Notes under the pieces: model-generated
Told to the model about the DNA's origin: nothing
Seen by the model: the letters and a program-made list of their open reading frames with translations, nothing else
Databases searched by the model: none
Part shown: piece by piece, positions 1-32,000 of the stretch
Position numbering within the stretch: the stretch's first letter is position 1
Layout of the letters: the number at the start of each line of letters is the position of its first letter
Translations under genes and position numbers: made by a program
Origin: Nitrososphaera viennensis EN76
GTDB taxonomy: Archaea; Thermoproteota; Nitrososphaeria; Nitrososphaerales; Nitrososphaeraceae
DNA: 32,000 nt
Assembly: GCF_000698785.1 (NCBI RefSeq)
Contig: NZ_CP007536.1
Location: 180,001-212,000 of the forward strand
Direction of reading: 5' to 3'

Positions 1-344
1 CAGTTTTTGTTTTTCTTCGTATGCCGCCAAGCGCCAACCTCAAGTATCGGGTGTCGGCACTATCATTCAATTGTATTATGCAGTTCTAATATAAAAAACT
101 GCCTTGAATTGCATTTATCTTGTCTTTTTTGTAGTAAACTATATTTTAGATACAGTTTATTCAAATTTGATGAATTATGTATCTTTTCATGCTCTAGGTT
201 TGACATCAATCTGCTAATGTCGATTGCGCGCAGCGCACGGTTTTGATTGTGTTGGATATTGCTAAATGCCCTGCAGCAGCGACTGGCGTGCTGTAACAAA
301 AAGCGTCCTGCATAAGCTCTGTATCAGAACCTTAACAAAGCCCT

Positions 345-749
345 TTGGGGGCACCGGTGCATGTGCAGTACGACGAACTGTGCAGCCGCATACTCGGGCT
401 TGAAGGCTCGATACGCTTTGTGGCACTTGCAGATCACCTGGGCCTGCTGATAGCGACCGTGTACCGGGAGGGCCTCGTACCGCTTGCGACCAAGGAGGAA
501 ACGGCCAAGTACGCGGGCCAGCTTGTGCTACTCACCGGCGCCGTCTCAGGCGGCAAGTTCATGTCAAAGGTGGGCAAGATGCAGTACGTGGTGGGCAAAT
601 TCGAGAACCTCGTGAGGGCCACCATCCCGATAGTGTCAGACAGCTATGACAAGTACTATCTTTTGATGTCGCTTGACGTCGACTCGGACTATGTCCGCGC
701 CATCGACAAGGTGCTTGCCTTTTTGCGCGAGAACCACTCGGCGTTCTAG
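345..749 (+). CDS. conserved hypothetical protein (small alpha/beta protein; fold unknown)
   Basis: 134-codon ORF with GC3-rich, balanced coding composition. There is no ATG at the ORF start (TTG 345, in-frame GTG 357/363), so the start is uncertain. Its stop shares CTAG with the convergent gene at 746. Confidence 0.5.
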   Translation: MGAPVHVQYDELCSRILGLEGSIRFVALADHLGLLIATVYREGLVPLATKEETAKYAGQLVLLTGAVSGGKFMSKVGKMQYVVGKFENLVRATIPIVSDSYDKYYLLMSLDVDSDYVRAIDKVLAFLRENHSAF

Positions 750-1093
750 CTCTGGCCCTTCTTTTCCGGGTTTGGCATGGAGCTTACTATTGTCTGGAGC
801 TCTGTAACGATGCTCTCGACTGACTTTATCTCTGTCAGCGGCCGGACTGCCCTCTGCACCAGAGGCATCGACGGTAACAGGAACAGCACCTGCTGCAGCT
901 CCTCGTTTGACGCCACGTCAAGGACGATCATCCCGCCAGGCGAGTCTGCGAACGCGTACGCAAACTTGATCTTGCCCTGGTCCTTCAGCTCCTGGTACGT
1001 GGCAAAGGTCTGCTGGAGCATCTTCATCTGCGCAATTGCGACTTCGGGTCCGACGAATTCAAGCTTCACTGTGTCGATGACAAGAAACAGCAT
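746..1093 (-). CDS. muconolactone delta-isomerase-like small protein
   Basis: I trimmed the ORF to the internal ATG at 1093. The product begins MLFLVIDTVKL and contains DVASNEELQQVLFLLPSMPLVQRAVRPL, matching the MLFLV...DVESNDELHDLLSSLPLFPYM...TPL pattern of the muconolactone isomerase domain family. Confidence 0.6.
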   Translation of the reverse strand: MLFLVIDTVKLEFVGPEVAIAQMKMLQQTFATYQELKDQGKIKFAYAFADSPGGMIVLDVASNEELQQVLFLLPSMPLVQRAVRPLTEIKSVESIVTELQTIVSSMPNPEKKGQS

Positions 1094-1186
1094 ACTGCCC
1101 AATAATTGCCGCCGGCGCCAATAAGCCTGTCGGTGATCATTATGTGCCAATAATGTTGATATGCTGGCTCTCATTCAAAAAATGCC

Positions 1187-1747
1187 ATGTCGTCTACAGA
1201 ATCGCTGCGCAACGATCATTTCCTCATCGAAAAAATGATGAGGGCGCTCAACGTAACCGCGGACCTGCTGCAGGCCGGCAAGTCCATCCCCGCGCCATTC
1301 CTTGAGCAGGCGCTGGACTTTACAAAGAACTTTACCAATGTCTGCCATCACGGCAAGGAGGAAGACACGCTGTTCCCGACGCTGGAAAAAGGCGGCATGC
1401 CAAGGGAGGGCGGGCCGATAGCAAGGATGCTCTTTGAGCACGAGATTACAAAGCAGCTTGCAGAAAAGATGGACGCGTCTGCCAGGGCGTACGTCCAGAC
1501 TGGCAGTGCAGACCAGCTCGTGGCGGACATTCGCAGTTATACCGGCCACGTCTCGCAGCATTTGACAAAGGAGAATTTCCGCCTGTTTGCGATGGCCGAC
1601 ATGATGCTGCAGGGAAAAGCCGCTCAGGTAGGCCAGGAGCTGGCCAAGACGGAAGAAGCAAAACTGCATTCGCTTGGCAGGACCCGGGGACACTATGAGC
1701 AGCTGGTCGACAGCTACGACGCAGAGATAAGGAAGAAGCAGGCGTAG
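1187..1747 (+). CDS. hemerythrin-like (HHE cation-binding) domain protein
   Basis: ATG start. Contains NDHFLIEKM, CHHGKEEDTLFP and MLFEHE, the His/Glu ligand motifs typical of hemerythrin-like domains. Confidence 0.75.
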   Translation: MSSTESLRNDHFLIEKMMRALNVTADLLQAGKSIPAPFLEQALDFTKNFTNVCHHGKEEDTLFPTLEKGGMPREGGPIARMLFEHEITKQLAEKMDASARAYVQTGSADQLVADIRSYTGHVSQHLTKENFRLFAMADMMLQGKAAQVGQELAKTEEAKLHSLGRTRGHYEQLVDSYDAEIRKKQA

Positions 1748-1757
1748 GCAGGCGGAA

Positions 1758-2171
1758 ATGGCCCGCGAGCAGGACAACAACGACATTGAAAGGATGCTCC
1801 GGGAGCTGCACTCATCATACCTGAAGGGAAACGAGTACGACGAGGGCGACCCTATTTTCTACCGGATAAACTACCGGCTTGCAGACGCCTTTGCCCTCAC
1901 CAAAGAGGAGGCCGAGCGCCACCACGCAGAATACCACCGGAAAAACCCGCGGCGCGTGTCGGAGGGATTCTGCGACGCTTGCAATAGAATAGTCGGGATC
2001 ATTCCGATAATCTACGGGGTGCAGGAAGGCGACATGGAGCGCATGAAGGCCGCAGAAGAGCAGGGGCGGCTGATAATCGGCGACCTGTCGCAGGTCCGGG
2101 AGGGCGCCAAGGTGGCGATGTTTGGCTGCAAGTCATGCAAGACCCCTCTTGCAAAATACGGGAGCATCTAA
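1758..2171 (+). CDS. hypothetical protein with CxxC...CxxC zinc-ribbon
   Basis: 137-codon ORF lying 10 nt after the hemerythrin gene, so probably co-transcribed. CDAC and CKSC pairs suggest a 4-Cys zinc site. Confidence 0.55.
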   Translation: MAREQDNNDIERMLRELHSSYLKGNEYDEGDPIFYRINYRLADAFALTKEEAERHHAEYHRKNPRRVSEGFCDACNRIVGIIPIIYGVQEGDMERMKAAEEQGRLIIGDLSQVREGAKVAMFGCKSCKTPLAKYGSI

Positions 2172-2210
2172 CAGAAAAGTTGTTATCACGCGCCTGCGTG
2201 GAAATATTTC

Positions 2211-2678
2211 GTGGCACACAGCCTGGCAAGCACCGGCGCGGCGTTTGCGATACTCTTTGCCGTGGTGGGGGTTTCCTTTGCGTACGTTAGTACAAACCCT
2301 GTGACCGTCCAACCTCCGCAGACTGAGCGAGGGCCATGGACGGGCATATCCGGAGTCAACCTGACGCCTGCGATAGCAAGCGCCATGGGGACCAGCGAGC
2401 AGTCGGGCTTTCTCGTCGTGGGAGTCGTGCCCGGCAGCCCTGCAGAAAAGGCGGGCATAAGGGGCGGCGATAGGGCAGTCACGGTGGACGGCCGGGAAAT
2501 ACGTGTAGGTGGCGACATCATAATAGAAGTCGACGGCCGGCCGGTGACAGGCTTTGCAGAGATCCAGCAGGACTTTCAGCAAAGGCAGGTGGGCGAAACG
2601 ATGCGCTTTACCGTGGTCAGGGCAAACACGACCATGGAGATTCCCGTGCTTCTTGAAGAAAACCCTAATCCCCAATGA
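2211..2678 (+). CDS. membrane-anchored PDZ domain protein
   Basis: GTG start and an N-terminal hydrophobic helix (AAFAILFAVVGVSFAYV). PDZ signature GFLVVGVVPGSPAEKAGIRGGD...IIEVDGRPV. Confidence 0.7.
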   Translation: MAHSLASTGAAFAILFAVVGVSFAYVSTNPVTVQPPQTERGPWTGISGVNLTPAIASAMGTSEQSGFLVVGVVPGSPAEKAGIRGGDRAVTVDGREIRVGGDIIIEVDGRPVTGFAEIQQDFQQRQVGETMRFTVVRANTTMEIPVLLEENPNPQ

Positions 2679-2804
2679 CCTTCTCGCATTGCGCCTTTTT
2701 TGCCGCGACGACGATACCTGCACAGGCACTTTTGCGGCAGGCAAGCTTTTGTGTTGTTGTAGTAGTAGCCCAACCTTAATAGCGACTTTTGTCAAACCAC
2801 TTCC

Positions 2805-4037
2805 GTGAAATACGCCAAGGTATCAGGCGAGCTTCCCGGACCAATAGCATCTGATGTTATTGCCGTCCTGAAAAAGAACTGCTACGACTCGACATTTACG
2901 TACCCGCTTGTCATCGCAAGCGGCAGCGGCTGCGTGGTAAAGGACATCGACGGCAACTCGTTTCTTGACTTTACGTCAAACATTGGCGCATGCCCGCTCG
3001 GCTACTCGCACCCTGACGTCATCGGCGTACTCGCAGAGATGAGCCGGAACGGCGCGCACAAGATTGCCGGCCAGGACTTTTACTGCAAGGAGCACGCCGA
3101 CCTTGCAGAGCAGTTTGTCTCTGTGCTCCCCGACGGCTTCAAGGCGTTTTTCATAAACTCTGGCGCAGAGGCAGTCGAGAACGCTATCAAGATTGCTTAT
3201 CGAAAGAGGTTTGCAGAGGGCCTGCCGGTCCTCCCCGGCGTCTCGTGCACAGGCGGCTTCCACGGGAGGACGCTTGGCGCACTGTCGTTTACGTATAGCA
3301 AACCGGTGCAAAAGGCTGGCTTTCCCGAGCTTGCCGTGATGAGAATAAAGTTCTGCACCACTGACGGCGACGAAGAGATCGACGCTGTTGAAAAGGTGCT
3401 CGCAGAAAACAAGGCGGCGTTTGTGCTGACCGAAATAGTGCAGGGAGAAGGCGGCTACAATATCGCAAGCCGGCGGTTTGTGCAGAACCTGCGCAATGCG
3501 ACCAAAAAATATGGCGTGCCACTGATACTTGACGAAGTCCAGTCTGGGATGGGCCGGACCGGCAAGTGGTGGGCGTTTGAGCACTATGGCGTCCTGCCGG
3601 ACATCATGAGCGCGGCAAAGGCCCTGCAGGTGGGCGCCACGGCGTACAGGAGCGACTACGACCCCGGCCAGCCGGGCGTGCTTTCAAGCACGTGGGGTGG
3701 GGGGAGCAGGATAGACCTTGCGGTGGGCACAACCGTTATTGAAGTGATAAAGCGCGACAGGCTCCTTGCAAACGCGCTTGTGATGGGCGAGCGGCTGAAA
3801 AAGGGGCTTGCCGACCTTGTCGGCAAGAAGAATGGCATAATCGACGTGCGCGGCCTTGGCCTTATGATCGGAATAGAGTTTGACACAAAGGAGAGCCGCG
3901 ACTGGGCCCTGCAGCAGGCGTTCCGGCGCGGGCTCCTCTTGCTTCCTGCCGGCCAGAAGGCCATGCGCGCGATACCTCCGCTTGTGGTCACCGGCGAGGA
4001 GGTCGACGAGGGGCTTGAACTGATGGCAAGCCTCTAG
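2805..4037 (+). CDS. class-III pyridoxal-phosphate aminotransferase (4-aminobutyrate/acetylornithine aminotransferase family)
   Basis: 410 aa. Contains FINSGAEAVENAIK, GGFHGRT, LILDEVQSGMGRTGKWWAFEH and the PLP-lysine context DIMSAAKALQ. GTG start. Confidence 0.85.
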   Translation: MKYAKVSGELPGPIASDVIAVLKKNCYDSTFTYPLVIASGSGCVVKDIDGNSFLDFTSNIGACPLGYSHPDVIGVLAEMSRNGAHKIAGQDFYCKEHADLAEQFVSVLPDGFKAFFINSGAEAVENAIKIAYRKRFAEGLPVLPGVSCTGGFHGRTLGALSFTYSKPVQKAGFPELAVMRIKFCTTDGDEEIDAVEKVLAENKAAFVLTEIVQGEGGYNIASRRFVQNLRNATKKYGVPLILDEVQSGMGRTGKWWAFEHYGVLPDIMSAAKALQVGATAYRSDYDPGQPGVLSSTWGGGSRIDLAVGTTVIEVIKRDRLLANALVMGERLKKGLADLVGKKNGIIDVRGLGLMIGIEFDTKESRDWALQQAFRRGLLLLPAGQKAMRAIPPLVVTGEEVDEGLELMASL

Positions 4038-5263
4038 TACGCCGCATACTCGTCACCTAGAACGCCTGACGCTATCTTGAGCTCCAGCACCTCGTTTGCG
4101 CCCTCGTAGATAATAGTTGCGCGCGAGTCAAGAAAGTGGCGCGCAACGCGGGCGGTTTTCCTGTATCCTGCAGAGCCGAACACCTGCACCGACCTGTTGG
4201 CGCATTCAAACGAGCGGTTACTTGCATGGAATTTTGCAATGGCGGCAAGCCTGTCTGCCTCCCACCTGAGCGCCGCGTATTCTCTGTTCTGCCTGCCAAG
4301 CCTGCCGAGCCATTTTTCATTTTCTTTCAAGCCTTCGACGTATTCATGGAGCTTCTGCCTTGCAGCTGCCGCCCTGTAAACAAGCCAGCGCGAGCTTTCA
4401 ATATCGACTGCAATCCTTGCAATGTGCTCCTGTACAAGCTGCTTTTTAGCAAGCGGCCCTCCGTGCTGGTGGCGCGACTTGGCGTACGCCACTGCTTCAG
4501 CAAGGCAGTCCTCCATGACTCCGACCGCGCCGGCGGCCACGCTGAGCCTGCCGTCGATTAGCGCGCTGTACGCGATGCTCAGGCCCCGGCCCTTTCTGCC
4601 AAGCAGGTTCTTTTTCGGGACTGTGCACCTGTCAAAATAGATCTCGGCGTTTTTGACCGTGAAAAGGCCCATCTTGTTTTTCATCTCTTCCACCCTGAGT
4701 CCCTTTGCATCGCCGTCGACGATAAAGGCCGACACCCTGCCCGTGGAAGGGTCCTTGGCGTACGTCGTCATGACGCCGGCAAACGTGCCGTTTCCAATCC
4801 AATGCTTTTTGCCTTTCAACAAAAACCCTTCCGGCGTTTCCTCAAACGTCGTCGTCATTGCCGCCGGGTCGCTTCCGGCCGCCGGCTCTGTGAGTGCAAA
4901 CGCCATAACCTTTTTGCCGGTGGCAGTGTCGGGCAGGTACTCTTTTTTCTGCTCTTCATTGCCCCACCCCTGCAGCACCAGCTGACCGATGGAAATGTGC
5001 GCGGAAAAGAACGTGCGAAGCGAGCTCCCCTCCTGCCCTATCCTTTCGATGGCAAGCGCGTAGGTGAGCATGTCAAGGCCAAGGCCGCCGTATCTTTTTG
5101 ATATCGGGCAGCCGAGCATCCCTATCCTGCCAAACACCGGGACGACCTTGTCGTTGAGCCTCTCTGCAAGGTACGCCTCGTCCTCGTACGGCCTTATCTC
5201 CCTGCATGCCGCGTCGATCCCGCCCAAAAACTCTTGCTGCTTTTTCGAAACTTTGAAATTCAT
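4034..5263 (-). CDS. acyl-CoA dehydrogenase
   Basis: Contains FALTEPAAGSDPAAM, WIGNG and IYEGANEV motifs. I trimmed to the ATG at 5263 (MNFKVSKKQQEFL); a TATTATTATT box lies about 20 nt upstream. Confidence 0.85.
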   Translation of the reverse strand: MNFKVSKKQQEFLGGIDAACREIRPYEDEAYLAERLNDKVVPVFGRIGMLGCPISKRYGGLGLDMLTYALAIERIGQEGSSLRTFFSAHISIGQLVLQGWGNEEQKKEYLPDTATGKKVMAFALTEPAAGSDPAAMTTTFEETPEGFLLKGKKHWIGNGTFAGVMTTYAKDPSTGRVSAFIVDGDAKGLRVEEMKNKMGLFTVKNAEIYFDRCTVPKKNLLGRKGRGLSIAYSALIDGRLSVAAGAVGVMEDCLAEAVAYAKSRHQHGGPLAKKQLVQEHIARIAVDIESSRWLVYRAAAARQKLHEYVEGLKENEKWLGRLGRQNREYAALRWEADRLAAIAKFHASNRSFECANRSVQVFGSAGYRKTARVARHFLDSRATIIYEGANEVLELKIASGVLGDEYAAY

Positions 5264-5352
5264 CTCGGAAATGTCAGAATAATAATAGTCAGGCACGCCG
5301 GACTGAAATTCGCGGCGTAGGTATAAAAGCAAGGCTGCGCGAATTTTAGCGA

Positions 5353-5799
5353 ATGAAGTTTGGTGAGTTTGCCGTCGGCCAGGAATTTTCCGCGTCCACG
5401 ACGATAAGCGAGGCCGACTTTAACGCGTACATCTCTTTTGCACGCACGAGAAACGTCCTGCACGAAAACCGCGAGCTTGCGGAAAAGGAGGGCATCAAGG
5501 GCACGCTCGTACCGGGCAGGGCGGTCATCGCAAGGGCTGAGGGCGAGATGACGCGCCTACCTGCATTTTCTGACTGCATGATGCTCCTGTACGGGATGGA
5601 CGGCGACCCAGAGTGGGCAGGGCGCCAGACGCGTTTTCTGGGAGAGGTGTACGCAGGCGACACGCTTGACGTCAGGTACAGGATTGCATCAAAAAAAGAG
5701 GAGAAGGGATATGGGATATTGCGGGTCGACTATGAGATAAGCCGCTCCGGGAAAACCGTTGTCGTGTCGCGGGGCAACCTGTACCGGATAAAGATCTGA
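5353..5799 (+). CDS. MaoC-like (R)-specific enoyl-CoA hydratase / hotdog-fold dehydratase
   Basis: 148 aa with hotdog-fold length and pattern. TATAAAA (5321) lies about 30 nt upstream of the ATG. Divergent from the acyl-CoA dehydrogenase gene. Confidence 0.65.
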   Translation: MKFGEFAVGQEFSASTTISEADFNAYISFARTRNVLHENRELAEKEGIKGTLVPGRAVIARAEGEMTRLPAFSDCMMLLYGMDGDPEWAGRQTRFLGEVYAGDTLDVRYRIASKKEEKGYGILRVDYEISRSGKTVVVSRGNLYRIKI

Positions 5800-5832
5800 T
5801 TTGCAAGCGCAATCACGCCCCCCCAGCACGCG

Positions 5833-6126
5833 CTACTTCTTTTGTGCGCTTGCGGCCGCGGCATGCGAAACGCTGCATTCCGCCGCTCTTGTTCTGGCGC
5901 ATGCTAGGCTGTCATGCATCGTTTGGACTGTCTTGGGTGATGCCTCCTCTTTAGATTTGACATCAAAAGGGGAATAAGCGGCCTGTCCTGTAAGAATTTT
6001 ACCGTGCATATGCTGTGTAAAAGAAATACCTCTGACATAAGCTGGTGGACGATACGGGATCAAATTAGCATGGGAAAGATAGGATTGTTGGAAATACTGC
6101 ACGTGTGCGAAATTTCGACGATTCAT
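5833..6126 (-). CDS. hypothetical protein (weak call)
   Basis: This is the only ORF of 60 codons or more in the gap. It has no recognisable motifs and no signal peptide. Its ATG sits immediately after the hairpin/T7 terminator of the upstream gene, leaving no room for a promoter. Confidence 0.25.
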   Translation of the reverse strand: MNRRNFAHVQYFQQSYLSHANLIPYRPPAYVRGISFTQHMHGKILTGQAAYSPFDVKSKEEASPKTVQTMHDSLACARTRAAECSVSHAAAASAQKK

Positions 6127-6131
6127 CTTGC

Positions 6132-6167
6132 AAAAAAATAACAGGTGATAGCTCGAGAGTTATCACC
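6132..6167 (-). terminator. hairpin plus T7 tract downstream of GGX-repeat gene 1
   Basis: Inverted repeat GGTGATAGCTC/GAGTTATCACC (6144-6167, one mismatch on the minus-strand RNA), followed on the minus strand by TGTTATTTTTTTG (forward A-run 6132-6138). It lies 29 nt after the stop at 6196. Confidence 0.55.
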
Positions 6168-6195
6168 CTTTTTGATATTCTATGTTCCAGTGCTT

Positions 6196-6546
6196 TCAGT
6201 GTCCACAGTGTCCACCGTGTCCGCCATGTCCCCTGTGTCCACCGTGTCCGCCATGTCCATCTTTTCCACCTTTGCCGCCTTCTCCACCTTTGCCGCCTTC
6301 TCCACCTTGTCCACCGTCTTCACAATCTCCTCCATCGCCACCATCTCCTCCATCGCCACCATCTCCTCCGCGTCCACCATCGCCACCATCTCCTCCATCG
6401 CCACCATCTCCTCCGCGTCCACCATCTCCACTGGATCGTGCATAAGCATCTGGCAGCACGATTGCATAGGATCCAATCGCAAGGCCAACGGCTAGTACAG
6501 CCAGTAAAGACACAAGGTTGCTTCCTCTTGGATATGACATCATCAT
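6196..6546 (-). CDS. secreted Gly-Gly-X repeat protein 1 (GGD/GGR/GGE/GGK/GGH triplets, His-rich C-terminus)
   Basis: Triple ATG at 6538-6546. Signal-peptide-like N-terminus MMMSYPRGSNLVSLLAVLAVGLAIGSYAIVLPDAYA. The rest is SSGDGG(RGGDGGDGGDGGDGG)x2 DCEDGGQGGEGGKGGEGGKGGKDGHGGHGGHRGHGGHGGHCGH. TATA-like GATTATAAT lies 17 nt upstream and a terminator lies downstream. Confidence 0.7.
   Translation of the reverse strand: MMMSYPRGSNLVSLLAVLAVGLAIGSYAIVLPDAYARSSGDGGRGGDGGDGGDGGDGGRGGDGGDGGDGGDGGDCEDGGQGGEGGKGGEGGKGGKDGHGGHGGHRGHGGHGGHCGH
6208..6300. repeat. coding tandem repeats (24-nt unit at 27-bp period, 6208-6258; 18 bp x2, 6265-6300)
   Basis: gtgtccaccgtgtccgccatgtcc occurs at 6208-6231 and 6235-6258. 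tccacctttgccgccttc occurs at 6265-6282 and 6283-6300. Confidence 0.9.
6334..6423. repeat. perfect 45-bp tandem duplication (each unit contains an 18-bp x2 sub-repeat)
   Basis: 6334-6378 and 6379-6423 are identical by direct reading (atcgccaccatctcctcc x2 + gcgtccacc). On the minus strand each unit encodes GGRGGDGGDGGDGGD. Confidence 0.9.
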
Positions 6547-6563
6547 AATATACAGCAGATGCT

Positions 6564-6572
6564 GATTATAAT
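6564..6572 (-). promoter_or_regulatory. TATA-like box of GGX gene 1
   Basis: Forward GATTATAAT, with 17 nt between it and the ATG at 6546. This is the same position as the boxes of genes 2 and 3. Confidence 0.45.
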
Positions 6573-6999
6573 GTCTTAGCAATAATAATTAACAATAATA
6601 ATAGATAAGACCATTATTTTGAAATCCTAACGTATAATTGTCATATTATTTGAGATTGTACTAGAAAATCCACAGGTTTCTGCCTAATATAATTTTTTCG
6701 AATAACTTCCTTCTGAATGAATAACCACTTGTCAGGGCGAAAAAGGGCTATTCCACTTCAGCCGTTTCAGACAGGCTTTTCCATCATCATTCATTCTACA
6801 GCATTTCGCACTCTGCCGAGATGTAAGAGTAGAAGGAATAATGAAGAGTACCTCTTACATAGACAGAACTCTTCTCCATTTTTCTTTTTGAGTATCTCGC
6901 TGTCCTGTATGAAACTCAAAAAATATTCAATTCTCAAGACATGGCCTGCCGCAAGCGCAAGTGGTAAATAAAATGGCGGAGCTAATTCTTGTTTTCCTC

Positions 7000-7353
7000 C
7001 TAGCAGTCTCCGCCAGCTCCACCTGCACCACCTTCGCCGCCAGCTCCACCGGCACCGCCGCCATTGCTACCCGGTTCTCCAGGTTCTCCAGGCTCTCCCG
7101 GCTCGCCAGGTTCTCCTGGTTCTCCACAAGCTCCTCCATCGCCGCCGTCACCTCCGGCTCCGCCAGCTCCACCGGCACCACCACCTGCTCCGCCAGCTCC
7201 TCCATCGCCGCCGTCACCTCCGGCTCCGCCAGCTCCACCGGCACCATTCGCTTTAGTGGCTCCTGTGTATGCAACACCTGTGTATGCAACAGCGAGTGCA
7301 ATAACCATTAGACCAAGCCACAGAATTTGTGTCTTCGAAAGATTTTTTGACAT
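7000..7353 (-). CDS. secreted Gly-Gly-X repeat protein 2 (GGA/GGD triplets plus collagen-like (GEP)6)
   Basis: ATG at 7353. N-terminus MSKNLSKTQILWLGLMVIALAVAYTGVAYTGATKA is signal-peptide-like. The mature part is NGAGGAGGAGGDGGDGGAGGAGGGAGGAGGAGGDGGDGGAC(GEP)6GSNGGGAGGAGGEGGAGGAGGDC. It has 2 Cys, and a conserved TATA-like 11-mer lies upstream. Confidence 0.7.
   Translation of the reverse strand: MSKNLSKTQILWLGLMVIALAVAYTGVAYTGATKANGAGGAGGAGGDGGDGGAGGAGGGAGGAGGAGGDGGDGGACGEPGEPGEPGEPGEPGEPGSNGGGAGGAGGEGGAGGAGGDC
7072..7125 (-). repeat. (Gly-Glu-Pro)x6 coding repeat with synonymous variation
   Basis: Six 9-nt units. Codons vary between units (GGA/GGC, GAA/GAG, CCT/CCA/CCG) while the peptide is invariant. 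Confidence 0.85.
7129..7246. repeat. 52-bp identical direct repeat at 66-bp period
   Basis: 7129-7180 equals 7195-7246 (agctcctccatcgccgccgtcacctccggctccgccagctccaccggcacca) by direct reading. Confidence 0.9.
7262..7291. repeat. 15-bp perfect tandem duplication inside the signal-peptide region of gene 2
   Basis: cctgtgtatgcaaca x2, giving the peptide duplication VAYTG-VAYTG. Confidence 0.9.
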
Positions 7354-7371
7354 GGTATGTATATTGTTACG

Positions 7372-7382
7372 GATTTATTTAA
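7372..7382 (-). promoter_or_regulatory. TATA-like box (minus-strand TTAAATAAATC) of GGX gene 2
   Basis: Forward GATTTATTTAA, with 18 nt between it and the ATG at 7353. The identical 11-mer recurs upstream of gene 3. It sits inside the inverted repeat GGATTTA-TT-TAAATCC (7371-7386). Confidence 0.55.
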
Positions 7383-7448
7383 ATCCTTCTAAAATTGCAC
7401 ATTTATTTGGAAAAAAGAAGACTTTTTTGTAATTCCTCTATTAAATAG

Positions 7449-7477
7449 AAAAAATCGGGTGGTAAGGGTTACCACCC
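7449..7477 (-). terminator. perfect 9-bp hairpin plus T6 tract downstream of GGX gene 3
   Basis: GGGTGGTAA-GGG-TTACCACCC (7457-7477), followed on the minus strand by GATTTTTTCTATTT. It lies 40 nt after the stop at 7518. Confidence 0.6.
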
Positions 7478-7517
7478 ATTTTCGGTATGTGTATCGTGTT
7501 GGTGTTACTACTTGTTA

Positions 7518-7919
7518 CTACGCGTCTCCTCCGTCGCCGCCGTCGCCGCCGTCGCCGCCACTGCAGTCATTGTCCCTGCCTGGGCAGAAACCGCCGTCTC
7601 CTCCGTCGCCGCCGTCTCCTCCGTCGCCGCCGTCACCACCGCCACGGTGACCGTGACCGCGATCACCAGCGTCTCCGCCATCTCCGCCATCTCCGCCATG
7701 ACCGCCATAGCAGTCATTGTGTTTCCCGGGACAGAAGCCTCCATCTCCGCCATCTCCGCCATCTCCACCGCGTCCTCCATCGCTGCGGTCTTTCTTCTTC
7801 TTATGGTCTCTATCCGCGAAGGCCTTATCTACAGGCAACGCGGTCGCCGTTATCATCCCAACGAGAGCCACGAGCACAACTCCCGCCAGCACAAGTTTCG
7901 TCGTTTGGTTGTTCGACAT
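7518..7919 (-). CDS. secreted Gly-Gly-Asp repeat protein 3 with two FCPGxxNDC disulfide-loop motifs
   Basis: I trimmed to the ATG at 7919. The product begins MSNNQTTKLVLAGVVLVALVGMITATALPVDKAFA (signal-like), then DRDHKKKKDRS. Four GGD runs follow, separated by FCPGKHNDCY, RGHGHR and FCPGRDNDCS. A conserved TATA-like 11-mer lies upstream and a terminator lies downstream. Confidence 0.7.
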   Translation of the reverse strand: MSNNQTTKLVLAGVVLVALVGMITATALPVDKAFADRDHKKKKDRSDGGRGGDGGDGGDGGFCPGKHNDCYGGHGGDGGDGGDAGDRGHGHRGGGDGGDGGDGGDGGDGGFCPGRDNDCSGGDGGDGGDGGDA

Positions 7920-7938
7920 CACATACCTGATAGTGTGA

Positions 7939-7949
7939 GATTTATTTAA
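7939..7949 (-). promoter_or_regulatory. TATA-like box (minus-strand TTAAATAAATC) of GGX gene 3
   Basis: Forward GATTTATTTAA, with 19 nt between it and the ATG at 7919. Identical to the box at 7372-7382. Confidence 0.55.
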
Positions 7950-8300
7950 GTGGTTTGCAGACCGATTAAGTATATCATATTTGATAAGGCAAATCTTGAA
8001 TATCATTATGTGTAATTCGATTATCATAGAATAATTACAACGGAATTACTAAATGGGCATCTCTAATATGCATGAGGTATTTTGATGCCATGTATCAGAT
8101 CATTGACGAATTTATCAATATGACATCACCTTAACATTTTCAAGGCTGAGCCTCTCTAGGCAGATTTTGCAAGCCTGTTCACTTACTTTTGGCTAAAAGG
8201 CAATTACACCACACACGTCGAGTATCTAGCACAAGCCTCTGCCAAAAGTAGTCAAGGTGCTCTTGCAGGACGTCATGAAGCGTATACGCATATGCGTGGC

Positions 8301-8501
8301 TCAATCCTGCTTTTTTAGAGACTCTAACTTCTGAGAAAGGTCGTCTAGATATTTCAAACGCTTCACCCGCCATTCTCTTTTTTTAACCTCATTCGGGTTT
8401 TTGAGCATCAACAACATGACGTACCGTTCCTCTTGAGTTAGTAGTTCTAATAATGCGTCAATATCCGAAGGTGTAAGCGTTGTCAGATTCTTTGGAACCA
8501 T
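8301..8501 (-). CDS. hypothetical small helical protein (weak; AT-rich island)
   Basis: 66-codon ORF MVPKNLTTLTPSDIDALLELLTQEERYVMLLML..., A/T-ending codons unlike the flanking genes. Inverted repeat GTTATCA-N6-TGATAAC (8531-8550) lies 30-50 nt upstream. It is overlapped by two other out-of-frame minus-strand ORFs. Confidence 0.3.
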   Translation of the reverse strand: MVPKNLTTLTPSDIDALLELLTQEERYVMLLMLKNPNEVKKREWRVKRLKYLDDLSQKLESLKKQD

Positions 8502-8800
8502 GAGACATTATCTCCACTACCACCATCATCGTTATCATCAATGTGATAACGTCCAACGAGGAAGAATTTATCTTGAACGTTTTGATATGGTCTCTACTAG
8601 TACCTGCCCCCGAATTTCTTTTCCCATTCCCTACCGCGGAAGAACGAGTTCCAAAACCAATGCTGCGCCAAGATTTACAAATTCGAAGAATTAATGTCGA
8701 ATATTCATTCTTACTCTTATTACTTGTCATTTTTTATTTCTGCAGATGGAAATTGACGTGTGTGCCAACAAACAAGAAGCATCTCTGCTCCAGAGATCTC

Positions 8801-9286
8801 GTGGTAGTAATAATAATTTCGATAGCCACGGAATTATCTCTAGTGTTAGCGCCACTTGTTGTTGTAAGCGGCACTTTGAAACCGGCTGCGGCGTTCAGGC
8901 CGCAATCTGACGAGCTGGATCCCGGCTGCAATGATGATGCCGGCAGGCATTGGGAAGCTGGAGATAGAGTTGCAAGTGTATTCTATCAGGGATTTGTAGT
9001 GGTGTTTTTATGCGAATCGTCCTCCTGGAGTGAAGAGGATAGGTATGACAAAGTAGTTTCTGTGCCAACAGTTGGCCCCCATAAGCATTCATGCTCCGCT
9101 CGTACTGATAATTTTGAAGGTGGCGGATCCGTAACAAAGACGTATGATGCAGAAGATAAAGTAGCCATGCAAAAAGAATCAAAAGATGGTGGCCTGCTGA
9201 TCCAGATATACCAATGTAAATACAAGCACGATGTGACCAACTGGGAGTTACAAGAGACGCTTCCGGCAGCTTCAGTCAGTACCTAG
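8801..9286 (+). CDS. hypothetical Cys-containing protein with hydrophobic N-terminus (weak; start unclear)
   Basis: This is the distal part of the 8543-9286 ORF. In-frame GTG at 8801 gives VVVIIISIATELSLVLAPLVVVSG followed by a polar domain of about 130 aa with 4 Cys. Codon usage is atypical. The stop shares CTAG with the convergent gene, as at four other convergent pairs. Confidence 0.3.
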   Translation: MVVIIISIATELSLVLAPLVVVSGTLKPAAAFRPQSDELDPGCNDDAGRHWEAGDRVASVFYQGFVVVFLCESSSWSEEDRYDKVVSVPTVGPHKHSCSARTDNFEGGGSVTKTYDAEDKVAMQKESKDGGLLIQIYQCKYKHDVTNWELQETLPAASVST

Positions 9287-9630
9287 AACCCTGCCTTTTT
9301 CATCTTGGAGCCGCAGTTTGGGCACGACACCTTGTTGTGCTTGGTGCCGCAGCTGATGCAGTAATAGTTGATACTGCTGCTACCTTCGCCATCCTTCTGG
9401 CCAAAGGGGTTTCCAAACAGCGAGCCCTGCCGGCCGCCGACCTGCTTCATAAAGCGGTACCTGCGATAGTACGCAAGGCCAAAGATGATTGGCAGCAGCA
9501 CCATGAGCGAGTACGGAAAGTCGATGAACATGGTGATCACGATGCTTATTGCAAAGTAGATTCCAAGCCAGAGGATCTGCTGGTACAGGAACCGCTTTGC
9601 GCCTGCGTCCATCTGTGTGTACATATCCAC
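9283..9630 (-). CDS. membrane protein with C-terminal zinc ribbon
   Basis: Two hydrophobic helices (ILWLGIYFAISIVITMFI, LMVLLPIIFGLAYY), then CISCGTKHNKVSCPNCGSKM. Confidence 0.65.
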   Translation of the reverse strand: MDMYTQMDAGAKRFLYQQILWLGIYFAISIVITMFIDFPYSLMVLLPIIFGLAYYRRYRFMKQVGGRQGSLFGNPFGQKDGEGSSSINYYCISCGTKHNKVSCPNCGSKMKKAGF

Positions 9631-9635
9631 ACGTG

Positions 9636-9815
9636 TTACATATATGTAAGCCGGGCAGCCCCTCCTTGACCTTCTTCTTCAGGCGCAAGGTGGCACATGA
9701 CGTGGCCGAGGAGCTTTTCGTGCATGTGCGCGTCCTCGTCTGACAGGAACACCGTGCTGCAGCGCTCGCAGTAAAACAGCCTGTCCTGAAGCAGCGTTCC
9801 GGAACCTTGTTCCAT
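9636..9815 (-). CDS. small C2H2-type zinc-finger protein
   Basis: I trimmed to the ATG at 9815. The product is MEQGSGTLLQDRLFYCERCSTVFLSDEDAHMHEKLLGH, which fits C-x2-C-x12-H-x5-H. Confidence 0.5.
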   Translation of the reverse strand: MEQGSGTLLQDRLFYCERCSTVFLSDEDAHMHEKLLGHVMCHLAPEEEGQGGAARLTYM

Positions 9816-9892
9816 AATTATGATACTGCGTCGCAGGATTGTAGCTATAAACGCTGTGGGTTGACATTGTAGACGCGCCGCGGAAAACGCGT

Positions 9893-11731
9893 TCACCCTC
9901 CCTGTCCTGCAAAAAAGTCAAGGAGCGTCCGCTGCGCCTCCTGCCTCCCGGGGTGGCTCAGGTTGGTGACGCGCAGGCCGACCTTTCGGACCGGCGCGTC
10001 AAGGTCAAACCTGTCGACCAGCTGCGGAATTGCCGCAAGGATGCTCTCGCGCCTCTGCTGCGGACCCTGGTACGACATCTCTCTCGTCTCGATGGAAAAG
10101 TCGGCCCTGACTATCTTTGCGCCCACCGTGCGAAACAGGTAGCCATGCCCTGCCACCCTGGCGTACAGCTCGTCAGAAAGGGCGGTCAGTTCTGCAAGGA
10201 CCTCCTTTCTGCCCTTTGCATGTACTTCAAGGCTGTGCTCCGTGCTTATCGAGACGTGGTCCTCCCTTGGAACGACGGGGTCGCTGTCTGCGCCTGTTGC
10301 CACCTGCCACATCCACAGGCCGTTTCTGCTGCCAAAGCGCGACGTCAGCTTTTGCACGTCGCATGCCGCAAGCTGGCCTATGGTTGCGATGCCTATCTTT
10401 TTCAGCTCCTGCTGGGTCTTGGGGCCGATGCCTGAGATCCTGCCTACCTCGAGAGGCGCAAGGAAATCCTGCAGCCTGTCAGGATAGGCCACGGTGATGT
10501 CGTCAGGCTTTTTGAAATCAGACGCTATCTTGGCCGCCGACTTGGAAGGCGCCACTCCTATCGAGACTGAAAGGCCGCACCTCTCCCTTATCGCCCTCTT
10601 GATCGACGACGCGTACTCGTAGGGGCTTGCGTCGCCGGCAGCGGCCCTTGCCGTGCAGTCCAGGAACGCCTCGTCTATGCTTGCCTGCTCTATCACGTCT
10701 GCAAACCCTGAAAGGACTTCCATCACCTTCTCGGACACTTGCTTGTAGTACGCAATGTCGACTGGCCGGAGGTCCATATCGGGGCACAGCGCCAGCGCCC
10801 TTGCAAGCGGCATGGCCGACCTGACGCCAAACCTGCGCGCCTCGTACGAGCAGGACGATACCACGCCGCGCGTTATCTTGCCGGCAGGCTGGTCAGTCAT
10901 TATCACGGCGTGCGGCCTGCCCTTGAGGGCCGGCTCGCGCAGCTCCTCGCAGGAAGGGTAAAAGGCGTTGAGGTCGACGCAGAGGATCATCCTGCTGCCT
11001 GGGGACCACCTTGGCGCAGGCACGGGCAGGGCAGGGGCAGGCATGGGGCCGGCGTACTTGCGCTCTGGCAGGCCAAGGTGCGTGAGCGCGGCGTTTGCGC
11101 CGCCCGGGCTGTCTGCGATTATTATCGACATGTCAACCTGCCCATCCTGCCCCGCTTCTTTGAGGGCCATTTCAAACTCGGCCTTCCAGTTGCCGGCGTT
11201 GCCTGAAAGCCTGAGAAAAATGAAATCCGACGTGATGGCGACAGCAGCTTCTTGTACGTTCCTTCCACTCCTCCAGTACATGGCCGCGCCGTGCCTCCTC
11301 AGTACGTTGTACGTGGTGTCTTGAAACCATGAGGGGTGGGCAAAGTCGAGGATTGCCGAGTAGCCGTGGTAGGTGGAGGTGGCAAGCACTCTGTCAAGCC
11401 AGCGCCGCCCGTCCTGAAGTGTGAGGCCCTGCGGCGTCCTTATCACCACCGCAAGCGTCTTTTCCTCTATCGGCCTGAAAGCTTCAAGCAGGTTTCCAAG
11501 CTCGACGCTATCCTCTTCTGCTGCTGCCTGCTCTGGTATCCTGACGACAAAGCGAAAGCCCTCTGGCGTCTCGTGCGCCCACCTCCAGAACGAGTGCTCG
11601 TAGGTGGCCGGCACGCCCACCTCGACGACGTCAAACACCCGGGAATAGTGGGAAAGGTACTCCCTTGGCGCAAGCGCCTGCGGGTAAAAGTTGCCAAACC
11701 TCCACCCTGCGCACCCGACGAAATGCTTCAA
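9893..11731 (-). CDS. dinB: DUF72 domain fused in-frame to Y-family DNA polymerase IV (DinB/Dpo4)
   Basis: 612-codon uninterrupted ORF. Residues 1 to about 215 look like DUF72 (FVGCAGWRFGNFYPQALAPREYLSHYSRVFDVVEV). A Pro-rich linker PMPAPALPVPAPRW follows. From M248 (ATG 10990) the product is MILCVDLNAFYPSCEELR...SSCSYEARRFGVRSAMP...SIDEAFLD, a canonical DinB/Dpo4 palm. Confidence 0.85.
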   Translation of the reverse strand: MKHFVGCAGWRFGNFYPQALAPREYLSHYSRVFDVVEVGVPATYEHSFWRWAHETPEGFRFVVRIPEQAAAEEDSVELGNLLEAFRPIEEKTLAVVIRTPQGLTLQDGRRWLDRVLATSTYHGYSAILDFAHPSWFQDTTYNVLRRHGAAMYWRSGRNVQEAAVAITSDFIFLRLSGNAGNWKAEFEMALKEAGQDGQVDMSIIIADSPGGANAALTHLGLPERKYAGPMPAPALPVPAPRWSPGSRMILCVDLNAFYPSCEELREPALKGRPHAVIMTDQPAGKITRGVVSSCSYEARRFGVRSAMPLARALALCPDMDLRPVDIAYYKQVSEKVMEVLSGFADVIEQASIDEAFLDCTARAAAGDASPYEYASSIKRAIRERCGLSVSIGVAPSKSAAKIASDFKKPDDITVAYPDRLQDFLAPLEVGRISGIGPKTQQELKKIGIATIGQLAACDVQKLTSRFGSRNGLWMWQVATGADSDPVVPREDHVSISTEHSLEVHAKGRKEVLAELTALSDELYARVAGHGYLFRTVGAKIVRADFSIETREMSYQGPQQRRESILAAIPQLVDRFDLDAPVRKVGLRVTNLSHPGRQEAQRTLLDFFAGQGG

Positions 11732-11799
11732 GTGCAGAGAAGCTTGCTCCGGCCCTTATAACGTGGGAGACACTCTCGGGAGAGGGGGAGAGATGCATC

Positions 11800-11952
11800 T
11801 CAGGCCGCGCCCAGCCCTGTCCTCTCTGCATACTCGATTGCAGGGTGGCAAGAATAGCAGTAGCTGCACCGGATGCACGAGTATGCTGTGCGCTTGCCGC
11901 ACCACTTGCATTCGCTATACCTTGGCTTTAACGGTGAGAGGTACTCGTGCAT
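11800..11952 (-). CDS. small Cys-rich zinc-binding protein (weak)
   Basis: 50 codons from the ATG at 11952: MHEYLSPLKPRYSECKWCGKRTAYSCIRCSYCYSCHP, with CxxC and CxxCxxCxxC motifs. Confidence 0.4.
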   Translation of the reverse strand: MHEYLSPLKPRYSECKWCGKRTAYSCIRCSYCYSCHPAIEYAERTGLGAA

Positions 11953-12040
11953 GTATACATTAGATGATTGTCGATTCTGATAAATGACCTTTTCCCTCAC
12001 GCAGGTTCAAATACCTGCCAGTGGCAACCACTGCTATTCT

Positions 12041-12529
12041 ATGCCAACTGCCAAGATTCAGACAAAGCACGGCGACATCGCGATCGAGTTCTTCCCCGAC
12101 GTTGCACCCAAGCACGTCGAGAATTTCAGAAAGCTTGCCTCTAGCGGCTTTTTCGATGGCACGCTCTTCCACAGGATAGTGCCCGGGTTTGTGATCCAGG
12201 GAGGCGACCCTCTGACAAAGAGCGCGGCAAACAAGGGCCGGTGGGGAACAGGCGGCCCGGGATGGAGCGTAAAAGCCGAGTTCAACAAGACCAAGCACTC
12301 GCGGGGAGTGCTGTCGATGGCCCGGGCGATGGACCCAAACAGCGCCGGCTCGCAGTTCTTTATCGTCCTGAAGGACTCTAACTTTCTCGACGGCCAGTAC
12401 ACCGTCTTTGGCAAGGTGACATCCGGCATGGACGTTGTCGACAAGATTGCAGCCCTGAAAACGGACGCAAACGATGCGCCGGCAGACCCCGAGCAGGCAA
12501 GGATGGTTAAAGTCACGTACAGCGACTAG
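12041..12529 (+). CDS. cyclophilin-type peptidyl-prolyl cis-trans isomerase
   Basis: From the ATG at 12041: MPTAKIQTKHGDIAIEFFPDVAPKHVENFRKL...FHRIVPGFVIQGGDP...GSQFFI. Confidence 0.9.
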   Translation: MPTAKIQTKHGDIAIEFFPDVAPKHVENFRKLASSGFFDGTLFHRIVPGFVIQGGDPLTKSAANKGRWGTGGPGWSVKAEFNKTKHSRGVLSMARAMDPNSAGSQFFIVLKDSNFLDGQYTVFGKVTSGMDVVDKIAALKTDANDAPADPEQARMVKVTYSD

Positions 12530-13191
12530 CTGGAGCCGGCGATGACTGCCTTTAGCATCGCCACCCATGCCTTTTTGTTCACGGAATCGCTCACGCCAAG
12601 CATCCTGTTCACCGCAAGGCCGTCATAGAGCGCGACGAGTGCTATTGCAAGGCCGGCAACGTCTACGTCCTTTCTGATAAATCCCTCGCCGACCTTCTTT
12701 TTGAGCCCCTCAAGTACATGCTCGTGCACCTTGAGGTGGTACTCGTACATCGCCTTTTTGAGACGTGGGTTCCGGGTGGACTCGACTACCATCTCCAGCA
12801 TCACCCTGTCGTTTCCGCGCTCACGCCTGCGGATGTTGTCAAAGATCTCCTCGGCGTCAGAGGCGGCGTTTTCCTTCTTTGTGAACAGGTGCGCGTCATG
12901 GCCGTCGCCTGCCTTCAGGCTCGTCTCGCAAACTCCCAAAAATAGGTCCTCTTTGCTCTTGAAATACAGGTACAGCGTGCCCTTGCTCAGGCCCAGCCGG
13001 CGCGAAATGTCGTCCATCTTGGTCTTGTCGTAGCCGGTCTGCGAGAAACTCTCAATCGCGGCCTGGATTATCCTGTCGCGCACTTCGGCCTTGTGAGCAC
13101 TTGTCACCTTTGGCGTCTCAGAGTCCCTCCCCTGCGTCCACGGTAGTTGATTGCTGGCGGGGGCTAATAAGTATACTGACTGGTCAGTCAT
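12526..13191 (-). CDS. TetR family transcriptional regulator
   Basis: I trimmed to the ATG at 13191. HTH region RDRIIQAAIESFSQTGYDKTKMDDISRRLGLSKGTLYLYFKSKEDLF. The upstream part of the 337-codon ORF is antisense to the DM13 gene. Confidence 0.85.
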   Translation of the reverse strand: MTDQSVYLLAPASNQLPWTQGRDSETPKVTSAHKAEVRDRIIQAAIESFSQTGYDKTKMDDISRRLGLSKGTLYLYFKSKEDLFLGVCETSLKAGDGHDAHLFTKKENAASDAEEIFDNIRRRERGNDRVMLEMVVESTRNPRLKKAMYEYHLKVHEHVLEGLKKKVGEGFIRKDVDVAGLAIALVALYDGLAVNRMLGVSDSVNKKAWVAMLKAVIAGSS

Positions 13192-13270
13192 TTTTATGAC
13201 AACGAGATGTGAATAAATCTGGATGGGATCTGGAAAAATGGTTTTAATAATGACGGCCGCTGGTTTGCAC

Positions 13271-13876
13271 ATGAACAAGCGCGTCACAATAGCGGCGATC
13301 GTCGCAGCGGCCATCTTGGTGCCGGCGACGGTGTACGCCGCATCTCCTCTCTTTATCACGACCATGATAGACGAGCCGTCGCCTATCGCAAACGCTGGTG
13401 ACGCGATGATGGCAGAAAAAAATGAAGAGGATGCGATGGCAGACGACAACGACCGGAAGCCGGATGGCACGATGATGTCCAAGGACGAGGCAGAAATTGA
13501 CAAAGGCTCGACTGAAGATGATGCTATGATGAAGGACAAGGTGCTTGTTGAGACAGGCGGGACGTTTGCAGGCGCCGGCGACGGCTTTCACAACGCGGAA
13601 GGGACTGCAAGGGTGCTGCACCTGGGCAGCGGCAGCTCTGTTTTGAGGCTTGAAGAATTCAAGGTCACAAACGGCCCCGACCTCTACGTGTACCTCTCTG
13701 CCGACAAAAGCAACGCCGACTATGTCAGCCTCGGGAGGCTCAAGGCCAGCAGCGGCAACCAGAACTACGACCTGCCAGACGGAATAGACCTCTCAAGGTA
13801 CGACAACGTGATAATCTGGTGCCAGTCGTTCTCGGTCTACTTTGGCGGGGCGCAGCTCACCACTACTTCTGCGTGA
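13271..13876 (+). CDS. secreted DM13 (electron-transfer) domain protein with Met/Asp-rich linker
   Basis: From the ATG at 13271: signal peptide MNKRVTIAAIVAAAILVPATVYA, then linker GDAMMAEKNEEDAMADDNDRKPDGTMMSKDEAEIDKGSTEDDAMMKDK. The DM13 pattern follows: GTFAGAGDGFHNAEGTARVL...LRLEEFKVTNGPDLYVYLS. Confidence 0.7.
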   Translation: MNKRVTIAAIVAAAILVPATVYAASPLFITTMIDEPSPIANAGDAMMAEKNEEDAMADDNDRKPDGTMMSKDEAEIDKGSTEDDAMMKDKVLVETGGTFAGAGDGFHNAEGTARVLHLGSGSSVLRLEEFKVTNGPDLYVYLSADKSNADYVSLGRLKASSGNQNYDLPDGIDLSRYDNVIIWCQSFSVYFGGAQLTTTSA

Positions 13877-13890
13877 GCACGCGCCTCTCC

Positions 13891-14364
13891 TCATTTTATC
13901 ATGTCAAGAAGGCCGGGGTTTTCCAGCAGCGCGTTGTTGTAGGCCCTCTCGCTCAGCTTGTCTGCCTCGCTGTTCTGCTCGCGGGGAACCCACGCTATCG
14001 AGATGTCGCGGAATTTTCTCCTCAAGAGCGCGGCCTTTTGAAAGAGCGGGATTATCTGCTTGTTTTTTACCCGGAACTCGCCGTTCATCTGTTTGACGAC
14101 CAGCTGCGAGTCGCCCTTTACCTCTACCCAGTGAGAGGTATAGCCGTTTTCGTCAAGCCATTCCAGCGCCTTTATGAGGGCGGTGTACTCGGCGACATTG
14201 TTTGTGGACTGGGCAGATGGCTCTGCAGCAACTCCGGAGCCACTATGCAAAAGCCTGCCGCCCTTTTCTTTGATGACGTAGGCATAGCACGCAATGCCGC
14301 CCGGGTTTTTGGGCAGGCAGAGGCCGTCAAAATACACCTCAACTACAGCAGCAGTATTGCTCAC
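13891..14364 (-). CDS. rnhA: ribonuclease HI
   Basis: YFDGLCLPKNPGG...TNNVAEYTALIKALEWL...GDSQLVVKQMNGEF...REQNSEADKL, which carries the DEDD catalytic pattern of type-1 RNase H. Confidence 0.85.
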   Translation of the reverse strand: MSNTAAVVEVYFDGLCLPKNPGGIACYAYVIKEKGGRLLHSGSGVAAEPSAQSTNNVAEYTALIKALEWLDENGYTSHWVEVKGDSQLVVKQMNGEFRVKNKQIIPLFQKAALLRRKFRDISIAWVPREQNSEADKLSERAYNNALLENPGLLDMIK

Positions 14365-14384
14365 AGGTATATACCTGTATGTTG

Positions 14385-14597
14385 TTACGCGGGCCTCGTT
14401 ATCACTATATCGCCGGTCAGGTCGTCAAGCCTGTCCTTTGCGGCGTTTGTTACGTTCTCTATCACCGGGTTGTCGCCTATCTTTTTGGCGCCCTGGACTA
14501 TGCCGGAAAAGAAGGTCTGCCACCCAAGGCCGATGATCGCAAGGACTACCACTCCCACCACTATCCACGTCAATAGTCCCATGTCGTAGATGCGCAT
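14385..14597 (-). CDS. small membrane protein
   Basis: 70 codons with one clear TM helix (LLTWIVVGVVVLAIIGLGW). Lies 20 nt upstream of rnhA on the same strand. Confidence 0.5.
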   Translation of the reverse strand: MRIYDMGLLTWIVVGVVVLAIIGLGWQTFFSGIVQGAKKIGDNPVIENVTNAAKDRLDDLTGDIVITRPA

Positions 14598-14710
14598 AAA
14601 ACGGTATTAAGAATTCAGGAAAAAGGTTCTGTAAGTATCAGCTAAATTAGAGCTAGAGGTGAATTTGGCAGCTGTCGATGCCTTTTCTTTGCTCCGTGCG
14701 ACTATTGCCG

Positions 14711-14863
14711 ATGGCCATCTCCGGCTACAGACACACGGATGACAAGAGGAGCAGGCAGGAGCTGATGGAAGAGATAGCGAGGCTGAAGGAAAAGCTAAGG
14801 GCAAAGGACGAGGAAATAGCACTTCTCAAGAAAAGGCTTGCGCTTTACAAGGCGTTGAAATGA
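14711..14863 (+). CDS. small coiled-coil protein (weak)
   Basis: From the ATG at 14711: heptad-like RQELMEEIARLKEKLRAKDEEIALLKKRLALYKALK. Confidence 0.35.
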   Translation: MAISGYRHTDDKRSRQELMEEIARLKEKLRAKDEEIALLKKRLALYKALK

Positions 14864-14908
14864 GGCGAAAGAAAAAGAAAGAGGAGGGGATGGGGGCGGT
14901 TATCCGCC

Positions 14909-15736
14909 TTAACCCATCGTGAAGACGACCTGGACGTTCATCGTGACCTGCTGCTGGCCCGGAACTATCGGGGTTGTTGGCGCTCCGCCGTCTGCGCTTG
15001 CGGCAAATTCCTTAAAGTAGACCGGGAAGTAGACGTCGTTGAGGTTTATCGCGTGGACGCCTGTAACGTTCATGTCTACTGCGCTTGCCGCCTTGTCTGC
15101 ACGGCTCCTTGCGTTGTCGATTGCCTTCTCGATGAGGCTGTCGCGGATCTCCTGCTGCCTTGCCTCGGAGATGAAGAAGTACGCGCCGTTCACGTTGTTC
15201 GCGCCTGCGCCTACCGCCGCGTCGATTATCTTGCCGATGTCAGAGCTTGCGTCAGCCGTCACTGTGACAGAGTTGACTGCCCTGTAGCCTGTGATCTCGC
15301 TCCTCGGCTTGCACTCCGGGGGCTGCGGGTAGATTTCGATGCATACCGGGCTTACCATGTCGTACACTGGGTAGATACTGTAGTGGCTGGTGGCGATCTG
15401 GCTGTCGGCGATTCCAAGTGCCTTGAGCGCGTCAATCACCTTCTGCATCAGCTCGGCGTTTGCGGCCGCTGCTTCTTCTGCGGTCGTGCCGTTTGTCTCG
15501 ACGCCTATGGTCACGCTGACTTTGTCAGGTTCCACGCTGGTGCTTGCGGTGCCCGTCGTGCTCACTGTAGGCTTGGTGTTATTGCCATTGCTGTTGCCGT
15601 TGTTCTGCGTTGGCTGCTGTTGTGCAGCTGCTGTCATTGACTGGCCGCCAAGTATGCTGGCTGCCACAAGGCCGATTGCAAGTATGCCTGCAATCAGCAC
15701 AAGATTGCGGTTATTCTTCATGTTCTGGTATGACAT
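14909..15736 (-). CDS. SIMPL/DUF541 family secreted protein
   Basis: N-terminal TM/signal segment and a Q/N/T-rich linker. Then VEPDKVSVTIGVETNGTTAEEAAAANAELMQKVIDALKALGI...GYRAVNSVTV, typical of the SIMPL (26 kDa periplasmic immunogenic protein) domain. Confidence 0.7.
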   Translation of the reverse strand: MSYQNMKNNRNLVLIAGILAIGLVAASILGGQSMTAAAQQQPTQNNGNSNGNNTKPTVSTTGTASTSVEPDKVSVTIGVETNGTTAEEAAAANAELMQKVIDALKALGIADSQIATSHYSIYPVYDMVSPVCIEIYPQPPECKPRSEITGYRAVNSVTVTADASSDIGKIIDAAVGAGANNVNGAYFFISEARQQEIRDSLIEKAIDNARSRADKAASAVDMNVTGVHAINLNDVYFPVYFKEFAASADGGAPTTPIVPGQQQVTMNVQVVFTMG

Positions 15737-16037
15737 GACGCCCTATATTGCAAGGGCATGATAACTAAGCCTAGGTTTCAGAACGCGTTCCAGAAGGCCG
15801 TTCTACGTTCCAGAACGGCTGTTTTATAGCCAGTTGACGAGCTCCCTTGCAGGTTGTTTTTTGTAAATATTATATCAAAACCTGCAAAAATTATGCATCA
15901 TGGCAGTAGAATACGTTATCTATCGAAGTTAGCCGCAAAAGGTGGAACGCGGGCGCCAAAAAGGAGTGTTCTAAAGTGTAGAATTAAGATGGATCGGTTG
16001 GTTAATAATGACGGTAGAGAGGTTCAGAAAATAGAGA

Positions 16038-18353
16038 ATGGCACGTTACTCGATGTATGGGATGGCTGGCATTGGAATTGCTGCGGCCATAGGCTTTGTG
16101 CTAGTACTGGGGTCTATCGGTGGCAACATTGCCACCAGGGGTGGGCCGGGCCCCACGACTTTTGTGGGTGGAAATGGCACTACTGCTACTACTGGCATTC
16201 CTCCGGTGTTTACTGTGGCCCCTACCCAGAACATCGCCAAGTTCTCTTCGGTTGACGAGCTGCGGGCGTTCCTGACAAACGTCGAGGCCAGCCGCAACGC
16301 ATTTAGTACCGCGCAGACGGGGATACCTGAAAATTTCAGCAAGTTTAACCTTGGGGCGACTGCTGATTCCGACGCGCGTACAACAGCTCCTCCGGCTCCA
16401 GGTGCAGTCATGGGTCCTTCATCCGCCTCTGGCGAGGCTGCCACATTTACTGAAAACGGCCAGCGTACCGGCGTGTTCTCTGGCACCAACAACCAGGTGG
16501 CCGGAGTCGACGAGCCCGACTTTGTGAAAAACGACGGCAAGTACGCATACGTCTTGTCGGGCGACAAGCTGACTATATCTGACGTGTACCCTCCAGAGAA
16601 CGCCACAATAGTCGCCAAGGTCGGCCTTGACATCAAAAACGGCCAGTACCTGCAAGAGATGTTCCTGAACAACGACACGCTTGTCGTGTTCTACACGGAA
16701 TACGCGCAGGACTATGTAATCCCGCAGTACGAGTTTGCGCCGCAGCCGGTGTACACGCCAAAGACGCACGCCCTCGTGCTCGACGTCTCTGACAGGGCAA
16801 ACCCCAAGACGGTCCACGACTATGTTGTAAGCGGCACGTACCACGACGCCAGGATGATAGGCGACCGCGTGTACCTTGTCACGGCAAGCGACCTGTACAG
16901 CTACCGCCAGCCGCTTGTGCCAAAGATAACCGAGTCGTCAAGGACGGTGGTGGCGCCGGACATCTACTACTTCCAGAACCCTGAGCCGTACTACAACTTT
17001 AACACCGTGACATCAATAGGTTTGTCCGACAAGGATGATATAGATTCCAAGACGTTCATGATGAACCCCGCGTCGACCCTGTACGTGTCGCAGGACAACA
17101 TCTACATCGCCTACCCGAAATACCTGCCGTACAACTATTACGAGCAGTCAAGCCGCGACCGCTTCTTCAAAGCGGTGGTGCCGCTGTTGCCGCAGGACGC
17201 GCAGGCCAAGGTAAGGGCGGTAGACGCGGATACGTCTGTTCCTGCATCCGACAAGTGGGACAGGATAGCGAGGATCCTTGAAGACACGTACAACGGCATG
17301 TCCGAGTCGGAAAAGACCCAGCTGTTTGACAAGATCCAGAAATCGCTTGCCGACTATGACGCGCAGGCGCAAAAGGACGCGACAAAGACTGTCATACACA
17401 GGATAGCAATCGGGCCAAACGGCGAGATAGACTACGGGGCAAGGGGCGAGGTCCCCGGCAGGCTCTTGAACCAGTTCTCGATGGACGAGAGTGGAGACAG
17501 GTTCAGGGTTGCGACCACGGTCGAGTACTACTCGCCGTACGGGCAGGGCCTGTACAGCAACGTCTACGTGCTTGACAAAGAAAGCATGCAGACGGTGGGC
17601 AAGCTGGAGCAGATACAGCCGGGTGAGACGATGTACTCGACCCGCTTTATCGGCGACAGGCTCTACCTCGTGACGTTCCAGAGGATAGACCCGTTCTTTG
17701 TGATCGACCTTTCGGAGGACACGCCAAAGGTGCTCGGCGAGCTGAAACTGCCCGGATATTCGACGTACCTGCACCCGTACGACGAGGACCACGTGATCGG
17801 CATCGGCAAGGACACCAAGGACAACGGCTATGGTGGCATCACGCAGACTGGAGTAAAGCTGGCGCTCTTTGACGTGTCCGACGTGGCAAATCCAAAGCTG
17901 GTAGACGACTATGTGATACCGGGGCAGGGCACGGACTCGGAAGTGCTCTGGGACCACAAGGCGCTGCTGTTCAGTAAGGAGGAGCCAAACGTGCTTTCCA
18001 TACCTGTTAACACCTATGACGCAGAGGGAAAGTACGCGCCGGACGGCCGCTACATTCCTCCAAAGGTGTGGCGCGGGTTCTACGTCTTTGGCGTGAGCCC
18101 TGACTCGGGAATCGCGCTAAAGGGAACGGTAGAGCACTCCAGCAACGCGACCGACCCGTACTACAATTATTACTACGGCATGCAGGTGAGCAGGTCGTTC
18201 TACATCGGCGACGTGCTGTACACCGTGTCTGCAGGCAACCTGATCAAGATGAACGACATCGACACCCTTGCTGACCTCGGGCAGCTGCAGATAGGGAGCA
18301 CGGGCGACGTGATAAAGTACCCTGTGCCCCTCGACGCGCCACCAAAACAGTGA
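16038..18353 (+). CDS. membrane-anchored extracellular beta-propeller domain protein
   Basis: 771 aa with an N-terminal TM. The stretch TNNQVAGVDEPDFVKNDGKYAYVLSGDKLTISDV and repeated blade-like segments are typical of the archaeal/Firmicute secreted 'Beta propeller' family. Confidence 0.75.
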   Translation: MARYSMYGMAGIGIAAAIGFVLVLGSIGGNIATRGGPGPTTFVGGNGTTATTGIPPVFTVAPTQNIAKFSSVDELRAFLTNVEASRNAFSTAQTGIPENFSKFNLGATADSDARTTAPPAPGAVMGPSSASGEAATFTENGQRTGVFSGTNNQVAGVDEPDFVKNDGKYAYVLSGDKLTISDVYPPENATIVAKVGLDIKNGQYLQEMFLNNDTLVVFYTEYAQDYVIPQYEFAPQPVYTPKTHALVLDVSDRANPKTVHDYVVSGTYHDARMIGDRVYLVTASDLYSYRQPLVPKITESSRTVVAPDIYYFQNPEPYYNFNTVTSIGLSDKDDIDSKTFMMNPASTLYVSQDNIYIAYPKYLPYNYYEQSSRDRFFKAVVPLLPQDAQAKVRAVDADTSVPASDKWDRIARILEDTYNGMSESEKTQLFDKIQKSLADYDAQAQKDATKTVIHRIAIGPNGEIDYGARGEVPGRLLNQFSMDESGDRFRVATTVEYYSPYGQGLYSNVYVLDKESMQTVGKLEQIQPGETMYSTRFIGDRLYLVTFQRIDPFFVIDLSEDTPKVLGELKLPGYSTYLHPYDEDHVIGIGKDTKDNGYGGITQTGVKLALFDVSDVANPKLVDDYVIPGQGTDSEVLWDHKALLFSKEEPNVLSIPVNTYDAEGKYAPDGRYIPPKVWRGFYVFGVSPDSGIALKGTVEHSSNATDPYYNYYYGMQVSRSFYIGDVLYTVSAGNLIKMNDIDTLADLGQLQIGSTGDVIKYPVPLDAPPKQ

Positions 18354-18486
18354 CATATCGCTCTGGCAGATTTTTTTCCTCTGTCACGCCTGCCGGACTT
18401 GCTTTCTATAATAATTTTATAGGCAGGCTAGAAACATCAGAGTTTCTTTTATACGATCAGGCCGATATATTGTACAGATTTTTTTA

Positions 18487-19680
18487 ATGATTCAGGAAGG
18501 CGAGCTCGTATTCATATATGTCTCGGACATTGGAGGGGAGGTCCAGCCAAAGGATCTGGAGGGGAGGCTGGGCGAGTATGGAAGGGCCTGCAGGGAGAAG
18601 GTTCCGGGAGCCTCGTGGATAGAGGAGGGCGTCAGGATCGTGGCCAAGGACGCGGTGGAGGTCTTCGGGATAAAGTCAAGCGTGGAGATCAAGGTCTTTT
18701 CCATAGGGGGAATCCTCGTCCGGATAAACGTGCCGGTAAGGAACAGGGATTTTGCCCAAACGCTAGAGATTATTTCAAGGGCAGAAGGCGATGATGGTGG
18801 CGGTAGTGGCAGCGGCAGTGGTAATGTCGGCAGCAGCGGGGTACTGGCGGTAGTCTCGCAGGGCGCATCTTCCTCCACTTCCTCTTCTTCTACTTCTTCT
18901 TCTACTACTATTCCAATGGCAGAGTTTGCCAGAGACCTTGCCCGCAGGATAAAGGAAGACATCAAGCCCTTCATAACAAGCCCGTATGCCAGCATAGACT
19001 ATGAAGAGAGGTACAGGCTTGTCATGGTCAGGGAGGGCGACAGGGGCCTGATCGAAAAAAGCAGGAAGGAGATAGTCGGCCTGATAAGAAAGGAGCCCTT
19101 TGAGAGGCTCTGCATGGAAGAGGTGGATGAGATATTTGACAATAACCGCTATGCATACCGGGACAACTTTTTTATCGCGGACATTCGTGGGGCGTTTGGC
19201 TTTGCAAAGAACGTAGAGGCTTTTCCCGTGCCAAGGGCGGCAGAGCTCTACCTCCTCCAAAAGCTCCAGCTCAGGGTTTACGACTCGCTCCTTGACGACA
19301 TGCTCGGCAAGTCATACGACATTCTTGCCAAGGCCGAGTTCAAGGCCGACCGCGAGCTGGGCGAGAGGATAAACGACATCCACCTGATGAGGCTGGAGCT
19401 TTTAGAGATAGTCTCGGCCATGAAGGTCGCCAGGGGGAGCCCAAGGGCCCGGATATTCTCTTCTCTGTGCGAGACCCTGGGCGAGGTGTTTGAAGTGCAG
19501 GACCTGGCCGATTCCGTGACAAGAAAACTCGACAGGCTGGGGGAAATCTATACTATGGTCTACGATTCCCTCCAGAACACCCGGTTCATAAAGATGGACA
19601 GGACGATGCTGATGCTGGAAGCAATAATCGTCGTCCTGATAGCAATTGAAATAATTCTTGTGCTGGTTGGCAAATTATGA
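18487..19680 (+). CDS. hypothetical protein with C-terminal TM anchor (possibly RMD1/YagE DUF155-like)
   Basis: 397 aa with an internal G/S low-complexity insert (GDDGGGSGSGSGNVGSSG...SSSTSSSSTSSSTT). The C-terminal helix LMLEAIIVVLIAIEIILVLVGKL resembles DUF155 tails. The family call is tentative. Confidence 0.6.
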   Translation: MIQEGELVFIYVSDIGGEVQPKDLEGRLGEYGRACREKVPGASWIEEGVRIVAKDAVEVFGIKSSVEIKVFSIGGILVRINVPVRNRDFAQTLEIISRAEGDDGGGSGSGSGNVGSSGVLAVVSQGASSSTSSSSTSSSTTIPMAEFARDLARRIKEDIKPFITSPYASIDYEERYRLVMVREGDRGLIEKSRKEIVGLIRKEPFERLCMEEVDEIFDNNRYAYRDNFFIADIRGAFGFAKNVEAFPVPRAAELYLLQKLQLRVYDSLLDDMLGKSYDILAKAEFKADRELGERINDIHLMRLELLEIVSAMKVARGSPRARIFSSLCETLGEVFEVQDLADSVTRKLDRLGEIYTMVYDSLQNTRFIKMDRTMLMLEAIIVVLIAIEIILVLVGKL

Positions 19681-19693
19681 TGCGTTGCAGTAA

Positions 19694-20152
19694 ATGATTT
19701 TAGATAGCGCATTCTACCACAGCCCATATATGTCCACTACAGAAGGAGACTCGGAAATGCCGCCGGCAACTGCAGAATCTGCCGGGGTCGCAGAGCAAGT
19801 GACCGAAACAACACAAGAACAGCAGCCGTCGTCGTCGATGCCTCTGCCAGAGCGCACCGTGACCAACGAGGAGGCCATGATAGCTCAGGCGCTGTCGAGG
19901 ATAAAAAAGAACGCCAGGGTCCTTGAAAAGACCAACAAGATGCTCGGCCAGGTGCTTGACTCGCTCAAAAGGGCCGAAAAAGAAAACGCAGGCCATGCAA
20001 GGGAGATGACGGCGCAGAACAAAAAGCTCGTGTCGCAGATAGCGCAACTGCAAAAGCGCGTCGCCAAGATCAAGAGCGCTGCAGCGCCAAAGCCTGCCCG
20101 GAAAAAGAAGGCGGCCAAAGCCACGGCCAAGTCCAGGCCAAAAAGGCGCTAG
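19694..20152 (+). CDS. hypothetical coiled-coil protein with Lys/Ala-rich basic tail
   Basis: 152 codons lying 13 nt after the previous gene. Acidic N-terminus, coiled coil, then a tail AAAPKPARKKKAAKATAKSRPKRR. An alternative ATG at 19730 is possible. Confidence 0.55.
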   Translation: MILDSAFYHSPYMSTTEGDSEMPPATAESAGVAEQVTETTQEQQPSSSMPLPERTVTNEEAMIAQALSRIKKNARVLEKTNKMLGQVLDSLKRAEKENAGHAREMTAQNKKLVSQIAQLQKRVAKIKSAAAPKPARKKKAAKATAKSRPKRR

Positions 20153-20221
20153 GCAGAATAATCTCAGCAACCGCACAAAAACTGCGGGCCCCAGAATATT
20201 TTCTCTCTCTTTATCTTTTTT

Positions 20222-20251
20222 CAAAAAATAAGAAAAAGGGCGTTAGCCCTT
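20222..20251 (-). terminator. hairpin plus T-rich tract after the blue-copper gene
   Basis: AAGGGC-GTTA-GCCCTT (20236-20251), followed on the minus strand by TTTTTCTTATTTTTTG. It lies 7 nt after the stop at 20258. Confidence 0.55.
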
Positions 20252-20257
20252 GGTTGG

Positions 20258-20938
20258 TTAGTTGACTGCTACCTGGCCTGCCATCCACGGGTGCAGTATG
20301 CAGATATAGTCGTACGTCCCTGCCTTCTCGAACTTGACCGTGAATGTGTCGATAGGTGGGAGTCCTTCCGGAGCCATGCCATTTGGCCAGATAAAGCCCG
20401 AGTTGACGTACTGCTCTGTGCCGACCATGGTGTAGTTGGCGTTTGGCGGCATCGGCATTGCGGTGCCGTCGGATGCAATCGCGACAGGCAAGTAGGCCCT
20501 TGCGTTTGCTCCTATCATCGCCGTGGCGCCGTTGGGTCCTGAGATGGTTACTGGCTGCGAGTTACCCGGCGCAAGCGGGGTGATGCCCGTCGAATTGTTG
20601 ACGACAAATGGAGCTTCGAGGTCTGCCCACTGCGTCTGGTTCAGGATAAACGTCACGGTGTGCGGCTCGCCCACCCTCGTCGGGTTGACCCACGTGACGC
20701 TTTCACCCACCTTTATCGTGGCCTTGGTCGGGAAGAACTTTGTCAAGGGCGCAGTCGCCCCGCCTCCTCCTGCCATTACCTTGAACACGCCGTTCTTGTA
20801 CTCCCTGTGCTTCATGCTAGCTCCTAGCGACTGTGCAACGCTCTGGTCCTTTGCCGCCATCGTCGTCGCCGTGACGGTGCTCACTGCAAGCACCGCGCTG
20901 GCGGCGATGGCAAGCGCAATAATGAGGTACCTGTTCAT
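20258..20938 (-). CDS. type-1 blue copper protein (plastocyanin/azurin-like cupredoxin)
   Basis: Signal peptide MNRYLIIALAIAASAVLAVS. His ligand context GEPHTVTF and C-terminal ligand loop YDYICILHPWMAG (Cys-x2-His-x2-Met). Confidence 0.85.
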   Translation of the reverse strand: MNRYLIIALAIAASAVLAVSTVTATTMAAKDQSVAQSLGASMKHREYKNGVFKVMAGGGGATAPLTKFFPTKATIKVGESVTWVNPTRVGEPHTVTFILNQTQWADLEAPFVVNNSTGITPLAPGNSQPVTISGPNGATAMIGANARAYLPVAIASDGTAMPMPPNANYTMVGTEQYVNSGFIWPNGMAPEGLPPIDTFTVKFEKAGTYDYICILHPWMAGQVAVN

Positions 20939-20993
20939 CAGGCCAGCTCAGAGGCAGGATATCTAAAAGGATACCGCTCTAGAAGAAGAGGCT

Positions 20994-21170
20994 CTACCGC
21001 TTTAGGCTGGCGTTCTTTATCTCGCTCAGAAAGCCAAGAAAGGTTATCTGGTGCTCCTTGCCGCACTTGGAGCACACGAGCGTGCCGCTCTGGGCGTTCT
21101 GGCCGCCGACGACGCGGTCGGTGTACTCGATGAACTTGCCGCAGTCGCACTTGATCTTCTTGATTGCCAC
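20994..21170 (-). CDS. small zinc-ribbon protein (58 aa; below the ORF-track cutoff)
   Basis: My own translation from the GTG at 21170: (M)AIKKIKCDCGKFIEYTDRVVGGQNAQSGTLVCSKCGKEHQITFLGFLSEIKNASLKR-stop (TAG 20994-20996). It has CxC...CxxC and GC3-rich codons. TAATATA lies about 26 nt upstream, consistent with a leaderless start. Confidence 0.5.
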   Translation of the reverse strand: MAIKKIKCDCGKFIEYTDRVVGGQNAQSGTLVCSKCGKEHQITFLGFLSEIKNASLKR

Positions 21171-21354
21171 GGAAAGGCTGTTATCGGTGCCGGTATATTA
21201 TTTTGCGTATTAGGCACTTGACGAATTTTCATTTGAGGTACCTTGTTTCTTGCAAAATCCACACTAATACTTATGATTCTACAATTTTACTTGCAAATAT
21301 ACAACAGCTCACACTTGGCCTGAAATAACCTGCCGGCATACGTTTCCAAAGGAC

Positions 21355-21543
21355 ATGTACAACAAGCAATCGTGCCGCGAGTGCGGCGCCTACTTGACCC
21401 CGCATTCGTTCTGCATGGGATGCCGCGAGCACGTGAGCTGGGAATGCGGCCAGTGCGGCAGGATAGACGACTATACGCACGTCCACAACTATTGCCGGGC
21501 AGCGTTCAAGCGCGAGATCGTGGTCGAGACTGTGCGGGGCTAG
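21355..21543 (+). CDS. small zinc-binding protein (three CxxC pairs)
   Basis: MYNKQSCRECGAYLTPHSFCMGCREHVSWECGQCGRIDDY, 62 codons with an ATG start. Confidence 0.55.
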   Translation: MYNKQSCRECGAYLTPHSFCMGCREHVSWECGQCGRIDDYTHVHNYCRAAFKREIVVETVRG

Positions 21544-21875
21544 CTGTTACTAGTCCTCATGCGCTTGTCGTACGCCTCTATTATGCGCACAAGCGCGTCG
21601 TCCTCCTCCTTTACTGCCGCAAGGAACTCTTCATAATAGCCCCACTTTTTCACCCGCTCGACCGTCTTTGCATAATCTAGGTTGTGCTCCTTTTCCATGG
21701 AGACAACCTCTTTTTCAAGCAGGGGATTGCCTGCCGACCTTATCAGCACCTGCTGGATGAGCAGGCGGTTGTACCTGCTTGAGGCAAAATACCTGCGGTA
21801 GAGGTTCATCCTGTCCTCCCTGCTGCCTGCCTTTTTGAGCTCCTGAAGCTGCAGCTGGAATGTTGTTATCATCAT
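21540..21875 (-). CDS. hypothetical helical protein
   Basis: I trimmed to the ATG-ATG at 21875 (MMITTFQLQLQELKK...). The N-terminal part of the 242-codon ORF overlaps a better small gene in another frame. Confidence 0.5.
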   Translation of the reverse strand: MMITTFQLQLQELKKAGSREDRMNLYRRYFASSRYNRLLIQQVLIRSAGNPLLEKEVVSMEKEHNLDYAKTVERVKKWGYYEEFLAAVKEEDDALVRIIEAYDKRMRTSNS

Positions 21876-21919
21876 CGCCACGTGATGAAAGTTTGCAGTG
21901 TGGGATAAAAACACTTTTT

Positions 21920-22147
21920 TCAGCGCATCGGGATGTAGCCGTCGCGCTCGGCTGAAAAGACCTGCTTTACCTCGGAGTATCCGCGCTCCTGTACAAACGT
22001 CCAGACCTTGCCGCACACGGCGCACGTGATTCGCTTTTCCTTTGACGAGTATTCCAGCTCGTGGTGGCTGCAGCGCACCTGGTACTGGCGCTTGTAGGCT
22101 TCCATCTCGCGCAGCGTGTCGATGTGCCTTGTCGAGTTCTCGGCCAC
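21920..22147 (-). CDS. small zinc-ribbon-like protein
   Basis: 75 codons containing CSHH...CAVCGKVW. Lies between the FlgD-Ig gene (30-nt gap) and the helical-protein gene (44-nt gap) on the same strand. Confidence 0.45.
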   Translation of the reverse strand: MAENSTRHIDTLREMEAYKRQYQVRCSHHELEYSSKEKRITCAVCGKVWTFVQERGYSEVKQVFSAERDGYIPMR

Positions 22148-22177
22148 GGGCGCAGGCGCGCCTGCGCAGAATATAAT

Positions 22178-23329
22178 CTACACGGACCGCATCTTGCCGC
22201 GGTAGCTCAGGTTTATCGAGTCGACGCCGGCAAGCTGTTTGGCCTTGGCTATGATGCCTGAAATCCATTCGTCGTTGGACTCTTTAGAGTCGGCTATGAC
22301 GACGCCCATGTACCGGCTTGGGCTCTGCTCACTTGGGCTCATATAGTCCTCGACGGTCGCGCCGGGGTACTTTTGCCTGATGTCGTCAATGACCGGCGCG
22401 GCGTCCGGGGGCAAGTACAGCACCAGCTTTTTCTTCCTCATCTTGCTGATGAGAAATGCCGCTGCTACGCCTCCTGCCGCAGCCACCGGCAATGCTATGG
22501 GCAGCAGCTCCATGAACGGGATTTGAAGATCCTGCCTGCCGGGAAAGATGGGCACGCCCGAACCGTCGCCGTCGGCAGCAACCACTATCTTGCCGTCTCC
22601 CCCGCTTGGAGCGCTTCTCGTTCCGGAGCCGTTCTTTGCGGTGATGTAGTAGGTGTACGTGCCTGAAGGCGCTGCCTTGCCCTCCAAGTCCACGCCGGTC
22701 CACTTTACCTGGTTCTCGCCTGCCACCATCGCTCCTGTCAAGGTCGCTACCGTGTCGCCTGCCGCGTTCTCTATGTCGACCCTGTACGTGCCTGCCGAAG
22801 ACGAGTGGAACGCTATTGCGACCGAGTCGTCCCTGTCCGAGTGGAACGTCTTTTGCCCTCCTTCTCCCCCTCCAAGCACGGACAGATGCGGCGGGGCAGG
22901 CGGGAGTACGGCTCCTGACAAGAGCGGGCGCTCGCGGACACGGAGGGATTCTGCTATTGCAGCTACGCTTGGGCCCTTTACCGTGTCTTTCAACGAGAAC
23001 TGCTCAAACATGGACCTGGATACGTGAATATCGTGCACAAGGGTCTTGCGTATCGAATCCTTGATTGTTACCTTTGTGACAATCGACTTGCGGATGGGCT
23101 TTTCCACGCTCTTTGACGTCGCATCCTTGACTGACACATTGTCTGAAACGCTCTTTTTCATGGAAAATCCCTTGGACGCCGCGTCGGCTGTTACAAGCAT
23201 TTCGGACAGCGCGACGGCGAACTTTTTATTATTGCCAGGCGGCTGTTGCGCATGCGCGGCCTGCAGTAGCAGCGCCCCTGAAAGGATGACCGCGATTGCA
23301 AGCACCGCTTTTGCAGCTAATGATGCCAT
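22178..23329 (-). CDS. single-pass membrane protein with extracellular FlgD-Ig-like beta-sandwich and cytoplasmic alpha/beta domain
   Basis: I trimmed to the ATG at 23329. Signal peptide MASLAAKAVLAIAVILSGALLLQAAHA, then a K/S/V-rich repeat region. The FlgD-Ig-like stretch is GTYRVDIENAAGDTVATLTGAMVAGENQVKWTGVDLEGKAAPSGTYTYYITAKN. TM helix LLPIALPVAAAGGVAAAFLI. Confidence 0.65.
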   Translation of the reverse strand: MASLAAKAVLAIAVILSGALLLQAAHAQQPPGNNKKFAVALSEMLVTADAASKGFSMKKSVSDNVSVKDATSKSVEKPIRKSIVTKVTIKDSIRKTLVHDIHVSRSMFEQFSLKDTVKGPSVAAIAESLRVRERPLLSGAVLPPAPPHLSVLGGGEGGQKTFHSDRDDSVAIAFHSSSAGTYRVDIENAAGDTVATLTGAMVAGENQVKWTGVDLEGKAAPSGTYTYYITAKNGSGTRSAPSGGDGKIVVAADGDGSGVPIFPGRQDLQIPFMELLPIALPVAAAGGVAAAFLISKMRKKKLVLYLPPDAAPVIDDIRQKYPGATVEDYMSPSEQSPSRYMGVVIADSKESNDEWISGIIAKAKQLAGVDSINLSYRGKMRSV

Positions 23330-23470
23330 CTGATTCCCAAGTTCCAAGAGCAATTTTCGATCCACTGGATAAAAGCCTCGTGAAACCGCGTCATAGAGGC
23401 ATATTATATACAAAACCACCATTGGCTGGAGCGTCATCTTTATAGCGCGGGACGCGCGGCAAAGGCGCAT

Positions 23471-24412
23471 ATGGCGGCAGCAGGCACAAGAAAGGACAAG
23501 AAGAACAAGCGCGCGCCCCCGACAAGGACGAGTGACTTTGGGGTGTCCCGGCGGGAAAGCCACGACTCGTCGCAGTTCTACTCGCGCCGACTATATTACT
23601 CCGGCGACGGCGACGATGACAACGGCAGAGGCGCCGGCATGCCGGAAAGCAACAGCGTGCCTGCACAAGCGCTTGATAGGATATTCTGCAAAAGCAGCGA
23701 GAAGATGGACGAGCTGCCTGACAGAAGCGTCCACCTTGCCGTCACGTCGCCCCCATACAACGTGGGAAAAGAGTACGACGGCGACCTGACGATGGAGCAG
23801 TACCGCCAGCTCTTGAAAAGCGTGTTTAGCGAGCTTTACCGCGTGCTTGCAGACGGCGGGAGGGCGTGCATCAACGTGGCAAACCTTGGCCGCAAGCCGT
23901 ACATACCACTCCACAGCTTTATCATCCAGGACATGCTTGCGTGCGGGTTTCTGATGCGCGGCGAGGTGATATGGGACAAAGGCTCCAGCGCCGGCGCCTC
24001 CACTGCGTGGGGCAGCTGGCAGTCCGCGTCAAACCCCACGCTTCGCGACGTGCACGAATACGTGCTGGTATTTTCCAAGGGATCGTTTTCAAGGAGGCCA
24101 ACAGGCAAAAACACGATCTCCAAGGAAGAGTTCCTGCAGTACACGAAAAGCGTGTGGGAGTTCCAGGCCGAGTCCGCAAGGAAGGTGGGGCACCCTGCGC
24201 CCTTTCCCGTTGAATTGCCATACAGGTGCATCCAGCTGTACACGTTTGCCGGCGATGTTGTCCTTGACCCGTTCTGCGGCATCGGCTCATCCTGCATAGC
24301 CGCGCTGAAGGCAGGCCGGCACTTTGTAGGATATGATACAAGCAAAGAATACGTGAAGGCCGCGCAGGCAAGGCTACAAACATTCATGCAAAAAGGAAAT
24401 ATTGCATTCTAG
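23471..24412 (+). CDS. beta-class DNA methyltransferase (N4-cytosine or N6-adenine; SPPY motif)
   Basis: Motif IV HLAVTSPPYNVGKEY precedes motif I DVVLDPFCGIGSSCIAA, the circular order of beta-class N4/N6 enzymes. TTTATAG lies about 30 nt upstream of the ATG. Confidence 0.85.
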   Translation: MAAAGTRKDKKNKRAPPTRTSDFGVSRRESHDSSQFYSRRLYYSGDGDDDNGRGAGMPESNSVPAQALDRIFCKSSEKMDELPDRSVHLAVTSPPYNVGKEYDGDLTMEQYRQLLKSVFSELYRVLADGGRACINVANLGRKPYIPLHSFIIQDMLACGFLMRGEVIWDKGSSAGASTAWGSWQSASNPTLRDVHEYVLVFSKGSFSRRPTGKNTISKEEFLQYTKSVWEFQAESARKVGHPAPFPVELPYRCIQLYTFAGDVVLDPFCGIGSSCIAALKAGRHFVGYDTSKEYVKAAQARLQTFMQKGNIAF

Positions 24413-24752
24413 GCATACCCATGCCGTGCCAGAACTGGTCTACCTGAAATACGAAGATCTTGACGACATGCTCAAGGTGATAATCTACTCGGCGCAGTCG
24501 ATGCTGGGGGTGATCCCGATGCTCTACTACATCAACCACGGCGGCAAGCACGTGCTTTTTATACAGACGGGAACTGTCGGAAACGCCACCGTCCACTATT
24601 TCGTGCAAGGGAACAAGCCGCCCAAGAAATTCATCCAGCTCAAGAGGCTCTCCGGCGACTATGCCTACGTAGAGGGCATCGGCACCGACGCCCAGTCGCT
24701 CTATGTGCCTGTCCTGAAACTTGAAAAGTCGACGCTTGAATTCCCGCTCTGA
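24402..24752 (+). CDS. hypothetical protein downstream of the methyltransferase (start uncertain)
   Basis: ORF overlapping the methyltransferase stop. Candidate starts are TTG 24402, GTG 24426 and ATG 24468. Host-like codon usage and no recognisable motif. Confidence 0.5.
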   Translation: MHSRHTHAVPELVYLKYEDLDDMLKVIIYSAQSMLGVIPMLYYINHGGKHVLFIQTGTVGNATVHYFVQGNKPPKKFIQLKRLSGDYAYVEGIGTDAQSLYVPVLKLEKSTLEFPL

Positions 24753-24757
24753 CCCGA

Positions 24758-25090
24758 ATGAAGCGCAGAAGGAACAAGCCGGACAGAAAGGCCCGCCCAA
24801 GAAACGAGATAACCGAGCAAGAAGTAGAGACGTTCCTTTCTGCAATCCGAAATTTTGGCAACAACAGCGGCTACCCCAAGCTCCGCGACCTGCGGACACT
24901 CCTTCCGTCGATGGACCCGTACAAGATAAACGTGGTTCTGAAATACCTGGAGCGCTCCAAAGCGATAATCGTGGACAATGATGGTTACATCGTCTGGATA
25001 AGGGGTGACGCGCTGGACCAGCTCACCCTCGGCGACGTGGCAAACATCAGCGACGACCTGAAGGAATTTCTTGGGAAAAAGAAAAAATAG
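24758..25090 (+). CDS. hypothetical basic protein with winged-helix-like core
   Basis: ATG lies 5 nt after the previous stop. Arg/Lys-rich N-terminus MKRRRNKPDRKARPRNE. The segment YKINVVLKYLERSKAIIVDNDGYIVWI resembles the recognition helix plus wing of a wHTH (fold guess only). Confidence 0.55.
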   Translation: MKRRRNKPDRKARPRNEITEQEVETFLSAIRNFGNNSGYPKLRDLRTLLPSMDPYKINVVLKYLERSKAIIVDNDGYIVWIRGDALDQLTLGDVANISDDLKEFLGKKKK

Positions 25091-25115
25091 AGAGAGGGGT
25101 TCTTGGAGAAATCGC

Positions 25116-25679
25116 TTACGGTATCGACCTGCTGTACAGTTTTCCTTCCAGCGCCAGCTTGTACATCTCTGCCACGTACGGGTTCTTGGCCGGAGTCTCC
25201 TGCTGCAGCTCCACCATCCTTGCGTACACCCTCACCACGTACGCCAAGGCGCCCATGAATGCCACTACGACACCCATGTTGAACATCCAGTGGTTCGGTA
25301 CGGAAAAGATCTCCTCGACCATCCAGAAGTGCCACATCTCGTTGACCCCGACAGTGAACATCGTGGCAAGGTAGCCGATGATGGTTATCTTCAAGCCCGT
25401 GTTCATCGAGTTGCCGGGGCCCCTGAGGACTGGAACCCTTCTGTCGTACATGGCCACCATGCCCCAGCCGACTGGCAGCGCGATAAAGTGGCTGTACAGC
25501 CACCAGTGGGCCGGCGTGAAGGCCGAGTCGCGTATGGACGTCTGGTGCAGCGAGCCGTCGACAAAGTTGTCTATCTCCACGGATAGTGCTATCTGGGCCA
25601 GTACTATGACCATGATGTAGATCTTTTTCAGCCGTTGTACTTCGACTTCTTTTGGTATCAGCAAAGGTATCTGTGCCAT
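25116..25679 (-). CDS. amoC: ammonia monooxygenase subunit C (archaeal AmoC), unlinked copy
   Basis: 187 aa. MAQIPLLIPKEVEVQRLKKIY...VDNFVDGSLHQTSIRDSAFTPAHWWLYSHF...VPVLRGPGNSMNTGLK...NPYVAEMYKLALEGKLYSRSIP matches my recollection of archaeal AmoC along its whole length. No amoA or amoB is present in the window. Confidence 0.9.
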   Translation of the reverse strand: MAQIPLLIPKEVEVQRLKKIYIMVIVLAQIALSVEIDNFVDGSLHQTSIRDSAFTPAHWWLYSHFIALPVGWGMVAMYDRRVPVLRGPGNSMNTGLKITIIGYLATMFTVGVNEMWHFWMVEEIFSVPNHWMFNMGVVVAFMGALAYVVRVYARMVELQQETPAKNPYVAEMYKLALEGKLYSRSIP

Positions 25680-25985
25680 CGGCGCAGTGCTTTCGATGGC
25701 GGTTGCTAAAAGGGTACTTAAAATGGGTACTTTAGATCTAAAAACTCTATGAGCTGGTCTAAATATAACTTTGTTATATCATAACGGCATAAGTACTATA
25801 AACTCCTGCTATGGCAGTGCCAGCTCACACAAAATATGAGAACTATGCGACGCGGGCTTGTTACCATTGAGGTTGAGGGTGAGACTGATGCGCTACCGCT
25901 CGGATCGGTAAACGCGGCGTTTTTCGCGTGCAAAATTACTTTCTTAAGTTAGTTTTTATGTTGCCGTGAGGGATATGGATTTCCG

Positions 25986-26687
25986 ATGAAGAAGAAAGGC
26001 GGGGCAGCGGCAGCCATCACTTCGGATCAGATGTATAGCATAGAGGAAAATGGCCACAGCGGAATTGGCATGCGCCGGTTCTTGATGATGGAAAACGCCG
26101 GCCACGGCATCTCTGATTTTATCACAGGCAAGTTCAAGCAGCAGCTAAAGAACAAGAAAATAGTCGCCGTGTGCGGCACCGGCAACAATGGGGGCGATGG
26201 CCTTGTCGCGGTGCGCCACCTTGCCGGCTATGGGGCCAAGACGTCGGTGGTCCTGCTTGGAAGCCCATCTGACATCAAGAGCGAGGAAGCCAAGCTCAAC
26301 TGGGGCATAGTCGAAAAGATGGACTCTGTCGAAATCATCTTTGGAAAAGAGGTGAGCGACGCGGTGCGAAAAAAGATCCTCTCTGCAGACATTATCCTTG
26401 ACGGCATATTTGGCACCGGCATAAAGCGCGAGATCAAAGACCCGCATGCGTCAGCAATAGATGCGATAAACAAGTCAAAAAAGGCATACGTCCTTGCCAT
26501 CGATGTTCCTTCCGGCCTTGACCCGAACACAGGCTCTGTCTATGACAAGGTCGTCAGGGCTGACGCCACTATAACGTTCCACCGCATGAAAAAGGGGCTT
26601 GTAACAAAAGGTGCAAGAAAATACACAGGGCCTGTGCGCGTCGAGTGGATAGGCATACCGCCCGAAGCGGAGCGTGGTGTCCTGTGA
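25986..26687 (+). CDS. nnrE: NAD(P)H-hydrate epimerase (YjeF N-terminal domain)
   Basis: VAVCGTGNNGGDGLVAVRHLAGYG...ILDGIFGTGIKREI...AIDVPSGLD. Confidence 0.8.
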   Translation: MKKKGGAAAAITSDQMYSIEENGHSGIGMRRFLMMENAGHGISDFITGKFKQQLKNKKIVAVCGTGNNGGDGLVAVRHLAGYGAKTSVVLLGSPSDIKSEEAKLNWGIVEKMDSVEIIFGKEVSDAVRKKILSADIILDGIFGTGIKREIKDPHASAIDAINKSKKAYVLAIDVPSGLDPNTGSVYDKVVRADATITFHRMKKGLVTKGARKYTGPVRVEWIGIPPEAERGVL

Positions 26688-27310
26688 AGGTGCTGCAGAT
26701 ACCGGTAGGCCAGATGGCCAACTTTACGTACATCATTGCAGACGATGAAGAAACCGACGAGGCCGCAGTCATTGACCCGTCCTGGGACCTTGACAAGGTA
26801 TTTGACGCGCTGAAAAAGAACGGCTGGACTGCCAAGTACGTCATAAACACGCACTCGCACTTTGACCACGTGCTTGGCAACGAGCAGGTTGCCAAGGTGA
26901 CGGGGGCAAAGATAGTGCAGCACAAGGCGTCTATGCTGGAGCGCGACATCGAGGTGGAAGACGGTGACACGATAAAGGTGGGCAGCAGCATATCCCTGCG
27001 GGTGGTGCACACGCCGGGCCACTCGAAGGACAGCATGTGCCTCGTGCTTGACGGCAAGCTCGTCTTTACCGGCGACACGCTCTTTGTAGGCAACTGCGGC
27101 CGGACAGACCTGCCAGGAAGCGACCCTGCCGAGATGTACGACAGCCTGTTTGGCAAGGTGGCCAAACTTGACGAAAGCCTCGTGATGTACCCCGGCCATG
27201 ACTACGGGCAAAAGCCGACATCAACCATAGGCCACGAGAAAAAATTCAACTATGTCCTGTCGCCGCGCACAAAGCAAGAGTTCCTAGAGTTCATGGGCTC
27301 CGGTGACTAG
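26684..27310 (+). CDS. MBL-fold metallo-hydrolase (glyoxalase II-like)
   Basis: GTG at 26684 overlaps the nnrE stop (GTGA). Contains NTHSHFDHVLGN (HxHxDH), HTPGHS and TGDTLFVGNCGRTD. Confidence 0.8.
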   Translation: MKVLQIPVGQMANFTYIIADDEETDEAAVIDPSWDLDKVFDALKKNGWTAKYVINTHSHFDHVLGNEQVAKVTGAKIVQHKASMLERDIEVEDGDTIKVGSSISLRVVHTPGHSKDSMCLVLDGKLVFTGDTLFVGNCGRTDLPGSDPAEMYDSLFGKVAKLDESLVMYPGHDYGQKPTSTIGHEKKFNYVLSPRTKQEFLEFMGSGD

Positions 27311-28429
27311 ATGATAGGAGGGAAGGACATAATCGGGCCAAGACATTCGGCAAGCAAGTTTTTTTCTGCTGCAAAAAACCCGTTCTTTTGCTGCGTGATC
27401 TCGCACACCGCCACAAGCGAGATCCCCGGGCTGACAGTAGCCGGCGCAAACCCTGAGCTTGTGAAGTACACGTCGCCGGCAGACGCCGAGTTTCTGCACT
27501 ATGGCTACTGCAGGTGCATCCCCGGCGTCCCCGCTACTCCAGACGGCAAGCCAACCCCCGCGGTGATAACAAAGGCCGCGCTGGAGCTTGCCGGGATCCC
27601 GTTTCTTGTCGTCGACGCCGGGACAAAGGTCAGGCCGGACATCCCCTGCGTATCTTTTGGCGTCAAGCCCGGCGGCAACATTACACAGGAAAACGCGATG
27701 GACGTGTCAGACGCAAAAAGGGCGCTTGAGTACGGCCACGCGCTTGGCAGGCAGCTTGCGCGCTCGTCGGACCTTGTCGTGATAGGGGAGAGCATACCCG
27801 GAGGAACCACGACTGCGCTTGCGGTCCTGAGCGCCCTCGGCATCGACGCGCTGTTCAAGGTCAGCAGCAGCATGCCGGAAAACCCCCACGGCCTGAAAAA
27901 CAAGACTGTCAAATCGGCACTAGAGCGTGCCCGCATTTCTGCCGCCGAAAAAGCGCCGGCGGCACTTGAAGCAATGTCACTGGTGGGCGACCCGATGATG
28001 CCCTCCGTCGCCGGCATTTCCGCCGGCGCGCTGGAGGCGGGAGCCAAGGTCATGCTTGCCGGCGGCACGCAAATGTCCGCGGTACTTGCCGTCATGAAGG
28101 GGCTTTCAATCCCGCTTACCGACGATGTATGCATCGGAACTACCATCTATGTCGCAAAAGACAGCTCTGCTGACCTTGCTGGCCTTGTAAAGCAGGTGTC
28201 GCCAAAAGTCCCGGTCCTTGCGTGCGACCTGCGCCTTGAAAAATCAAGCAAGCCGGGTCTGCAGGCGTTTGCAAGGGGGTTTGTAAAGGAAGGCGTGGGC
28301 GCAGGCGGCTCGTCAATAGCAGCCATGCTGAAAACAAAAGCGAATGGGAAAAAAATGCTTGCTGCCATCGAGCGCGTGTACGAGCGCTCGATAGAGCGCA
28401 AGATGGCTAGTACTACTACTGCTACTTGA
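27311..28429 (+). CDS. cobT: archaeal-type nicotinate-nucleotide--dimethylbenzimidazole phosphoribosyltransferase (CobT, MJ1598-like)
   Basis: The ATG directly abuts the MBL stop. Contains SEIPGLTVAGANPELVKYTSPADAEFL...PATPDGKPTPAVITKAALE...IGESIPGGTTTALAVL. Confidence 0.8.
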   Translation: MIGGKDIIGPRHSASKFFSAAKNPFFCCVISHTATSEIPGLTVAGANPELVKYTSPADAEFLHYGYCRCIPGVPATPDGKPTPAVITKAALELAGIPFLVVDAGTKVRPDIPCVSFGVKPGGNITQENAMDVSDAKRALEYGHALGRQLARSSDLVVIGESIPGGTTTALAVLSALGIDALFKVSSSMPENPHGLKNKTVKSALERARISAAEKAPAALEAMSLVGDPMMPSVAGISAGALEAGAKVMLAGGTQMSAVLAVMKGLSIPLTDDVCIGTTIYVAKDSSADLAGLVKQVSPKVPVLACDLRLEKSSKPGLQAFARGFVKEGVGAGGSSIAAMLKTKANGKKMLAAIERVYERSIERKMASTTTAT

Positions 28430-28787
28430 GCGAGATGTTGATGGTGTCCTTGGCGCCGGCAAACATCTGGCCCATGAGCTGCTCCTGCAATTTGTAAAAG
28501 TACGACCTCAGGCCGCTTGCGTCGCCGCTGGCCTGCTTTTGCACGGCTGCTATCAGGTACTGCGCCATCCTGTCAGACACCGCGATGTAGAACCTCGTCT
28601 TTATCCTTGCGTCCTGCGATATGCGCAACTCGTTTCTGATGTGCAAGGGCGCGGAATCCTTGGCCTGCGCCTCTATCTGGCCGTAAATCCGGAACAGGAT
28701 CTCTGGCTTTATTCCGAGTTTTTCGTCGTCCATTGTAATGTGGTATGTAGTAGTAGCTGCTGATGCCGATGTTGGTCCTTGTTGCAT
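28422..28787 (-). CDS. hypothetical protein
   Basis: ORF with ATG options at 28787 and 28733. Plausible helical protein. Its 3' end overlaps the cobT 3' end by 8 nt. Confidence 0.45.
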   Translation of the reverse strand: MQQGPTSASAATTTYHITMDDEKLGIKPEILFRIYGQIEAQAKDSAPLHIRNELRISQDARIKTRFYIAVSDRMAQYLIAAVQKQASGDASGLRSYFYKLQEQLMGQMFAGAKDTINISLK

Positions 28788-28829
28788 GACCTTGCTCAAA
28801 AAATGCGGTAAAAAACAGGTCAAGGAGCT

Positions 28830-29438
28830 CTATTTTACCTGCAAGCTAGCTGGCCTTGCCCTTTTTCTTGAGAGAAAAGCGCTTGACGGGTCGATAAAGC
28901 GCCACTGCACGTCTGTGGCCCTGCTTATCCCTATTCTTGCAGTGGATATTATCGTCTGCCTTGCGGGGCCGTCCTCGATCCTGATTTCCGAATCCGGACT
29001 GGTCATGTCTGCGCCGTTCTGCCTGCGGGTTATGTTCATGGCCTGCGCCAGCCTGCCCGGGCCGGTTGTGAGCAAATAAAAGTTGTCAAGCCCGCGCAGA
29101 CTCTTCATCGCCTCGATGCCGTCCACCGGCTCGATGCTCCGGATTAGCACCGCGCCTGCCGGCGCGCCGTTTCTTGCAGAGACGTTTACGCAGTGGTGGT
29201 TGCCGTACGTGAAATACACGTACGCAATCCCTGCCTCTCCATACATCACCCTGTTCCTCTCGGTCATGCCGCGGCAGGCGTGGCTTGCGGGGTCGTCTGC
29301 GTGGCCGTACGCCTCCGTCTCTACTATGACGCCTGACAGCCTGTGGCTGTTCAGGCTGCGCACCAGCACCTTGCCTATCAGGTCCCTTGCGACTTCTGCG
29401 GTGGGCCTCTGGTAGAACGACCTTGCAAGGGTCATCAT
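28830..29438 (-). CDS. mpg: DNA-3-methyladenine glycosylase (Mpg/AAG family)
   Basis: FYQRPTAEVARDLIGKVL...IVETEAYGHADDPASHACRGMTERNRVMYGEAGIAYVYFTYGNHHCVNV. Confidence 0.85.
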   Translation of the reverse strand: MMTLARSFYQRPTAEVARDLIGKVLVRSLNSHRLSGVIVETEAYGHADDPASHACRGMTERNRVMYGEAGIAYVYFTYGNHHCVNVSARNGAPAGAVLIRSIEPVDGIEAMKSLRGLDNFYLLTTGPGRLAQAMNITRRQNGADMTSPDSEIRIEDGPARQTIISTARIGISRATDVQWRFIDPSSAFLSRKRARPASLQVK

Positions 29439-29441
29439 ACT

Positions 29442-30053
29442 CTACATGAAATCCTCCAGCGACTCGCCTCTCCCTTCCGCCCCGTCGATTTCCTTTGCCA
29501 GCTTTTTCAGGTCTGCTTCAAGGAGCGAAAGCATGCTCCTGTTGTATATCGCGGCGGCTGGGTGTATTGTCAGAAAGTACTTTTGGCCAGCTTTTTCGAT
29601 TATCTTGCCCCTGTTTGCGGTTATAGACCCGCCGCCGAGGATGGACGAGTATGCGGTCCGGCCAAGTATGCAGATGATCCGGGGCCTGATGAGGGCGATC
29701 TGCCGCTCGAGGTAGGGCGTGCACGCCTGCACCTCGTCGTCTTCAGGCACGCGGTTGTTCGGCGGCCTGCACTTTACCACATTTGTGATAAAAACCTGCG
29801 AGCGCGAGATGCCTGCCTTGGCAAGCATCTCGTCAAGAATCTTTCCTGCGGCGCCCACAAACGGCCTGCCTTTCTCGTCCTCGCTCCTCCCTGGAGCCTC
29901 GCCCACGAACATCACCTTTGCGGAAAGCTGGCCCTCGCCGGGCACCGCGTTCTTTCTCGTCCTTGCCAGCTTGCATTTCGGGCAGCCCGTGACCTCGCCT
30001 GCTACTTTTTCAAGCGAATCCACGACGGGCAGCCTTGATGACGACGATGACAT
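29442..30053 (-). CDS. udg: family-4 uracil-DNA glycosylase
   Basis: CPKCKLARTRKNAVPGEG...VMFVGEAPGRSEDEKGRPFVGAAGKILDEML...NVVKCRPPNNR. The stop lies 3 nt before the mpg ATG. Confidence 0.85.
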   Translation of the reverse strand: MSSSSSRLPVVDSLEKVAGEVTGCPKCKLARTRKNAVPGEGQLSAKVMFVGEAPGRSEDEKGRPFVGAAGKILDEMLAKAGISRSQVFITNVVKCRPPNNRVPEDDEVQACTPYLERQIALIRPRIICILGRTAYSSILGGGSITANRGKIIEKAGQKYFLTIHPAAAIYNRSMLSLLEADLKKLAKEIDGAEGRGESLEDFM

Positions 30054-30094
30054 GTCTGTATGTGTATGTACATATCTGCAAGAGGCAGAAGCTT

Positions 30095-30355
30095 TTATGG
30101 GTTATCGCGCCTTTTCTTGTATCCCACGGCAAGCACTATGGCGCCGGCGACTGCTGCAAACAGCGAATAGACGTACGAGTTTGTGATGATAAAGCAGTTG
30201 CGCTCAAGTTCGTCAAGGGCGGCCGGCGGGTACGTCGAGCGGTCGACGCCTGCAAGCTGCGAAAGGCACGAATAGCCCTGGAAGTTGAGGAAAAGGGCAA
30301 GGCCTCCTCCTACCGCGACAAGGGCGATGCCTGTTATCAGGTACTTGGCCTGCAA
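30095..30355 (-). CDS. small two-TM membrane protein
   Basis: 86 codons. Helices at YLITGIALVAVGGGLALFL and SLFAAVAGAIVLAVG. Confidence 0.5.
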   Translation of the reverse strand: MQAKYLITGIALVAVGGGLALFLNFQGYSCLSQLAGVDRSTYPPAALDELERNCFIITNSYVYSLFAAVAGAIVLAVGYKKRRDNP

Positions 30356-30362
30356 TTTGCTG

Positions 30363-31352
30363 CTACCCCTGCTTCTCTTCTTCTTCTCCTTTCTTTTTTC
30401 CGTACGTGCCTTCCCTAATCTGCCTGATGACGTCCAGCACGTCGTCTGCGTCCTCTGCCTCGGGGTCGACTTCGAGGTACGCGTTCAGAGCGTCAAGCGC
30501 TTCTTCCGTCCTGCCCTTCTTCAGGAGCACGACTCCCTTGTCGCGTATTGCGTCAGGGTTGTACTGGTCAATGGCAAGCACCATCTCGTTTGCGACCTCG
30601 TAGCGCTCCATGTCCTGCGCTTCGTAGTAGCTGCTCTTCAGGTTGTTGAGCATCCTGGTCATCACCTGTGCGCTCGTGGCCTTTTCCACGAACGCGTGCG
30701 TCATGGCGATGTTCTGGTGCGGGTACGAGCGCTCAAGGAGCGCCTTTAGCGCATAGTCGTCCATTATCCTGCCGCCGTTGAACGGGTCGACGATTATCTC
30801 GCCGTTGTCCCCCTCCATCACGTGCTTTGCCAGAAAATGCGCCGGAAAGTTCACGGGGAGCATGGGAAACCCTGCGCCCTGCGCAATGCGCATGTAAAGG
30901 ATTGAAAGCGTTATCGGGATTCCCACCTTGCGCTCGAGCACTACGTTGAGGTAGCTGTTGAGCGGGTTGTAATAGTCGTCCGTGTTTGGCCTGAACTTCT
31001 GGTCGTTGAACAGGTACTCGTTTATCTGCCCGATTATCAGGGTCGGCCTGGTTATGCCCTTGCTTTTCAGCGTGTGCGCAATCTTTGCTCCCATCCCGTC
31101 GATGCTGGCCAGAGTCGCGTTCACGTCAAGGTCCGGGTACGCAAGTATCCTTGCAAGGTTGAGCGCGTGTTCGGCAAGTTTTGTAGGATCGTCTCCTGAC
31201 ACCACGTGCCTGACCACGCAGTCTTGCCAGTCCCGTACCGCAGAATCGATATTTAGGCCGGCCACTTGTTCACTACACACACCGCTCGCACACATATATT
31301 TATGTTCGAGGACGCGGGCCGTGCGTGGCCCTGATATAAAGAACTGTATCAT
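30363..31352 (-). CDS. SirB1-like transglutaminase-like/TPR protein
   Basis: NVVLERKVGIPITLSILYMRIAQGAGFPMLPVNFPAHFLAKH plus a C-terminal TPR-like region. The start could instead be the ATG at 31295. Confidence 0.7.
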   Translation of the reverse strand: MIQFFISGPRTARVLEHKYMCASGVCSEQVAGLNIDSAVRDWQDCVVRHVVSGDDPTKLAEHALNLARILAYPDLDVNATLASIDGMGAKIAHTLKSKGITRPTLIIGQINEYLFNDQKFRPNTDDYYNPLNSYLNVVLERKVGIPITLSILYMRIAQGAGFPMLPVNFPAHFLAKHVMEGDNGEIIVDPFNGGRIMDDYALKALLERSYPHQNIAMTHAFVEKATSAQVMTRMLNNLKSSYYEAQDMERYEVANEMVLAIDQYNPDAIRDKGVVLLKKGRTEEALDALNAYLEVDPEAEDADDVLDVIRQIREGTYGKKKGEEEEKQG

Positions 31353-31490
31353 AAAATTGAAAAACTACGATAAATAGCGAATAAATTAGCTTTTTGATAA
31401 TTGCTTGCATTTCAAGATAATTCAAAATACTTGCAAGCGTTGGAAAATTTAACTAAATGCTTTTATTCAAACCTCATTGCTCTGACCTCC

Positions 31491-32000
31491 ATGAATGCAG
31501 ACAGTAAAGCAAAGTCTTTACTTAGTTTCAGGCTCGGCCTGGCAAGTCTGGCTGCAGTTGTAATGGCGCTGGTGGCGGTCGGTTATACCGGCAGCGCCTT
31601 TGCATACGCTCCAGATGACCCTGCCGTGCCATATCACTGCTGGCAGACAAACGAGGACGGCACATTTGTGATCCAGACGGGCGAAGACGGCAGCCAGAAC
31701 CTGGTGCCCTGTGAGATAAACACGGGTGACCACGCGTGGATGCTGACATCTTCGGCGCTCGTGCTCATGATGACTCCTGCGGGCCTCGCAATCTTTTACG
31801 GCGGCCTTGCAAGGCAAAAGAACGCGGTAAACACGCTGCACATGGTGTTCATCACCACAGGCGTGATCGGCATACAGTTTGTTCTCTGGGGATACAGCCT
31901 TGCATTCGGCCCTGACGCAGGCGGCTATGGCTTTATCGGGACGCTTGACTGGGCAGGCCTGCAGAACGTGCTCCATGACGTTCCATCAAGCCAGTACGCG
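31491..32000 (+). CDS. amt: ammonium transporter Amt (5' partial; runs off the window)
   Basis: My own translation from the ATG at 31491: MNADSKAKSLLSFRLGLASLAAVVMALVAVGYTGSAFA...GDHAWMLTSSALVLMMTPAGLAIFYGGLARQKNAVNTL...GYSLAFGP, a classic Amt/MEP N-terminal signature. It is absent from the ORF track because no stop falls in the window. Confidence 0.85.
   Translation, partial: MNADSKAKSLLSFRLGLASLAAVVMALVAVGYTGSAFAYAPDDPAVPYHCWQTNEDGTFVIQTGEDGSQNLVPCEINTGDHAWMLTSSALVLMMTPAGLAIFYGGLARQKNAVNTLHMVFITTGVIGIQFVLWGYSLAFGPDAGGYGFIGTLDWAGLQNVLHDVPSSQYA

What the first reader, a model, noticed from the sequence alone, without database searches (positions are those of the whole stretch)
6132..7949. 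Tandem cluster of three paralogous secreted (Gly-Gly-X)n mini-proteins, each an independent transcription unit
Three same-strand genes (6196-6546, 7000-7353, 7518-7919) each encode a Sec-type signal peptide ending in AYA, TKA or AFA. Behind it lies an 85-100 aa mature region made almost only of GGX triplets (X = D, A, R, K, E, H), plus one (GEP)6 run and 2 or 4 cysteines. Each gene has a TATA-like box 17-19 nt from its ATG, which implies a leaderless mRNA. Genes 1 and 3 have a hairpin plus oligo-T terminator. AT-rich spacers separate the genes.

The composition and Cys spacing (GCPG/PGC-like turns between 3-5-triplet runs) resemble snow-flea antifreeze protein and other polyproline-II/polyglycine-II bundle proteins. 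Alternatively, they could be polyanionic cation-binding coat or pseudo-periplasm proteins. I know of no described function for such a family in archaea.
Basis: partly seen in the sequence, partly recalled or inferred. Interest (0 to 1): 0.85.

Follow-up and report, generated by a model that had tools for sequence, protein, structure and literature searches.

The report
Mis-annotated secreted glycine-aspartate repeat mini-proteins
A soil ammonia-oxidising archaeon (Nitrososphaera viennensis) carries three real but wrongly annotated or unannotated small genes for exported, very acidic, glycine-rich repeat peptides whose function is unknown and whose likeness to insect antifreeze protein is only compositional.

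Summary
Three minus-strand ORFs (6196-6546, 7000-7353, 7518-7919) each encode a Sec-type signal peptide followed by an 80-98 aa Gly-rich, acidic repeat region with 2, 2 and 4 Cys. Each has its own TATA box 18-20 nt before the ATG, and genes 1 and 3 have hairpin/oligo-T terminators.

The window is Nitrososphaera viennensis. Public gene models use a different frame or have no model, so the true proteins are missing from protein databases. The GGX frame is the coding one. N. evergladensis has orthologues of proteins 2 and 3 with conserved signal peptides, Cys and promoters. In the FCPGxxNxC loops, substitutions in invariant codons are all third-position.

The syntenic unit also includes a conserved 66-aa ORF and, in N. 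evergladensis, an archaeal signal peptidase I gene, of which N. viennensis keeps only a remnant. The three proteins are not statistically homologous to each other. No known family matches.

Similarity to snow-flea antifreeze protein disappears after composition correction, and AlphaFold2 gave no confident fold. Expression in published datasets is low and is not induced by copper limitation.

My best guess is exported polyanionic, disulfide-stapled cation/metal binders, but this is untested. Architectural analogues occur in Nitrosocosmicus. Interest is moderate.

The parts
6196..6546 (-). Gene 1 (P1), 116 aa. Signal peptide (cleavage predicted after AYA36), then (GGD/GGR)n, Cys, (GGE/GGK)n, a GGH-rich tail and Cys-Gly-His.
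   Evidence: ORF and translation. Signal-peptide geometry and Cys positions 75 and 114. No orthologue found. Public gene calls use another frame, 6180-6443/6449.
6565..6573 (-). TATA-like box CATTATAAT, 18 nt upstream of the gene 1 ATG.
   Evidence: Upstream sequence. The same box-to-start geometry is seen at other genes in the window.
6130..6167 (-). Gene 1 terminator: hairpin 6144-6167 followed, on the minus strand, by TGTTATTTTTTTGC.
   Evidence: Folding gives -10 kcal/mol, z -2.3.
6775..6846 (-). Remnant of the promoter and first codons of a signal peptidase I gene. It is intact at this position in N. evergladensis. The frame is broken here, and a hairpin (6746-6763) plus T5 follows.
   Evidence: 82% identity to L001 8365-8438. 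The Ne gene matches TIGR02228 above its cutoff.
7000..7353 (-). Gene 2 (P2), 117 aa. Signal peptide (cleavage predicted after TKA35), then (GGA/GGD)n, Cys76, (GEP)6, SNG, (GGA/GGE)n and a C-terminal Cys117.
   Evidence: Orthologue in N. evergladensis at L001 8603-8842 (BLASTP 5e-4). The public model AIC14392.1/WP_075053619.1 is in another frame, 6927-7247.
7373..7382 (-). TATA-like box TTAAATAAAT, 19 nt upstream of the gene 2 ATG.
   Evidence: An identical box sits upstream of the N. evergladensis orthologue.
7443..7478 (-). Gene 3 terminator: hairpin GGGTGGTAACCCTTACCACCC (7456-7478) plus oligo-T.
   Evidence: Folding gives -16.4 kcal/mol, z -4.3. A homologous GGTGGTAA... hairpin follows both N. 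evergladensis P3 genes.
7518..7919 (-). Gene 3 (P3), 133 aa. Signal peptide (cleavage predicted after AFA35), a basic/His-containing start, then four GGD runs separated by two FCPGxxNDC loops (Cys-x6-Cys) and a central RGHGHRG.
   Evidence: Orthologues NTE_02616 (P0001) and L001 8992-9270 (BLASTP 2e-18 and 8e-15). Codon-position test on the loops. Public gene calls use another frame, 7508-7780.
7940..7949 (-). TATA-like box TTAAATAAAT, 20 nt upstream of the gene 3 ATG.
   Evidence: It is identical in N. evergladensis P3a.
7920..8231 (-). Conserved non-coding region upstream of gene 3. It is about 76-80% identical to N. evergladensis, and its last 100 nt are 88% identical, more than the signal-peptide coding part. 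It contains inverted repeats (TATCAaataTGATA; GTAATT...AATTAC).
8301..8501 (-). Conserved 66-aa ORF with no signal peptide, helical and basic in character. It lies upstream of the cluster in both species. Its function is unknown; it may be a partner or regulator.
   Evidence: The DNA block is 87.6% identical to L001 10905-11199. No hit in Pfam, NCBIfam, PHROGs or PADLOC.

Best explanation
These are three genuine protein-coding genes of Nitrososphaera viennensis that public annotation reads in the wrong frame or omits.

Shown at sequence level:
- Each gene has its own TATA-box promoter at leaderless distance from the ATG, and genes 1 and 3 end at a hairpin/oligo-T terminator.
- Each product has a Sec-type signal peptide with an AxA-like signal peptidase I site.
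- In N. evergladensis an archaeal signal peptidase I gene directly follows the cluster.

Inferred:
- The exported 80-98 aa peptides have almost no hydrophobic residues, no membrane anchor and no glycosylation sequon.
- They are 45-58% Gly and strongly acidic (net -8 to -12), with Asp or Glu at every third position.
- They carry His clusters (the GGH tail of P1, RGHGHRG in P3) and an even number of Cys, which would form disulfides outside the cell.
- In P3 these would be local Cys-x6-Cys loops. In P1 and P2 they would bracket a segment of about 38-40 residues.

My committed reading is that they act outside the membrane, in the pseudo-periplasm, on the S-layer or in the biofilm matrix. There they would be flexible, multivalent binders of divalent cations or metals (Ca, Cu, Zn, Ni), possibly becoming ordered (PPII-like) only when cations neutralise the carboxylate ladders.

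The repeat arrays change quickly by unit gain and loss, while the signal peptides, Cys positions, loops and promoters are conserved.

Confidence differs by level. That the genes are real, in this frame, and exported: about 0.85-0.9. The cation/metal-binding function: about 0.35-0.4.
For: Frame and reality:
- Orthologues of P3 (two copies) and P2 exist in N. evergladensis, with conserved signal peptides, Cys and motifs.
- Across six FCPGxxxxC loops, variable DNA columns fall 2/3/8 by codon position. Within the invariant F, C, P, G and C codons they fall 0/0/4. The annotated frame gives unrelated peptides and the third frame has stops.
- The two N. evergladensis P3 copies are identical from the ATG onward but unrelated upstream.

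Transcription units:
- The TTAAATAAAT boxes are conserved 19-20 nt before the ATG.
- The same geometry is seen at Pfam-supported genes in the window.
- Terminator hairpins are conserved.

Export:
- Tripartite signal peptides and -3/-1 sites.
- The adjacent TIGR02228 signal peptidase I in N. evergladensis, and its remnant in N. viennensis.

Chemistry:
- Composition, charge, even Cys counts, 0-3 hydrophobic residues, no sequons.
- Tandem GGH repeats bind Cu(II) and Zn(II) through imidazoles in shepherin I (PMC10698721).

Other:
- Architecturally similar clustered secreted Gly-repeat mini-proteins occur in Ca. Nitrosocosmicus and in another soil contig.
- The gene-2 locus rises modestly in biofilm (log2FC 0.96, padj 0.0097; PMC12448741 supplement).
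Against: - No metal- or cation-binding experiment or predicted binding fold exists. The function is inferred from composition only.
- Expression in published N. viennensis datasets is low. NVIE_002090 is at 4-6 TPM, rank about 2829.
- The loci I tentatively map to genes 1 and 3 are at about 4.3 and about 0.2 log2 RPKM.
- None is induced under Cu limitation. The gene-1 locus is slightly lower (-0.9, padj 0.023, above the authors' 0.01 cut-off).
- True relatives were found in only one other species, despite a full HMMER scan of 1.84 billion representatives. DNA-pattern scans of the genome and metagenome collections also found none. However, the reference genomes themselves did not come up in those scans.
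- Low-complexity ORFs can persist without strong function.
- Repeat-run lengths are not conserved between orthologues.
Confidence: 0.4

Rival explanations
1. The mature peptides fold into polyproline-II/polyglycine-II helical hairpins or bundles stapled by disulfides, like springtail antifreeze proteins. They would act as a structural or ice- or surface-binding protein.
For: - Gly tripeptide periodicity is as strong as or stronger than in sfAFP (best-register Gly fraction 0.93, 0.70 and 0.64, against 0.78).
- Cys bracket segments of similar length: 38, 40 and 41 residues in P1, P2 and P3, and 35 in NeP2. Each has a central register-breaking turn (KDG, SNG, RGHGHRG, GGG), giving two arms of roughly equal length.
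- P2 has Ala at most X positions and a Pro-rich (GEP)6 arm.
- Free-standing PPII bundles are known (PMC12227593).
Against: - Similarity to sfAFP vanishes after composition correction (E 80-250).
- No PDB match to any PPII-bundle protein.
- AF2 gave pLDDT 48 and no structure for P3 and P2, though these were single-sequence runs and so weak evidence.
- Asp stripes would repel each other without counter-ions. There is no small-residue or hydrophobic face, except partly in P2.
- Run lengths in NeP3b (16, 9 and 4 residues) do not fit a regular bundle.
- From my own knowledge, the hosts are mesophilic or subtropical, which argues against antifreeze.
Confidence: 0.15
2. They are building blocks of an extracellular matrix or envelope layer. 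These would be mini-collagen-like or Gly-rich peptides that cross-link through terminal cysteines and cations, helping aggregation, biofilm formation or attachment to mineral surfaces.
For: - P2 and NeP2 have collagen-like (GEP/GQP)n runs flanked by Cys. The only PDB sequence matches are collagen-like peptides (E 0.003-0.06).
- The Nitrosocosmicus analogues mix GESGQPGE and GQD repeats with GGD/GGS runs.
- The gene-2 locus is about 2-fold up in biofilm.
Against: - Transcript levels are very low even in biofilm (6 TPM).
- The collagen-like runs are short (6 triplets), with no trimerisation domain and no Pfam Collagen hit.
- No glycosylation sequons or anchoring signals.
Confidence: 0.15
3. They are secreted antimicrobial or competition peptides. 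For example, P1 could be a precursor whose acidic (GGD)n part masks a shepherin-like Gly/His-rich active tail.
For: - The P1 tail GHGGHGGHRGHGGHGGHCGH resembles shepherin I (GGH)n, an antimicrobial peptide activated by Zn(II).
- The genes are small and secreted, evolve fast and are lineage-specific.
- Low basal expression would fit an inducible weapon.
Against: - No immunity, processing or dedicated export genes are nearby.
- Whole mature peptides are strongly anionic.
- P2 and P3 have no cationic or amphipathic segment.
- No homology to any known bacteriocin or archaeocin family.
Confidence: 0.1
4. The GGX frame is not translated. Either the frame chosen by the annotation pipelines ('EMAEMAEM...') is the real product, or the tracts are non-coding G-rich minisatellites.
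For: - All six frames are open across the repeats.
- Gene callers picked the other minus-strand frame in several records.
- Expression is low.
- No peptide evidence is available.
Against: - Only the GGX frame connects an ATG at promoter distance, a signal peptide, conserved Cys motifs and a stop just before the terminator.
- The substitution pattern in the loops is synonymous only in that frame.
- The alternative frame is not conserved between species.
- N. evergladensis annotation uses the GGX frame.
Confidence: 0.05

Closest known systems
Springtail (snow flea) glycine-rich antifreeze protein, sfAFP (PDB 2PNE/3BOG)
   Same: A small secreted protein of about 80 aa, about half Gly, with tripeptide periodicity, GGX triplets, a few Cys forming disulfides and CPG/PGC motifs.
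   Different: - No homology once composition is corrected.
- sfAFP is near neutral with many Ala, Val, Thr and Ser. These peptides are 15-23% Asp/Glu with net charge -8 to -12.
- No predicted bundle.
- No cold habitat.
Bacterial collagen-like proteins / cnidarian minicollagens ((G-X-Y)n with flanking Cys)
   Same: P2 and its orthologue have (GEP/GQP)n runs flanked by Cys. They show weak PDB sequence matches to collagen-like peptides.
   Different: - Only 6 (Nv) or 2x5 (Ne) triplets.
- No trimerisation or Cys-rich domain.
- No Pfam Collagen hit.
- P1 and P3 have almost no Pro.
Shepherin I and other Gly/His-rich peptides ((GGH)n)
   Same: The P1 C-terminal 20 residues are a GGH-type repeat. Such repeats bind Cu(II) and Zn(II) via imidazoles (PMC10698721).
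   Different: - Shepherins are plant peptides cut from a larger precursor and are cationic.
- P1 as a whole is anionic.
- P1 has Cys and a long (GGD)n part.
- No homology has been shown.
RTX / GGXGXD calcium-binding beta-roll repeats and mycobacterial PE_PGRS Gly-rich repeats
   Same: Gly-Gly-x-Gly-x-Asp-like strings in exported proteins, with Asp carboxylates as plausible Ca ligands.
   Different: - The defining hydrophobic position of the nonapeptide is absent: the mature parts have 0-3 hydrophobic residues.
- No Pfam hit.
- These use a Sec signal, not type I or type VII secretion.

Membership tests
Springtail PPII-bundle antifreeze proteins (sfAFP-like) | Detectable sequence relationship to sfAFP or other solved PPII-bundle proteins | tested here: not met
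   phmmer against PDB found no PPII-bundle protein at E<=10. BLASTP against verified 2PNE_A gives E 80-250 with composition correction.
Springtail PPII-bundle antifreeze proteins (sfAFP-like) | Gly at every third residue over most of the chain | tested here: met
   Best-register Gly fraction is 0.93 (P1), 0.70 (P2) and 0.64 (P3), against 0.78 for sfAFP.
Springtail PPII-bundle antifreeze proteins (sfAFP-like) | Compact bundle of antiparallel PPII helices | tested here: inconclusive
   AF2 single-sequence models of mature P3 and P2 gave mean pLDDT 48 with no structure. No deep alignment could be built.
Springtail PPII-bundle antifreeze proteins (sfAFP-like) | Near-neutral protein with a flat face of small or hydrophobic residues (Ala/Thr/Val) | tested here: not met
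   Small residues are 2-17% against 26%. Acidic residues are 15-23% against 4%. Net charge is -8 to -12 against +1.
Springtail PPII-bundle antifreeze proteins (sfAFP-like) | Thermal hysteresis / ice recrystallisation inhibition | not testable with these tools
   Needs recombinant protein.
Collagen-like triple-helix proteins | Long uninterrupted (G-X-Y)n with frequent Pro, recognised by Pfam Collagen | tested here: not met
   No Pfam family at E<=0.01. Only (GEP)6 in P2. PDB matches to collagen peptides are weak (E 0.003-8).
Collagen-like triple-helix proteins | Non-collagenous trimerisation domain | tested here: not met
   Apart from the signal peptide, the mature peptides consist of repeats only.
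RTX-type Ca-binding beta-roll | Nonapeptide GGXGXDXUX with a hydrophobic residue at U | tested here: not met
   The mature parts have 0-3 hydrophobic residues. No HemolysinCabind hit.
Gly/His-rich metal-binding antimicrobial peptides (shepherin type) | Tandem GGH repeats | tested here: met
   The P1 tail is GHGGHGGHRGHGGHGGHCGH. P2 and P3 lack it.
Gly/His-rich metal-binding antimicrobial peptides (shepherin type) | Cationic peptide with antimicrobial activity | not testable with these tools
   Whole mature P1 has net charge -8. Activity needs an assay.
Sec / signal peptidase I substrates | Tripartite signal peptide: basic n-region, hydrophobic h-region, c-region with small residues at -3 and -1 | tested here: met
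   The n-region is +1 to +4, followed by 22-24 uncharged residues, then AYA, TKA or AFA at 33-36. This holds in all six proteins of the two species. It is a rule-based reading, as no SignalP was available.
Sec / signal peptidase I substrates | Experimental cleavage and export | not testable with these tools
   The only indirect support is the adjacent archaeal signal peptidase I gene in N. evergladensis.

The most novel reading that the evidence does not exclude
The peptides are the first free-standing archaeal PPII/polyglycine-II (or mini-collagen-like) folds. They would be disulfide-bracketed two-arm modules of about 38-41 residues that stay disordered until divalent metal ions neutralise the Asp ladders, then snap into hairpins or bundles. 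This would give soil ammonia oxidisers a switchable extracellular metal buffer or matrix element.
Probability: 0.12. Interest if true: 0.8.

Novelty: new variant of a known kind. Interest (0 to 1): 0.45.

Why it matters
N. viennensis is the model soil ammonia-oxidising archaeon. Here three of its genes are read in the wrong frame or are missing from reference annotation, and a conserved 66-aa neighbour also appears to lack a RefSeq model. As a result their products are invisible to every proteomic and comparative study that relies on those databases.

The peptides are exported, extremely acidic, Gly-rich and Cys-stapled. They have architectural analogues in Nitrosocosmicus, so they may be an overlooked component of the envelope or matrix chemistry of soil AOA. 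These organisms depend on copper and on cation handling at the S-layer.

The finding also shows how low-complexity repeats mislead both gene callers and short-read assemblers. If the peptides turned out to form metal-dependent PPII structures, they would be a new and very simple model for that rare fold. As things stand the function is unproven and expression is low, so the value is moderate.

Tried and rejected
1. Exact look-ups of the three proteins failed. The reason is that public gene calls use another frame.

2. Word-indexed homology searches were swamped by GGD words. P3 found only NTE_02616. A chimeric query of the three N-termini found nothing. P1 found only compositional analogues.

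3. A full HMMER scan with a P3 profile found only the N. evergladensis protein plus unrelated collagen-like or GGY proteins.

4. The search for related loci on genomes failed at its tblastn confirmation step. DNA-pattern scans of genomes and metagenomes gave only chance hits: a DNA polymerase B in a Nitrososphaeraceae MAG and a eukaryote-like contig. The reference genomes themselves did not come up, so absence is weak evidence.

5. AF2 on mature P3 and P2 gave pLDDT 48. No fold search was run because the models are meaningless.

6. The apparent repeat-number 'variants' are probably not polymorphism. These are the 45-bp deletion in L002, L022 and L023, and the shorter gene-2 call (84 against 106 aa, consistent with loss of one 66-bp repeat unit) in L022 and L023. 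The aligned flanks have zero mismatches, and one contig comes from a synthetic mock-community assembly, so repeat collapse is the likely cause.

7. Homology between P3 and the L024 proteins was not supported (BLASTP E 80).

8. A viral or mobile origin has no support. There are no relatives of the 66-aa ORF in viral contigs, no PHROG or PADLOC hits and no tRNA.

None of those tracts sits in a small ORF that combines a signal-peptide-like N-terminus with a Gly-rich body (only 2 of 34 small ORFs had such an N-terminus).

10. Rfam found no RNA family in the window.

11. The long upstream extension of the gene 3 ORF (start at 8027) was rejected. Its interspecies differences are mostly non-synonymous, it contains the TATA box, and the second N. 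evergladensis copy diverges right at the ATG.

Full report
**1. What is there**

The region holds three minus-strand ORFs at 6196-6546, 7000-7353 and 7518-7919.

- Each begins with a short basic n-region, a 22-24 residue uncharged hydrophobic stretch and a small-residue -3/-1 site (AYA|RSS, TKA|NGA, AFA|DRD).
- The remaining 80, 82 and 98 residues are 45-58% Gly. Of these, 58-79% lie in GGX triplets, with X mostly Asp (P1, P3) or Ala/Asp (P2).
- The net charges are -8, -12 and -12, and the Cys counts are 2, 2 and 4.
- The mature parts have 0-2 hydrophobic residues and no N-glycosylation sequon.
- P2 carries (GEP)6. P1 ends in GHGGHGGHRGHGGHGGHCGH. P3 has two FCPGxxNDC (Cys-x6-Cys) loops.
- Tandem Repeats Finder shows 9-, 18-, 27-, 45- and 66-bp periodicities confined to these genes.
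- They are the only ORFs in the 32-kb window that combine a signal-peptide-like N-terminus with at least 30% Gly.

**2. Organism and annotation**

A neighbouring gene product is identical to one on Nitrososphaera viennensis genomes (CP103305, CP104300). The region itself is 100% identical.

In those records the gene callers placed all three genes in another minus-strand frame, giving 'EMAEMAEM'-type products of 87-89, 106 and 90 aa. After coordinate conversion these lie at window 6180-6443/6449, 6927-7247 and 7508-7780. The gene-2 mis-call is deposited as AIC14392.1/WP_075053619.1. In a dataset keyed to RefSeq tags only the gene-2 locus appears, so genes 1 and 3 seem to have no RefSeq model. 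This explains why exact look-ups of the true proteins failed.

**3. Which frame is real**

- *Ca.* N. evergladensis has a matching cluster. It has one orthologue of P2 (L001 8603-8842) and two of P3 (L001 8992-9270, and NTE_02616 at 10001-10312). Signal peptides, Cys and loop motifs are conserved. Composition-corrected BLASTP gives 8e-15, 2e-18 and 5e-4.
- Across six FCPGxxxxC loops the variable DNA columns fall 2/3/8 by codon position. Within the invariant F, C, P, G and C codons they fall 0/0/4.
- The annotated frame translates the same DNA into unrelated peptides, and the third frame has stop codons.
- The two N. evergladensis P3 copies are identical for 105 nt from the ATG and unrelated upstream, which fixes the start codon.

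I therefore regard the GGX frame as established at the sequence level. Peptide evidence is still missing.

**4. Transcription units**

- A TTAAATAAAT box ends 19-20 nt before the ATG of genes 2 and 3 in both species. Gene 1 has CATTATAAT 18 nt before its ATG.
- Pfam-supported genes elsewhere in the window show the same layout: an A/T box ending about 20-25 nt before the start and no Shine-Dalgarno sequence. So this is the ordinary leaderless geometry of this genome.
- Genes 1 and 3 are followed by hairpins plus oligo-T (-10 kcal/mol, z -2.3; -16.4 kcal/mol, z -4.3).
- Related GGTGGTAA hairpins follow both N. evergladensis P3 genes.
- Gene 2 has only T-runs.
- Spacers are AT-rich, with GC 0.31-0.38 against 0.56-0.63 in the genes.

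**5. The locus is larger than the finding**

Conserved DNA blocks between the two species show a syntenic unit, although the outer flanks differ.

- The roughly 310 nt upstream of P3 are 76-80% identical. The last 100 nt are 88% identical, more than the signal-peptide coding part at 73%.
- A 66-aa ORF at 8301-8501 has a 67-aa counterpart next to the N. evergladensis cluster. The DNA block is 87.6% identical, and the ORF matches no family.
- Directly downstream of the N. evergladensis P2 lies an archaeal signal peptidase I gene (TIGR02228, 83.9 bits against a cutoff of 51.85).
- N. viennensis keeps only its promoter and first codons as a broken remnant at 6775-6846, and has gene 1 beyond it.

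**6. Relationships**

- P1, P2 and P3 are not significantly similar to one another after composition correction. They share architecture, and P2 and P3 share the promoter box.
- No orthologue of P1 was found.
- A full HMMER scan of 1.84 billion representative proteins with a P3 profile found only the N. evergladensis protein.
- DNA-pattern scans of the genome and metagenome collections gave only chance hits. The reference genomes themselves did not come up, so this absence is weak.
- Architecturally similar genes do exist in other soil AOA. A soil contig (L024) has two tandem signal-peptide-plus-GGX genes. A *Ca.* Nitrosocosmicus contig (L025/L027) has three secreted Gly-repeat proteins that mix GGD/GGS with collagen-like GESGQPGE and GQD repeats.
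- Homology of these to P1-P3 could not be shown.

**7. Known families**

- Pfam, NCBIfam, PHROGs and PADLOC give nothing.
- PDB sequence searches give nothing for P3. For P1 and P2 they give only weak collagen-peptide matches.
- I verified the sfAFP sequence against 2PNE and compared it directly. BLASTP E is 1e-15 to 1e-20 without composition correction but 80-250 with it.
- sfAFP has net charge +1, 4% acidic residues and 26% Ala/Val/Thr/Ser. P1-P3 have 15-23% acidic residues and 2-17% small residues.
- AF2 on mature P3 and P2 gave pLDDT 48 and no secondary structure. These were single-sequence runs, so I count this as inconclusive rather than negative.
- Known natural PPII bundles are listed in PMC12227593, and none is archaeal.
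- One structural hint remains unexplained. Cys bracket segments of 38, 40 and 41 residues in P1, P2 and P3 (35 in NeP2). Each has a central register break, giving two arms of roughly equal length. However, NeP3b has runs of 16, 9 and 4 residues, which do not fit a regular bundle.

**8. Expression**

- In the copper-limitation dataset (PMC7785015, Dataset S1) NVIE_002090 is the gene-2 locus. I confirmed this mapping through AIC14392 and the accession order. It is at log2 RPKM 5.2 and 4.9, not significantly different.
- NVIE_002080 and NVIE_002100 map tentatively to genes 1 and 3. They are at 4.3/3.0 (log2FC -0.9, padj 0.023) and 0.2/0.
- In the biofilm dataset (PMC12448741) NVIE_002090 is at 6.2 TPM in biofilm against 3.9 in control (log2FC 0.96, padj 0.0097, rank 2829).
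- The genes are therefore weakly transcribed in culture, not induced by Cu limitation, and slightly higher in biofilm.

**9. Mechanism**

*Shown at sequence level:* independent leaderless-type units, Sec-type signal peptides, conserved Cys and loops, and linkage to signal peptidase I in the sister species.

*Inferred:* export, cleavage after AxA, and disulfide formation outside the cell. The mature peptides would be soluble polyanions with carboxylates at every third residue and His clusters.

*My committed reading:* they are multivalent binders of divalent cations or metals in the pseudo-periplasm, on the S-layer or in the matrix, possibly ordering only when charge is neutralised. Tandem GGH repeats bind Cu(II) and Zn(II) in shepherin I (PMC10698721).

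*Rivals:* a PPII-bundle structural protein, a disulfide-cross-linked matrix or mini-collagen, an antimicrobial precursor, or non-translation of this frame. None can be decided without experiments.

**10. Verdict**

- The antifreeze/PPII-bundle idea is not supported by any test I could run. The cation-binder idea fits the chemistry but is untested.
- The family matches no described one, yet it belongs to the broad, known kind of secreted Gly-rich tandem-repeat proteins. I rate it a new variant of a known kind, with moderate interest (0.45).
- The clearest concrete result is the annotation error in a model organism and the definition of a conserved locus: 66-aa ORF, P3, P2, then signal peptidase I or its remnant.

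Noticed in passing
window 8301-8501 (-); L001 10900-11103 (-): A 66-aa ORF (MVPKNLTTLTPSDIDALLELLTQEERYVMLL...) is conserved next to the cluster in both Nitrososphaera species. The DNA block is 87.6% identical, more than the surrounding genes. It has no signal peptide and no family hit, and it appears to lack a RefSeq model. It could be a regulator or partner of the cluster.
   Followed up: partly
window 7920-8231 (-): About 310 nt of AT-rich non-coding DNA upstream of gene 3 is 76-88% identical to N. evergladensis and contains inverted repeats (TATCAaataTGATA; GTAATT...AATTAC). This is more conserved than the adjacent signal-peptide coding sequence. It could be a regulatory region or a small RNA.
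   Followed up: partly
window 6746-6846 (-): The gene 1-gene 2 spacer holds a remnant of the promoter and first codons of the signal peptidase I gene, which is intact at this position in N. evergladensis. The frame is broken, and a hairpin plus T5 follows.
   Followed up: yes
window 6180-6449, 6927-7247, 7508-7780 (-): Public gene models for this locus are in a wrong minus-strand frame (for example AIC14392.1/WP_075053619.1). Genes 1 and 3 seem to have no RefSeq model. The true proteins are absent from a 15-billion-protein collection.
   Followed up: yes
L002, L022, L023 (short-read assemblies of the same locus): These assemblies lack exactly one 45-bp repeat unit in gene 1. L022 and L023 also call gene 2 shorter (84 against 106 aa in the miscalled frame, consistent with loss of one 66-bp unit). 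The aligned flanks have zero mismatches, and one contig is from a synthetic mock community. This is most likely assembler repeat collapse rather than polymorphism.
   Followed up: yes
window 9893-11731 (-): A 612-aa ORF fuses an N-terminal DUF72 domain to a complete DinB/Pol IV translesion polymerase (IMS, HhH, IMS_C). It is annotated dbh1.
   Followed up: no
L025 171-518 (-), 1613-2128 (+), 3013-3552 (-); L027 (Ca. Nitrosocosmicus): This is a loose cluster of three secreted Gly-repeat proteins mixing GGD/GGS/GGN runs with collagen-like GESGQPGE and (GQD)n repeats. The architecture is analogous in a second genus of soil ammonia oxidisers. A glycosyltransferase lies about 8 kb away on the longer contig.
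   Followed up: partly
L024 1633-1944 (+), 2419-2775 (+) (soil metagenome contig): Two tandem genes have near-identical signal peptides (M[TK]TKAY[VI]IATALVALM) followed by GGN/GGD/GGA/GGH/GGY repeats. They look like the P3 layout, but homology is not significant.
   Followed up: partly
L001 9878-10312: In N. evergladensis the second P3 gene (NTE_02616) is an inverted duplication of the first. The first 105 nt of coding sequence are 100% identical, pointing to a recent duplication or gene conversion, yet it carries three Cys-x6-Cys loops instead of one.
   Followed up: partly
window 7262-7291 (-): A perfect 15-bp tandem duplication lies inside the gene 2 signal-peptide c-region, encoding VAYTG-VAYTG. 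It is absent from the N. evergladensis orthologue.
   Followed up: no
window 5297-5352: The divergent acyl-CoA dehydrogenase and MaoC-like genes share a 56-nt intergenic region. Each gene has an A/T box about 24-25 nt from its start, forming a compact bidirectional promoter.
   Followed up: no

Follow-up and report, generated by a model that had tools for sequence, protein, structure and literature searches.

An N-terminal DUF72-derived TIM barrel on a DinB-type DNA polymerase of Nitrososphaera viennensis and related archaea

The window analysed here, a stretch of 32,000 nucleotides from the genome of Nitrososphaera viennensis EN76, contains a gene whose product joins a DUF72-like domain to a translesion DNA polymerase. 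The gene raises the question of what such a domain does on a polymerase, and whether the union says anything about DUF72 itself. DUF72/YecE is among the oldest orphan families; it is widespread in bacteria and archaea, and crystal structures have been available since 2004. The initial annotation had read positions 9893-11731 as one in-frame ORF of 612 codons. This is borne out, and we add that the gene lies on the minus strand, with its stop codon at 9893-9895. Its parts are as follows.

9893..11731, minus strand: whole gene, a 612-codon ORF encoding a DUF72-like barrel, a linker, a DinB/Pol IV core and a PIP box
11048..11731, minus strand: DUF72-derived (beta-alpha)8 TIM barrel, aa 1-228 (Pfam, AF2 and Foldseek)
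11009..11047, minus strand: Pro-rich flexible linker, aa 229-241, PMPAPALPVPAPR
9935..11008, minus strand: DinB/Pol IV (Y-family) core, aa 242-599, starting at the invariant W242-x-G-[RK] motif
9911..9934, minus strand: C-terminal PIP box QRTLLDFF, aa 600-607, predicted PCNA-binding motif

The C-terminal part had been described as a complete DinB/Dpo4, and the profile matches agree. Pfam finds IMS (PF00817; aa 252-405, E 2.3e-43, 148 bits against a cut-off of 23.2), IMS_HHH (aa 417-448) and, corresponding to the little finger, IMS_C (PF11799; aa 494-597, 58.7 bits against a cut-off of 20.7). The NCBIfam equivalog for DNA polymerase IV, PRK02406, is matched with 273.4 bits, above its cut-off of 256, and the best solved relative of this part is 7yll, a Pol IV (E 8e-56). 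The catalytic residues D253, D353 and E354, the last two being the D-E pair of a SIDEA motif, are invariant among 49 homologues, as is F257; the steric-gate position is Y258, and F257-Y258 are aligned with the FF of 7yll. Judged by its sequence, the polymerase half looks intact. The W-x-G-[RK] motif at which the core begins is also kept by stand-alone DinB relatives, and at the other end 97% of 106 fused homologues have a relaxed PIP motif, as against 1.7% of shuffled tails. With DinB, Pol IV and Dpo4 (e.g. PDB 7yll, 4irc and 1jx4) the protein shares the core of palm, fingers, thumb and little finger, the catalytic Asp and Asp-Glu, the aromatic steric gate and a C-terminal clamp-binding motif. 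It differs from them in its N-terminal TIM barrel of ~228 aa and its TTG start, and in the replacement of the second Asp of the usual D-x-D by Asn (VDLNAFY), which is seen in at least 90% of the family.

The description of the N-terminal domain as DUF72-like is supported by both profile and structure comparison. PF01904 is matched at aa 16-178 (E 4.6e-23, 82.9 bits against a cut-off of 25.3), with incomplete coverage (profile positions 1-164 of 217 only) because the C-terminal part of the barrel is too diverged for the profile. A truncated barrel, hinted at by this partial match, was ruled out, since AF2 predicts eight strands and eight helices. In the model of the isolated barrel (pLDDT 89.7, pTM 0.88) the strands lie at residues 2-7, 35-39, 60-65, 92-98, 126-129, 150-154, 170-175 and 201-206. 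Foldseek places two DUF72 structures at the top of its list, 1vpq (E 1e-12, TM 0.74) followed by 1vpy (TM 0.72), and xylose-isomerase-like barrels after them. UVDE and Endonuclease IV (AP endonuclease 2, xylose-isomerase-like), which have been named the closest characterised relatives of DUF72 (PMC3828134, PMC11791011), share the TIM-barrel superfold with the domain, but no chain of either is found among its top 50 structural matches. A Pro-rich linker had likewise been reported between the two domains and is present, the stretch PMPAPALPVPAPRWSPGS occupying aa 229-246. In the full-length AF2 model (pTM 0.50) residues 229-237 have a pLDDT below 50. Across the fused family the linker measures 4-34 aa; YAGPMPAPALPVPAPR is an example of a linker-spanning peptide in the fusion protein.

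Compared with DUF72/YecE/UPF0759 proteins (PF01904; 1vpq TM1631 and 1vpy EF0366), the window barrel has the same (beta-alpha)8 fold (TM 0.72-0.74) and the motifs GCxGW, FYP, W51, FRF and SW135. However, it is about 30-60 aa shorter (profile 1-164 of 217), lacks the canonical TFYR, ITH, R-of-EfRH, RlHG and NNH motifs, and is acidic and fused, whereas the others are basic and stand-alone. If "canonical" denotes the polar positions at the strand C-termini that are near-invariant across the family, as distinct from experimentally defined catalytic residues, the DUF72 hallmark set is E, K, T-H, Q, E-x-R-H, D, R-x-H and N-N; E, K, H, Q, E, R and R each reach 93-100% conservation in a set of 115 stand-alone DUF72 proteins, while at the equivalent positions of 49 fused proteins the values are E 76%, K 27%, H 0%, Q 51%, E 63%, R 0% and R 82%. 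Four of the 11 hallmark positions are unchanged in the window barrel (E37, H132, R174 and D207), two carry conservative changes (R64 and D129) and five are lost, namely H (A71), Q (R98), R (A131), D (S155) and H (S176). Hallmark positions also differ between fused clades, E37 being replaced by A, S or H and the Q of strand 4 by E, S, H, R or P. Within the genus-level clade of the window, E37, R60, R64, D/E129, H132 and R174 are invariant, and these could still form a metal- and phosphate-binding site, which would leave room for some residual or altered catalysis. The fused clade has, in addition, invariant residues that are absent from canonical DUF72: R60, G79, E83, E89, W111, C119, Y121, H122, G123, Y124, S125, Q137, D138 and W153. 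The median pI of the fused barrels is 6.2 (acidic) and that of stand-alone DUF72 is 8.8 (basic). Ratios of dN/dS (0.13-0.46 for the N-domain, 0.05-0.27 for DinB) indicate purifying selection on both halves of the fusion, and the N-domain median of about 0.18 argues that the barrel is still functional.

The architecture is shared by many relatives. Almost all of the best 120 database matches are proteins of 580-730 aa that contain PF01904 together with PF00817, with identities as low as 46%, and the same fusion recurs in more than 100 protein clusters. Orthologues are mostly fused rather than separate: in a genome scan comprising the best 80 loci at species level, both domains occupy one ORF in 55, and about 20 loci have DinB alone. 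The fusion spans Nitrososphaera, Nitrosopolaris, Nitrosocosmicus and other Nitrososphaeraceae, the barrel being kept in every major genus. These proteins are currently annotated simply as "DNA polymerase IV", a name that hides the extra N-terminal domain; the main translesion polymerase of these abundant soil nitrifiers (ammonia-oxidising archaea) has an unusual architecture.

Three loci (L055, L056 and L060) encode a complete canonical DUF72 fused to DinB, with scores of about 180 bits. In L055 and L056 the PF01904 profile is covered from 1 to 217 of 217, and the barrels share 66% identity with P0148, a stand-alone protein. The three share their architecture and DinB clade with the window protein, to which their DinB parts are 39-40% identical, but their barrel is complete and keeps the hallmark residues. 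They likely represent the ancestral state. At L077, L074 and L062, DinB carries decayed or truncated remnants of the barrel. Loss of the barrel from a retained DinB has occurred repeatedly, and the barrel is dispensable in some lineages; a single archaeal family displays a gradient from canonical through degenerate to lost barrel. The barrel in turn depends on DinB, as a complete one of the window's type was not found apart from it. Two candidates for such a free-standing barrel, P0121 (240 aa) and P0140 (232 aa), lack a tail, their sequences stopping within the domain or immediately behind it, and are apparent fragments. Canonical stand-alone DUF72 is widespread in the Nitrososphaeraceae and coexists with the fusion, its gene lying 2.7 kb from the fused gene in L034 and L084-86. 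By parsimony we infer a single ancestral fusion event; the NJ tree of DinB is midpoint-rooted, without an outgroup.

As a whole, the protein is best explained as a translesion polymerase tethered to PCNA, on which the barrel derived from DUF72 is an accessory module and probably not catalytic, a reading to which we give about even chances. A Y-family polymerase of DinB/Dpo4 type, tethered to PCNA, and an N-terminal TIM barrel derived from DUF72 would here form a single polypeptide. The fusion would have arisen once, in the ancestor of the Nitrososphaeraceae, by the joining of a bona fide DUF72 enzyme to DinB, and the donor may have been of the type whose closest stand-alone relatives appear to carry clamp-binding tails of their own. 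A few lineages still have the canonical barrel on DinB. Most, including that of the window, have kept the fold under purifying selection, with about half of the active-face residues lost or varied and the domain shorter and acidic. From the residue losses, the acidity and the coexistence of canonical stand-alone DUF72, we infer that the window barrel does not perform the canonical DUF72 reaction. It would act as an accessory module beside the active-site entrance, with a phosphate- or lesion-binding, gating or partner-recruiting role, and the DinB half would carry out lesion bypass or gap filling on PCNA. The extra domain may regulate the polymerase.

N-terminal elements near the active-site entrance that modulate DNA binding or recruitment are found in eukaryotic Y-family polymerases, namely the N-clasp of Pol kappa and the BRCT/N-digit of Rev1. 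The resemblance, an extra N-terminal element on a DinB-type core, is one of analogy only; these elements are unrelated to the barrel in fold and show no similarity to it in sequence. The bacterial/archaeal repair polymerases PolX-PHP and LigD Pol-PE-Lig combine a polymerase and a metal-dependent phosphoesterase fold in one chain, and couple end-processing or incision to gap filling. They differ from the window protein in that the polymerase belongs to family X or AEP, not Y, and the nuclease fold is PHP or PE, not DUF72; moreover, activity of the barrel in the window protein is doubtful.

It is possible, though on the unlikely side, that the barrel is nonetheless an active Endo IV/UVDE-like nuclease or phosphoesterase with a remodelled site. 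The protein would then be bifunctional, the barrel incising or trimming at a lesion and the tethered DinB extending the resulting 3'-OH, in the manner of PolX-PHP or LigD. A complete fold predicted with high confidence by AF2 and Foldseek, the purifying selection on the N-domain and the retention of E37, D129, H132, D207, R60, R64 and R174 in the window's clade are all in keeping with an active enzyme, and the existence of canonical DUF72 on DinB in L055, L056 and L060 means that activity was probably coupled at the origin. Published predictions, furthermore, make DUF72 a nuclease of the Endo IV or UVDE type (PMC3828134, PMC11791011). A conserved catalytic site, however, would not typically have lost five of 11 hallmarks or vary freely at these positions between fused clades; nor do the acidity of the domain, set against the basic stand-alone DUF72, the repeated loss of the barrel from a retained DinB and the coexisting canonical DUF72 genes of the Nitrososphaeraceae favour an active barrel.

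A wider proposal, which we regard as distinctly doubtful, is that DUF72 is in general a clamp-associated lesion-processing enzyme that partners polymerases, and that the window barrel is a pseudo-nuclease, specialised as a gating module or a sensor of lesions or phosphate and controlling when the error-prone DinB reaches DNA on PCNA. The hints that lead to it are the clamp-binding-like motifs in which stand-alone DUF72 proteins often end (KQSLISDFF in P0148-type proteins, QxxLF in bacterial ones), a DUF72-ATL fusion and the published enrichment of DUF72 in polB2 neighbourhoods (PMC11791011). The ATL fusion is one rare case, treated as a singleton as it did not recur among 80 relatives (metagenome scan and tblastn). 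If the proposal holds, the Nitrososphaeraceae fusion would record a DUF72-polymerase partnership, in canonical form at L055, L056 and L060.

A link of DUF72 to DNA repair is not new: one prediction of it was based on structure (PMC3828134) and another on the gene neighbourhoods of polB2 (PMC11791011). The one residue-level proposal that we found, also computational, concerns Lys73 of Tm1631 (PMC4939058), and the literature searched offers computational predictions only, with no experimental function for DUF72. The DUF72-DinB fusion itself is unmentioned in AOA papers and the other literature searched and is apparently undescribed. The initial annotation had invoked a Rosetta-stone argument, by which fusion to a lesion-bypass polymerase would place DUF72 in DNA-damage processing. 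It is reasonable to suppose that an old, conserved fusion ties DUF72 to the handling of DNA damage, and the argument is strengthened by the canonical DUF72-DinB clade, the clamp-binding-like tails and the rare DUF72-ATL fusion. Since the barrel of the window protein has diverged (four of 11 hallmarks unchanged), the argument rests on the family and not on that protein by itself. Fusions of the L055 type, fusions of the window type and stand-alone DinB together provide a concrete comparison set for the function of DUF72.

The lost hallmark residues, together with repeated truncation, decay or full loss of the barrel in L052, L062, L074, L077 and two stand-alone clades, might be taken to mean that the domain is evolutionary debris, decaying with no function of its own and heading to loss. 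This is highly improbable: a dN/dS of about 0.18, a confidently predicted complete barrel, the clade's own invariant residues and the retention of the barrel in every major genus all speak against it.

Two features mark the start of the gene.

11729..11731, minus strand: TTG start codon; about 50 of the 55 fused loci, from different genera, have TTG at the equivalent position
11756..11761, minus strand: TTATAA, a TATA-like box lying 24 nt upstream of the TTG, read from the sequence; putative promoter element

Either GTTATAAG or GTTATATC is kept at the same distance before the TTG start in loci of the genus Nitrososphaera, and this spacing points to an archaeal transcript with no leader or a very short one. 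A conserved weak TTG start could keep a mutagenic polymerase scarce. An internal start had been raised at the ATG of MILCVDLNAFY. The position given, 10990, is correct (the ATG occupies 10990-10988 on the minus strand and its Met is aa 248), but its use as a start is not upheld. On that account the working enzyme would be a 41-kDa DinB and the long form minor or non-functional, which we consider highly improbable. The ATG does lie about seven residues after W242, and natural stand-alone DinBs start just upstream of the W-x-G-[RK] motif. The Met is, however, unconserved, many homologues reading GRVVACVD, GRAVACID or GRVVICVD, without any Met; the 70 nt before the ATG, GC-rich and coding, lack a TATA-like element, whereas TTG 11731 has one at canonical distance; and more than 50 loci have the N-domain in frame with DinB and under purifying selection.

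An artefact of assembly error, frameshift or gene-calling read-through of two neighbours, for which there is only a prior possibility, beside the frameshifts in a few long-read MAG loci (L058 and L056), is refuted by comparison. Fifty-five loci from independent assemblies and the >100 protein clusters have this one unbroken ORF, which also settles an earlier concern about the junction without resequencing, and 29 contigs, one of 2.53 Mb, encode the identical protein.

Three small ORFs lie next to the fusion gene.

11800..11952, minus strand: upstream Cys-rich (zinc-ribbon-like) ORF of 50 aa, no Pfam match
9636..9815, minus strand: downstream C2H2-like zinc-finger ORF of 59 aa, sub-threshold Pfam matches only (DUF7128 and TFIIH C1-like)
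9283..9630, minus strand: next gene downstream, a membrane protein of 115 aa with a zinc ribbon at its C-terminus, syntenic in 7 loci

The neighbourhood was considered as a repair operon and rejected as such, the syntenic genes being only small zinc-finger ORFs, cyclophilin and TetR, within the genus Nitrososphaera alone; at Nitrosopolaris-type loci the neighbours of the fusion gene are different. The two small flanking Cys-rich ORFs that had been pointed out earlier do exist and are conserved: the upstream one, at 51-85% identity, directly precedes the fusion gene in 13 Nitrososphaera loci, and the downstream one follows it in 10.

The fusion gene is a single ORF beginning with TTG, and ORF reading together with Pfam matches to DUF72, IMS, IMS_HHH and IMS_C confirms the DUF72-DinB fusion described in the initial annotation. 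The linker, the internal ATG and two flanking Cys-rich ORFs lie at the positions given there, and the N-terminal domain does match the DUF72 profile. In the following, residues 1-228 are referred to as the barrel and residues 242-599, the Y-family polymerase, as the DinB part.

Features of the fusion gene
9893-11731, minus strand, DUF72-DinB ORF, 612 codons, TTG start
aa 16-178, DUF72 (PF01904), Pfam E 4.6e-23, 82.9 bits, profile positions 1-164 of 217 only
aa 229-246, Pro-rich linker between barrel and DinB part
aa 248, internal Met (ATG 10990, minus strand)
aa 252-405, IMS, Pfam E 2.3e-43
aa 417-448, IMS_HHH, Pfam
aa 494-597, IMS_C, Pfam

A search with the full-length protein found 4,863 relatives, of which the best 120 were inspected; nearly all of these are 580-730 residues long and carry PF01904 and PF00817, with identities down to 46%. 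The best matches are titled "DNA polymerase IV" in the database sources and come from Nitrososphaera, Nitrososphaeraceae or Nitrosopolaris. The identical protein sequence occurs on 29 contigs, one of them 2,527,938 bp in length. A scan of species-representative genomes yielded 560 related stretches; the 80 best loci were retained and HMM-scanned. Both domains reside in a single ORF in 55 of these 80, and this comparison excludes a frameshift or other artefact at the junction. Labels on the fused loci name Nitrososphaera, Ca. Nitrosopolaris, Ca. Nitrosocosmicus, and unclassified Nitrososphaeraceae or Nitrososphaerales. The finding is thus genuine, its first interpretation being essentially correct in substance; the interest is greater at the level of the family than of the single gene, because the window copy is a diverged derivative.

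The polymerase half scores 273 bits against the NCBIfam equivalog PRK02406 (DNA polymerase IV; cut-off 256). D253, D353 and E354 are invariant in the homologue alignment, and the steric-gate position is filled by the aromatic pair F257-Y258. Among solved structures the nearest, 7yll (E 8e-56) followed by 4irc and 1jx4, belong to the Pol IV, DinB and Dpo4 enzymes of bacteria and archaea. The C-terminal QRTLLDFF (aa 600-607) is predicted by motif to be a canonical PIP box, and 97% of 106 fused homologues carry a relaxed PIP motif within their last 20 residues, compared with 1.7% of shuffled tails. A W242-x-G-[RK] motif is invariant; stand-alone DinB relatives, polymerases without the barrel, retain it too, and it therefore marks the true N-terminus of the DinB module. 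From these motifs we conclude that the DinB half is probably a functional, PCNA-tethered Y-family polymerase. Strand 1 of Y-family enzymes usually carries a D-x-D motif; residues 253-255 of the window ORF (about 10967-10975) instead read D-L-N (VDLNAFY). Asn255 is conserved in 90% or more of the fused family, and a few members retain Asp.

An AF2 model of aa 1-235, for which fused and stand-alone sequences were aligned together, contains eight strands and as many helices (pLDDT 89.7, pTM 0.88), and the N-domain is predicted to be a complete (beta-alpha)8 barrel. Foldseek against the PDB ranked the two DUF72 structures highest, 1vpq (E 1e-12, TM 0.74) and 1vpy (TM 0.72), followed by xylose-isomerase-like barrels and MbnB. 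The full-length model has a pLDDT of 85 and a pTM of only 0.50, with linker residues 229-237 below pLDDT 50, a pattern that fits two modules joined by a flexible tether. Across the family this tether measures 4-34 residues (median 11); it is Pro-rich in the aligned Nitrososphaera sequences.

In a word-indexed search the isolated barrel matches stand-alone DUF72/YecE proteins, which lack DinB, only weakly (25-31% identity, E 1e-8 to 1e-4). An exhaustive search gave 1,155 matches, eight of them below 1e-30, and the best stand-alone relatives are the database proteins of the P0147-P0149 group. In the stand-alone proteins, polar residues at the strand C-termini, the usual active face of TIM barrels, are nearly invariant. 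These hallmarks were compared in an alignment of 115 stand-alone DUF72 proteins and 49 fused barrels.

Hallmark residues in stand-alone DUF72 and in the fused family
E, strand 2: stand-alone 100%; fused E 76%
K, strand 3: stand-alone 95%; fused K 27%, R 73%
H after strand 3: stand-alone 93%; fused 0%
Q, strand 4: stand-alone 95%; fused 51%
E, strand 5: stand-alone 95%; fused 63%
R two residues past the strand-5 E: stand-alone 94%; fused 0%
R, strand 7: stand-alone 97%; fused 82%
N, strand 8: stand-alone 76%; fused 0%

Across the 55 fused loci these positions vary from clade to clade, the strand-2 Glu being replaced by His in Nitrosocosmicus and by Ala or Ser in one Nitrososphaera clade. The window barrel keeps E37, H132, R174 and D207, has conservative changes at R64 and D129, and has lost the hallmark residue at A71, R98, A131, S155 and S176, about half of the positions. 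Fused barrels are acidic to neutral (median pI 6.2; 5.9 with a net charge of -5 in the window), whereas stand-alone DUF72 proteins are basic (median pI 8.8). Pairwise dN/dS is 0.13-0.46 for the barrel (median about 0.18) and 0.05-0.27 for the DinB part; the barrel is not junk, and is under selection. Fourteen residues invariant in the fused clade are missing from stand-alone DUF72: R60, G79, E83, E89, W111, C119, Y121, H122, G123, Y124, S125, Q137, D138 and W153. In the predicted secondary structure, several of the clade's own residues (E89, K91, the YHGYS loop, T167 and D169) lie just before strands 4, 5 and 7, and would thus occupy the face opposite the strand C-termini.

A complete canonical DUF72 is fused to DinB at three loci, one in one MAG (L055:3195-5237) and two in another (L056:948-2909 and L060:3962-5968). 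Their barrels score about 180 bits over profile positions 1-217 of 217 and retain the hallmark residues; the stand-alone protein P0148 is 66% identical to the L056 and L055 barrels. This canonical fusion is likely the ancestral state of the window type. MAG MFD05674.bin.1.171 holds three fused paralogues (L045, L056 and L060). At the other end of the gradient, about 20 of the 80 best loci encode DinB but lack any DUF72 within 4 kb, and four loci retain parts of a barrel.

Barrel remnants
L077:3572-3853, decayed out-of-frame remnant upstream of DinB
L074:1328-1465, in-frame remnant, last strand and helix only
L062:2521-2583, last helix only
L052:3998-5281, internal deletion, barrel residues 1-57 running straight into DinB

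In a neighbour-joining tree of the DinB part, midpoint-rooted with the rooting not secured, the stand-alone DinBs form two clades and scattered singletons nested among fused lineages, and every major clade contains fused forms. Canonical stand-alone DUF72 genes are common in Nitrososphaeraceae. In one lineage such a gene, of 291 aa, lies 2.7 kb downstream of a fused gene on the same contig (L034:5752-6636; L084/L085:8001-8876), so both forms coexist in one genome. No complete window-type barrel without DinB was found among the relatives searched. Most parsimoniously, a bona fide DUF72 became fused to DinB in a single ancient event, after which the barrel diverged in most lineages and was lost in some.

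The window protein joins in a single polypeptide an intact DinB core, a PIP box and a folded barrel under selection, and the barrel is dispensable in some lineages. We suggest that the window-type barrel no longer performs the canonical DUF72 reaction and would be an accessory module serving the polymerase. Because in most lineages it is attached 4-14 residues from palm strand 1, it should lie close to the mouth of the active-site cleft, where it could bind phosphate or lesions, gate access or recruit partners. We give such an accessory, non-catalytic barrel about an even chance. The main alternative, which we consider rather unlikely, is that the barrel is a remodelled but still active enzyme, in which case the protein would couple incision to synthesis as PolX-PHP does; E37, D129, H132, R60, R64 and R174 are invariant in the genus-level clade of the window, which favours this reading, and the hallmark losses speak against it.

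No experimentally established DUF72 function was found in the literature searched. Computational work has predicted that Tm1631 binds DNA as an endonuclease similar to Endo IV (PMC3828134, PMC4939058), and a 2025 in-silico study found DUF72 genes enriched beside polB2 and called the fold UVDE-related (PMC11791011). An action of DUF72 on damaged DNA had thus been proposed before. The same literature yielded no mention of a DUF72-DinB fusion; genome papers on AOA list the gene as a repair polymerase only (PMC4084955, PMC7554672), and public databases hold the fusion proteins under the name "DNA polymerase IV". Neither the fusion nor its distribution and gradient of states appears to have been described.

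Among the 120 stand-alone DUF72 proteins nearest the fused barrel, 22% have a clamp-binding-like motif, by relaxed definitions, in their last 14 residues; the control figures are 0.9% for interior windows and 1.9% for shuffled tails. The PIP type is exemplified by KQSLISDFFK and GQRSLADFG, the bacterial Q-x-x-L-F type by TQRTLF and PQQKLF; the proteins include P0148, P0149, P0152-P0155, P0161-P0165, P0186 and P0187, besides others. Such tails also occur in P0287-P0292, among others, from a separate set of canonical DUF72 proteins of the family. The relaxed Q-x-x-[LIM] occurs in the last 12 residues of 66% of Nitrososphaeraceae stand-alone DUF72 proteins (19% when shuffled). P0220 joins a full canonical DUF72 (228 bits) to a lesion-binding domain of the alkyltransferase-like type (ATL, PF01035), which reads PWWRV instead of PCHRV; the protein is encoded on two metagenome contigs (L088:438-1523 and L089:521-1606). 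This is a rare singleton, since no further DUF72-ATL fusion or adjacency was found among 80 relatives. Tails and fusion would lend added support to a DNA role for DUF72. We consider unlikely a further reading, in which DUF72 processes lesions as a clamp-associated partner of translesion polymerases and the window-type barrel is a pseudo-nuclease that regulates DinB.

The TTG start (11729-11731) recurs at the homologous position in about 50 of 55 fused genes, and almost all lineages share it, whatever the genus; the exceptions are ATG in L006, L036 and L054 and GTG in L046. This conserved weak start may keep a mutagenic polymerase at a low level. In Nitrososphaera loci the TTG is preceded, at 24-29 nt, by a TATA-like GTTATAAG or GTTATATC, a spacing that resembles leaderless archaeal promoter geometry. 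A conserved internal start at ATG 10990 is not supported, because GRVVACVD or GRAVACID replaces the Met in many homologues and the preceding 70 nt are GC-rich coding sequence with no TATA-like element. Nitrososphaera loci also share a conserved C-rich motif (ccccctctc / cccctccc; window 11756-11800, minus strand), a putative regulator binding site, in the gap that separates the fusion gene from the zinc-finger ORF upstream; it lies some 15-25 nt farther upstream than the TATA-like box.

Promoter element and neighbouring genes
9283-9630, minus strand, 115-aa membrane protein with zinc ribbon, same order in 7 Nitrososphaera loci
9636-9815, minus strand, 59-aa C2H2-like ORF, same order in 10 Nitrososphaera loci
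11756-11761, minus strand, TATA-like TTATAA, 24 nt from the TTG
11800-11952, minus strand, 50-aa Cys-rich ORF, same order in 13 Nitrososphaera loci
11984-12529, plus strand, cyclophilin-type PPIase, syntenic with the fusion gene across Nitrososphaera
12526-13152, minus strand, TetR-family regulator; a TetR gene also adjoins in L001
13223-13876, plus strand, DM13-domain protein

The three small flanking genes match no significant Pfam family and are absent from the Nitrosopolaris and Nitrosocosmicus loci examined; the PPIase, TetR and DM13 neighbours have no evident link to DNA repair. On a Nitrosopolaris-type contig, the fused gene has a Ku-domain gene (L002:1989-2633) 2.4 kb upstream, and a bacterial-type NHEJ system has been reported in Nitrososphaerales (PMC7554672).
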